55,005 bases of DNA, taken from the NCBI GenBank assembly GCA_018262815.1, contig JADFDN010000001.1, forward strand, positions 1 to 55,005. Reading direction: 5' to 3'. Below, piece by piece: positions 1 to 55,005 of the stretch. Position 1 is the stretch's first letter; each line of letters opens with the position of its first letter. The stretch comes from Thiobacillus sp. Lineage in GTDB: Bacteria; Pseudomonadota; Gammaproteobacteria; Burkholderiales; Thiobacillaceae. Under the pieces are notes generated by a model, which saw nothing but the letters and a program-made list of their open reading frames with translations, searched no databases and was not told the origin of the DNA. Position numbers and translations under genes: made by a program.

Positions 1-162
1 GGTCAGGATCAATCCGGCCGATGCGCGCTGGCGATAGTATTCGGCGATCAGCGGCGTCGGCACGTTGCCGGCCCCGGCCCGGTTGCGCGTCAGGGATGAC
101 ATCACCACGCGGTTGGCCAGATCGATGGCGCCAAAGCGGGCTGGGGAGAAAAGGTCAGTCAT
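1..162 (-). CDS. nemA: Old Yellow Enzyme family alkene reductase (NemA-like), N-terminal fragment; continues beyond window start
   Basis: Manual translation from ATG at 162 gives [54 protein letters not shown], with the OYE motifs NRxVMxxLTR and [12 protein letters not shown]. Not in the ORF track because it is truncated. Confidence 0.85.
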
Positions 163-363
163 GCGGGTTTCTTTCGGTTGAACTCTGCGGGGAGGGTGTT
201 CTGGTGCTGTGATGAGGCCCGGTTCGGGGCCACAAGTTCCGGTACCTCCCGATCCAGCCCTGCTTCCATCAATCTACGCCAACAGCGGGATTTACTTGCG
301 GTCCCGAATCTGGCGACAATTCTGCATCCGCTTAATACAAGCCCTCGGCCAAGGAATTGATAG

Positions 364-957
364 ATGATCGAAAATCAGGAACGGTTCAGTCGGACGTTGG
401 CGCTATTCGATGCCGCCAACGCGGAAGACCCCAATCTCGACGAAGGCCAGCCGAAGGAACTGCTGTACGGCCGGCGCATGTCGGACATGATCGGCCGCTT
501 TGCTCCCGACGCCTCCGAAGCCGCGCAACTGGCGGTGCGCGCCCAGCATATCCAGCGCTGGAAGGTGCCGCGCAGCCAGTATCCGATGACCAGGGAAGGC
601 TATCACGCCTGGCGCACCGGGCTTTACGCGTTTCACGCGGACACTGCGGGTGAGCTGATGCGCCAGGCCGGCTATGACGACGCGATGATCGAACGCGTGA
701 AGAAAGCGGTGGGCAAGCGCGGCATCAAGAGCAATCCGGAAACGCAGCTGCTGGAGGACATCGCCGGCCTGGTCTTCATCGAGCACTACATGCTGGCCTT
801 CGCCCAGAGCAAACCCGACTACGACGAGGAAAAGTGGCTGGAAATCATCCGCAAGACATGGAAGAAAATGTCGAAGAACGCCCAGGCCTTCGCCCTCTCC
901 GGCAAGCTCGAGCTGCCGGAGCCCCTGGTTCCGCTGATCACCAAGGCGATCAGTTAA
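364..957 (+). CDS. DUF4202 family protein
   Basis: 197 aa with motifs DAANAEDP, ELLY, AQHIQRW..PR..YP..REGY..WR and QLLED...LVF. Confidence 0.8.
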   Translation: MIENQERFSRTLALFDAANAEDPNLDEGQPKELLYGRRMSDMIGRFAPDASEAAQLAVRAQHIQRWKVPRSQYPMTREGYHAWRTGLYAFHADTAGELMRQAGYDDAMIERVKKAVGKRGIKSNPETQLLEDIAGLVFIEHYMLAFAQSKPDYDEEKWLEIIRKTWKKMSKNAQAFALSGKLELPEPLVPLITKAIS

Positions 958-982
958 GAGGCCAGGCGCGGGCGGAGGATCT

Positions 983-1396
983 TTACTCCGCCCATTCCTT
1001 CACCCAGCCCGCCGTTCCCTTCTGGATGAACTCGATCGGATAGCCGTCCGGGTCCTCGATGAAGGCAATCACCGTCGTGCCGTGCGACATCGGCCCGGCC
1101 GGAAGCAGCACCTTGCCTCCTTTCGCCGCGGCCGCGTCGCACGCGGCATAGGCGTCGTCGACCTCGATGGCGATGTGGCCGTAGCCGCTGCCGACCTCGT
1201 ACTTGTCCACGCCCCAGTTGTAGGTCAGCTCGAGCGCCGCCGCACGGTCTTCGGTGTCGTACCCGACGAAGGCGAGGGTGAATTTGCCGCCCGGGTAATC
1301 CTTGCGGCGCAGCAGCTTCATGCCGAGAACGTTGGTGTAGAAATCGATCGAACGATCGAGATCGCCGACGCGCAGCATGGTGTGAAGAATTCGCAT
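983..1396 (-). CDS. gloA: Lactoylglutathione lyase (glyoxalase I)
   Basis: [38 protein letters not shown]. Start moved to the ATG at 1396, which has GAGG upstream. Confidence 0.93.
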
Positions 1397-1415
1397 GGCA
1401 ATGACCTCAAAACAA

Positions 1416-1531
1416 TTTATCCGGGAAGCACGCGAAGCAAGTGGCACTTCCTTGATACTCGCTGCAGCGGCCGCGGGAAATCGGCTCTCGTCAGCACTGA
1501 ATCGACTTTCTTCGCGTACTTTGCGGATGAA
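1416..1531. repeat. Imperfect 29-bp inverted repeat pair around a 58-bp spacer
   Basis: 1416-1444 and 1503-1531 are complementary at 23 of 29 positions. Confidence 0.55.
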
Positions 1532-1545
1532 ACGCTCTTAAAGAT

Positions 1546-2253
1546 TCAAACCTGAAACAGCACGGTGCTCATTGTGCGCAACTCGGCCCGTCTTGCCAAC
1601 GCATCGGGGCACAGGGCGACGACCTGCGCCCAGAAGCGCGGCGAATGGTCGAGGTGGACGAGGTGGGCGAGTTCGTGAGCGGCGACGTAGTCGATCAGCG
1701 TAAGTGGCGCCTGCACCAGCCGCCAGTTGAGGCGGACGTGGCCAAGGCGGGTGCAGCTGCCCCATTGCGTCTGCGCGTCGGACAGGGCGAAGCGGCTGGG
1801 CGCACGCCCCAGCTTGCGGGCGATGCGGGCGATCCGCCAGGCCAGCAGACGGCTTGCCTGCGCACTCAACCACTGGCGCACGAGAGTGCCGACATCGGCA
1901 TCCAGCGGGGCATGCACGCGCAGGGTATCGCCGTGGCGCTGGATGTCGACGAACAGAGACGCCCGAATATCGAGCGCGAGCATGCGTCCGAGATACCGCA
2001 CCTCACGCGCCGGCGCGGAATCCACGCCCGGAACGCATACCCGCATGCGGGCCCAGGCGCGGCGCAGCCAGTCGCGCTGCTGCATCACATAGCCTTCGAT
2101 TTCTGCGCGCGGCGTCCAGCTCGGCGCATGAATGCGTACTTCGCACGACGTGACCGTCAGGCCCAGCGTCCGGCGACGGCCCGAGCGGCGCAGCTGATAG
2201 GGTACGGCGGCGTCGCCGAGTTGCAGGACGCCGCTATTGGTGTGCGGGAGCAG
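1546..2253 (-). CDS. M48/YgjP (DUF45, SprT-like) zinc metallopeptidase; start uncertain
   Basis: RRRTLGL, WGSC, RLNWRL, DYVAAHELAHL and HSPRFW motifs. The ORF-track start overlaps plsC; the candidate start is a CTG at 2253 downstream of GAGG. Confidence 0.8.
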   Translation of the reverse strand: MLPHTNSGVLQLGDAAVPYQLRRSGRRRTLGLTVTSCEVRIHAPSWTPRAEIEGYVMQQRDWLRRAWARMRVCVPGVDSAPAREVRYLGRMLALDIRASLFVDIQRHGDTLRVHAPLDADVGTLVRQWLSAQASRLLAWRIARIARKLGRAPSRFALSDAQTQWGSCTRLGHVRLNWRLVQAPLTLIDYVAAHELAHLVHLDHSPRFWAQVVALCPDALARRAELRTMSTVLFQV

Positions 2254-2956
2254 GGGGCAACCTCGCCATTTCTGTTTCGATCCAGGCCTCCACGGCCCGG
2301 GTGAGCTCGGCCGCGGTTTTGCCCTCGGTCGGGATCGCCGGGCCGATGCGCACGGTGATGGTGCCGGGCCGCTTGATGAAAGCGTTCTTCGGCCACACTT
2401 CACCGGCGTTGTGCGCCACCGGCACGATGGGCGCGCCGCTTTCCGCAGCCAGCCAGGCGCCGCCGATGCCGTAGCGGCCCTTTTCGCCGGGCGCCACGCG
2501 CGTGCCTTCGGGGAACACCAGCACCCAGAATCCCTGGGCGAGCTTGTCCTTGCCCTGCCTGACGATCTGCTTCAACGCCTCGCGCCCCGCACTGCGGTCG
2601 ATGGCAATCGGCGAAAGCATGCGGAAGGCCCAGCCGAAGAACGGCACGTTCAGCAGTTCCTGCTTGATCACCGGCGAGACGGGCGGGAACAGGAACAGGA
2701 AGGCCACGGTCTCCCATGCCGATTGATGCTTGGCGAGGACGATGGCAGGCTGCGTCGGCAGGTGCTCGCGCCCTTCCACCACATAGCGGATGCCGAGCAC
2801 CCAGCGTGCCAGCCAGATCACGGTATGGTTGTAGCCGGTGATCAGCCGGTAGCGCGTGTGCGCCGAAAACGGGAAGCTGAAGAACGCGATCAGGCTGAAG
2901 AAGACTGTCAGCGCGGTCTGCATGACCGCAAAAAGCAGCGAGCGGACCAGGTTCAT
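2234..2956 (-). CDS. plsC: 1-acyl-sn-glycerol-3-phosphate acyltransferase
   Basis: KHQSAWET and FPEGTR motifs; gmhB-plsC gene order. Confidence 0.9.
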   Translation of the reverse strand: MNLVRSLLFAVMQTALTVFFSLIAFFSFPFSAHTRYRLITGYNHTVIWLARWVLGIRYVVEGREHLPTQPAIVLAKHQSAWETVAFLFLFPPVSPVIKQELLNVPFFGWAFRMLSPIAIDRSAGREALKQIVRQGKDKLAQGFWVLVFPEGTRVAPGEKGRYGIGGAWLAAESGAPIVPVAHNAGEVWPKNAFIKRPGTITVRIGPAIPTEGKTAAELTRAVEAWIETEMARLPPAPAHQ

Positions 2957-3495
2957 GCTGCCGCCGACAACAGGTATTCGACGGCCTCGCTCAGATCGGC
3001 GAACACCGGGGTGTTCTCCGGCAATCCGCCTGCCACCAGGGTTTTCTCGCCCTTGCCGGTTTTGACCAGTAACGGTCTCGCTCCCACACTGGCGGCTGCC
3101 AGCAGGTCGCGCAGCGAATCGCCGACGGCAGGCACGTCCTGCAGATCGCGTCCATAGCGCGCGGCAATCTCGTCGAACAGCCCCGGCTTGGGCTTGCGGC
3201 AGCCGCAGTCCATGTCAGCCGAATGGGGGCAATAAAACACCGCCTCGATGCGCCCCCCTGCCTGCGCGACCGCCTTGTGCATCTTGGCGTGGATGGCATT
3301 CAGCGTCGCCATTTCGAACAGCCCGCGCGCCAGCCCGGATTGATTGGTGGCCACCACCACGCGCCAGCCCTCGCGCGTCAGCCGCGCGATCGCTTCCAGG
3401 CTGCCGGGAATGGGTTTCCATTCCTCCGGAGACTTGATGAACTGGGCGGAGCCGAAATTGATGACGCCGTCGCGGTCGAGAATGATGAGCTTCAT
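2953..3495 (-). CDS. gmhB: D-glycero-beta-D-manno-heptose 1,7-bisphosphate 7-phosphatase
   Basis: HAD motif LDRDGVIN, TNQSG, CPH..C.CRKP, VGDS.RD. Confidence 0.93.
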   Translation of the reverse strand: MKLIILDRDGVINFGSAQFIKSPEEWKPIPGSLEAIARLTREGWRVVVATNQSGLARGLFEMATLNAIHAKMHKAVAQAGGRIEAVFYCPHSADMDCGCRKPKPGLFDEIAARYGRDLQDVPAVGDSLRDLLAAASVGARPLLVKTGKGEKTLVAGGLPENTPVFADLSEAVEYLLSAAA

Positions 3496-3505
3496 GAATG
3501 AAAGT

Positions 3506-5611
3506 TTACGCCGCCAGTCGCGACAAGTCCGCTACCCGGTTCATGGTCCGGTGCAGCTGGTTTAGCAGCGCCAGGCGGTTGGCCTTCAGCGCGGGATCGT
3601 CGGCGTTGACCATGACGGTGTCGAAGAAGGCGTCGACCGGGGCCTTCAACGCAGCGAGCTTCTGCAGCGACCCTGTGTAGTCGCCGGCCTCGAAGGCGGC
3701 GTCGGCGGCGGGTGCGATTTCGGCGAGCGCATTGAACAGGGCTTTTTCGGCCGCTTCGACGAGGCGGTCCGGGGCGACGACAGTACCCACTTCGCCTTCG
3801 GCCTTCTTCAGGATATTCCCGACGCGCTTGTTGGCTGCGGCCAGGCTCTCGGATTCCGACAGTGCCGCAAACGCGCGCACCGCATTGAGTTGCCGGGGAA
3901 CCAGCATGATCTGCACGGGCCGCATGGAAATCACCGCATCCACCTCGTTCGCGGTGTAACCCTGCTCGCGCATCATGCCGCTCAGGCGGTCGAACACGAA
4001 GGTCTCCGCGTCGGCATGCGCCTCACTCAGCATCCCTTGGGGGAAAGCCGCAAACGCGACATTGATCAGTTCGAACAGACTCAGCGGCAATGACTTGTCG
4101 ATGAGGATACGCAGGATGCCGAGCGCATGCCGGCGCAGCGCGAACGGGTCTTTGTCACCGGTCGGGATCTGCCCGATGCCGAACAGCCCCGCCAGTGTCT
4201 CCAGCTTGTCCGCCAGCGCCACACACACACCGACCGCATTGCGCGGCAGTTCATCGCCTGCGAAGCGCGGTTTGTAATGATCCTCGATGGCAAACGCGAT
4301 GTCGTCGGCCAGCCCATCGTGCTGCGCGTAGTAGCGCCCCATGATGCCCTGCAGTTCGGGGAACTCGCCCACCATGTCGGTCAGCAGGTCGGCCTTGGCG
4401 AGCAGAGCGGCCTGGTCGGCCTGCAAGGCCAATGCCTCGCCGCCCAGCTTTTCACCGATGGCGCGCGCGACCGCCTGCACCCGCGTTACGCGCTCGCCCT
4501 GGGTGCCGAGCTTGTTGTGGTACACCACCTTGGCCAGGCCCAGCACGCGCGAATCCAGCGCCTTCTTGCGATCCTGGTCGAAGAAGAACTTGGCATCCGC
4601 CAGACGCGGACGCACGACGCGCTCGTTGCCGCCGATCACCGCCGCCGTATCGTCGGGCGAAATGTTGGACACGATCAGGAAGCGGTTGGTCAGCTTGCCC
4701 GCCACATCCAGCAGCGGGAAATATTTCTGGTTCGCCTTCATTGTGAGAATCAGGCATTCCTGCGGCACTTCCAGGAAGGCTTCCTCAAACTTGCCGAGCA
4801 GCACATTGGGGCGCTCGACCAGCGCGGTGACTTCGTCCAGCAGCGCGTCGTCCTCGATCGGCTTCAGGCCCAGCGGCTCAGCGGCGGCTTGCAACTGACG
4901 CACGATCTCGGCGCGGCGCTCGGCGAAGCTGGCGATCACGGCGCCTTCGCTCTCCATCTGCAGGGCATAGCAGTCCGCGTTGGTGAGCATGACCGGGCTC
5001 ACCCGCGCTTCGAAACGGTGCCCCTGCGTCATCCGGCCGGCCTCAAGGCCGAGCACCGAGATCGGCACGACGTCGGCGCCGTGCAGCGCAACCAGGCCAT
5101 GCACCGGGCGCACAAAGTTGACGCTGCTCCAGCCGTCTTCCAATTGGTAGGCCATCACCTTCGGGATCGGCAGCTTGGCCATCGCCGCTTCGAGAGCGCG
5201 CTGCAGGCCGTCGGCCAGCGTCGTGCCCGGGGCGATGCTGTCGTGGAACAGCGCCTCGTTCTTGCCTTCGCCCTCGCGCCGCAGCTTTTCCACCGCAGAC
5301 TCATCCGCGCCCAGCGCGGCCAGGCGCTTCAAGAGCGCTGGCGTGGCCTTGCCGTTTGCGTCCAGGGCAACGCTCACCGGCATCAGCTTGGTCGACACCG
5401 CCTTGTCGGCGGCACACGCGAATACCCCCGCGACATGCGCCCCAAGGCGGCGTGGCGAGGCAAAATGGGTGACGGCAGAAGTCGCGTCGGTCAGCCCTTG
5501 TGCAATCAGGCTCTCGGCCAACGCCGCAGCAAAGGTTTCGCCCAGTTTCTTCAGCGCCTTGGGCGGCAGTTCTTCGACGAACAATTCAACCAGCAAATTC
5601 TGAGCGCTCAT
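3506..5611 (-). CDS. glyS: Glycine--tRNA ligase beta subunit
   Basis: [40 protein letters not shown]. Confidence 0.96.
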
Positions 5612-6543
5612 GCTGCCGCCTTCTTTTCAGTCTGTTTTTCGATTTGCGCCAACACTTCGTTCGCCCACTCCCTGGGCGCCATCGGGAAGCCCAGCCGCGC
5701 GCGGCTGTCGAGATAGCTCTTCGCCACCGCCCGCGCCAGGTTGCGGATGCGGCCGATGTAGGCGGCGCGCTCGGTCACCGAAATCGCACCGCGCGCATCG
5801 AGCAGGTTGAAGGTGTGCGCGGCTTTCAATACCTGTTCATACGCCGGCAGCGCGAGCTGTGCGACCATCAGTTCCTGTGCTTTCTTCTCGTGCGCGGCAA
5901 AGGCGGTGAGCAGGAAGTCGACGTCGCTGTGCTCGAAGTTGTAGGTCGACTGCTCGACCTCGTTCTGGTGATAGACGTCGCGGTAGGTCAGGCCCTCGGT
6001 CCAGACGAGGTCGTACACGCTTTCCACGCCCTGCAGGTACATGGCGAGGCGCTCCAGGCCGTAGGTGATTTCGCCGGTGATCGGCTTCACGTCGATGCCG
6101 CCCACCTGCTGGAAGTAGGTGAACTGGGTGACTTCCATGCCGTTCAGCCACACCTCCCAGCCCAGCCCCCAGGCGCCGAGCGTGGGGTTTTCCCAGTCGT
6201 CTTCCACAAAGCGCACGTCGTTTTTCTTGAGATCGAAGCCGAGCGCTTCGAGCGAGCCGAGATAGAGTTCCAGAATGTCCGCCGGCGCGGGCTTGAGCAC
6301 CACCTGGAACTGGTAGTAATGCTGCAGCCGGTTGGGGTTGTCGCCGTAGCGGCCATCCTTGGGACGGCGTGAGGGTTGCACGTAGGCGGCCTTCCACGGT
6401 TCGGGGCCGAGCGCGCGCAGGAAAGTCGCAGTGTGAGAAGTGCCGGCACCGACTTCCATGTCGTAGGGCTGCAGCAGCGCGCAGCCGCGCTCGCCCCAGT
6501 AGCGCTGCAGGGTGAGGATGATGTCCTGAAAGGTGGGTTTCAC
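5608..6543 (-). CDS. glyQ: Glycine--tRNA ligase alpha subunit
   Basis: [37 protein letters not shown]; GTG start. Confidence 0.97.
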
Positions 6544-6639
6544 GGCGGGTTTGCGACTTTTCGGGAAAGGCGCATTTTAACGTGGTTGGTGGGGGTTTCG
6601 TTGCGAGTTGATAGCAGCTGCCTCTGATGGGCGACCGAC

Positions 6640-6890
6640 CGTTGGCCGGGGGTAGCCCGGCAGCTAGTCACTTTCTTTGTCGTCGCCAAAGAAAGTAACC
6701 AAAGAAAGGCGCCCCCGACAGTCCCGAATTCCCGAAGATCAAGCGCGCCGGTTGGGCGGCAAAGAACTCGCCCCGCCTTTGATGTTTTTAATTGGATTTT
6801 TTGTGGGCAGGGCTCAGACACCTTTGCCGCTGATCCACCCGACGCACTTGATCTTCGGCGGCTCTGTAAGGGGAAGAACGTCAAAACCAG
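6640..6890. repeat. ~250-nt structured repeat element, copy A (MITE-like or ncRNA-like)
   Basis: Homologous to the reverse complement of 6993-7238; nested stems plus a TTTCTTT/AAAGAAA/AAAGAAA triplex-type motif. Confidence 0.85.
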
Positions 6891-6992
6891 GGCGGTGATG
6901 ACGGGACGGCTGATGTACTTGAGTGAGGGCACCAGAGGGGAGCCTCAGTGCGAAGCCGCTAATCTGGTTCGCGACGACTGCTCATCGTCAGA

Positions 6993-7238
6993 CTGGTTTT
7001 GATTTTGCACCCCTCTCAGTCCCGCCGGAAATCGAGCCTGCCGGGCGGATCAGCGGCAAAGGTGTCTGAGCCCCGCTCACCTTCGAAAACCAAATAAAGC
7101 GGGGCGAGTTCTTTGCCGCCCGTCCGGCAGGCTCGATTTCCGGGGTTGCGGGGATGAGCGGGGTCGCCTTTTCTTTGGTTACTTTCTTTTGGCGAGACAA
7201 AAGAAAGTGACTAGCCGCCGGGCTACCCCCGGCCAACG
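6993..7238. repeat. ~246-nt structured repeat element, copy B, inverted relative to copy A
   Basis: Shares termini (cgttggccgggggtagcccggc ... tcaaaaccag) and internal motifs with copy A; stems show compensatory changes. Confidence 0.85.
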
Positions 7239-7295
7239 CTCCTCAGCGCACTGAAGGTTCAACCATACAAGGTGCTTCGCGCCAATCCACCGACC

Positions 7296-7324
7296 GGATT
7301 GCCTCGCCGCACGCGCAACGACGG
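7296..7324 (-). repeat. Degenerate CGTC-tagged REP-like palindrome
   Basis: Minus strand reads ccgtcgttgcgcgtgcggcgaggcaatcc, resembling CGTCATTGCGAG...GCAATC repeats. Confidence 0.4.
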
Positions 7325-7346
7325 GGCATGTGTAGCATGGCTGGTC

Positions 7347-9311
7347 TTAAGCCCCCGCCGCTTCCAGCGCCTCTATCTCCCCCGACAACTCCAGCCACTC
7401 CCCCTCTTCAATCGCCAATTCGTCAATGACGTGCTGAAGCTGCTTGCTCGTTTCGGTAATCTCCTCGACAGAAAGCGTTCCACCCAAACGCGCTTCGAAC
7501 GCCGCCTTTTCCGCCTGCAGCGCAGCCATGCTTTTGTCGAGCTTCTCCAGTTTCTGCTTCAAGGCCTTGATCCTGCCCGATGACACCGGCTTCTTCGCCG
7601 CCACCGGCGCAGGTTCCGCCTTGACCACCGGCGCATTAGCCACCTTGCCTGCTTCCTTCAGGCTTTCGCGCAGCCGCTTGCCCTCCTCCAGCAAATAACG
7701 CTGGTAGTCGTCGAGGTCGCCGTCGAACGGTTCCACCCCGCCGCGCGTGACCAGCCAGAACTCGTCGCACACCGAGCGCAGCAGGGCGCGGTCGTGGCTG
7801 ACCAGCATCAAGCTACCTTCGAATTCGTTCAAGGCCATCGCCAGCGCTTCGCGGGTGGCCAGGTCGAGATGGTTGGTCGGTTCGTCCAGCAGCAGCAGGT
7901 TGGGGCGCTGCCATACGATCATGCACAGCACCAGTCGCGCCTTTTCGCCACCGCTCATGGTGCCGACAGCTTGCTTGACCATGTCGCCGCTGAAGTTGAA
8001 GGTGCCGAGGAAGTTGCGCAGGTCCTGCTCGCGACTGCTGAACTGGCCGGCGCCGCCATTCGCAATCGTGTCGCGCGCGAGCCGGATCATGTGTTCCAGC
8101 GGGGTGTCGGCGGGGCGCAGCACGTCGAGTTCCTGCTGGGCGAAGTAGCCGATGTTCAGACCCTTGCCCTCGGTCACGGCCCCGGCAACGACCGCAAGGT
8201 CGCGCGCGATGGTCTTCACCAGCGTCGACTTGCCCTGGCCGTTGGCGCCGAGGATGCCGATGCGCTGCCCGGCGAAGACCGACTTGCTGACGTGCTGCAC
8301 GATCACCGTCGGCGGGGTGGCGGTCGGGGCTTCGGCCGGCGGCGGGTAGCCGAAGCTGGCGTCGTCGATGGTCAGCATGGGGTTGGGCAGATTGAGCGGC
8401 TCCTTGAATTCGAAGGTGAAATCCGCGCTCGCCAGCATCGGCGCCAGCTTCTCCATGCGGTCGAGCGCCTTGACCCGGCTTTGCGCCTGCTTGGCCTTGC
8501 TGGCCTTGGCCTTGAAGCGGTTGATGAAGGCCTGCAGGTGGGCGATCTTGTCCTGTTGCTTGGCGAACGCCGCCTGCTGCAGCGCCATCTGCTCGGCGCG
8601 CATGTCCTCGAAGGTGCTGTAGTTGCCGCCGTAGCGGGTGAGCTGGCCGTTTTCGATATGGATGGTGACGTTGGTCACCGCATCGAGAAATTCGCGGTCG
8701 TGGCTGATCACCAGCATGGTGCCGGGGTATTTCTTCAGCCAGGCTTCCAGCCACACCAGCGCATCCAGATCCAGGTGGTTGGTCGGTTCGTCGAGCAGCA
8801 AGAGGTCGGACGGGCACATCAGCGCACGGGCCAATTGGAGTCTCATGCGCCAGCCGCCGGAAAAGCTGTTGACCGGCTGATTGAGCTCACGCACCTGGAA
8901 GCCGAGGCCGAGGATCAGCGCCTGGGCGCGCGACTGCGCGTCGTGGGCGCCGGCGTCGTGCAGCGCCATGTAGGCGTGCGCCATGCGTTCGCCGTCGTCG
9001 CTGGCCTCGGCGGCATCGACTTCGGCCTGCGCTTCGGCCAATTGGGTGTCACCGGCGATGACGAAGTCGGTGGCGGACGCATCCGTCTCGGGCATGTCCT
9101 GCGCCACCTGCGCCATGCGCCACTGCGACGGCATCGAAAAATCGCCGCGGTCTTCGTGCAGGGTGCCGTTCAGGAGCGCAAACAGGCTGGACTTGCCGGC
9201 GCCGTTGCGGCCGACGAGGCCGACCTTTTCACCGGGGTTGATCGACACCGAGGCGTTGTCGAGCAGGACCTTGGCGCTGCGCCGAAGGCTGAGATTCTTG
9301 AGGATGATCAT
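7347..9311 (-). CDS. yheS: ABC-F family ATPase (YheS-like)
   Basis: Two Walker A motifs (GRNGAGKS, GANGQGKS), SGGW/SGGE signatures, two LLLLDEPTNHLD, no TM segments, C-terminal coiled coil. Confidence 0.88.
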   Translation of the reverse strand: MIILKNLSLRRSAKVLLDNASVSINPGEKVGLVGRNGAGKSSLFALLNGTLHEDRGDFSMPSQWRMAQVAQDMPETDASATDFVIAGDTQLAEAQAEVDAAEASDDGERMAHAYMALHDAGAHDAQSRAQALILGLGFQVRELNQPVNSFSGGWRMRLQLARALMCPSDLLLLDEPTNHLDLDALVWLEAWLKKYPGTMLVISHDREFLDAVTNVTIHIENGQLTRYGGNYSTFEDMRAEQMALQQAAFAKQQDKIAHLQAFINRFKAKASKAKQAQSRVKALDRMEKLAPMLASADFTFEFKEPLNLPNPMLTIDDASFGYPPPAEAPTATPPTVIVQHVSKSVFAGQRIGILGANGQGKSTLVKTIARDLAVVAGAVTEGKGLNIGYFAQQELDVLRPADTPLEHMIRLARDTIANGGAGQFSSREQDLRNFLGTFNFSGDMVKQAVGTMSGGEKARLVLCMIVWQRPNLLLLDEPTNHLDLATREALAMALNEFEGSLMLVSHDRALLRSVCDEFWLVTRGGVEPFDGDLDDYQRYLLEEGKRLRESLKEAGKVANAPVVKAEPAPVAAKKPVSSGRIKALKQKLEKLDKSMAALQAEKAAFEARLGGTLSVEEITETSKQLQHVIDELAIEEGEWLELSGEIEALEAAGA

Positions 9312-9423
9312 GCAGGAGTTGCGGCGCGCAGAACGCGCACCGCTTGAATCGAAAGCCGGATTCTACCCTGTCGCAGCCGCCCGTCCCTTACGGCTGCCGA
9401 CTGTTTGCCGCTTCGACACGGGA

Positions 9424-9439
9424 TGACGGTTTTCCGTCA
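9424..9439. promoter_or_regulatory. Palindrome, candidate enhancer (bEBP binding site)
   Basis: TGACGG-TTTT-CCGTCA about 100 bp upstream of the sigma-54 -24 element. Confidence 0.5.
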
Positions 9440-9534
9440 AACCGATTGTGTCCCCGCTCCGTTCGCTCCGGTAAGGAATTTCCACAAGCTTGTTTTATTG
9501 GAAGTTTTTTGCACCAACCCGACAGCGGCCGGGG

Positions 9535-9550
9535 TGGCACAGGCGTTGCA
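9535..9550 (+). promoter_or_regulatory. Sigma-54 (RpoN) -24/-12 promoter
   Basis: TGGCAC-AGGCG-TTGCA is an exact match to TGGCAC-N5-TTGCW, ending 34 bp before an ATG preceded by CAGGAG. Confidence 0.8.
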
Positions 9551-9584
9551 AGTAATCAGGCAAGCCCCCTCCCAGGAGATCATC

Positions 9585-9737
9585 ATGAAACTGCAACTCG
9601 GCCAAAACCAACTGGTTCTCGAACTCAGCTCGTCCCCCTTTGCCTGGTTCCACGGCCAGACCGAACGCATGAGCCTGACCAGCCTGTCGCTGATGTTCGT
9701 GCAGTTCTCCCTGTTCGCCCGCCAGCCTGCTGCCTGA
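9585..9737 (+). CDS. 50-aa microprotein, paralogue 1, unknown function
   Basis: RBS CAGGAG; MKLQLGQNQLVLELSSSPFAWFHGQTERMSLTSLSLMFVQFSLFARQPAA; homologous to the next ORF. Confidence 0.75.
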   Translation: MKLQLGQNQLVLELSSSPFAWFHGQTERMSLTSLSLMFVQFSLFARQPAA

Positions 9738-9892
9738 TGCAAGTAGGTCGAGCCACCAGCGTGAGCCTCAGTCTGTCCCGCTCGCCGCTGGGCTTCTTCA
9801 GCGGCAGCACCTGCCGCATGTCGATGTTCAGCCTGACGCTGCTGTTCATCGAGTTCCGGGTGTTGCGGCGCATCCCTGCGCAGTGCGCCTGA
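9737..9892 (+). CDS. 51-aa microprotein, paralogue 2, unknown function
   Basis: TGATG stop/start overlap with paralogue 1; MQVGRATSVSLSLSRSPLGFFSGSTCRMSMFSLTLLFIEFRVLRRIPAQCA. Confidence 0.7.
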   Translation: MQVGRATSVSLSLSRSPLGFFSGSTCRMSMFSLTLLFIEFRVLRRIPAQCA

Positions 9893-9895
9893 CCC

Positions 9896-11182
9896 CTAGC
9901 GGGGAATTTCCAGCACGGCCTCCAGGCCTCCTGCCGGACGATTCCTGAGCGTCACCTTCCAGCCGTTTGATTCCGCCAGCTGGCGCACGATCGCCAGCCC
10001 CAGTCCGGTTCCTCCCGTCGCCTGCGAGCGCGAGGCCTCCAGCCGGTAAAACGGCCTGAACACTTTTTCCAGCTGATCGTCCGGAATGCCCAAGCCGGCA
10101 TCGCGCACGACCACCCTCGCCTGCCTGTCCGAACACTCCAGCTCCAGGTCGACCGGCATATCGCCGCCGTAGCGCTGGGCATTCTGGATCAGGTTGGCGA
10201 CGATTTGCCTCACCGCCAGACGGCTGGCGTCGATCTCGCACGGGACGGCGCCCGGCCACGACAATCCCGCATCGGCCGCCACCTCTTCCAGCAAAACCGC
10301 CAGGTCGAAACGCTGCCTCGACTCGGTCTGGGTGGTGCGCGCCAGTTCCAGGTAGCCGGTGATCAGCTTGTTCATGTCCGCCAGATCGGCGGTTGCGCGA
10401 TCGATGCGTGCCGGACTGGGCGCGTCGCGCAGCATTTCTAGATTGAGCTGCAAACGCGTCATCGGCGTGCGCAGGTCATGCGAGATGCCTGCCAGCAAGG
10501 TGGTGCGGTTGTCCAGCAGCTCGCGCACTTCGGTCGCCATGGTATTGAAGCGGCACGCCAGTTCGGCGAGTTCGGCCGGTCCCGTTTCCGGCAGGGGATC
10601 GGGCAACTGGCCCGCGCCCACCTGGCTGGCCGCGTGCGCCGCCCGCGCCAGCGGCACCGTGATGCGGCGCACCAGGAGCAGGGCGGTCAGCAGGCTTAGA
10701 AATGCCCCCAGCGCGATCACGGCAATGGCCGCCAGCGGCGGCTTGACGGCATAGCGGTTAGGGAAGAATCCGACCCGCAGGTCGTGTCCGCCCAGCGGAA
10801 GTTCAAGCCACGCGGCCGCCATATTCGGAACACCGCGCAACACGACCGCGTCGCCGATACGACGGCTCAGCGCAGCCTCGATCTGAGGACGAAACGCAAA
10901 ATCCGGCGCCTCCGCGGTGGCCCCGACGTCTATCGTGGTCAGCCGCAAACCGTGTCGCCGTGCCAGTTCGCGTTCGAACGCGACGCGCGTCTCGGGCGGC
11001 AATTCCACCCAGGTCTGCGCCGACAGCACGATCAGGCCGGCCAGGTCGTCGGCCGAGCGTTCCGCCACCGGCACGATCAGGGTGCGGGTCACCACCCAGA
11101 ACGCCGCTGCCTGAAACACGATGAACGCCAGTGCCAGCGTCAGCGCAGTGCGGGCAAACAGCGATCCGAGGGGGCGGCCCAT
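9896..11182 (-). CDS. Sensor histidine kinase (EnvZ-like; 2 TM, HAMP, HisKA, HATPase)
   Basis: H-box ISHDLRTP, N-box NLIQNA, DAGLGI, GTGLGLAIV. Confidence 0.92.
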   Translation of the reverse strand: MGRPLGSLFARTALTLALAFIVFQAAAFWVVTRTLIVPVAERSADDLAGLIVLSAQTWVELPPETRVAFERELARRHGLRLTTIDVGATAEAPDFAFRPQIEAALSRRIGDAVVLRGVPNMAAAWLELPLGGHDLRVGFFPNRYAVKPPLAAIAVIALGAFLSLLTALLLVRRITVPLARAAHAASQVGAGQLPDPLPETGPAELAELACRFNTMATEVRELLDNRTTLLAGISHDLRTPMTRLQLNLEMLRDAPSPARIDRATADLADMNKLITGYLELARTTQTESRQRFDLAVLLEEVAADAGLSWPGAVPCEIDASRLAVRQIVANLIQNAQRYGGDMPVDLELECSDRQARVVVRDAGLGIPDDQLEKVFRPFYRLEASRSQATGGTGLGLAIVRQLAESNGWKVTLRNRPAGGLEAVLEIPR

Positions 11183-11192
11183 GGACAGGTGC

Positions 11193-11906
11193 TCAGCCCT
11201 TGCCCTGCGGTACGAACAGATAGCCCTGCCCGCGCTGGGTGCGGATATAGGCGGGGTTGGCGGGATCGTCCTCGATCTTCTTGCGCAGCCGGTTCACCCT
11301 CACATCTATGCTGCGGTCGAACGGATCGCGCTCGAAGCCGCGCAGCTGATCCATCAGCCAGTCGCGCGACAGCGCACGGTTGGCGTGGGTGACGAAAATT
11401 TCCAGCAGCTCGTATTCGCCGCTGGTGAGCGTGATTTCAGCGCCGTCGCGGCTGAGGAGGCGGGCATCGAGGTTGACGCTGAACGGTCCGAAGTGCACCA
11501 GGCGGGCGGTGTCGTCCGCCACGGCTGCGGCCGCCCCGCCCTGCCGCCGCATCACCGCTCGAATGCGCGCCAGCAATTCGCGCGGGTTGAACGGCTTGGG
11601 AAGGTAGTCGTCGGCACCGACCTCGAGGCCGATGATGCGGTCGATATCCTCGCCCTTGGCCGACAGCATGATGATGGGCGGAAAGCCCGGCTGCGCCCGC
11701 AACCGACGCGCAATCGACAGACCGTCCTCGCCCGGCATCATCCAGTCGAGCACCAGGAGGTCGGGTAGCCGGCTGGCAAGCAGCCGATCAAGCGAAATCG
11801 CGTCTTCCGCGGTTTCGACCGCGTATCCCTGGCTCGTCAGGTATTCAGCGACCAGCTCGCGGATGCCGGGATCGTCGTCGGTCACGTAAATCGTGTCTTT
11901 TTCCAT
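11193..11906 (-). CDS. OmpR-family response regulator
   Basis: Receiver DDD/LDWMMPG/GADDYLPKPF; winged-helix DRSIDVRV.RLR.KIE. Confidence 0.93.
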   Translation of the reverse strand: MEKDTIYVTDDDPGIRELVAEYLTSQGYAVETAEDAISLDRLLASRLPDLLVLDWMMPGEDGLSIARRLRAQPGFPPIIMLSAKGEDIDRIIGLEVGADDYLPKPFNPRELLARIRAVMRRQGGAAAAVADDTARLVHFGPFSVNLDARLLSRDGAEITLTSGEYELLEIFVTHANRALSRDWLMDQLRGFERDPFDRSIDVRVNRLRKKIEDDPANPAYIRTQRGQGYLFVPQGKG

Positions 11907-11949
11907 GCAATAACTATATCAGCGGGGGATGGCCCCTATTCCCCATCCC

Positions 11950-11965
11950 GTTACACACTGTTACA
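11950..11965 (+). promoter_or_regulatory. OmpR/RstA-type direct-repeat binding site
   Basis: GTTACA-CACT-GTTACA (10-bp period, TACA-N6-TACA) in the divergent intergenic region. Confidence 0.6.
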
Positions 11966-12058
11966 AAATCCCCCCTGCGCGAAACAGAGCGCTTACTTTC
12001 CTCAACCAAACTGCGAAGCGTGGAAGCAAGACAAGGCGACCACGGAATGGAGAACGCG

Positions 12059-12340
12059 ATGAACACACGCAAAACATGGATTTTCGGAATGACCGCACTG
12101 GGACTGGCTCTGGCCGCCCCGGTTCACGCTGCGCCCGATTTCATCGATGGTGCGTTCATTGTGGCCAAGCGCGAGCGCGCCGACGAAGTCCGCCCGGACC
12201 CCCGCGATGTCCGCAGGGATGACCGCCGCGCCAACCGGCGCGATGCCGAGCGCGAGGAACCGCGAGGGTACGGCTACGGCTACGAGCGTCGCCAGCAGCA
12301 ACGATCCGAAGACGAGGACCGCCCCCGCGGTCGTCGCTGA
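12059..12340 (+). CDS. Small exported Arg/Asp/Glu-rich protein
   Basis: RBS GGAG; signal peptide ending PVHA; low-complexity mature region containing GYGYGYERR. Confidence 0.7.
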   Translation: MNTRKTWIFGMTALGLALAAPVHAAPDFIDGAFIVAKRERADEVRPDPRDVRRDDRRANRRDAEREEPRGYGYGYERRQQQRSEDEDRPRGRR

Positions 12341-12373
12341 ACCCGCTTGATTCGAAGCAACAGGAGAGTAACG

Positions 12374-12970
12374 ATGACATCACGCACATTGAAAAGCACA
12401 CGCCCCCTGAACACGGCCCTGATCGCCGGGCTGCTTGCCGTCAGCGGCGCGGCGCAGGCCGGCCACGGCGACCGCGACGGCTTCACCACACGCGCCCGGG
12501 TTTTGTCGAGCGTTCCGGTCTACGAAACGATCAACGAACCGCGCCGCGAATGCTGGACCGAAACGGTCGGCTACGAAACCCGCAGCTACCGCGACGGCAG
12601 CAATACCGGCGGCGCGATTCTCGGCGCCATCGCCGGCGGCCTGCTCGGCTCCACCGTCGGCAAGGGCGACGGCAGGGTTGCCGCCGCTGCCGCCGGCGCG
12701 GCGACCGGTGCGGTGGTGGGCGACCGCTGGAACAAGAACGGCACCCGCACCGAATCGATCCCGCAGCAGGTCGAGCGCTGCCGCACCCACGACGACTATC
12801 GTCAGGTCGTGGCCGGCTATGACGTGCGCTATCGCTTCCAGGGCCGCGAATACACCACTTACCTGCCGTACAAGCCTGGCAAGTGGCTGACCCTGGATGT
12901 GGATTTTTCCGTGGCCGAGGGCCGGCGCAACGCACGCTGGCACAACAGCCGCAACGACTGGGACGACTGA
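12374..12970 (+). CDS. Glycine-zipper 2TM domain protein (YcfJ-like)
   Basis: RBS AGGAG; signal peptide; GGAILGAIAGGLLG..VG.G.G zipper; Cys pair; GYDVRY...PG C-terminal motif. Confidence 0.85.
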   Translation: MTSRTLKSTRPLNTALIAGLLAVSGAAQAGHGDRDGFTTRARVLSSVPVYETINEPRRECWTETVGYETRSYRDGSNTGGAILGAIAGGLLGSTVGKGDGRVAAAAAGAATGAVVGDRWNKNGTRTESIPQQVERCRTHDDYRQVVAGYDVRYRFQGREYTTYLPYKPGKWLTLDVDFSVAEGRRNARWHNSRNDWDD

Positions 12971-13015
12971 CGCTCCCCCGAGCGCGGCCATTTCGAACCT
13001 GAAAGGAGAAACGCC

Positions 13016-13369
13016 ATGTTACGCACCCTTCTGATCGCAACCGCCCTGTTGACCGCCTCCGGCACCGCGCTGGCCCACAGCGACCATGGCCATGGCCGCG
13101 TGGTATCGGTCGAGCCGCACTTCAGCATCTCGTTCGGCACCCGCCATCATGACGGTTTCCGCGTGCTCTATGAATCCGGCGGCTCGCGTTACTGGACGCA
13201 CACGCCCCACCATCCGGGCCACGTCATCGTGCTGCCGCAGCACCATTACCGGGTGAAGCACGTGCATCACTATCGGGATTACGGCCGCGGCTGGGATGAC
13301 CGCCGCGATGGCTGGCGCGACGATCACCGCAAGCACCATCGCGAGCACCGCCGCCACGGCCGCGACTAG
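13016..13369 (+). CDS. Exported His-rich protein, apparent zipper-less paralogue of the upstream gene
   Basis: RBS AAGGAG; signal peptide ending ALA; 20 His; G(F/Y)xVxYxxxGxxYxTxxPxxPG motif shared with 12374-12970. Confidence 0.78.
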   Translation: MLRTLLIATALLTASGTALAHSDHGHGRVVSVEPHFSISFGTRHHDGFRVLYESGGSRYWTHTPHHPGHVIVLPQHHYRVKHVHHYRDYGRGWDDRRDGWRDDHRKHHREHRRHGRD

Positions 13370-13378
13370 TCTGACCGG

Positions 13379-13409
13379 GGGCCCGGGGTTTCCTGGGCCC
13401 GTTCCTGTT
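13379..13409 (+). terminator. Putative intrinsic terminator
   Basis: GGGCCCGGG-GTTT-CCTGGGCCC hairpin with a weak T-containing tail, between convergent genes. Confidence 0.5.
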
Positions 13410-13443
13410 CAGCCGGGCACACCTTCACAACAAGTCTGGCCAA

Positions 13444-14190
13444 TCATTCGTGATGCACGACAAACGCGACTTCGGTGGTGAAGTTGCCGATGCCGCGATG
13501 GTTGGTCAGCGTCCAGCCGGTGTCCTTGAGATGACGGGTCAGTTCGCGCGTCATCGCAGGATTGCCGCAGACCATCACGCGATCCTGCCCGGGATCGGGT
13601 GCAGGCAGGCCGAGCCGCTGCGACAACGCCCCTGAACGGAACAGGTCGCCGCCGCGTTCGGGCGTGGGAAAGGCTTCGCGCGTCACCGTCGGCACGTAAT
13701 GCAGTCGCGGCTGATCCATGGCCTCGATTTCGTCGCGATAGGCCAGCTCGGCCACGGTGCGCACCGAATGCACCAGCGCCACGTTTTCATAACGCGCATA
13801 CAGTCCGGGATCGCGGATCAGGCTGATGAACGGCGCCAGCCCGGTGCCGGTGGCCAGCATGTACAGCGTGCGCCCCGGCAGCACATGGTTGAGCGTCAGG
13901 GTGCCCGTGGTCTTGCTGTTGACCCACACGCTGTCGCCGGGGCGGATGTGGACCAGCTGGCTGGTGAGCGGACCGTCCGGCACATGGATGCTGAGAAATT
14001 CCAGGTGGTCGCGGTCAGCGGTCGAAACGATGGAATAGGCACGCGCCACCAGTTTGCCCTCGCGCTTCAGGCCGATGGTGACGAATTCGCCATTCTCGAA
14101 TGCAAAATCCTGCGGGCGGCTGAGCGTGAAGCTGAAGGTCCTGTCCGACCAGGGCCGTACCGACTGCACCGTTTGTTCACTGTAGGGCAT
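13444..14190 (-). CDS. fpr: Ferredoxin--NADP(+) reductase
   Basis: RAYSI, GPLTS.L, ATGTGLAPF, VMVCGNP.M motifs. Confidence 0.88.
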   Translation of the reverse strand: MPYSEQTVQSVRPWSDRTFSFTLSRPQDFAFENGEFVTIGLKREGKLVARAYSIVSTADRDHLEFLSIHVPDGPLTSQLVHIRPGDSVWVNSKTTGTLTLNHVLPGRTLYMLATGTGLAPFISLIRDPGLYARYENVALVHSVRTVAELAYRDEIEAMDQPRLHYVPTVTREAFPTPERGGDLFRSGALSQRLGLPAPDPGQDRVMVCGNPAMTRELTRHLKDTGWTLTNHRGIGNFTTEVAFVVHHE

Positions 14191-14267
14191 GGTTCACTCC
14201 ATTGAGCGCGTTTCAGGTTCGACGATGACAGCCGGGCACAGTTCCGGCGTGGGGCCTGTCGCAGCGG

Positions 14268-15698
14268 TCAGCCCTTGATGCAGACCAGCGGCTTGAGCCT
14301 GGCGACCTTGCGCGCCAGCCCGGCACGGTCGGCGGCCTCGACCACGGCGCTGACATCCTTGTAGGCACCCGGCGCCTCTTCCGCCACGCCGCGCAGCGAA
14401 GGGCTGCGGATCAGTATCCCCCGACTGGCGAGCTCATCAACCAGCGCCCGGCCGTGCCACTGGCGGGTGGCCTGATGACGGCTCATGGCACGCCCGGCGC
14501 CATGGCAGGCTGAACTGAAGGCGCGCGTCGCCCCCGTCTCGGTGCCGACCAGGATGTAGGACGCCGTGCCCATGCTGCCACCGATCAGCACCGGCTGGCC
14601 GATGTCGCGCAAGTCGCCGGGCAGTGCCGGGTGGCCTGGCCCGAAGGCGCGCGTCGCGCCCTTGCGGTGCACGTAGAGACGGCGCGTCCGGCCGTCGACG
14701 GTGTGCGGTTCCTGCTTGCAGGTGTTGTGCGAAACGTCGTAGATCAGGTCGAGGCGGGTGCCCGGAACGATATCGGAAAAGACCTGACGCGCGAGATGGG
14801 TGATGACCTGTCTGTTTGCCAGGGCACAGTTGACCGCCGCGCGCATGGCGCCGAGATAGGCCTGCCCCAGCGCTGACTGGATCGGCGCGCAGGCGAGTTC
14901 GCGGTCGGGCAGCTCGATGCCATGGCCGGGCGCGGCAATCACCATCTGCTTGAGGAATTCGCTGCCGATCTGGTGGCCCAGCCCGCGCGAGCCGCAATGA
15001 ATGCTGACCACCACCTCGTCCTGGCGCAAGCGGAAACGGTCGGCCGCTTTCGTGTCGTAGATCTCGACGATTTCCTGCAGTTCGAGGTAATGGTTGCCGG
15101 AACCCAGCGTGCCGATCTCGTCGCGCTGGCGACGCTTGGCCTGTTCGGACACCTGGCCGGGCTCGGCGCCGGCCATGCAACCGTGTTCTTCGATGCGATC
15201 GAGATCGGCCTCGCTGCCATAGCCGTGCTCGACCGCCCAGCGCGCGCCGCAGCGCAGCATCGCATCCATCTCGTGGGGGCTGAGGCGCAACGGGCCGGTG
15301 CTGCCCAGCCCGGCCGGAATGTGGGCGAACAGGCGATCGGCGAGCCGTTCCTTGAGCGGGAGGATGTCCGCGGAGCGGAGGCCGGTATGCAGAGTGCGCA
15401 CCCCGCAGGAAATGTCGAAGCCCACCCCGCCGGCTGATACCACGCCTCCTTCGTCGGCATCGAACGCGGCCACGCCGCCGATCGGGAAACCGTAACCCCA
15501 GTGCGCATCGGGCATGGCGTAGGCTGCCTGGACGATACCCGGCAACGTGGCGACGTTGGTGAGTTGCTCAAAGACCTTGTCATCCATGTCGCGGATCAGG
15601 GCCTGATCGGCATAGATCACTGCCGGCACGCGCATTTTCCCGAACGGCTTGACCCGCCATTCGACCTCCGACACCTGCTTGAAAAGGGCTGGATTCAT
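14268..15698 (-). CDS. rtcB: RtcB family RNA ligase (archease-associated type)
   Basis: PDAH.GYGFPIGG, GFDISCG, GTLGSGNHYLE, HCGSRG, HRKGAT, CHGAGR, EEAPGAYKD. Confidence 0.95.
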   Translation of the reverse strand: MNPALFKQVSEVEWRVKPFGKMRVPAVIYADQALIRDMDDKVFEQLTNVATLPGIVQAAYAMPDAHWGYGFPIGGVAAFDADEGGVVSAGGVGFDISCGVRTLHTGLRSADILPLKERLADRLFAHIPAGLGSTGPLRLSPHEMDAMLRCGARWAVEHGYGSEADLDRIEEHGCMAGAEPGQVSEQAKRRQRDEIGTLGSGNHYLELQEIVEIYDTKAADRFRLRQDEVVVSIHCGSRGLGHQIGSEFLKQMVIAAPGHGIELPDRELACAPIQSALGQAYLGAMRAAVNCALANRQVITHLARQVFSDIVPGTRLDLIYDVSHNTCKQEPHTVDGRTRRLYVHRKGATRAFGPGHPALPGDLRDIGQPVLIGGSMGTASYILVGTETGATRAFSSACHGAGRAMSRHQATRQWHGRALVDELASRGILIRSPSLRGVAEEAPGAYKDVSAVVEAADRAGLARKVARLKPLVCIKG

Positions 15699-15699
15699 T

Positions 15700-16146
15700 T
15701 CACACGTCCACCACGCACTGGGCCTGCCATCCCCCGGACGCCGTCCTGCCTACTTTCAATTCGGTATAGGTGGCGCCCTTGACCTCGACCGCGGGCTGGT
15801 GCCTGTCGAGATCGATCGGCTCGCCCCAGGCGGTGGCGCTGAGGCGCGGTCCGTCCAGGCTGACCTCAAAGCGGCTGAACAGCATGTGGCGCGCCGCCAT
15901 TTCCAGTATCAGCGCGTTGAGCCAGTCGACCAGCAGGAGCTCATCATCCGGCGCTTCGCAGCAAATGGCCACGGCCGTGTCCGGTGCAACCCGGGCCGGA
16001 TCGGCGATGACGGCCGTCATGGCCAGCGCGGCCTGCTCGAAGGCCGCCTCGCGCGTGGGCCCGACGCCACGCACGCCCATGTCGGCCTGATGCGGAAAGT
16101 GCGTCCAGTACTCGTCCTCATTGCCGGCGTCAGCTGCTTGAAACAC
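15700..16146 (-). CDS. Archease
   Basis: H.AD.G motif, LLVDWLN.L, EVKGATY, C-terminal VDV; ends 1 bp before the rtcB start. Confidence 0.92.
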
Positions 16147-16180
16147 TCGCGGCGCCCTCTTCAGATGATGTCGCCTTGTC

Positions 16181-16594
16181 TTAGTCGGTCATGTCCTCCA
16201 GAACGTCCACCACTACCCGGGTGCGGACATTCATGAGAACCACGTCGGTTCCGACGACGACGCGCACATACTCGGGAGGCAGGCGAGTCAGGCGCTGTTC
16301 CAGTTCATACGGCAGGTAACGCCAGCGTGCCTCATCATGAATGGTCTGATTGGGGCGTACCCGCCATGCATGACCGGGTGGTAGCCGGTCCTTCTTGGCC
16401 AGGCCGGGAGGCAGGCTTTTGTGGCGCGGCGCGTAATAGTCAGCGATCAGGCGACGGTCATGATCGGTAAACACCACCCGCACCGAATAATGCGGGTCGC
16501 GGACAGTCTCGCCATAACCCGGGCCGGCGACGCAGCCGACCAGGACAGGCGACAGGGCAGCGGCCAGCCACACCACCAGCAAGCTGGATTTCAT
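16181..16594 (-). CDS. Putative lipoprotein with LPPGLAKK motif (RcnB-like small periplasmic family)
   Basis: Lipobox LVGC; [12 protein letters not shown]; C-terminal Y.RVVVG.DVVL...TR.VVD. Confidence 0.75.
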
Positions 16595-16728
16595 ATCTTT
16601 TCCCTTTGCTTAATGTGCATGCTTGTTTTTTAAGCATAGACATCGACAGGCTGAAGTCCACGCATCGCCTGACAAGAACTCAGGCAGGGCGCGCCCGACG
16701 ACGGGGCGTCGACCAGCCAGGCAAGCGC

Positions 16729-17952
16729 TCAGGGGACGGAAGGCTGATCGCGCCATGCCGTCACGGCCGCCGCGCGCGCACGGAAGATGGCGTCGCGAAT
16801 GCGTGCCGGCTCGACGCTGCGTGCCACGGCAGCGGCATCGATGGCCTGCGCCGCGCGCAGTGCCTGCCGCAGATGATCGAGCGCGGGAAAGGGTTTGTTT
16901 TCATAGCCGGGCCGGCCGCGGAAATCGCATTCGCAGGCCTGCAGAAATTCCTCGAAGCGCTCTGGCCGGCGAAACGCGTCGATGCGTTCCAGCAATTCGA
17001 CAAGCGTGCCGGGACGCAATTCGAGCGCACGATGTGCATTGCCGTGATCGCGCGCCACCGCGACGGCAAGGTCGCGACAGTCGGCGGGCACCCGGATGCG
17101 CTCGCTGAGCGCACGCACCAGTTCGACGCTTCTGGCTTCGTGGCCATGATGTCTGGGCCACAGTTCGGGCGGGGTGACGCCCTTGCCCAGATCGTGGGTC
17201 AAGGCTGCAAAACGCACCGGCAGGCTCAGGCCCTGTCGCGCTGCCCAGTCGATCACCATCATCACGTGCACACCGGTGTCGACTTCGGGATGATGCTCGG
17301 GCGGCTGCGGCACGCCGAACAGTCGATCGATTTCGGGAAACAATCGGGCCAGCGCACCGCAATCGCGCAGCACCTGGAACAGGCGCGAGGGCTGTGCCTC
17401 CATCAGTCCGCGCGCGACTTCCTGCCATACGCGCTCGGGCACCAGCGCGTCGACTTCGCCGTTGTCGACCATCTGCCGCATCAGCGCGTTGGTTTCCGCT
17501 GCCACGCAGAATTCGGTGAAGCGTGCGGCAAAGCGCGCCACGCGCAGGATCCGCACCGGGTCTTCGGCAAACGCCTCGCTCACATGCCGAAAGACGCGCG
17601 CGGCCAGATCGCGCTGACCGCCATAGGGATCGACCAGCGTGCCGGCCTCGTCCTCGGCCATGGCGTTGATGGTGAGGTCGCGGCGGCGCAGATCCTCCTC
17701 CAGCGTGACCTCGGGCGCGGCGTAGACGGTGAAGCCCTTGTAGCCATGGCCCGACTTGCGCTCGGTGCGCGCGAGCGCATATTCCTCATGGCTGTGCGGG
17801 TGCAGAAAAACCGGGAAGTCCTTGCCGACCGGCTGGTAGCCCAGCGCGACCATGTCGTCCGGCGTGGCGCCGACCACGACGTGATCGCGGTCGGCCACCG
17901 GCAGACCCAGCAACCGGTCTCGCACTGCGCCGCCGACGATGTAGGTCTTCAT
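16729..17952 (-). CDS. cca: Multifunctional CCA-adding/repair enzyme
   Basis: [40 protein letters not shown] motif HDLGK. Confidence 0.96.
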
Positions 17953-17967
17953 GGCGGCGCGTGAAGT

Positions 17968-19005
17968 TTAACGGCGGGCGTTTTCGCGGTAATCCTCGTA
18001 CCGTGCGCGCGGCGTGTCGGCACGCAGGTATTCGGGTGCGATGGCCTCGAGCGCGGCCGGCTGGAAATCGAACACTGGCGGCCAGCCGCCTGCACAGACG
18101 TTGTCCGTGCCCATGGCGAAGTAGTTGTCGCGCGTCATCAGCTTCCTGCCCGGCTTGAATTCCAGCGCCCAGGCCTGAAAATATGACAGCCATTTGCCCA
18201 GCGCCAGAATGCTGCGCTTCCTGCCCGTGACTTCGCCCACATAGTTCACCAGTTCCTGCAGGGTATACACCTTGGGGCCGCACAGATCGTAGGTCTGACC
18301 ATAGGTCGCGGTGTTGTCGAGGCTGTCGGCAAAGGCGCGCGCGACGTCCTCGACATGCACCGGGGCAAAGCGGCTGCCGGCGGCGGCGAGCGGCAGCACG
18401 GGGAACAGCTTGAGCAGGCGTGCGAACATCGACAGGAAGGAATCGCCACGGCCGAAAATCACCGAAGGACGGAAGATCGTGACATTGAGGCCGTAGCCGT
18501 GGATGAATTTGGGCCCGTTGAGGTACCAGTTTTCATGCTCGATATGGTGCCGGCCTGATTCGCGCACCAGCGCTTCGGCAATGCCTTTCGAGCGCTGGTA
18601 AGCCGAACGCGAGTTGGGGTTGGCGCCGAGCGCGCTCATGTGCAGCAGGCGATGCACGCCCGCTTCGCCCATGGCGTGGACGATCTTGCGCGGGAGCTCG
18701 ACATGGACCTTCTGGAAATCGCCGCGACGGGCGCTCGGCAGGTCGACACGGCCGACCGTGCTTTCGTGCAGGATGCCGACCAGGTTGATGACGGCATCCA
18801 TGCCGCGAAAATGGCGGATGAGCTCCTGCTGGTCATGCACGTCGGCCTCGATCACCTCCACCGTCGGCAGCAGAATCAGCTCCTTGGCCATCTCACGGCG
18901 ATGGGAGAGCACGCGCACATTGAGGCCGCGCGCGGCGAGCTGGCTGACGAGATGGGTGCCGACAAAGCCGGACCCGCCGAGGATGCAGATGCGTTCAATC
19001 TTCAT
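17968..19005 (-). CDS. Complex I NDUFA9-like NAD(P)-binding protein (atypical SDR)
   Basis: GGSGFVG, VINLVGIL, HMSALGA, Y.RSK, RPSVIFG. Confidence 0.85.
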   Translation of the reverse strand: MKIERICILGGSGFVGTHLVSQLAARGLNVRVLSHRREMAKELILLPTVEVIEADVHDQQELIRHFRGMDAVINLVGILHESTVGRVDLPSARRGDFQKVHVELPRKIVHAMGEAGVHRLLHMSALGANPNSRSAYQRSKGIAEALVRESGRHHIEHENWYLNGPKFIHGYGLNVTIFRPSVIFGRGDSFLSMFARLLKLFPVLPLAAAGSRFAPVHVEDVARAFADSLDNTATYGQTYDLCGPKVYTLQELVNYVGEVTGRKRSILALGKWLSYFQAWALEFKPGRKLMTRDNYFAMGTDNVCAGGWPPVFDFQPAALEAIAPEYLRADTPRARYEDYRENARR

Positions 19006-19076
19006 GGTTGGGATTCGATTCAGAATATAAGGCGTTGCTGATTTTATCCCGGAAGCGGCAAAAAATCGCGTTCGGG

Positions 19077-21041
19077 CTAGTCTTCCGTCGGTTCGTCCGG
19101 CTGCAGGACATCCGTATCGAGAGCAGACACAACCTGCGCTTTACGCGGCGGCACCGTGCCCAGCCGGTCTTTCAGCAGTACCGAGGGCTGGCCGAAACGC
19201 GCCGCATAGTACATGGCGTTGCTCATCACCTTCTTGACGTAGTCGCGGGTCTCGGCGAAAGGGATCGACTCGATATAGACCGCGGCCTCCATCGGCCGGG
19301 TGTCGCGCCAGCGCTGCGCCCGCCCGGGACCGGCGTTGTAGGCGGCGGTGGCCAGTACCGGCGAGCCATCCAGCGTCGTCTGAACGTGTTTCAGGTAATA
19401 CGCGCCGAACTGGATATTCCTAGCGGGATCCTGCATCTCGCGCGGATGAAATTTCTTGATGCCGAGGCGTTTGGCGATCCAGCGCGCGGTGGCCGGCATG
19501 ATCTGCATCAGGCCCGAGGCGCCCACGCTGGAGCGGGCGACGTTGACGAAGCGGCTTTCCTGCCGCATCAGGCCGAACACCCAGGCTTCGTCGATCGCAT
19601 TTTCGCGCGCGGCCTGCTGCGCCAGTTCCCGGTAAGGCGCGAGAAAGCGCAACTCGAAATCGTGCAGCTCGCGGGTGCGCTCGGCGGTGTTGATGGCGCG
19701 GTCATACCATTCCATGCGCCGGGCGAGTTCGGCCGCCGCCAGCAGCTGCGGGTCGGCAAATGCCTGGATCGCCCAGTTCCACTCCTGGCTGGCTTCACCG
19801 CGCAGGCCGAGTTCGTAAAAGGCCTGCGCGCGCGCGATGCCGGGGTGGCGCGCAACGGCGGCGACGTCATCGCCGCCCACCTTGATGTTGATGGGCGGCG
19901 CCTGCATCACCGGACCCAGTTCTTCCTGCGCCAGCTGGCCGTAATAGTGATGCTCGCGCGACAGCGCCAGAAACAGCGGATTGGCCGCTGCGCGCTGGCC
20001 GGCGGCATGCAGCGCACGCGCGCGCCAGTAGCGCCAGACTGGCTGCGCTCGTGTTATCTCGCTCATGCCCTCGATCGCACGCTGTACGGCAGGCCAGTCG
20101 CCTGCGCGCAATGCCGCGCGCGCCCACCATTCGCGCTGAAAATCGTTGGCCGCCGTCGTCCCTGCCTGCTGGAACCAACCCAATGCCGCAGCCTCATGGC
20201 GGCGTGCCGCCCAGGTGGCAAGGCGCGCCCAGGCCGCACCGGCCTCTTCCGGAGTGAAGCCTCGCACCCGCGGACGCAACGCCCGTTCGGCCTGGTCGGA
20301 ATTGCGTCGGGCCAGCTGGTCGAGCGCATAGAGGGCGATCTCGCGGTCGCCGCGCCGGCTGAAATCCAGCCGGTTGTCGGCATTCAGCAGGCGGGCCGGA
20401 TCGCGAGTGGCCTGATCGAACAGGGCCGCCGTCGGGCGCTGTGATTCAGGCAGCGCGTTGGCCACGACCCTGGCAACGTTGGGGTTGCCTGCCTCCAGCG
20501 CCAGCCTCAGGCGACGCCAGATGTCTTCCTCGCGGATCAGCCCCGCCTCGATCAGCAGGGTGAACAGGGGCGTGCAGTTCGAGGGCATGTCGCGACCGGT
20601 GAACCACAGGGCCACCGCCTCGCGCTGATGGCTGCGGTTTCCCTGGGCCCATTCGGCACGATAGGCGTAGCACTGATGAGCAGTATCGGGCCTGACGAGA
20701 CGCGGGTACTCGGCCAGATAGAGCGGCCAGGCTTCGCGCACGCCAAGCGATTTCAGCCAGTCGGCACGCAGCGCCTCGGCCATGCGGCTGCCGGGGTAAC
20801 GCGCGAGAAAGTCGGCGATGCGACCATCTTCGGTGCGGCTCGTCAGCATCAATCGCCAGTACTCGACAGCCGGCGCCAGCACATGATCGGTCGGCACGTC
20901 GCCTACGGCACGCTCCAGGTTGGCCGGCTTGCGCGCAGCAAATGCCTGGTGCGCCTTCAACACGGCGGCATCACCCGACGCCCCCCACACGGGCGCACCT
21001 GACAGCGCCCCCAACAGAAAAAACGCGAGTATTCGAAGCAT
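19077..21041 (-). CDS. slt: Soluble lytic murein transglycosylase
   Basis: Signal peptide; RQESRF, GLMQIMP, AYNAG, IPF.ETR.YV. Confidence 0.9.
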   Translation of the reverse strand: MLRILAFFLLGALSGAPVWGASGDAAVLKAHQAFAARKPANLERAVGDVPTDHVLAPAVEYWRLMLTSRTEDGRIADFLARYPGSRMAEALRADWLKSLGVREAWPLYLAEYPRLVRPDTAHQCYAYRAEWAQGNRSHQREAVALWFTGRDMPSNCTPLFTLLIEAGLIREEDIWRRLRLALEAGNPNVARVVANALPESQRPTAALFDQATRDPARLLNADNRLDFSRRGDREIALYALDQLARRNSDQAERALRPRVRGFTPEEAGAAWARLATWAARRHEAAALGWFQQAGTTAANDFQREWWARAALRAGDWPAVQRAIEGMSEITRAQPVWRYWRARALHAAGQRAAANPLFLALSREHHYYGQLAQEELGPVMQAPPINIKVGGDDVAAVARHPGIARAQAFYELGLRGEASQEWNWAIQAFADPQLLAAAELARRMEWYDRAINTAERTRELHDFELRFLAPYRELAQQAARENAIDEAWVFGLMRQESRFVNVARSSVGASGLMQIMPATARWIAKRLGIKKFHPREMQDPARNIQFGAYYLKHVQTTLDGSPVLATAAYNAGPGRAQRWRDTRPMEAAVYIESIPFAETRDYVKKVMSNAMYYAARFGQPSVLLKDRLGTVPPRKAQVVSALDTDVLQPDEPTED

Positions 21042-21168
21042 GGTGCGAGGGTAACATGCAGCCCCCGCTGCCTGAGCGGGAGCCGTGCGGATGCAGGCGC
21101 CTGTGGCATCGCCTGCGATGGCGGGCGCACTATAGTGGAAGTCCTGTCACCCGATTGAAGGAGCCCCC

Positions 21169-21351
21169 ATGACAGCCAACGTCGGCATGATCGACCGCAT
21201 CATCGCAGGCCTCGGCCTCCTTGTCTGGGCGGCTTTTCTGAATGGCCCGCCGTGGGCCTGGGTTGGCGTGCTGCCGCTCGCCACCGGTCTGCTGCGGGTC
21301 TGCCCCGCCTACAGCGTGCTCGGCATCAACACCTGCGGCCGAAAAAAATGA
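21169..21351 (+). CDS. DUF2892 (YgaP-like) small membrane protein
   Basis: RBS AAGGAG; NVG.IDR, G..PL.TG...CP.Y..LGINTC. Confidence 0.85.
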   Translation: MTANVGMIDRIIAGLGLLVWAAFLNGPPWAWVGVLPLATGLLRVCPAYSVLGINTCGRKK

Positions 21352-21352
21352 G

Positions 21353-22870
21353 TCAGGCGAGAAACAGCTTGTAGGCCGGATTGCGGGATTCGTCCCAGTA
21401 GCGGTAGCCGAGGCCGTCGAGGAATTTCTGGAAGGCGGGCTTTTCCTTTTCCGGAACCTGGATGCCGACCAGCACGCGGCCGTAATCCGCGCCATGGTTT
21501 CGGTAGTGGAACAGGCTGATGTTCCAGCCGCGGCTCATGCTCTGCAGAAACTGCATCAAAGCACCCGGACGTTCTGGAAACTCGAATCGGTACAGCACTT
21601 CGTTGACCGCATCGGGCGCGCGACCGCCGACCAGATGGCGAACGTGCAGCTTGGCCATTTCGTTGTCGGTAAGGTCGATCGCCTCGAGTCCATGGCGCTG
21701 CAGCAGTTCAACCACGCGCGCGCTCTCGCCCGCGCCCGGCACCGACAATCCGACGAACACGCGCGCCACCCGGGGGTCTGAGTAGCGATAATTGAATTCG
21801 GTGATGTTGCGTGCACCCAGCAGGCCGCAAAAAGTCTTGAAGCTGCCGGGTGTCTCGGGAATGGTCACGGCCAGCACGGCTTCACGCTTCTCGCCCAGTT
21901 CGGCGCGCTCGGCGATGTAGCGCAGGCGATCGAAGTTCATGTTGGCCCCGGAGGCCACCGCCACCAGCGTCTTGCCTTTGAGCCTGTCGCCGGCAATGGC
22001 GGCCTTCAACCCGGCAATCGACAATGCGCCGGCCGGCTCCAGGATCGAGCGGGTGTCCTCGAACACGTCCTTGATCGCCGCACAGATGGCATCATTGTTG
22101 ACGCGGATGATTTCATCGACATAGAGCTGCGACAGCCGGAAGGTTTCCTTGCCGACCGTTTTCACCGCCACGCCGTCGGCGAAAATCCCCACGCGCGGCA
22201 GCGTGATGCGCTTGCCCTTGCACAGCGAGCGCGCCATCGCATCGGCGTCCTCCGGCTCGACACCGACGATGCGGATGTCCGGGCGCAGCCGCTTGATGTA
22301 GGCAGCCATGCCGGCGATCAGGCCGCCGCCGCCGACCGGGACGTAGACCGAGTGGATCGGGCCGGGATGCTGCCGCAGCAGTTCCATCGCCACCGTGCCC
22401 TGCCCGGCGATGACGTCGGGGTCGTCGTAGGGATGAACGAAGGTCGCTTTCCCTTCTCTCGCGAGCGTGGTGGCATAGGCACAGGCCTCGTCGTAATTGT
22501 CGCCGTGCAGGATCACCTGCGCGCCACGGGCCGCCACCGCGTCGACCTTGATTTTGGGCGTGGTCGCCGGCATGACGATGATGGCCGTCACCCCGAGTTT
22601 CTGCGCCGCCAGCGCCACCCCCTGTGCATGATTGCCCGCCGATGCCGCCACCACGCCACGCGCCAGTTGGGCTGCCGTCAGCCTGGCCATCTTGTTGTAG
22701 GCGCCGCGGCACTTGAAGGAAAACACCGGCTGCAGGTCTTCGCGCTTGAGCAGAATCCGGTTGTTGAGGCGGCGCGACAGATTGTGTGCGACGTCGAGCG
22801 GCGACTCCACCGCCACGTCGTAAACGCGCGAGGTGAGGATGCGTTCGAGATAATCGTCAGATGTGCTCAT
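21353..22870 (-). CDS. ilvA: Biosynthetic threonine ammonia-lyase
   Basis: KREDLQPVFSFK.RGA, SAGNHAQG, two regulatory repeats; start set at ATG 22870. Confidence 0.95.
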   Translation of the reverse strand: MSTSDDYLERILTSRVYDVAVESPLDVAHNLSRRLNNRILLKREDLQPVFSFKCRGAYNKMARLTAAQLARGVVAASAGNHAQGVALAAQKLGVTAIIVMPATTPKIKVDAVAARGAQVILHGDNYDEACAYATTLAREGKATFVHPYDDPDVIAGQGTVAMELLRQHPGPIHSVYVPVGGGGLIAGMAAYIKRLRPDIRIVGVEPEDADAMARSLCKGKRITLPRVGIFADGVAVKTVGKETFRLSQLYVDEIIRVNNDAICAAIKDVFEDTRSILEPAGALSIAGLKAAIAGDRLKGKTLVAVASGANMNFDRLRYIAERAELGEKREAVLAVTIPETPGSFKTFCGLLGARNITEFNYRYSDPRVARVFVGLSVPGAGESARVVELLQRHGLEAIDLTDNEMAKLHVRHLVGGRAPDAVNEVLYRFEFPERPGALMQFLQSMSRGWNISLFHYRNHGADYGRVLVGIQVPEKEKPAFQKFLDGLGYRYWDESRNPAYKLFLA

Positions 22871-22947
22871 GGCGGCAGGGCGAGGTTTGTAAAAAGGGGG
22901 CGATCCCGCTATCTTAGCGGGCTGCATCCAAATCGACGAAAAACATC

Positions 22948-23604
22948 ATGACTCAGGACGAAATGAAGCAAGCCGTGGCGCGTGCTGCGGTGGATTATGC
23001 CAAGGGCGGCATCATCGGGGTAGGCACCGGTTCGACCGCCAACTATTTCATCGACGCGCTGGCCGAGGTGAAGGGCCGCATCGACGGCGCCGTCGCCAGT
23101 TCGGAGGCGACCGCAAACCGCCTGAAAAGTCACGGCATCCAGGTATTGGACCTCAACAGCGTGGGCGAGCTCGAAATCTACGTCGACGGGGCCGACGAAA
23201 TTACCGAGCACTTCGCCATGGTCAAGGGTGGCGGCGGCGCACTGACGCGCGAGAAGATCGTGGCGGCATGCAGCAAGCAGTTCATCTGCATCGCCGACGA
23301 GAGCAAGCTGGTCGGCGTGCTCGGCACGTTCCCGCTGCCAGTGGAAGTGATTCCGATGGCGCGCTCCTATGTCGCGCGCGAGCTGGTGAAACTCGGCGGA
23401 CAACCCCGCTTGAGGGAGGGATTCACCACCGACAACGGCAACATCATTCTCGACGTGCACGGGATGTCGATCGTCGACCCGGTGTCGCTGGAGACAGCGA
23501 TCAACCATATCGTCGGCGTTGTCACGAATGGATTGTTCGCGCGGCGAAGCGCGGATGTCCTGCTGCTCGGCACCGAATCCGGCGTCAAGACCTACAAGAA
23601 GTAA
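22948..23604 (+). CDS. rpiA: Ribose-5-phosphate isomerase A
   Basis: [28 protein letters not shown]. Confidence 0.96.
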
Positions 23605-23834
23605 TCCTGGAAACCGTAGTTGGACGCACCCCATGGTGCGTCTGGTCGGGTGTCTGTCGCGAAGCGAGGGGGCGGCAGGCCGCGGCCTGCAACGACGGGC
23701 GACAAGAGCAGGCGCGCGAACAGGCGTGCCAGCGGGTGCGTAGCGATCTCTGCCGAACAATGATTTTGCTCAAAGGCAAGAGACACCGCCCCCTGCAAAA
23801 ACGTCGAAAGATGGCAAGCGGTCAACTGCGGTTT

Positions 23835-24050
23835 TCAGGATAACGACTGCGGATGCCCGTCTTCATCGGGCGCCTCGCTTTCCTCCGGCCCGGGTGTCGC
23901 GGGCACGCGGTATTTTTCGGTCGCCCACTGCCCCAGGTCGATCAGCTTGCAGCGTTCGCTGCAGAACGGTTTCCAGCGATTCTCGGCTGTCCAGGCCACC
24001 GCGGCGGCGCAGATCGGACAACTCACGACAGGGGGTCTGGCTGCGGACAT
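23835..24050 (-). CDS. yacG: DNA gyrase inhibitor YacG
   Basis: CPIC...[14 protein letters not shown]; TGATG overlap with zapD. Confidence 0.92.
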
Positions 24051-24805
24051 CACAGGGTGCAGAAAGTCAGGTCGAAATCGATCGGCTGGTCGGTACAGGT
24101 GCGCGCCGATCCCGCGCCCGCGTGCACAAAGCGTATGTTGAGCATGTATTTATTGGCTGAAATCTCAGGCACGCACGGCAGATCGTCAGCCAGCGTGACC
24201 CGGATCAGTTGGGGATTGCGCGATTCGAGCATGCGCTGGTAGCTGCCATTCTTGGCGTGCTGCAGTTCCGGCTGCCCGCTGTCGCGCAGCAGGCCAAGCA
24301 CGATGCCGACCGCGGAACGGATGGAAGAGAATGGGGCAAGCCAGTTCTGCAACTGGCGAGCCCGCACGTCCACCGACTGGTGCAACCAGTAATGATAGGA
24401 CGGCAGGTCGAATTCGCACATGCCGCCCGGAATGGCCGCGCGCTGCTTGATCGTCATCAGCCAGTCGTCCTCGCGCAGGTGCTGTCCCACTTTGCCTGGC
24501 AGCTGGTACATGCCATGGTGGGCCGACTCGATCGCCGCCAGCACCTGCTCCAGCGTCTCGCCCTCTACATGGGGATTGCCGCGCAACGCCGTCAATACGG
24601 TTTTCTGCCGGTCCAGTTCCTGCAACAGATCGGACTTGAGGTCGGCGCGCGCGGCCACTTCCGCCATTTCGAACAAGGCCAGCAGGGCTGCATGATGCGC
24701 ATGCGGATCCGACAATGCGGCATAGGCATCGAAGCGATCGAACATGTCTTCCAGCCGCAGCAGGGTGCGGATGCGTTCGCTCAAGGGGTATTCGTAGTGG
24801 ATCAC
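24050..24805 (-). CDS. zapD: Cell division protein ZapD
   Basis: YEYPL.ERIR.LLRLE, IPGG.C.FDLP, PEISANK; coaE-zapD-yacG order. Confidence 0.94.
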
Positions 24806-24857
24806 GCCGCGACGCGTAGGATTGAATGGGGCGATTGTCCCCGATTCATGCGGAAAA

Positions 24858-25466
24858 TCAAGGCGAAGGCATAGTAGAAAACGCCAGGTATCGCCGGTGA
24901 AGCGTGGCCACCTGGTTACGCAACGTCTCGGGGGCGGCTGTATTGACGATCACATCGTCCGCGGCCGCCAGCCGCTCGGCACGACCGGCCTGCGCCGCGA
25001 TAATGGCTTTCACCTCGTCCCGCGTAAGCCCGTTGCGCGCCATCACGCGGGCAATCTGGACCTCCTCGGGGCAATCGACCACCAGAACCCGGTTCAGTCT
25101 GTCCGCGTAGCCGCCGGTTTCCACCAGCAGCGGAATCACGATGAGCGCATAGGGCGCTGCCAGCGTGGCCAGCATCTGTTCCACCTGCTGCCGGATGCGC
25201 GGGTGCAGGATGGCCTCAAGTTGCCTGCGTGCTGTGGCATCAGAAAATATGCGGCGCCGCAGGGCGGCCCGGTCCAGCGTGCCATCCACCTGCATCACCG
25301 CATCGCCAAACACCGCATGGATCGACTCCAGCGCCGCGCCGCCAGGCGCAGTCAACTGGCGGGAAATGGCGTCGGTATCGATCACTGGGATATCCAGGTC
25401 GGCGAACAGGTCGGCAACCGTCGACTTCCCCGACCCGATGCCGCCGGTGAGGCCGACTGCGAACAT
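24858..25466 (-). CDS. coaE: Dephospho-CoA kinase
   Basis: [26 protein letters not shown]. Confidence 0.95.
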
Positions 25467-26320
25467 CAGAATTGCGCGAGATAGGTCTGCGTCAGGTCGG
25501 CGCCGAAAAACAGCGCCACCAATCCGCCGCCCGCCAGATAGGGGCCGAACGGAATCGGCACGCGGCGGTCATGCTTGACCAGCACGATCATCGCGACGCC
25601 GATGGCCGCGCCGACCACCGACGACAGCAGCAGGGTGACGGGGAGCGTCTGCCACCCAAGCCAGGCTCCGATGGCCGCCAGCAGCTTGAAGTCGCCGTAG
25701 CCCATGCCCTCCTTGCCGGTGGCGAGCTTGAACAGCCAGTACACCGCCCACAGCACGCCATAGCCGGCGATGGCACCGATGACGGCATCCGGCAGGCTGG
25801 CGAAATACCCATTGAGGTTGAACAGCAAGCCCAGCCACAAGAGCGGCAGAGTGAGGCTGTCAGGCAGCAGGGTGGTATCGAGATCGATGAAAGCCAGCGC
25901 AACCAGCGTCCACACCAGGAACAGCGCACCCAGAGTCTGCATGCTCACCCCCCACTTCCAGGCAGCGGCAGCCGACAGCAGTGCGGTGAACAATTCCACC
26001 AGCGGATAGCGGGCGCTGATCGGCGTGCCACATGCCGAACAGCGCCCACGCAGCCATAGCCACGACAATATCGGCATGTTTTCCAGCGCGGCGATCTGAT
26101 GCCCGCATTTGATACAGGCCGAGCGCGGCAACCACAGGTTATAGCACGGCAGGTCCGACATCGCTTCGCCGCGTAGCTCGGCACACTGCACGTTCCACTC
26201 GGCTTCCATCATTTTGGGGAGCCGATGGATGACGACATTGAGGAAACTGCCGATCAGCAGGCTGAATAAAAAAACCAGCCCGGTGAAGAGGGCTGGTTCG
26301 GCATACAGGATATCCATCAT
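25466..26320 (-). CDS. pilD: Prepilin peptidase/N-methyltransferase
   Basis: GSFLNVVI.RLP, two CxxC, GMGYGDFKL, PFGPYL. Confidence 0.95.
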   Translation of the reverse strand: MMDILYAEPALFTGLVFLFSLLIGSFLNVVIHRLPKMMEAEWNVQCAELRGEAMSDLPCYNLWLPRSACIKCGHQIAALENMPILSWLWLRGRCSACGTPISARYPLVELFTALLSAAAAWKWGVSMQTLGALFLVWTLVALAFIDLDTTLLPDSLTLPLLWLGLLFNLNGYFASLPDAVIGAIAGYGVLWAVYWLFKLATGKEGMGYGDFKLLAAIGAWLGWQTLPVTLLLSSVVGAAIGVAMIVLVKHDRRVPIPFGPYLAGGGLVALFFGADLTQTYLAQF

Positions 26321-27540
26321 CCGACGATCTGACCCATCTTGAAAATAGGCAGGTACATGGCGACAACCATGCCGCCGATGAGGGTACCCAGCACCACCAT
26401 GATGATCGGTTCCATCAGGCTGGACAGGGCTTCGACGGCATCATCCACCTCGGCCTCATAGAAATCCGCAACCTTGCCCAGCATGGAATCGAGGGCGCCG
26501 GACTCTTCGCCGATGGCGGCCATCTGCAGCACCATATTGGGGAAGCGCTCGGAATTCTGCATCGCCTGCGTGAGCGCCGTACCCGTCGCGACCTCGCCGC
26601 GAATCTTGTTAGTGGCTTCGACGAATACCTGGTTGCCCGATGCCCCCCCCACCGATTCCAGCGCCTCGACCAGCGGGACGCCGGCGGAGAACATGGTGGC
26701 CAGGGTCCGGGTCCATCGGGCGATGGTGGCTTTTTCGATCACCGCACCAAAAATCGGCAGTTTGAGCATGACGCGGTCCATGAACATCTGCACCTTGCGT
26801 GAGCGCTTCCAGGCCTGCAGGAAGGCGTAAATACCGCCCCCGACGGCACCGAAAATGGCCCACCACCACTGGACGAAGAAATCCGAGATCGCCATCACCA
26901 CCAGGGTGGGGGCCGGCAGATCCGTACCGAAGCCGCTGAACAGATCCTTGAACGCCGGGATCACGAAAATCATGATGACCGCGGTGATGATGAACGCCAC
27001 CACGATGATGGAAACAGGGTAGAACAGCGCCGACTTGATCTTGCCCTTGATGGCGAGAATTTTTTCCTTGTATATCGCCAGACGTTCGAGCACGCCCTCC
27101 AGAATACCGGCCGCCTCGCCCGCCCCAACTAGGTTGCAGAACAAGGCATCGAAATACAAGGGATGACGACCGAAGGCCTGGGTCAGACTGCTGCCCTTCT
27201 CGATATCCGCCTTGATCTCCAGCAGCAGACGCTGCATCGACGGGTTGGAATGCCCGCGCGCCACGATCTCGAATGCTTGCAGCAAGGGCACCCCGGCCTT
27301 CATCATCGTCGCCAGCTGACGGGTGAACAGGGTCACATCCTTGTCGGTGATGCGCTTGGCGCTGCCAAACATCGTGCTCTGTTTCTTGACCTTGGTGACG
27401 GTGATGCCCTGCTTGCGCAACAGGGAGTTGACCACCGCCTCGCCGCCGGCCTGCATCTGGCCTTTGATCTTCTTGCCGCGCCTGTCCATGCCCTCCCACA
27501 GGAAGGTGGCATCCTTGACTGCTTTTGCCGCTGTAGCCAT
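26317..27540 (-). CDS. pilC: Type IV pilus platform protein PilC
   Basis: FTRQLATM..AGVPL, GEESG.LD.ML, MYLPIF. Confidence 0.93.
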   Translation of the reverse strand: MATAAKAVKDATFLWEGMDRRGKKIKGQMQAGGEAVVNSLLRKQGITVTKVKKQSTMFGSAKRITDKDVTLFTRQLATMMKAGVPLLQAFEIVARGHSNPSMQRLLLEIKADIEKGSSLTQAFGRHPLYFDALFCNLVGAGEAAGILEGVLERLAIYKEKILAIKGKIKSALFYPVSIIVVAFIITAVIMIFVIPAFKDLFSGFGTDLPAPTLVVMAISDFFVQWWWAIFGAVGGGIYAFLQAWKRSRKVQMFMDRVMLKLPIFGAVIEKATIARWTRTLATMFSAGVPLVEALESVGGASGNQVFVEATNKIRGEVATGTALTQAMQNSERFPNMVLQMAAIGEESGALDSMLGKVADFYEAEVDDAVEALSSLMEPIIMVVLGTLIGGMVVAMYLPIFKMGQIVG

Positions 27541-27551
27541 CTAAACGATCC

Positions 27552-29270
<1,719 letters not shown>

Positions 29271-29360
29271 AGCTCGGTTCCAGACAAGTCCAGCATCAAA
29301 TTATCGTCCGCTCGGCACGCAGCAGATTGGCGATCAAAGGCCTTAACGGCGATTTTTCGT

Positions 29361-30659
29361 CTAAATTGAGGCGTCCCCGGACGACACGTCACCCGATTCC
29401 GGCAAATAAATGCGCGCCATCTTCACGGCGCGATCCTGTGTCTGCACGATTTCCACCGGCACGTCACCCAGTTTGAGGCTCACGCCCGCCTCCGGAATAT
29501 CCTCGAACTGCTCCAGCAACAGGCCATTCAGGGTCTTCGGACCATCCAGCGGCAACGCCAGGCCCAGCTTGCGATTCAGATGGCGCAACAACACCGTGCC
29601 CTCCGCCAGCCAGCTGCCGTCCTCCTCGCGTCGCAGGTAACCTGTGTCCGACGGTGCCTGGGTGGTGAATTCGCCGACCATCTCCTCCAGCAGGTCTTCC
29701 AGCGTCACCAGGCCCTGCAGCTCGCCGTATTCGTCGACGACCAGCGCCAGCCGCCGCCGGCTGCTCTGGAAATTCCTCAACTGGGTAAACAGCGGCGTCC
29801 CCGCCGGAACGAAATACGGGGCCTCGAGGTTTTCCTTCAATGTTTCAGGATCGAGTTCCTCGCCGGTCAGCGCATGCAGCACCCGGCGCACATGCAGCAC
29901 GCCGAGCAGATTGTCTGACGACCCCGCATGCACCACCAGCCGGGTATGGTGGCTGGTAGAGATCTGCTGGCGCAGACGTTCCGGGTCGTCTTCGATGTCG
30001 ATCGCTTCGATCTGGTGGCGTGGCGTCATCACGTCGTCCACGCTGATGTCTTCGAGTTCCAGAAGATTCACCAGAATCCGGTGGTGTTCGCGAGGAAACA
30101 CGCCGGACGATTCCAGCACGATGGTCCGCAACTCCTCCAGTCCCAGACGACTGCCATGCCCCGGCTCGGGCGGCTTGATCCGCAACACTCGCAGGATGCC
30201 CTGCACAAACAGGTTGACGAACCAGACCACCGGATACGCCAGCTTGAGCATCGGCATCAGCACATACGCGGCCGGATAGGCGACCCGCTCGGGGTAGGAC
30301 GCACCGAGCACCTTGGGGGTGACTTCGCTGAACACCAGGATCAAAAAGGTCAGCAGCAGGGTCGCCAGGGACAGCGCGACATCCGAATCCCCAAACAGGC
30401 GGATGGAAATAATCGTCGCCAGCGTCGCCGCCGCGATATTGACCAGATTGTTGCCAAGCAGAATCACGCCCAGCAGCTTGTCGGTCTGGTTCAGCAACGA
30501 CAGGGTCAGCGTCGCACCGCGATGACCGCTATCGGCAGCATGGCGCAGCCGATAGCGGTTGATCGCCATCATGGCGGTTTCGGACGCCGAGAAACAGGCC
30601 GACAGAAACAGCAGGCCCGCCAGCAGGCCGAACAAAGTACTGATAGACAGGGTTTCCAA
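29361..30659 (-). CDS. HlyC/CorC (CNNM) family transporter with CBS pair
   Basis: FSASETA, ILLGNN.VN, EVTPK, VVDEYG...G.VTLED.LEE.VGE; TTG start. Confidence 0.9.
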   Translation of the reverse strand: METLSISTLFGLLAGLLFLSACFSASETAMMAINRYRLRHAADSGHRGATLTLSLLNQTDKLLGVILLGNNLVNIAAATLATIISIRLFGDSDVALSLATLLLTFLILVFSEVTPKVLGASYPERVAYPAAYVLMPMLKLAYPVVWFVNLFVQGILRVLRIKPPEPGHGSRLGLEELRTIVLESSGVFPREHHRILVNLLELEDISVDDVMTPRHQIEAIDIEDDPERLRQQISTSHHTRLVVHAGSSDNLLGVLHVRRVLHALTGEELDPETLKENLEAPYFVPAGTPLFTQLRNFQSSRRRLALVVDEYGELQGLVTLEDLLEEMVGEFTTQAPSDTGYLRREEDGSWLAEGTVLLRHLNRKLGLALPLDGPKTLNGLLLEQFEDIPEAGVSLKLGDVPVEIVQTQDRAVKMARIYLPESGDVSSGDASI

Positions 30660-30707
30660 GGCTATTCCTGAAAAGGCCGGCTCAAGCGTAGCGCGCAGGT
30701 TGCCAAC

Positions 30708-31493
30708 TCAGCGTCCAAGCAACACTTCCAGCACGAACTGGGTGCCCAGGTAAGCCAGCAGCAGGAGTGTGAAGCCGGTGATCGTCCAGACCAGCGCGGT
30801 GCGCCCGCGCCAGCCACGGAAGTGTCGTCCCACCAGCAGGCCGCCGAATACCAGCCATGACAGGATGGCCAATATGACCTTGTGGGAAAACTGCAGCGGC
30901 GTTCCGAACAGCTCTTCCGAAAAAAACACCCCGCTGAACACCGCCAGCGTCAGCAATGCAAAACCGGCGCCGATGGTCCTGAACAACATGGCCTCCAGCG
31001 TCAGCAAGGGCGGCGCACCGTTCTGGGGGAGCGCGCCGCGATGCAGCTGTTTTTCCAGCATGGTCATCAACACCGCATGCAGAGCCGCCACCGCCAGCAG
31101 GCCATAGGCCAGAAACGACACCACCAGGTGCGCGCGCAGGGCCAATGCCTGAGAGTTGGGAATGACATGAGTGGCGGTAAAGAATGCCATGCCCAGCACG
31201 GACACGGCCGCCAACCCGCTGACCCACGACTGCAGGCGCGCCAGTGGCGCCCCCTTGCTGGCCAGCCAGTAAACCCCTGCAGTCAGCCATAGAATCATCG
31301 ACAGCGAATTGCCGAATCCCAACCGGATATCGCCCTGCCCCAGCACCGACTCGTAGATCAGCGCGCCGTGCGCCAGCAGGGCCGTCGGCAGCAGCCAGCG
31401 CACCGACGCGGCGGGCGGGGTGCGCTGCAGGCGCCAGGCCACCCAGCCATACAGCGCGCCCACACACAAAGTAACCAGCAATAGTGGAGACAT
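30708..31493 (-). CDS. Cytochrome c assembly (CcsA/YpjD-like) membrane protein
   Basis: Multi-TM; PPLL.LE, HK, GWRG motifs; divergent from ffh as for ypjD. Confidence 0.85.
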   Translation of the reverse strand: MSPLLLVTLCVGALYGWVAWRLQRTPPAASVRWLLPTALLAHGALIYESVLGQGDIRLGFGNSLSMILWLTAGVYWLASKGAPLARLQSWVSGLAAVSVLGMAFFTATHVIPNSQALALRAHLVVSFLAYGLLAVAALHAVLMTMLEKQLHRGALPQNGAPPLLTLEAMLFRTIGAGFALLTLAVFSGVFFSEELFGTPLQFSHKVILAILSWLVFGGLLVGRHFRGWRGRTALVWTITGFTLLLLAYLGTQFVLEVLLGR

Positions 31494-31563
31494 TCGTTAA
31501 AATGCAAACCTGAATTCAGCGAGCCTCATTATCCATGCCGCCCCCAGCGGCAACAAGGAAGCC

Positions 31564-32907
<1,344 letters not shown>

Positions 32908-32981
32908 TGCCTGGCCACTGGCACGTCGGGCGATTTTGGGTATAATTCCCGGTTTTCTCCGTATACCCGGTGGGTTAAATC

Positions 32982-33236
32982 ATGGTCGTTATTCGTCTTT
33001 CGCGCGGCGGCGCAAAAAACCGTCCTTTCTACAACGTGGTGGTGGCCGATTCGCGCTGCCGCCGTGACGGTCGCTTCATCGAGCGCGTCGGCTTCTACAA
33101 TCCGGTGGCGCCCGAAGGTGCCGAGGCTGTTCGTCTGGATCAGGATCGCATCGGCTACTGGGTGAGCAACGGCGCGCAGATGTCCGACACCGTCGCGCGT
33201 CTGGTCAAGCAGAACAAGCCCGCTGCCGCTGCCTGA
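32982..33236 (+). CDS. rpsP: 30S ribosomal protein S16
   Basis: [29 protein letters not shown]. Confidence 0.97.
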
Positions 33237-33237
33237 T

Positions 33238-33744
33238 TTGGCTGAACAAGAAGCCTGGGTCGTGATGGGGCGCATCGCCGCCCCGTTCGGCATCAAGGGC
33301 TGGGTCAAGGTCCAGCCCTATACCGAAGACCCGGGCACACTGATGGATTTTGAATCCTGGCGCGTCGGACGCGGCGAGCAGCAGACGCATTACAGCGTCG
33401 AAGCCGTCCAGGATCACGGCAAGGCCCTGGTCGCCAAACTGGTGGGCATAGACGACCGCGACGCGGCGTTTGCCCTGCGCGGACAGGAAATTTCGGTGGC
33501 GAAAAGCGCCTTGCCGCCGCCGGAAGAAAACGAGTATTACTGGTCGGACCTGATTGGCCTCAAGGTCGTCAACCGCGAAGGCATCGAGTTGGGTACCGTC
33601 GACAGCCTGATGGAAAGCGGGGCGAACGATCTGCTTGTAGTCAAAGGCACGCGCGATCACCTGATTCCGTTCGTTGCCGCCTTCGTCGGCAAGGTGGATC
33701 TGGTGGCCGGGACGATCGAGGTGGACTGGGGCGAGGATTACTAA
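33238..33744 (+). CDS. rimM: Ribosome maturation factor RimM
   Basis: [28 protein letters not shown]; TTG start. Confidence 0.94.
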
Positions 33745-33754
33745 GGAGAGGCGT

Positions 33755-34462
33755 GTGCGCTTCGATGCTGTCACGCTCTTTCCCGAGATGTTCGATGCTG
33801 TACTGGATTACGGCATCACGCGGCGAGCGCTGGATCGCGGGCTATACCGGTTCAGGTCGTGGAATCCACGCGATTTCACCGACGATCCGCACCGCACGGT
33901 GGACGACAGGCCATACGGCGGCGGTCCGGGGATGCTGATGCTGGCCGAACCGCTGGACCGTGCGCTGGACGCGATACAGCAGGATCTGGCCAGCGAGCAT
34001 TTGGTGCCCTGGGTGGTGCATTTTTCGCCACGCGGCCGCCCGCTCACACAGCAGCGGGTGATGGAATTGAAAGATAGACCCGCATTGGTGCTGCTGTGCG
34101 GACGCTACGAAGGCATCGACGAACGGCTGTTGCAGCGCCGCGTCAACGAGGAAATCTCGCTCGGCGACTTCGTGCTGTCGGGCGGCGAACTGCCGGCGCT
34201 GGCGCTGATGGACGCGATCATCCGGCAGTTGCCGGGGGCGCTGAACGACGCCGAATCGGCGGTGCAGGATTCGTTCAGCCACGGGCTGCTCGACTGCCCG
34301 CACTACACCCGGCCTGAAGTGTGGCAGGGCATGACGGTGCCGGAGGTGCTGAAAAGCGGCAACCACGCGGCGATAGCCAAGTGGCGGCACGAAGAGAGTT
34401 TGCGGCTGACTGCCACGCTGCGGCCCGATCTGCTGGAACAGACGCCGCAGCAAAAGGATTGA
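33755..34462 (+). CDS. trmD: tRNA (guanine37-N1)-methyltransferase
   Basis: [36 protein letters not shown]; GTG start after AAGGAG. Confidence 0.96.
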
Positions 34463-34592
34463 CCGGTTTGCCTTGTCAGGCAAACCGGAAATGAGCGGAC
34501 CTGGGATCAGAACGAATCCCGGGGCCAACGTGAAACGGCGTGATGTCCACCCTTACTGGGTTTACCTCTCCCGCCAGGTGCAAGGAAACATC

Positions 34593-34976
34593 ATGAACAT
34601 CATCGAGCAACTCGAACAGGAAGAAATCGCCCGCCTGGGCAAGACCCTCCCCGACTTCGCCCCCGGCGACACCATCGTCGTCCAGGTGAAAGTCAAGGAA
34701 GGCAACCGCGAGCGTCTGCAGGCCTACGAAGGCGTCGTCATCGCCAAGCGCAACCGTGGCCTCAACTCCGCTTTCACCGTGCGCAAGATCTCGGCCGGCG
34801 AAGGCGTCGAGCGGACCTTCCAGACCTACTCGCCGCTGGTCGCCAGCGTCGAAGTCAAGCGCCGCGGCGATGTGCGCCGCGCCAAGCTGTACTACCTGCG
34901 CGAGCGCTCCGGCAAGTCCGCACGCATCAAGGAAAAGCTGCCCGCCCGCAAGGCCAAGGCTGCCGCTGCCGAATAA
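34593..34976 (+). CDS. rplS: 50S ribosomal protein L19
   Basis: [35 protein letters not shown]; start after AAGGA. Confidence 0.97.
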
Positions 34977-34997
34977 GCAGCTTTCCTGCCGTAATGC

Positions 34998-35025
34998 AAA
35001 ACGCCCGCTCCATGCGGGCGTTTTT
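34998..35025 (+). terminator. Intrinsic terminator after rplS
   Basis: AAAACGCCCGC-TCCAT-GCGGGCGTTTTT. Confidence 0.8.
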
Positions 35026-35052
35026 GTTTCCGGCGGGCGCTAAAATGCCGTC

Positions 35053-35523
35053 ATGCCCCGCTACGATGCCATTCTGGATGCCCCGCCCTGCCGCCTCGGC
35101 GCGATCTTCACGGGCGACGCGCTGACCCGGCTGGATTTTCTGCCGGCCAATCCGCCCGCTTCCGGGAAACACGACTCGCGCATACGCCACCTGGCAGATG
35201 AGCTCGACGCCTACTGGCGCAATCCCGCGCATGAATTCGATCTTCTCTATGTGCCCGCGGGCACGCCATTCCAGCTGCATGTTTGGCGGACTCTGATGGC
35301 GATTCCACCCGGGCAGCCGACCACCTACGGAACGCTGGCAAAACGGCTCGGCACCGCAGCGCGCGCAGTGGGCCAGGCGTGCGGGGCCAATCCCCTGCCT
35401 ATCCTCATCCCCTGCCACCGCGTTCTGGCGGCCAACGGGCTGGGCGGCTTCATGCATTCGTCAAGCGGCGCACCGCTGGACGTGAAATCCTGGCTGCTGG
35501 CACATGAACGACGCGCTGATTGA
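35053..35523 (+). CDS. ogt: Methylated-DNA--protein-cysteine methyltransferase
   Basis: GTPFQ..VW, RAVG.A...NP, active site PCHRV. Confidence 0.88.
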   Translation: MPRYDAILDAPPCRLGAIFTGDALTRLDFLPANPPASGKHDSRIRHLADELDAYWRNPAHEFDLLYVPAGTPFQLHVWRTLMAIPPGQPTTYGTLAKRLGTAARAVGQACGANPLPILIPCHRVLAANGLGGFMHSSSGAPLDVKSWLLAHERRAD

Positions 35524-36394
35524 CCGCTTCTGCGATCACCTCTGGCTGGAGGACGGGTTGGCAGACCTGACGCTGGCGGCATATCGCCGCGACCTGAAGG
35601 CCTTCGGCGCCTGGCTGGAAAAGGAACGCAAGCATGACTTGGACAGCGTCGCTCCCGGCGACGTCGAAGCCTATCTGGCATGGCGTTTCGCCCACCGTGC
35701 GCAGCCACGCAGCGCGGCGCGCTACACTTCGGCATTGAAGCGTTTTTATCGCTATCTTCTGCGCGAAAATCTGGTAGCCGCCGACCCCACGCTCAACCTC
35801 GACAGCCCGAAGCTCCCGCGTGCATTGCCCAAGACGCTGACCGAGTCCGATGTGGAACGCCTGCTCGATAGCGCCGATATCGATTCGCCGCGGGGGCTGC
35901 GCGACCGAGCGATGCTGGAAACCCTCTACGCCACCGGCTTGCGGGTTTCCGAACTGGTGGGACTGAAGCTGACCGCGGTGAATCTCAACGATGGCGTGCT
36001 ACGCGTGACCGGCAAGGGCAACAAGGACCGACTGGTGCCGCTGGGCGAGGATGCGGTGCAATGGCTCAGGCGTTATCTGACCGATGCCCGGCCGCCGCTG
36101 CTGGAAAGGAATCTCACCGACGCAGTATTCGTGACCGCACGCGGCTGCGGCATGACGCGACAGGCATTCTGGTATCTCATCGGACGGCGCGCCCAGGCGG
36201 CCGGCATCACCCGCCCGCTGTCGCCACATACGCTGCGTCACGCCTTCGCCACCCACCTCCTGAACCACGGGGCCGATCTGCGGGTAGTGCAGATGCTGCT
36301 CGGTCACAGCGACATTTCCACCACCCAGATCTATACCCACGTGGCGCGTGAACGAATGAAACAATTGCACGCCCAGCATCACCCGCGGGGTTAG
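35504..36394 (+). CDS. xerD: Tyrosine recombinase XerD
   Basis: LYATGLRVSEL, GKGNK.RLVP, MTRQ.FW, HTLRHAFATHLLNHGADLRVVQMLLGH..ISTTQIYTH. Confidence 0.93.
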   Translation: MNDALIDRFCDHLWLEDGLADLTLAAYRRDLKAFGAWLEKERKHDLDSVAPGDVEAYLAWRFAHRAQPRSAARYTSALKRFYRYLLRENLVAADPTLNLDSPKLPRALPKTLTESDVERLLDSADIDSPRGLRDRAMLETLYATGLRVSELVGLKLTAVNLNDGVLRVTGKGNKDRLVPLGEDAVQWLRRYLTDARPPLLERNLTDAVFVTARGCGMTRQAFWYLIGRRAQAAGITRPLSPHTLRHAFATHLLNHGADLRVVQMLLGHSDISTTQIYTHVARERMKQLHAQHHPRG

Positions 36395-36414
36395 GCTGGC
36401 AAACAGATCCTCGC

Positions 36415-37371
36415 TCAAACCCGCGTGCCGGGTTTCGCCAGATAAAACCACTCCTGCCCCGGCAATGCCGCCGGATTGGGAAACACGATATATCCATCCT
36501 GGTCGGCCACCACCGGCGTGTCGTCATGACGCGTACCGATGCATTCCCCGGTGCCAATCCGATCGAAGCTTGACCAATGGCGTGCAAACCGATCATCCGC
36601 GTGGACGCGATCGATCACCTGGTACAGGCGCAGGGCCTCGGTGCCGCTCACAGCGCCGGGCTCGGGCGCGGTGGTCAACCGCAGATGAGCGAGGGCATTG
36701 TGGATGGCGCGCCATGCCACGTCCGGAGCGGCCGGATCGGCGTGTTGCCCGCATTCGAGTGTAAGTGCGATTCCGCCCTGTGCACGCATGAACTCGGTCG
36801 TGCCCACCCCGTAATTCACATCGGCCTCGCGCGACGATGCTCCCGCCGCCAGGCGACGCGCGACCCCTGCCGCATAGGTATCGAGCCAGCCGTCGACAAA
36901 GCGGTGCACGCCCAGACTCAGCGCCAGCGCGGTTTCTTCCACCGCGCGCGCAAACGGCTCCAGCGTGCCGCAATTGTCTTCCGGCCCCAGCATGACGAAG
37001 GGCTCCCCCGCGGTATGGAAGGAATGCAGATCGAGCAGCGCGTCATGCTGCGCCAGTAGCGGGCATAGCCAGTTGGCGATGCGGTCCTCGAATTCGACGG
37101 GCGTGTCGGTCGGCACCAGATTGCGATTGAGGTTGCGGTCGCCCATGCGCTGATGGCGCGCGTAGGCCAGCGGATTGGCGACAGGGACAAAGGTAACATG
37201 GCCCGCGACGATATCCAGTTGAGCGGACTCGATTTCGCCGATCACGCGGCGGATGGCCTGCGTGCCGCAGGTTTCGTTGCCGTGGACTGCGCCCAGCACG
37301 ATCAGACGCGCGCCCGGCGCCAGCCCAGTAAACGAAATGGATTGGAAATGCAGCGATTCGGGTGTGCTCAT
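36415..37371 (-). CDS. Succinylglutamate desuccinylase/aspartoacylase family protein
   Basis: HGNE, NLNR, DLHS, LECG motifs. Confidence 0.85.
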   Translation of the reverse strand: MSTPESLHFQSISFTGLAPGARLIVLGAVHGNETCGTQAIRRVIGEIESAQLDIVAGHVTFVPVANPLAYARHQRMGDRNLNRNLVPTDTPVEFEDRIANWLCPLLAQHDALLDLHSFHTAGEPFVMLGPEDNCGTLEPFARAVEETALALSLGVHRFVDGWLDTYAAGVARRLAAGASSREADVNYGVGTTEFMRAQGGIALTLECGQHADPAAPDVAWRAIHNALAHLRLTTAPEPGAVSGTEALRLYQVIDRVHADDRFARHWSSFDRIGTGECIGTRHDDTPVVADQDGYIVFPNPAALPGQEWFYLAKPGTRV

Positions 37372-38105
37372 ACGTTCATGGCCTTGAACAGCAACGATAT
37401 GCTCGATACCAGCAACAGCATGCCCACCAGCCGCGTCATCTGACCCTGGCTCAGGCTTACATGCATATGTCCCCCCAGATACAGTGCACCCAACACCAGC
37501 GGCAGCGCAACAACATAAGCAATCCAGATCTGGGCCGTCAGCAACAGGCCGGCCACCAGAAAACTGGCGATGCGCGTCAACCCCTCGAAGAAGAACAGCG
37601 CCGAAAAGGTCGCACGCAGATCGCTTTTGTCGCGGATGCGATGACTCAGATAAATCACATAGGGCGGCCCGCCGGTGCCGAACAGCGCGCCCACCGTTCC
37701 GCCGGTGAGTGCGGCGGGTACCGCCCAGCCGCGCGAGGCAGGCTTGTCGCCATGGATATTGAACAGGCTGCGCACGGCAAAGATGAAGACAAACGCAGCC
37801 AGTGCAATCAGCATGGGTTCGGCCGGAAGCCTGAGCAGCAGGCTGGTACCCAGCACCACGCCAACAACTCCGAATGGAATCAGGATCCCAAGCTCATCCC
37901 ATTTCACGCGCTTGAAATGAAGGCCGCCGATCACCAGCGATGCAGTGAAATCCAGCAGCAGGACCAGCGGCACGACAAACTTCAGCGGCATGAACAGCGC
38001 CAGCAGAGGTACCGCCACCAGCCCCGAGCCAAAGCCAGTAATGCCGCGAATCCAGTACGCCGCCAGCAGGATGGCCGCTGTCGCGGCAAACTGCTCAGGT
38101 GTCAC
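37368..38105 (-). CDS. TauE/SafE sulfite exporter family protein
   Basis: About 8 TM; G..GFG.GL...P and G.GGPP repeats. Confidence 0.85.
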   Translation of the reverse strand: MTPEQFAATAAILLAAYWIRGITGFGSGLVAVPLLALFMPLKFVVPLVLLLDFTASLVIGGLHFKRVKWDELGILIPFGVVGVVLGTSLLLRLPAEPMLIALAAFVFIFAVRSLFNIHGDKPASRGWAVPAALTGGTVGALFGTGGPPYVIYLSHRIRDKSDLRATFSALFFFEGLTRIASFLVAGLLLTAQIWIAYVVALPLVLGALYLGGHMHVSLSQGQMTRLVGMLLLVSSISLLFKAMNV

Positions 38106-38463
38106 AGACTTCGCCGCGCTCGATCGTGATGCCGAGTTCCTTGATTCCGGGGACGATGGCGAACTTGGTCACCGACACCTTCACCCACGGCGCGCCGAAT
38201 TCATCGCGCACGATGGTGGCCACATGCTCGGCCACCGACTCGACCAGGGTGATCGGCTGCGGCGCGTTGTGCAGGTAATCCTTCACCCGCATGGCCACCG
38301 CACCGTAATCGATGGTGTCGGCCACATCGTCAGTACCGCCTGCCTTGCTGTCAGGCAGGCCGATTTCGAGATCCAGCCGCACCGGCTGTGGTACTTTGCG
38401 TTCCCACTCGTATATGCCGATAATCAGTTCGAGACGAAAGTCCCGCAAAAATAGAATATCCAT
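38095..38463 (-). CDS. folB: Dihydroneopterin aldolase
   Basis: IGIYEWER..PQ, DT.DY, LVE..AE, G..IER; start at ATG 38463. Confidence 0.93.
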   Translation of the reverse strand: MDILFLRDFRLELIIGIYEWERKVPQPVRLDLEIGLPDSKAGGTDDVADTIDYGAVAMRVKDYLHNAPQPITLVESVAEHVATIVRDEFGAPWVKVSVTKFAIVPGIKELGITIERGEVCDT

Positions 38464-38531
38464 TGCCTTGATTGTCCGCGGCGCGTCCGTCAACGGACCC
38501 ACCCAAAACTTGCCATTTTACTGACTTGTTT

Positions 38532-39134
38532 ATGACCACGCTGTTGTTTATTGCCACTGCCTATCTGTTGGGCTCCCTGTCGTTTGCGGTGATCGTCAGC
38601 CGCGCCATGGGCCTGCCCGATCCGCGCAGCTTCGGTTCGGGGAACCCCGGCGCCACCAACGTGCTGCGAACCGGGCGCAAAGCCGCAGCAGTGCTGACGC
38701 TGCTCGGCGACGCACTGAAAGGCTGGGTGGCCGTGGTGCTGGCACGAGCGCTGGCCCCGCAATTCGGCCTGTCCGAAGACATCGTGCTGCTGTGCGCGCT
38801 GGCAGTGTTCATCGGCCACCTGTTCCCGGTGTTCTTCGGCTTCCAGGGCGGCAAGGGCGTGGCCACGGCGCTCGGCGTACTGGTTGGTATCAATCCGTGG
38901 CTTGGGCTGGCGTGCCTGATCACGTGGCTGCTCGTGGCCGGGGTGTTCCGCATTTCCTCGCTCGCTGCGCTGACGACCGCCGTGCTCGCCCCGGTTTACG
39001 CAGGGCTGCTGATGGGCTGGAACAATACGGCTCTCACCGTGCTGGTGATCGCACTGCTGCTGGTCTATCGTCATAAGAGCAACCTCGTCAAGCTGGCGAC
39101 CGGCCAGGAAGCCCGGATCGGCGCACGCAAATAG
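38532..39134 (+). CDS. plsY: Glycerol-3-phosphate acyltransferase PlsY
   Basis: [31 protein letters not shown]. Confidence 0.95.
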
Positions 39135-39149
39135 ACCCGCTCACCTGAC

Positions 39150-39950
39150 ATGGCCCTGTTCGACAAAACCATCGATCACGCAAAGGAAAGTCTCGCCGAA
39201 GTGTCGCGTGAGGCGATCGATCATGCGGGCGAGCGCCTGGCCGATGTGGTGAAAGTCGGCGTGTCGCAGGCCGGCACCGAACTGAAGGATGTGATCTGGC
39301 AGGCCAGCCAGGAAATCGACGCCAAGCTCGACAAGATTTCCGACGAATTGCACGAGCAACGCCAGTTCACCAAGGACGACGTGCGGGAACTGGTCGATTA
39401 CGCCGGCGAAAGGCTCGGCGCGCTGATGGACGATCGGATCGTCCGTGCCAAAGCGGAAATTTCCGAGCTGGTGCAGGAAAAGGTCGAATATTTCAAGCGG
39501 GAAGTCGACGGTTTCTTCATCGAGCGACAACGCGACCTGGCTCGCGAGCGGCGACGCCTGTTCATCAACGTGGCCATCGCGATCCTGGCATCACTGTCGC
39601 TGGGCTTCATTTCCTGGCTGTATCACCAGTATCTCGGGGGCGGGCTCGACGTGTTCGCCATTTTCCGCATCGTGTTCGCCTCGCTGGCGGGTGGCTATGC
39701 GGCTTACCTTGCCGTCAAGCTGCTCCGCCGCTGGCTGTCGATGTCGGAACACAAGAAAGACACGCTCTTCCTGGTGAGCCGCTACTGGGGCGTTCTGCGG
39801 CCGGAAAGCATTTTCGGCACGGTGATCCTAGTGTGTCTGATGGCCGTGCTGGTGGGTTTTTTACTGTTCCCCGAGCAGATCGCACAACTCACCGGCAGCG
39901 AAAAATGGCTCAAGGCCCTGCGCGAGGCCTATCCCATGTTCCGGCAATGA
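39150..39950 (+). CDS. Hypothetical membrane protein with a helical (apolipoprotein-like) N-terminus and about 3 TM segments
   Basis: 266 aa; fills the gap between plsY and tsaD. Confidence 0.75.
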   Translation: MALFDKTIDHAKESLAEVSREAIDHAGERLADVVKVGVSQAGTELKDVIWQASQEIDAKLDKISDELHEQRQFTKDDVRELVDYAGERLGALMDDRIVRAKAEISELVQEKVEYFKREVDGFFIERQRDLARERRRLFINVAIAILASLSLGFISWLYHQYLGGGLDVFAIFRIVFASLAGGYAAYLAVKLLRRWLSMSEHKKDTLFLVSRYWGVLRPESIFGTVILVCLMAVLVGFLLFPEQIAQLTGSEKWLKALREAYPMFRQ

Positions 39951-39951
39951 A

Positions 39952-40956
39952 TCACGCCGCGTCGAGTGTCGCCAGTTCCCAGCGCGGCTTGACCGCAAAC
40001 GTCAGATCCCTGGTTGCGTGCGCCAGCCGCTGCGCGCCGGCATAGGCGATCATCGCACCGTTGTCGGTGCAAAATTCCAGCCGTGGGTAGAACACGTCGA
40101 TGCCCCGCGCGGCCGCTTCGCGCGTGAGCTGCGCGCGCAAATGCGTGTTGGCGCCCACTCCGCCGGCCACCACCAGCCGGCTCGCACCGCTGCCCTTGCA
40201 GGCGGCCAGGCTCTTGCTCACCAGCACCTCCACCGCAGCCGCCTGGAACGCGGCCGCAATGTCCGCAGCCTGCGTGAGGCCAGCCTTGCGCACCAGCGTC
40301 AGCACTGCCGTCTTCAGTCCCGAAAAGCTGAAATCGAAATCGCCGGAATTGAGCATCGGCCGCGGCAGGCTGAAGCGGTTGGCGTCGCCCGTTGCTGCCA
40401 GCTTCGACAGCGCCGGCCCGCCCGGGTAGCCGAGCCCCAGCAACTGGGCCGTCTTGTCGAAGGCCTCGCCTGCGGCATCGTCGAGCGTTTCGCCGAGCAA
40501 GGTGTAGCGCCCCACGCCTGAAACCAGCATCAGCTGCGTGTGACCGCCCGACACCAGCAAGGCGACAAACGGGAACTCGGGCGGAGCGTCGGAAATCAGC
40601 GGCGACAACATATGGCCTTCCAGATGATGCACGCCGACCGCCGGGATGTTCAGCGCAAACGCCAGCGCCCGCGCCATTCCCGCCCCCACCAGCAACGCGC
40701 CGGCGAGCCCGGGACCCTGCGTATAGGCAATGCCGTCGAAGTCTGAAAGTGTGTGGCCACTCTCGCTCATGACCTGGCGGGTCAAGGGCAAAACCCGCCG
40801 GATATGATCGCGCGACGCCAGTTCGGGCACCACCCCGCCGTATTCGTTATGCATCGCGACCTGCGAATAGAGCGCGTGCGCCAAGAGGCCGCGCACGCTG
40901 TCATACAGCGCGACGCCGGTTTCATCGCAGGAGGATTCGATGCCAAGCACCAACAT
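39952..40956 (-). CDS. tsaD: tRNA t6A37 threonylcarbamoyltransferase subunit TsaD
   Basis: [39 protein letters not shown]. Confidence 0.97.
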
Positions 40957-41049
40957 GGGGATATACGGGGGACTGGAAAAAAGCGTTCGAGCTTGTTATT
41001 ATTCTCGTTTTTCCAGTTCACAGGAAGCTTCTCCGGGAGCGAACTTCAT

Positions 41050-41262
41050 ATGCCTCACGTCAAAGTCAAAGAAAACGAGCCGTTCGATGTCGCTCTGCGC
41101 CGTTTCAAGCGCTCCATCGAAAAAGTGGGTCTGCTGACCGAACTGCGCGCCCGCGAGTTCTACGAGAAGCCCACGGCCGAGCGCAAGCGCAAGCTCGCCG
41201 CTGCGGTCAAGCGCCAGAGCAAGCGCCTGCGCGGCCAGCAACTCCCCCCCAAGATGTATTGA
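41050..41262 (+). CDS. rpsU: 30S ribosomal protein S21
   Basis: [22 protein letters not shown]. Confidence 0.96.
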
Positions 41263-41304
41263 TTCTGCCGTTCGGCAGAATCCCCATACCCACATCCGCC
41301 CGGC

Positions 41305-41751
41305 ATGTCGCTCAAGCTCCGCATCACTGACGACATGAAGGCGGCGATGCGCGCCAAGGAAACGGCGCGCCTCGGGACGATTCGCCTGCTGCTGGCTGCG
41401 ATCAAGCAGAAAGAAGTCGACGAACGGATCGAGCTGGACGATGCTGCAGTCAGCAGCATCGTCGAAAAACTCATCAAGCAACGCAAGGACTCGATCAGCC
41501 AGTTCCAGGCTGCCGGCCGGGATGACCTGGTGGCGGCGGAACAGGCCGAACTCGTCGTGTTGCAGGCCTACTTGCCCGAACAGCTTTCCGCCGCCGAGGT
41601 CGAGGCTGCAGTGGTCGCGGCCATTGCCGAATCCGGCGCGGCCAGCGCCAAGGATATGGGCAAGGTCATGGGACTGCTGAAACCCCGCCTTGCCGGCCGT
41701 GCCGACATGGGCCAGGTATCCGCGCTGATCAAGACGCGTCTCTCCAGCTGA
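41305..41751 (+). CDS. GatB/YqeY domain protein
   Basis: DMK.AMRAK, KQR.DSI..F..AGR.DL, YLPEQLS, DMGKVM. Confidence 0.92.
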   Translation: MSLKLRITDDMKAAMRAKETARLGTIRLLLAAIKQKEVDERIELDDAAVSSIVEKLIKQRKDSISQFQAAGRDDLVAAEQAELVVLQAYLPEQLSAAEVEAAVVAAIAESGAASAKDMGKVMGLLKPRLAGRADMGQVSALIKTRLSS

Positions 41752-41756
41752 CGCCC

Positions 41757-41778
41757 ACCCGGCGCCTGCCGGGTTTAT
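41757..41778 (+). terminator. Putative attenuating terminator before dnaG
   Basis: ACCCGGC-GCCT-GCCGGGT-TTAT. Confidence 0.45.
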
Positions 41779-41790
41779 CATGCATCAACC

Positions 41791-43485
41791 ATGATCCCGC
41801 GCGACTTCATCGACACCCTGCTCGCCCGCGTCGACATCGTCGACGTCATCGATCGGCGCGTGCCGCTGAAAAAGGCCGGCCAGAACTACCAGGCCTGCTG
41901 CCCCTTCCACAGCGAAAAAACCCCCTCCTTCACCGTCAGTCCGACCAAGCAGTTCTACCACTGCTTCGGCTGCGGCGCGCACGGCACCGCGCTCGGCTTC
42001 CTGATGGAATACGAGCACATGGGGTTCCCCGACGCGGTGGCGGCACTGGCGCAGGACGTCGGCCTGCCGGTACCGGAATCCGGCGAGCCCGACCGTCCCA
42101 AGCCGCCGCCCGCGCTATGGGATGCGCTGGAGCTGGCCGCGCAGTTCTATAAAAAACAGTTGAAGCAGACGCCGCGTGCGATCGACTATCTGAAAAAACG
42201 CGGCCTTACCGGCGCCATCGCCGCCCGCTACGGCATCGGCTACGCGCCCGACGGCTCGCCGCTGAAACAGGTCTTCTCCGATTACACGGCGGAGGCACTG
42301 GCCGCGTCGGGCCTGGTCATCGACGGCGACCGCGGACGCTACGACCGCTTCCGCGACCGCATCATGTTCCCGATCCGCAACATCAAGGGCCAGATCGTCG
42401 GCTTTGGCGGCCGGATACTCGACCAGGGCGAACCCAAGTATCTCAATTCGCCTGAAACCCCGCTGTTCCACAAAGGCTCCGAGCTGTATGGCCTGTTCGA
42501 GGCGCGCGCCGCAATCAAGGCAGCCGGGCGTGCCATCGTGGTCGAAGGCTACATGGATGTAGTGGCGCTGGCGCAGCATGGCGTGGAATTCGCGGTGGCC
42601 GCGCTGGGCACCGCCACCACGCCTATCCATGCGCGCACCCTGCTGCGCCACACCGATCGCCTGGTCTTTGCCTTCGACGGCGACAATGCTGGCCGCAAGG
42701 CCGCCTGGCGCGCACTGGAGAATTCGCTCGAAGCGCTGCAGGACGGCAAGGAAATCAGCTTCCTGTTCCTGCCCGAAGGCGAAGACCCCGACAGCTACAT
42801 CCGCACCCATGGCCAGGCGGCCTTCCTGCAACTGCTGGACACCGACACTGTACCGCTCTCGGCGTTTCTGGTGCGCGAACTGGCGCGCGACCGCAAACTC
42901 GACAGCCAGGAGGGCCGGGCCGCGCTGATCAAGGACGCCAAGCCGCTGCTGGATAAAATTGCCGCCCCTCTGCTGGCCAGCCTGATTCGGCGGCAAATCG
43001 CCGATCTGGCGCACCTGCAGGCCGATGAACTCGGACTCGTAGGCGAAAAGTCCGCCGGAGCCCGCCGGGTTCCGCCCCGTCCACAGCGCCGCCCGGCGCC
43101 TTCTCGCGTACGCAGCCTGGCCCGCACCCTGCTGATGAATCCGCAGCGCGTGGCCGAAGTCGACAGATGCTGGCTGGACGCAAACGACCCCCTGAGCAGC
43201 CGCATGGGCGAACTGATGGCCTGGCTGCGCGAAATCGGCCCTCTCAAGCCGCAAACTCTTTGCGAAACCGCCAAAGGTAGTGCACTGGAGCCCCTCATTG
43301 ATGAACTGATGACGGATTTGCTCGACAAAGATGATAGCTGGGACTGGAACGCGGAATTCGACGGCGCCGTCAAACAGTTGCGTGACGACTGGCAGCGCCG
43401 ACGCTGGCAGGAACTGGCCGCCCGGCCATTGAGCAGCCTGAGCGCCGGGGAGCGCCAGGAATTGACCGAACTGGCACGGTCCTAG
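41791..43485 (+). CDS. dnaG: DNA primase
   Basis: CPFH.EKTPSF..CFGC zinc finger, KYLNSPET, EGYMDV, FDGD.AG. Confidence 0.96.
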   Translation: MIPRDFIDTLLARVDIVDVIDRRVPLKKAGQNYQACCPFHSEKTPSFTVSPTKQFYHCFGCGAHGTALGFLMEYEHMGFPDAVAALAQDVGLPVPESGEPDRPKPPPALWDALELAAQFYKKQLKQTPRAIDYLKKRGLTGAIAARYGIGYAPDGSPLKQVFSDYTAEALAASGLVIDGDRGRYDRFRDRIMFPIRNIKGQIVGFGGRILDQGEPKYLNSPETPLFHKGSELYGLFEARAAIKAAGRAIVVEGYMDVVALAQHGVEFAVAALGTATTPIHARTLLRHTDRLVFAFDGDNAGRKAAWRALENSLEALQDGKEISFLFLPEGEDPDSYIRTHGQAAFLQLLDTDTVPLSAFLVRELARDRKLDSQEGRAALIKDAKPLLDKIAAPLLASLIRRQIADLAHLQADELGLVGEKSAGARRVPPRPQRRPAPSRVRSLARTLLMNPQRVAEVDRCWLDANDPLSSRMGELMAWLREIGPLKPQTLCETAKGSALEPLIDELMTDLLDKDDSWDWNAEFDGAVKQLRDDWQRRRWQELAARPLSSLSAGERQELTELARS

Positions 43486-43599
43486 CTTGCCAGAAACGGC
43501 AAGACAAAGGCCGGATTTACGGTATAATTGCCGGTTTTTGAACGATTTTTTCTGTCGCGCGCGGTCTGCGCGAGGCAGAACCTGAGCGGAGAAAAGCCT

Positions 43600-45519
<1,920 letters not shown>

Positions 45520-45524
45520 GCGCC

Positions 45525-45556
45525 CTGCCCCGCCCTGCGCGGGGCAGTTTCGTTTT
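45525..45556 (+). terminator. Intrinsic terminator-like hairpin after rpoD
   Basis: CTGCCCCGC-CCTGC-GCGGGGCAG-TTTCGTTTT. Confidence 0.7.
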
Positions 45557-45557
45557 C

Positions 45558-45634
<77 letters not shown>

Positions 45635-45686
45635 AACACCAAACATCGCCGATAATCACCACCCATAAAAACAAAGGGAGTGCCTG

Positions 45687-46271
45687 ATGGAAGGGGAAGC
45701 CAGAAAACCCGGCGAGCGACGTTTGCAGATCCTGCAAACGCTGGCCGCGATGCTGCAGGAGCCGCAACCTGAAAAAATCACGACCGCGGCATTGGCCGCG
45801 CGCGTGGGCGTGTCGGAGGCCGCGCTGTACCGCCACTTTTCCAGCAAGGCCCAGATGTATGAAGGCCTGATCGAGTTTATCGAGCAGACGCTATTCGGTC
45901 TGATCGCCCGCATCACGGCCGACACGCCCTCGCCGGCCGCGCAGGTCGAGGCCATTCTCAGCATGCTGCTGAATTTCGCGGCGAAGAATCCGGGGATGAC
46001 GCGAGTCCTGATCGGCGATGCGCTGGTGCACGAAAACGAGCGCCTGCAAAAGCGCATCAACCAGCTGCACGACCGCATCGAGGCGCAGTTGCGGCAATGC
46101 CTGCGCCTGGGCGGCGACAAGCAGTCGGAACTCAGCGCACCGCTGGCCAATCTGCTGCAATGCGTGGTGGTGGGACGCTGGCACCAGTTTGCCAAGAGCG
46201 GATTCACCCGCGCCCCGGGCGGCGATATCGACCTGCTGCTGTCACGCCTGCTTGACGTTCACCCGGCCTGA
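45687..46271 (+). CDS. slmA: Nucleoid occlusion factor SlmA (TetR family)
   Basis: ITTA.LA..VGVSEAALYRHF.SKAQM.EGLIEFIE, NPGMTR.L.G.AL..E..RL. Confidence 0.9.
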   Translation: MEGEARKPGERRLQILQTLAAMLQEPQPEKITTAALAARVGVSEAALYRHFSSKAQMYEGLIEFIEQTLFGLIARITADTPSPAAQVEAILSMLLNFAAKNPGMTRVLIGDALVHENERLQKRINQLHDRIEAQLRQCLRLGGDKQSELSAPLANLLQCVVVGRWHQFAKSGFTRAPGGDIDLLLSRLLDVHPA

Positions 46272-47032
46272 CGCGACCCAGGCTGTCCACACACCGGGCA
46301 GCCTGGGTCGCGCGGCACGCGCATCACCCGGGCGTCGGCACGCAGCCCGTCCCACAACAGCAACCGCCCGATCAGCGGCTCGCCGACCCGGGTCAGGTAT
46401 TTAAGCGCCTCCAGGGCCTGCATCGCTCCGATGATGCCCACCAGCGGAGACATCACGCCCGCCTCGGCGCAGCGCAATTCGGCCTCATCCGCGTGGTCAG
46501 GAAACAGGCAGTGGTAACAGGGACTGTCGCCACGTCCCGAGTCGAAAACAGCCAGCTGTCCGGAAAACCCGATCGCAGCGCCCGACACCAAGGGTTTCTT
46601 CAACTGCACGCATGCGCGATTGACCGCATGCCGGGTGGCGAAATTGTCCGAGGCGTCGACCACCAGATCCACCGCCGCCACCGCATCGTACAGGGCACGG
46701 GCGGCCAGCGCCTGTTGAAGCGGGAACACTCCGATTTCGGGATTGATGGCCCGTACGCTGCGGGCAAGGGAATCGGCCTTGTTTTCGCCGATCGCCACGG
46801 TAGCGTGACCGATCTGGCGCTGCAGATTGGTGAGGTCAACCGTATCGCCATCGGCCAGCACCAGGCGCCCGACCCCAGCTGCGCCCAGATACAGCGCCAC
46901 CGGGCACCCCAGCCCGCCAGCACCGACAACCAGTACCGCGGCGCTGCAGATGCGCGCCTGACCGGCCACGCCGATTTCCGGCAGCAGGATATGCCGGCTG
47001 TAACGCAGCAAGAGGTCGTCGGTCAGGTCCAT
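46259..47032 (-). CDS. HesA/MoeB/ThiF family adenylyltransferase
   Basis: RYSRHILL, VGAGGLG, NLQRQ, PCY.CL, C-terminal CPVC. Confidence 0.9.
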   Translation of the reverse strand: MDLTDDLLLRYSRHILLPEIGVAGQARICSAAVLVVGAGGLGCPVALYLGAAGVGRLVLADGDTVDLTNLQRQIGHATVAIGENKADSLARSVRAINPEIGVFPLQQALAARALYDAVAAVDLVVDASDNFATRHAVNRACVQLKKPLVSGAAIGFSGQLAVFDSGRGDSPCYHCLFPDHADEAELRCAEAGVMSPLVGIIGAMQALEALKYLTRVGEPLIGRLLLWDGLRADARVMRVPRDPGCPVCGQPGSRQAG

Positions 47033-47047
47033 GAAAGACGCGCGATA

Positions 47048-47443
47048 CTACTTATAACCGCGCCATTCTTCCGGCGTGTCGTCCCGGTCGCCATGCAAAT
47101 GGCGCTCGTAGACTTCCATGTAAGCCTGCTGGGATTTGATGTCCGGCTCGTTGGCCGCGACATTGCGCCGTTGCACGCTTTCGCAAAAATAGGCCAGTGC
47201 GCGCTTGAGTTTGCTCATGAGGCTGTTATCGAGGTGGAAGCCCTGGCTCGCCAAGGCAGTTTCCAGGCCTTCCAGGGTGTATTCGCAGATGTGGTAACGC
47301 ACCAGCAGGCGGTTGCCGTCCGGCCCGATCGCGACCTCCAGCCCCTCCAGGCCTTCCAGCAGGACCTGTGCGCGTTCGGCCTGCCCAACCGGCAAGGCAT
47401 GGAAAACGATTTCGCGGTCTTTTTCGAGGTCACATGGGCGCAT
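47048..47443 (-). CDS. Hypothetical protein, possibly an HMA-like fold lacking CxxC
   Basis: 131 aa, co-directional, fills the ctpA-moeB gap; C-terminal HLHGDRDDTPEEW. Confidence 0.7.
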   Translation of the reverse strand: MRPCDLEKDREIVFHALPVGQAERAQVLLEGLEGLEVAIGPDGNRLLVRYHICEYTLEGLETALASQGFHLDNSLMSKLKRALAYFCESVQRRNVAANEPDIKSQQAYMEVYERHLHGDRDDTPEEWRGYK

Positions 47444-47526
47444 GACATCACCAGTCAGGCTGAGTTTGCCTCAGTATAGCGCTGACGCCTCGGCTGTGCC
47501 GGGGATGACGGCGACAGCACCGCAGA

Positions 47527-48942
47527 TCAACGGCCCTGGAAAATCTGCAGGCCCTTCAGCAGGTTCAGCGCCTGGTTCACCTGGAAATCGTTCTTCGACA
47601 CGATTTCACCGGGTTCCAGCGTCAAAGGCTTGAGGTCCCTGCCATCCGGAACCGGCTTGTCGGCCGGCGGCGCCTTGTTGGCATCGCTCGGCTTGCCGCC
47701 AGGCGGCGTCTCGTCGCCATTGGGATTGCTCAGATGCTTGTCGAGATCCGCCTCACGGATGCCCAGCCCCTCGTCTTCCGATGGCATGCTCGGATCTTCC
47801 ACCACGATATCGGGCTCGATACCCTTGGCCTGGATCGAACGTCCGTTCGGTGTGAAATAGCGCGCCGTGGTGAGCTTGATGGCCGTGCCGTTGCCGATCG
47901 GCAGAATCGTCTGCACCGAGCCCTTGCCGAAGGTACGGGTACCCATGACGACCGCGCGCTTGTGATCCTGCAGCGCCCCCGCCACGATTTCCGAGGCCGA
48001 GGCCGAACCGCTGTTGACCAGCACCACCATCGGCACCTGCTTTACGCCCTGGGGAAGATTTTTAAGGTAATCCGCCTGCATCGGGCGAAGATAGTGCTCG
48101 CGGCTGGCAGTCAGCCTCATTTTGGCATCTTCGGTGCGGCCCTCGGTATACACCACGAGGCTGTCGGGCTTGACGAACGCCGCCGTCACCGCGACCGCAG
48201 CATTGAGCAGGCCGCCCGGATCGTTGCGCAGATCGAGGACCAGACCTTTCAACGGCGTCTTGTTGTCCTTGTACAGTTTGTTCAGCGATTCAGCCAGGAG
48301 ATCGCCGGTATGCTCCTGAAACTGCGTCACGCGCAGATAGCCGTAGCCGTTTTCAAGCAGCGTGGACTTGACGCTGCGGATCTTGATGACCGCGCGCGTC
48401 AGGGTCAGCACGACGGGTTTGTCGACGCCCTTGCGCGCAATGGTGAGCTTGATGCTCGATCCCGGCTTGCCGCGCATCCGCTTCACCGCGTCGTTCAGCG
48501 TCATTCCCTTCACCGGCGTGTCGTCGAGCCTGACGATCAGGTCGCCGGGCTTGACCCCGGCCTTGAAGGCGGGCGTATCCTCGATCGGAGAAATTACCTT
48601 GACGAAGCCGTCTTCCATGCCGACTTCGATGCCCAGGCCGCCGAATTCGCCCTGGGTGCCGACCTGCAGATCTTTGAATGCATCGGCATCAAGATAGGAC
48701 GAATGCGGATCCAGTCCGGTCAGCATGCCGTTGATCGCCTCGGTGATGAGTTTCTTGTCCTCGACCGGCTCGACATAATCGTTCTTGATGCGGGCGAACA
48801 CATCGGTAAAGGCGCGCAGTTCCTCGACCGGAAGCGCCGTCGCGGCCTCCTTGTCGGCTATCGCCGACAGATTGACCGTCAACGCAGCGCCCGCCAGCAG
48901 GCCGGCCAGGCCGACAACAATGAATTTCGCCTTTTGTTTCAT
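47527..48942 (-). CDS. ctpA: S41 family carboxyl-terminal processing protease
   Basis: LDPHS.Y, PDZ GLGI, DLRNDPGG, SASASEI, TFGKG.VQ. Confidence 0.93.
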   Translation of the reverse strand: MKQKAKFIVVGLAGLLAGAALTVNLSAIADKEAATALPVEELRAFTDVFARIKNDYVEPVEDKKLITEAINGMLTGLDPHSSYLDADAFKDLQVGTQGEFGGLGIEVGMEDGFVKVISPIEDTPAFKAGVKPGDLIVRLDDTPVKGMTLNDAVKRMRGKPGSSIKLTIARKGVDKPVVLTLTRAVIKIRSVKSTLLENGYGYLRVTQFQEHTGDLLAESLNKLYKDNKTPLKGLVLDLRNDPGGLLNAAVAVTAAFVKPDSLVVYTEGRTEDAKMRLTASREHYLRPMQADYLKNLPQGVKQVPMVVLVNSGSASASEIVAGALQDHKRAVVMGTRTFGKGSVQTILPIGNGTAIKLTTARYFTPNGRSIQAKGIEPDIVVEDPSMPSEDEGLGIREADLDKHLSNPNGDETPPGGKPSDANKAPPADKPVPDGRDLKPLTLEPGEIVSKNDFQVNQALNLLKGLQIFQGR

Positions 48943-48943
48943 T

Positions 48944-50194
48944 TCACTTCACCCACAGCAGGGGATTAACAGGACGGCTTTGATGCCGCATTTCAAAATA
49001 CAAACCGGTGTCGGGTTGACCGCCGCTGTTGCCGACCGCGGCAATGGGGTCGCCGGGCTGGACCCGTTCTCCCACCTGCTTATACAGACTTTCATTATTG
49101 CTGTACAGGCTCATGTAGCCTTCGCCGTGATCGACAATAATGAGGTTGCCGAAGCCGCGCAGCCACTCGGAAAACACCACCTGGCCGGCCGCGATCGCCT
49201 TCACCACCGTACCTTCCGCAGCGCGGATGAAAAGGCCTTTCCAGCTCAGCCCGCCTCCTTCCCTCGGAGCACCGAAGCGATTCATCAGTTCCCCGGCCAC
49301 GGGCAAGCGCAGCGAGCCTTTCAATCCCGAAAAGGGCCGATCCGTGCGAAATGCCACCGGCGTTTCGGTATTCACCGCCACACCACGGCGCGGCGAGCCT
49401 GCCGCGTTCTTGTCCGCCGCCCGTTTCTGTTGCGCAAGCCGAGCCGCGCGTGCGTGCGCGGCTTCGCGGGCTGCCTGCTGCGCCATCAGCCGGTTGAGGC
49501 GTTCAACCAGCCGAGTCAGGCTGCGTTCGTCCCGCTTCAAATTCGAAATCTGGCGCTGCTGCTGCTGGATCTCCGCCGACAGTTTCTGCAGCACCCGCTC
49601 GCGTGCACGCTTGTCAGCCAGCAGTTTCTTCTGCTCGGCCTCGCGGGCCGCCTGCAATTGCGTCAGCTCGCTCGACTTCTGCGCAGCCTGCTGCTGCAAG
49701 GCAGCCAGCTGCGCGAGGTCGGCGCGCAGCATCTCGATCATGGCGTGCTGCGCGCGCGACAGGTGTGCCAGGTAATGCAGATCGCGCGCGGACTGATTGG
49801 GATCCTCGCCGTTGAGGATGAATTTCAGGGCATCGCCCTGCCCGCGGCGGTATGCGCCTTTGAGCGCCTGGGCCAGATGGGCCTGCTGCTCGCGAATGCG
49901 CATTGTCGTGGCATCGGCCTGCTGCGTCAGGGTCTGCAGATCGTGCCGGGTACGCTGGCGCTCGCTGTCCAGCTGGCGCAGCTGGCTGAGCGCGCTGCTG
50001 ATCGCGCGCTCGGACTGGCGCAGTTCGTCCACCACTTCCTTGCGATGCGCCTGGGTCGTGCGAAATTCCTGCTGCAGCGTCTGCAGACGCCGCTTGAGCG
50101 CATCAAGTTCGGATTGCTTGCGGTCAGCCTGATTGGCGCCGACATGCAGCGGCCAGGCCAGAGCCAGCAGGACGAGAAATAATCTGACGTTCAC
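48944..50194 (-). CDS. envC: Murein hydrolase activator EnvC
   Basis: Signal peptide, long coiled coil, degenerate M23 domain (WKGLFI, SLY..N, LYFE.R). Confidence 0.88.
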   Translation of the reverse strand: MNVRLFLVLLALAWPLHVGANQADRKQSELDALKRRLQTLQQEFRTTQAHRKEVVDELRQSERAISSALSQLRQLDSERQRTRHDLQTLTQQADATTMRIREQQAHLAQALKGAYRRGQGDALKFILNGEDPNQSARDLHYLAHLSRAQHAMIEMLRADLAQLAALQQQAAQKSSELTQLQAAREAEQKKLLADKRARERVLQKLSAEIQQQQRQISNLKRDERSLTRLVERLNRLMAQQAAREAAHARAARLAQQKRAADKNAAGSPRRGVAVNTETPVAFRTDRPFSGLKGSLRLPVAGELMNRFGAPREGGGLSWKGLFIRAAEGTVVKAIAAGQVVFSEWLRGFGNLIIVDHGEGYMSLYSNNESLYKQVGERVQPGDPIAAVGNSGGQPDTGLYFEMRHQSRPVNPLLWVK

Positions 50195-50224
50195 CCCGGT
50201 GAGCTTACCCGAACTGCACCGGCT

Positions 50225-51766
50225 TTACTCAAACTGGACGAGGGCCTCACCGGTCATTTCAGGGGGTTGCGGCAGATCCATCATTTTCAGCAGGGTCGGG
50301 CTGATATCTTCCAGCGCGCCGGTTTCCGCCAGCGTGGCGTGGCTGCGGCCCACATAGATCAGCGGCACCAGATTCATCGTGTGCGCCGTGTGCGCCTGCC
50401 CGGTTTCGGCATCGCGCATCAGTTCGGCATTGCCGTGGTCGGCCGTCACCAGCACCTCGCCACCGCGCGCCAGCTGGGCTTCCACCACGCGTCCCAGACA
50501 GGTGTCGACGGTTTCGATGGCCTTGATCGCGGCCTGCAGATCGCCGGTATGCCCCACCATGTCGGGATTGGCGTAGTTGCAGACGATGACGTCATACTGC
50601 TTGCTGTTGATGGCCGCGAGCAGTTTCTCGGTGACTTCGAACGCACTCATCTCGGGCTTTAGGTCGTAGGTCGCGACATCGGGCGACGGCACCAGCACCC
50701 GATCCTCGCCGGGAAAGGACACCTCCTCGCCGCCGTTGAAGAAGAAGGTGACATGCGGGTACTTCTCGGTTTCGGCAATGCGCAACTGGCGCAGTCCGAG
50801 TTTCGCGATGTATTCGCCCAGTCCGTTCTTGATCCGCTCGGGCGGGAACGCCACCGACACGACGAAATCGTCGCTGTAGCCGGTCAACGTGCAGTACGTT
50901 GCCAGACGCGGTGTGACTTCGCGTTCGAATTCGCTGAAATCGGCTTCGATGAAGGGCCGCGACAACTGGCGCGCACGGTCGGATCGGAAGTTGAGGAAGA
51001 TCACCGAATCGCCATCTTCCATTTTCACCGGCTTGCCGTCGGGCGGCAGGATAGACGTGGCCTTGACGAATTCGTCGGTTTCCCCGCGTGCGTAGGCAGC
51101 CTCCAGTCCGGCCAGCGGATTTTCCGCCATGAATTCGGCGCGTCCCTGCGTCAGCAGGTCATAGGCGGATTTGACCCGCTGCCAGCGGCGATCGCGGTCC
51201 ATCGCGTAGTAGCGGCCGATCATCGACGCGATGTGGCCGACGCCGGCCTGCTCGATTTTCTCGTTGAGGCGGCGCAGGTAGATTTCGGCGCTTTTCGGCG
51301 GCGTGTCGCGGCCGTCCAGAAACACGTGCAGGCAAACCTTGCGCAGGCCTTCACGAACGGCCAGATCGAGCAGCGCATGGAAGTGTGACTCGTGGCTGTG
51401 CACCCCTCCATCCGACAGCAGGCCCAGCACATGCAGGGTCTTGTCGTTGTCGCGCGCCAGATGCACCGCGTTCAGCAAGGCCGGGTTGGTGTAGAAATAG
51501 CCGGACTCGATGGCCCGGTCGATGCGGGTGAATTCCTGGTACACCACGCGCCCTGCCCCGATGTTCAGATGGCCCACCTCGGAGTTGCCCATCTGCCCCT
51601 TCGGCAGCCCCACTTCGGATTCGGAGGCGTGTATCAGCGTATGCGGATGCTGCTTCCACAACCGGTCCCAGTTGGGTTTGTTGGCCTGGGCAATCGCGTT
51701 GTCGGCGCGCTCCGCGCGGCAACCAAAACCGTCAAGGATGATGAGGAGAACCGGCGTGGTCTTCAT
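50225..51766 (-). CDS. gpmI: 2,3-bisphosphoglycerate-independent phosphoglycerate mutase
   Basis: GQMGNSEVGH, AETEKY.HVT.FF, PDMVGHTG, TADHGN. Confidence 0.97.
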   Translation of the reverse strand: MKTTPVLLIILDGFGCRAERADNAIAQANKPNWDRLWKQHPHTLIHASESEVGLPKGQMGNSEVGHLNIGAGRVVYQEFTRIDRAIESGYFYTNPALLNAVHLARDNDKTLHVLGLLSDGGVHSHESHFHALLDLAVREGLRKVCLHVFLDGRDTPPKSAEIYLRRLNEKIEQAGVGHIASMIGRYYAMDRDRRWQRVKSAYDLLTQGRAEFMAENPLAGLEAAYARGETDEFVKATSILPPDGKPVKMEDGDSVIFLNFRSDRARQLSRPFIEADFSEFEREVTPRLATYCTLTGYSDDFVVSVAFPPERIKNGLGEYIAKLGLRQLRIAETEKYPHVTFFFNGGEEVSFPGEDRVLVPSPDVATYDLKPEMSAFEVTEKLLAAINSKQYDVIVCNYANPDMVGHTGDLQAAIKAIETVDTCLGRVVEAQLARGGEVLVTADHGNAELMRDAETGQAHTAHTMNLVPLIYVGRSHATLAETGALEDISPTLLKMMDLPQPPEMTGEALVQFE

Positions 51767-51938
51767 GAAAAAATTTATATTACCTGGCTTGATTTTGTGG
51801 GATTATTTTAATATATGCGTGATTGCTAATCTATATGCAACGCGCAATGTTGCACGAAAATGCCGCGCGCCGCTTGCGTTCCCACCCGTAAACCGGCCGC
51901 ATCAGAGTACTACATGAAGCGTAAACAGGATCGAGGTT

Positions 51939-52268
51939 ATGAATATGGCAGCTGACTGGGACGAAGTCGATCTCATGGACAAGGACGAGCATATCGAGCA
52001 GGCCTCGCGTGCGATGAAGGCCATGTCGCATCCGTTGCGCCTGAAAATTCTCTGCGTGCTCGGCGACAAGGAAATCAGCGTGCAGGACATCGTCGACCAT
52101 GTCGGCACCTCGCAAAGCAACATTTCGCAGCACCTCGCCATTCTGCGCGACAAGGGCGTGCTGCGCACCCGCAAGGATGCCAACCGGGTCTATTACCGCG
52201 TTGGCGACACCCGTACACTCAAGCTGCTCGGCATGATGCGCGACGTGTTCTGCGGCTTCACCAAATAG
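51939..52268 (+). CDS. ArsR/SmtB family regulator, BigR/SqrR/YgaV-like with two Cys
   Basis: K..SHP.RL.ILC.L, QSN.SQHL..LR, C-terminal FC; start may instead be 51945. Confidence 0.9.
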   Translation: MNMAADWDEVDLMDKDEHIEQASRAMKAMSHPLRLKILCVLGDKEISVQDIVDHVGTSQSNISQHLAILRDKGVLRTRKDANRVYYRVGDTRTLKLLGMMRDVFCGFTK

Positions 52269-52293
52269 ACGCCCCCCCGCCGCAGTCAATCCG

Positions 52294-52325
52294 GCCCGGC
52301 AACGCGCAAGCGTGCCGGGCTTTTT
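52294..52325 (+). terminator. Intrinsic terminator after the ArsR gene
   Basis: GCCCGGC(A)ACGC-GCAA-GCGTGCCGGGC-TTTTT. Confidence 0.75.
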
Positions 52326-52463
52326 CAATGCAGCGTCACGCGGCACGCGCGCGCCGGCGCAGTAGATCGGGGCCTTCTTGTGGGGCATACTTGGACAGGC
52401 CGTGACCTGCAATGCGGCCTCTCATCTCGCAGACCGCATCCAAGCGCTTGAATTAAATAATTA

Positions 52464-52479
52464 ATTAGCATATTCTAAT
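52464..52479. promoter_or_regulatory. Candidate ArsR-family operator upstream of the RND operon
   Basis: ATTAG-CATATT-CTAAT inverted repeat in an AT-rich patch 24 bp before the start codon. Confidence 0.55.
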
Positions 52480-52503
52480 GGACGATTTCCCGGAGGTGCA
52501 CCC

Positions 52504-53553
52504 GTGTTGAACCCCGCCCGCTTACTGGCCTGCGTCATCCTTGCTTCGCCCCCCGCCTGGGCAGCCCTGCCGTTCGCCGTTGCACCGGTGAAATACCAGA
52601 TGGCCGACACCGGTTACTCCACCGAAGCCGCAGTCGAGGCCGTCAAGCAATCAACCCTCGCTGCGCAGGTATCGGGACGCGTGGCGGCAGTCAATTTCGA
52701 CGCCGGCGACTATGTCAAGGCGGGCACGGTCATCGTCCGCCTGTCCGCCCAGGAACTGTCGTCCGCGGTAGCGGGCAGCCAGGCGCAGGTGGCGCAGGCT
52801 GCGGCCACGCTGGCCAATGCGCGCGCCAATTATGAGCGCCAGCAGCAGCTGTTCCAGCAGAAATTCATCAGTCAGGCCGCACTCGACCGCGCCACCGCCG
52901 AGTTCCGTGCCGCAGAAGCGGCTGCGCGTGCCGCGCGGGCTGGCGTCGGCCAGACCGCTGCCATGAGCAGCTATACCGTGATCACGGCGCCGTTTTCAGG
53001 CGTGGTCGCCGCACGTCACGTCGAAGTGGGCGAGACCGTCACGCCAGGCAAACCCTTAATGACGGGCTTCGATCCCAAGGACATGCGGGTGATCGCCAAC
53101 ATCCCGCAGTACAAGCTGGCCGAAGTAAAACGCTCGCCGCGCGTCGCCGTTGAAATTCCCTCGCTCAACAAGTGGATCGACGCCACCGGCATTACCGTGC
53201 TGCCGTCGGCGGATGTCGCCACTCACACGGTCAAGGTGCGTATCGACCTGCCGACCAACTTGGAAGGTGTCATCCCCGGCATGTTCGCCCGCGCGCATTT
53301 TTCGGTGGGCAGCGCGCGCAAGCTCACCATCCCTTCGACCGCCGTGGTGCGCCGCTCTGAAATCACCGCGGTGTACGTGGTGAACAAGGATCAGGTCAGC
53401 TTGCGGCAGGTCCGCCTGGGCACCCCCAACGGACGCGGGCAGGTGGAAGTGCTGGCTGGCCTGAATCCGGGTGACGTCATCGCGCTCGAACCGGTCAAGG
53501 CGGGCATCTACGCCAAAAGCGCCGCCAACCAGCCGGCTCGGTCGGTCAAGTAA
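52504..53553 (+). CDS. RND efflux periplasmic adaptor (membrane fusion protein)
   Basis: RBS GGAGG, GTG start; lipoyl halves (VSGRV....GD.V; I.APFSG.V) around a helical hairpin; PGMF.R, GL..G. Confidence 0.9.
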   Translation: MLNPARLLACVILASPPAWAALPFAVAPVKYQMADTGYSTEAAVEAVKQSTLAAQVSGRVAAVNFDAGDYVKAGTVIVRLSAQELSSAVAGSQAQVAQAAATLANARANYERQQQLFQQKFISQAALDRATAEFRAAEAAARAARAGVGQTAAMSSYTVITAPFSGVVAARHVEVGETVTPGKPLMTGFDPKDMRVIANIPQYKLAEVKRSPRVAVEIPSLNKWIDATGITVLPSADVATHTVKVRIDLPTNLEGVIPGMFARAHFSVGSARKLTIPSTAVVRRSEITAVYVVNKDQVSLRQVRLGTPNGRGQVEVLAGLNPGDVIALEPVKAGIYAKSAANQPARSVK

Positions 53554-53559
53554 ACGGGC

Positions 53560-55005
53560 ATGCACATGGGACTCTCCGGACGCATCGCCCGCTTCTTTCT
53601 CACGTCCCAGCTCACCCCGCTGATCGCGCTGCTTGCCGCCCTGCTGGGGCTGTTTGCCATTCTGGTCACACCGCGCGAGGAAGAACCGCAGATCAACGTG
53701 ACCATGGCGAACGTCTTCATCCCCTTCCCCGGCGCGTCGGCGAAGGATGTGGAATCGCTGGTGGCCACCCCCGCCGAGCAGGTGCTGTCTCAGATTGCCG
53801 GCATCGAGCACATCTACTCGGTTTCCAAGCCCGGCATGGCGGTGCTGACGGTGCAATATCTGGTGGGGCAGGACCGCACCCAGGCGCTGGTGCGGCTGTA
53901 TGACACCATCCAGGCCAACCGCGACTGGGTTTCGCCCGAACTCGGCGTCGGCGAACCCATCATCAAGCCGCTCGGCATCGACGACGTACCGATCGTCACC
54001 GTCACCCTGTGGACGCGCGACCCGACCCGCGGCGCCTACGAACTGGAGCAGGCGGCGCATGCAGCCGAGATCGAGCTCAAGCGCATCGCCGGCACCCGCG
54101 AAGTCACCACGGTCGGCGGCCCCGGCCGCGCGGTGCGGGTGATGATGGATCCCGACCGCATGGCGGCATTCAACGTCTCCGCGCAGGACATCCGCGACGC
54201 CCTGCAGGTGTCCAACGCGGCGCAACCGTCGGGTACCCTGGTATCCAGCAACCAGGAAATCCTGGTGCAGACCGGCACCTTTCTTGCCGGCGTCGCCGAC
54301 GTCAAGCAGCTGGTCGTCGGCGTCGCGCAGGGCCGCCCGGTCTACATGAGCGACATCGCCAGCGTCGTCGGCGGCCCCGACCAGCCGGCGCGTTATGTCT
54401 GGCACGGTCCCGGCGCAGGCGGCACGCATCAGGCCGATCGGGGCCAGACCTATCCCGCCGTCACGCTGGCGGTCTCGAAGAAGCCCGGCGAGAACGCGGT
54501 CGACGTCGCCGAAGCGGTCATCGCACGCGTCGGAGGCCTGCAGAACAGCGTGCTGCCCGAGGGCGTCGAAGTCAGCGTCACCCGCAACTACGGCGCTACT
54601 GCCGACGACAAGGCGAAGAAGCTGATCCAGAAACTGATCTTCGCCACCGCCTCGGTCGTGCTGCTTGTGCTGTTCGCCATCGGCAAGCGCGAGGCGCTGA
54701 TCGTCGGCGCCGCGGTGCTGCTGACGCTCGCTGCCACGCTGTTCGCCTCGTGGGCGTGGGGCTTCACGCTCAACCGGGTGTCGCTGTTCGCGCTGATCTT
54801 CTCGATCGGCATCCTTGTCGACGACGCCATCGTGGTGGTGGAAAACATCCACCGCCGCATGGGGCTGGACCACGACGGCCTCGAGGCCATCATTCCGCGC
54901 GCGGTCGACGAGGTCGGCGGACCGACCATCCTCGCCACTTTCACCGTGATCGCCGCGCTGTTGCCGATGGCCTTCGTCTCCGGCCTGATGGGACCGTACA
55001 TGAGC
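53560..55005 (+). CDS. RND efflux permease (AcrB/AcrD/AcrF family), 3'-truncated by window end
   Basis: Manual translation: MHMGLSGRIARFFLTSQLTPL...PREEEPQI...LNRVSLFALIFSIGILVDDAIVVVENI.R; no stop seen in this frame. Confidence 0.9.
   Translation, partial: MHMGLSGRIARFFLTSQLTPLIALLAALLGLFAILVTPREEEPQINVTMANVFIPFPGASAKDVESLVATPAEQVLSQIAGIEHIYSVSKPGMAVLTVQYLVGQDRTQALVRLYDTIQANRDWVSPELGVGEPIIKPLGIDDVPIVTVTLWTRDPTRGAYELEQAAHAAEIELKRIAGTREVTTVGGPGRAVRVMMDPDRMAAFNVSAQDIRDALQVSNAAQPSGTLVSSNQEILVQTGTFLAGVADVKQLVVGVAQGRPVYMSDIASVVGGPDQPARYVWHGPGAGGTHQADRGQTYPAVTLAVSKKPGENAVDVAEAVIARVGGLQNSVLPEGVEVSVTRNYGATADDKAKKLIQKLIFATASVVLLVLFAIGKREALIVGAAVLLTLAATLFASWAWGFTLNRVSLFALIFSIGILVDDAIVVVENIHRRMGLDHDGLEAIIPRAVDEVGGPTILATFTVIAALLPMAFVSGLMGPYMS

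What the first reader, a model, noticed from the sequence alone, without database searches (positions are those of the whole stretch)
9424..9892. Sigma-54-driven operon of two paralogous ~50-aa microproteins
Seen: ORFs 9585-9737 (50 aa) and 9737-9892 (51 aa) are joined by a TGATG overlap, and the first has a CAGGAG RBS. They align without gaps at 19 of 38 positions (LxLSxSPxxxFxGxTxRMSxxSLxLxFxxFxxxxRxPA), with many conservative swaps elsewhere, which points to selection at the protein level. Upstream are an exact TGGCAC-N5-TTGCA (9535-9550), an AT-rich tract and the palindrome TGACGG-N4-CCGTCA (9424-9439). Established: this layout matches an RpoN promoter with a bEBP enhancer about 100 bp upstream. 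The ORF track shows the peptides only as tails of longer spurious ORFs. I recognise no family and see no signal peptide. Inference: the alternating hydrophobic/Ser pattern suggests beta-strands, so they may form a heteromeric beta assembly (possibly amyloid-like), insert in membranes, or serve as precursors modified in trans. This is the best candidate for an undescribed system in the window.
Basis: partly seen in the sequence, partly recalled or inferred. Interest (0 to 1): 0.85.

Follow-up and report, generated by a model that had tools for sequence, protein, structure and literature searches.

The report
Pilus-linked microprotein pair in sulfur bacteria
Two tiny unnamed genes, conserved across sulfur-oxidising Thiobacillus and relatives, share an enhancer sequence with a pilus gene and are usually lost together with that pilus system's activator, so they are likely switched on with the pilus and likely help tune it.

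Summary
In detail: two paralogous ORFs (50 and 51 aa) under purifying selection (dN/dS 0.13 and 0.26) follow a conserved enhancer, IHF-like site and sigma-54 promoter. They belong to an unnamed family: a pair in Thiobacillus and three other genera, a single copy in five more Thiobacillaceae genera and three other betaproteobacterial families, with no Pfam, NCBIfam, PHROG or PDB match. AlphaFold predicts a five-strand beta-meander; the sequence pattern suggests one hydrophobic face. New here: the palindrome is the enhancer also found before the pilin gene of an uncharacterised MSHA-like type IV filament cluster beside rpoN. A motif learnt from pilin promoters alone (TGACGGAATTCCGTCA) recognises 30 of 30 Thiobacillus microprotein promoters. 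Across 150 family genomes the microprotein tracks that cluster's sigma-54 activator (97 both, 41 neither, 12 discordant), not PilR or the neighbouring kinase, and in 13 double-negative loci the whole module is missing. PrsR co-occurs too and is set aside only by motif geometry. The activator is far more widespread than the microprotein, so it is an accessory, most likely a membrane-side tuning factor (inferred). Amyloid, membrane-insertion and precursor ideas are unsupported. Function is untested.

The parts
9403..9418 (+). Upstream, weaker enhancer site (site A), 21 bp before the palindrome
   Evidence: TCGAC half conserved in 25 of 30 genus loci; the tandem 20-21 bp arrangement is also seen at pilin promoters
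9424..9439 (.). Palindromic 16-bp enhancer (site B), predicted binding site of the pilus-cluster sigma-54 activator
   Evidence: Relaxed match in 30 of 30 loci, exact in 22; matches the consensus learnt from 16 pilin promoters alone
9483..9495 (.). IHF-like bending site within the AT-rich tract
   Evidence: Conserved CAW-N4/5-TGWTW at 51-53 bp from the promoter in 27 of 30 loci; IHF consensus recalled, binding untested
9535..9550 (+). Sigma-54 (-24/-12) promoter; start expected at 9561
   Evidence: 30 of 30 genus loci and 25 of 25 distant loci examined; RNA-library contigs begin at 9581-9587 (weak)
9573..9578 (+). Ribosome-binding site CAGGAG
   Evidence: GGAG before the start in 26 of 30 loci
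9585..9737 (+). Microprotein 1, 50 aa, predicted five-strand beta-meander
   Evidence: dN/dS 0.13 over 27 sequences; AlphaFold pLDDT 85; homologues
9737..9892 (+). Microprotein 2, 51 aa, paralogue coupled by a stop-start overlap
   Evidence: dN/dS 0.26 over 25 sequences; TGATG in 23 and TAATG in 2 of 30 loci
9896..11182 (-). Convergent histidine kinase of an OmpR-type pair: syntenic neighbour, not part of the module
   Evidence: Pfam HAMP, HisKA, HATPase_c; present in 36 of 41 genomes lacking the microprotein

Best explanation
The locus encodes two conserved 50-residue proteins, predicted to fold as amphipathic beta-sheets, behind a sigma-54 promoter whose enhancer also precedes the pilin gene of an MSHA-like pilus cluster, so they are likely switched on by that cluster's activator and likely act as a paired, membrane-side factor that tunes the pilus programme. 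Steps: (1, shown by sequence) tandem enhancer, IHF-like site, -24/-12 promoter, strong ribosome site, two coupled ORFs. (2, inferred from shared motif and co-loss) the REC-AAA-HTH activator encoded in the pilus cluster next to rpoN, probably fed by the kinase-like protein divergent from the pilin gene, binds the 16-bp sites and induces the microproteins together with the pilin, a YceI protein and an outer-membrane barrel protein. (3, predicted) each chain is a five-strand meander with one hydrophobic face and a hydrophobic hairpin tip; the faces would be buried in a homo-oligomer where the gene is single and a 1:1 hetero-oligomer where it is duplicated. (4, inferred, weakest) lacking an export signal, the basic oligomer would sit on the inner face of the cytoplasmic membrane and act as a feedback brake or tuning factor on the kinase/activator pair. 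My odds: real proteins 0.97, sigma-54 dependence 0.93, this activator 0.75, feedback/tuning role about 0.4.
For: Coding: dN/dS 0.13 and 0.26 in frame against 0.76-10 in the other forward frames; variation highest at third positions. Shared enhancer: a matrix built only from microprotein promoters ranks, among 66 sigma-54-like sites of this genome, the pilin promoter and the barrel-protein promoter second and third (14.0, 13.8; next 7.6), at 109 and 110 bp against 111. The reverse test: de novo search on 16 pilin promoters picks width 16 and TGACGGAATTCCGTCA; it scores 30 of 30 genus and 20 of 25 distant microprotein promoters above the shuffled 95th percentile. Co-occurrence in 150 family genomes: 97 both, 41 neither, 8 microprotein only, 4 activator only; 15 of 15 genera agree on presence. 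Controls in the 41: PilR-like 33, neighbouring kinase 36. In 13 of 30 kinase loci from those genomes glyQ lies 61-107 bp from the kinase, with no promoter or ORF between. Activator and pilin gene are 13-17 kb apart in one cluster in 4 of 5 complete genomes; the fifth lacks both and the microprotein. Fold: pLDDT 85, five strands; alternating hydrophobic columns across 36 members. RNA-library contigs of four studies start at 9581-9587 and two span both ORFs.
Against: No experiment shows binding, transcription start, translation or a partner. PrsR co-occurs about as well (8 of 8 positives tested, 6 of 41 negatives) and its 17-bp box shares the left half-site; it is set aside only by motif tests that used four boxes. 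Eight genomes hold the microprotein without a detected activator, some rated 99-100% complete. Five of 25 distant promoters do not score. The activator is in 174 of 401 order genomes, the microprotein convincingly in 15, so the link is one-way. The assembly is 82% complete and lacks PilR and PrsR, so its activator list is incomplete. Kin are not independent: the 150 genomes represent only a handful of loss events. The feedback role has no direct evidence; no fold match points to a function.
Confidence: 0.45

Rival explanations
1. Same regulon, but the microproteins are accessory parts of pilus assembly (for example an adaptor on the motor or a handler of the membrane pilin pool) rather than signalling feedback.
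For: Co-regulated with the major pilin-like gene; strong ribosome site, coupled translation and presence in many RNA libraries fit a stoichiometric part.
Against: Encoded far from the cluster; not found in about 160 of 174 order genomes that hold the activator, nor in 5 genomes with the closest activators searched again with the wider profile.
Confidence: 0.2
2. The proteins self-assemble into a beta-rich polymer (amyloid-like filament or membrane-bound barrel) made during surface attachment.
For: A single amphipathic sheet with free edge strands could extend edge to edge; Ser/Thr-rich alternating pattern.
Against: No export signal and no export or nucleator gene seen at the loci examined; strands of 4-8 residues are short for a bilayer; no structural match to an amyloid or pore.
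Confidence: 0.13
3. The enhancer is read by PrsR, and the pair belongs to the PEP-CTERM/exopolysaccharide programme.
For: PrsR is in 8 of 8 positive and only 6 of 41 negative genomes; shared left half-site; site A can be read as a 17-mer; one PEP-CTERM gene of this genome scores with the 16-bp tandem matrix.
Against: TTTACA, the hallmark of the PrsR box in PMC1569441, is in 0 of 30 promoter windows; the PrsR matrix scores 6 of 30, 3 of 25 and 1 of 16 promoters, and PrsR boxes score under 3 with the pilin matrix.
Confidence: 0.12
4. The pair modulates the adjacent OmpR-type two-component system, in the manner of small connector proteins.
For: Convergent synteny with the kinase is kept across Thiobacillaceae.
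Against: The kinase is kept in 36 of 41 genomes without the microprotein, and in two other families the microprotein sits among unrelated genes.
Confidence: 0.07
5. The peptides are precursors modified in trans, or the conserved unit is an RNA.
For: Ser/Thr-rich, short; one sub-threshold Rfam hit over the enhancer.
Against: Full-length fold pattern is conserved with codon-type variation; transcript folds no better than shuffles (z -0.78); the Rfam hit is under the gathering score and lies on the promoter, not the ORFs.
Confidence: 0.03

Closest known systems
PEP-CTERM box regulon of PrsK/PrsR (PMC1569441, passages read; PMC9850573, passages read)
   Same: Sigma-54 promoter with an upstream, sometimes repeated enhancer; small operons scattered away from the regulator; found by phylogenetic profile; surface-related programme; shared left half-site.
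   Different: Enhancer is a 16-bp palindrome without TTTACA, ending about 75-115 bp upstream rather than about 63; products here are 50-aa proteins with no signal peptide or PEP-CTERM tail.
PilS/PilR control of pilA (recalled; the PilR label for the query is from its domain layout and my recall)
   Same: A sigma-54 activator and sensor driving a pilin gene through an upstream enhancer and IHF.
   Different: A different activator (37% identical) and a different pilus system; PilR is kept in 33 of 41 genomes lacking the microprotein; the canonical pilA promoter here has another site.
MSHA pilus (definition in PMC6668835, passages read)
   Same: The linked cluster has an MshL-like secretin, an MshEN-bearing assembly ATPase, a platform protein, an ExeA/MshM-like ATPase and pilins.
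   Different: Secretin scores 246.9 against a cut-off of 250.2; this genome holds a second MSHA-like locus only 29-38% identical; the cluster carries its own sigma-54 activator and kinase-like gene.
Small feedback proteins of two-component systems such as MgrB and SafA (recalled)
   Same: About 50 aa, transcribed under the system they would tune, accessory and patchily distributed.
   Different: Those are single membrane helices; this family is predicted all-beta with no transmembrane helix. No homology.
CsrA/RsmA (recalled)
   Same: Small, basic, five beta-strands, dimeric.
   Different: No Pfam, NCBIfam, PDB sequence or fold match; no C-terminal helix.

Membership tests
Sigma-54, enhancer-dependent promoter | -24 GG / -12 GC consensus at exact spacing | tested here: met
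   30 of 30 genus loci, 28 exact
Sigma-54, enhancer-dependent promoter | Conserved upstream enhancer at fixed distance, with a bending site between | tested here: met
   109-113 bp in 28 of 30; IHF-like site in 27 of 30
Sigma-54, enhancer-dependent promoter | Transcription lost without RpoN; start at +1 | not testable with these tools
   Only assembled RNA contigs were available
Regulon of the MSHA-like cluster activator | Same enhancer as the cluster's pilin promoter | tested here: met
   Reciprocal matrix tests
Regulon of the MSHA-like cluster activator | Presence depends on the activator | tested here: inconclusive
   138 of 150 concordant, 8 microprotein-only; PrsR tracks similarly
Regulon of the MSHA-like cluster activator | Direct binding of the activator | not testable with these tools
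   Needs binding assay or ChIP
PrsR / PEP-CTERM regulon | 17-nt box ending in TTTACA | tested here: not met
   0 of 30 genus and 3 of 25 distant promoter windows hold TTTAC[AG]
PrsR / PEP-CTERM regulon | Product with signal peptide and PEP-CTERM tail | tested here: not met
   No Pfam hit; sequence shows neither
PilR regulon | Co-occurrence with PilR | tested here: not met
   PilR-like in 33 of 41 genomes lacking the microprotein
MSHA pilus (linked cluster) | MshL secretin above curated cut-off | tested here: inconclusive
   Best family TIGR02519, 246.9 bits against 250.2
MSHA pilus (linked cluster) | MshE-type ATPase with c-di-GMP motif, platform, MshM-like ATPase | tested here: met
   NF053729 above cut-off, MshEN, GspF/PilC-like, AAA_22 plus SPOR
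Any described small-protein family (Pfam, NCBIfam, PHROGs, PDB sequences) | Profile match at curated cut-off | tested here: not met
   0 of 2 in Pfam and NCBIfam; of 36 members best Pfam E 0.062, no PHROG; PDB best E 0.3
CsrA/RsmA | Fold match to the strand-swapped dimer | tested here: inconclusive
   Not among listed rows; a monomer model may miss it
Membrane-helix microproteins (MgrB-like) | One transmembrane helix | tested here: not met
   All-beta model; highest 19-residue hydropathy 0.95 and 1.26
Functional amyloid (curli/Fap-like) | Signal peptide and dedicated export genes | tested here: not met
   None in the sequences or at the loci examined
Functional amyloid (curli/Fap-like) | Cross-beta fibrils | not testable with these tools
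   Needs purified protein
Rfam P31 sRNA | Score at gathering threshold | tested here: not met
   33.2 bits against 40

The most novel reading that the evidence does not exclude
A widespread betaproteobacterial MSHA-like pilus has its own undescribed sigma-54 regulon, and in sulfur oxidisers this regulon is braked by a new class of all-beta, membrane-docking microprotein that evolved from a homo-oligomer into an obligate heterodimer: a beta-sheet counterpart of the helical feedback microproteins of two-component systems.
Probability: 0.3. Interest if true: 0.8.

Novelty: new variant of a known kind. Interest (0 to 1): 0.62.

Why it matters
It turns an anonymous, often mis-annotated pair of small genes into a testable regulatory hypothesis, and in doing so defines a likely binding site and target list (pilin, YceI, outer-membrane barrel, in some strains cytochrome operons) for an unnamed sigma-54 activator found in 174 of 401 genomes of the order. 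Thiobacillus and its relatives attach to sulfur and mineral surfaces, so a dedicated pilus programme bears on how they colonise them (general knowledge). All-beta bacterial microproteins with regulatory roles are rare among described small proteins (recalled).

Tried and rejected
Family searches of the two proteins and of 36 members: nothing. ESM Atlas: top scores 0.84 with unnamed clusters, chance level; nothing for a single-copy member. Fold searches: no Foldseek match at E 0.001 in PDB or viral models, best VIA Z 5.9, a common arrangement; this shows neither novelty nor absence. Complex prediction of ORF1 with ORF2: no answer, score 0.00, no evidence either way. Folding a 105-aa database record that joins both types (possibly a sequencing error) gave pLDDT 51, uninformative; I did not search with it. 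Longer forms were upstream mis-starts, frameshift joins or a likely chimera (6 of 43 inspected); two long cluster members were unrelated proteins: no informative fusion. Rfam P31 match rejected: under threshold, and P31 has no detected transcript in the table passage of PMC1524904. Structured RNA rejected. No sigma-70 promoter or intrinsic terminator. Not found in 400 class genomes beyond one E 0.003 fragment, in viral contigs, plasmids, or metagenome contigs with one distant query. Seven weak order hits (E 0.001-0.01) were dropped; three were inspected and were not homologues. The loose pattern also hit nifH/nifE promoters, where NifA-type sites have similar geometry (recalled), so raw pattern counts were not used as regulon evidence. 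RNA run X1 covers the whole stretch and X7 holds a 2-kb contig, so both may be DNA; lack of cover over the promoter in other runs proves nothing alone. Earlier findings of the scan: none.

Full report
Observation. The two ORFs are 19 of 38 identical without gaps and are each other's only significant match in the 2.5-Mb, 82% complete assembly (E 1.6e-7; next 0.37). Source names on close homologues say Thiobacillus, all as hypothetical proteins, often with false N-terminal extensions.

They are real genes. A single-sequence search found the pair in 30 of 36 genus genomes and 0 of 24 genomes of other families; a profile found it in 44 of 44 genus genomes of a second draw. Over the 30 loci fetched, less two near-duplicates and those whose start could not be placed, pooled pairwise dN/dS is 0.13 for ORF1 (27 sequences) and 0.26 for ORF2 (25); the other forward frames give 0.76-10, and the antisense frame that shares codon positions 0.23 and 0.40, as expected of a shadow (pairs are not independent). 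GGAG precedes ORF1 in 26 of 30 and a stop-start overlap joins the ORFs in 25 of 30. The predicted transcript folds no better than shuffles (z -0.78). Sixteen of 23 listed runs holding part of the stretch are on record as RNA; I laid eight. Contigs from four studies begin at 9581-9587, just after the expected start at 9561, and two single contigs span both ORFs. These are assembled contigs of relatives and only a weak hint.

The family. Searching for the promoter pattern led to single-copy orthologues that the first profile had missed. With a wider profile, 105 of 150 family genomes hold the gene: a pair in four genera, a single copy in five, none in six. In 401 genomes of the order, 15 including this one had convincing hits, in four families; named records include Sulfuriferula and Sulfurirhabdus. 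It was not found in 400 genomes drawn from the class. Profiles of ORF2 and of the distant single-copy group align at probability 97.7. A tree of 36 members (52 columns, weak) puts ORF1 on one side of a branch at 98/96 and the single-copy forms at 86/95, consistent with one duplication. All 25 distant loci examined keep a sigma-54-like promoter, and in Thiobacillaceae the gene sits between glyQ (sometimes with other genes between) and a convergent kinase. No Pfam, NCBIfam, PHROG or PDB sequence matches; a search of 1.84 billion representatives with the first profile returned 38 proteins, 37 of them short family members or their mis-started forms and one chance repeat protein.

Fold. AlphaFold on ORF1 with 30 rows gives five strands (2-5, 8-14, 19-25, 29-36, 39-46), pLDDT 85, pTM 0.55. 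Column averages over 36 members show hydrophobic positions 3, 5, 10, 12, 22, 29, 31, 34, 36, 37, 39, 41, 43 and near-fixed F22, small 24, T26, R28, S33 and E/Q40. I infer one hydrophobic face and a hydrophobic tip at the 36-38 and 18-19 turns; I did not see coordinates. Members are mostly basic (pI over 9 in 32 of 36) and lack a transmembrane helix. Fold searches gave nothing clear.

The promoter and its activator. The sigma-54 site, the palindrome 109-113 bp upstream, a second site 21 bp further up and an IHF-like site are conserved while the DNA between them varies. A matrix built only from these promoters, applied to 66 sigma-54-like sites of this genome, ranked second and third the promoters of an N-methyl pilin-like gene and of an 893-aa outer-membrane barrel protein, at almost the same distance; a tandem-site version added a YceI gene and one PEP-CTERM gene above the maximum of 3000 random positions (its training included relatives' microprotein and pilin sites). 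The pilin gene belongs to a type IV filament cluster next to the rpoN operon, with a REC-AAA-HTH activator, ExeA-like ATPase, MshL-like secretin, MshEN ATPase, platform, minor pilins and a kinase-like gene divergent from the pilin. It is distinct from a second MSHA-like locus of this genome. For the reverse test I examined 24 cluster regions, found the pilin in 19 and a sigma-54 site in 16 (one added by hand; 7 from this genus). A de novo palindrome search on those 16 chose width 16 and TGACGGAATTCCGTCA; that matrix scored 30 of 30 genus and 20 of 25 distant microprotein promoters above the shuffled 95th percentile.

Co-loss. In the same 150 genomes: 97 with both activator and microprotein, 41 with neither, 8 with microprotein only, 4 with activator only. 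In the 41, a PilR-like activator was present in 33 and the neighbouring kinase in 36. Of 30 kinase loci fetched from them, none showed a sigma-54 site or a profile hit downstream, and in 13 glyQ lay 61-107 bp from the kinase: the module is simply missing. Against: PrsR is in only 6 of the 41 and in 8 of 8 positives tested, so the profile cannot separate it from the cluster activator. The motif can, weakly: PrsR boxes here are 17-mers ending TTTACA, as described in PMC1569441 (passages read), and a matrix from four of them scored 6 of 30, 3 of 25 and 1 of 16 promoters. The activator is in 174 of 401 order genomes (one of them, G447, unpublished), and in 13 of the 14 others with the microprotein, so the microprotein is an accessory of one lineage or has diverged beyond detection elsewhere.

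How it likely works. The cluster's activator, helped by IHF, would induce the pair together with the pilin. The chains, with no export signal, would bury their hydrophobic faces in an oligomer, homomeric where the gene is single and 1:1 heteromeric where coupled translation yields both, and dock on the inner membrane through the hydrophobic tip and basic residues. I favour a feedback or tuning role on the kinase/activator pair because the gene carries the genome's best enhancer, is lost with the activator, and is dispensable for the pilus in most lineages. This last step is inference; an assembly role or a polymer remain open.

Novelty. Nine paper searches found no description of these proteins, of this enhancer or of this activator; two returned no papers, and the library lacks most subscription journals. 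I read passages only of PMC1524904, PMC1569441, PMC6668835 and PMC9850573; others were seen as listings. No supplements were read; transcriptome tables for Thiobacillus could bear on expression. Statements on IHF, PilR, NifA, MgrB, SafA and CsrA are recalled. The promoter logic is a known kind; the protein family and the regulon are, as far as these searches reach, undescribed. Verdict: real, new variant of a known kind, interest 0.62.

Noticed in passing
G067:C32:82842-82968 (L076) and G010:C23:63393-63518 (L083): A near-copy of the whole enhancer-IHF-sigma-54 module heads a c-type cytochrome operon 2.7 kb upstream of the microprotein pair in one genome, and precedes an EB_dh-family heme protein in another: promoter capture by electron-transfer genes.
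   Followed up: partly
G000:C135:29787-34022 (L091): The same promoter type drives an 893-aa protein with a BBP2 barrel and two further outer-membrane barrel domains, followed by a 401-aa exported protein of no known family.
   Followed up: partly
G000:C105:15713-20599, C46, C128:3479-6940; whole in L125 and L126-L127: An uncharacterised MSHA-like type IV filament cluster beside rpoN, with its own highly conserved sigma-54 activator, a kinase-like protein with no HisKA match, and a 558-aa first gene of no known family; activator in 174 of 401 order genomes.
   Followed up: partly
L185 (G498:C1:511001-531000), upstream of the cluster pilin: A different short ORF of about 41 codons with a hydrophobic stretch lies between a sigma-54-like site and the pilin gene.
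   Followed up: no
G000:C85:8033-8269 (- strand): A 79-aa membrane protein of unknown kind behind a sigma-54 promoter with a PrsR-type 17-bp box.
   Followed up: no
G000:C98:7190 (- strand) and L079, L080, L082: A YceI-family gene carries the same tandem enhancer and sigma-54 promoter in four genomes.
   Followed up: partly
L064, L067, L071 (genus g39): ORF1 and ORF2 lie in one frame or a few bases apart instead of overlapping, and one database record reads through both (P0197), possibly a sequencing error.
   Followed up: partly
window 9418-9510 (- strand): Sub-threshold match to Rfam P31, a family whose founding member showed no transcript in the table of PMC1524904.
   Followed up: yes
window 12020-13369 (+) and 14268-16146 (-): Three small exported-looking proteins (one glycine-zipper) divergent from the OmpR-type pair and syntenic across the family; further on, an RtcB-like and archease-like gene pair (names from recall).
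   Followed up: no
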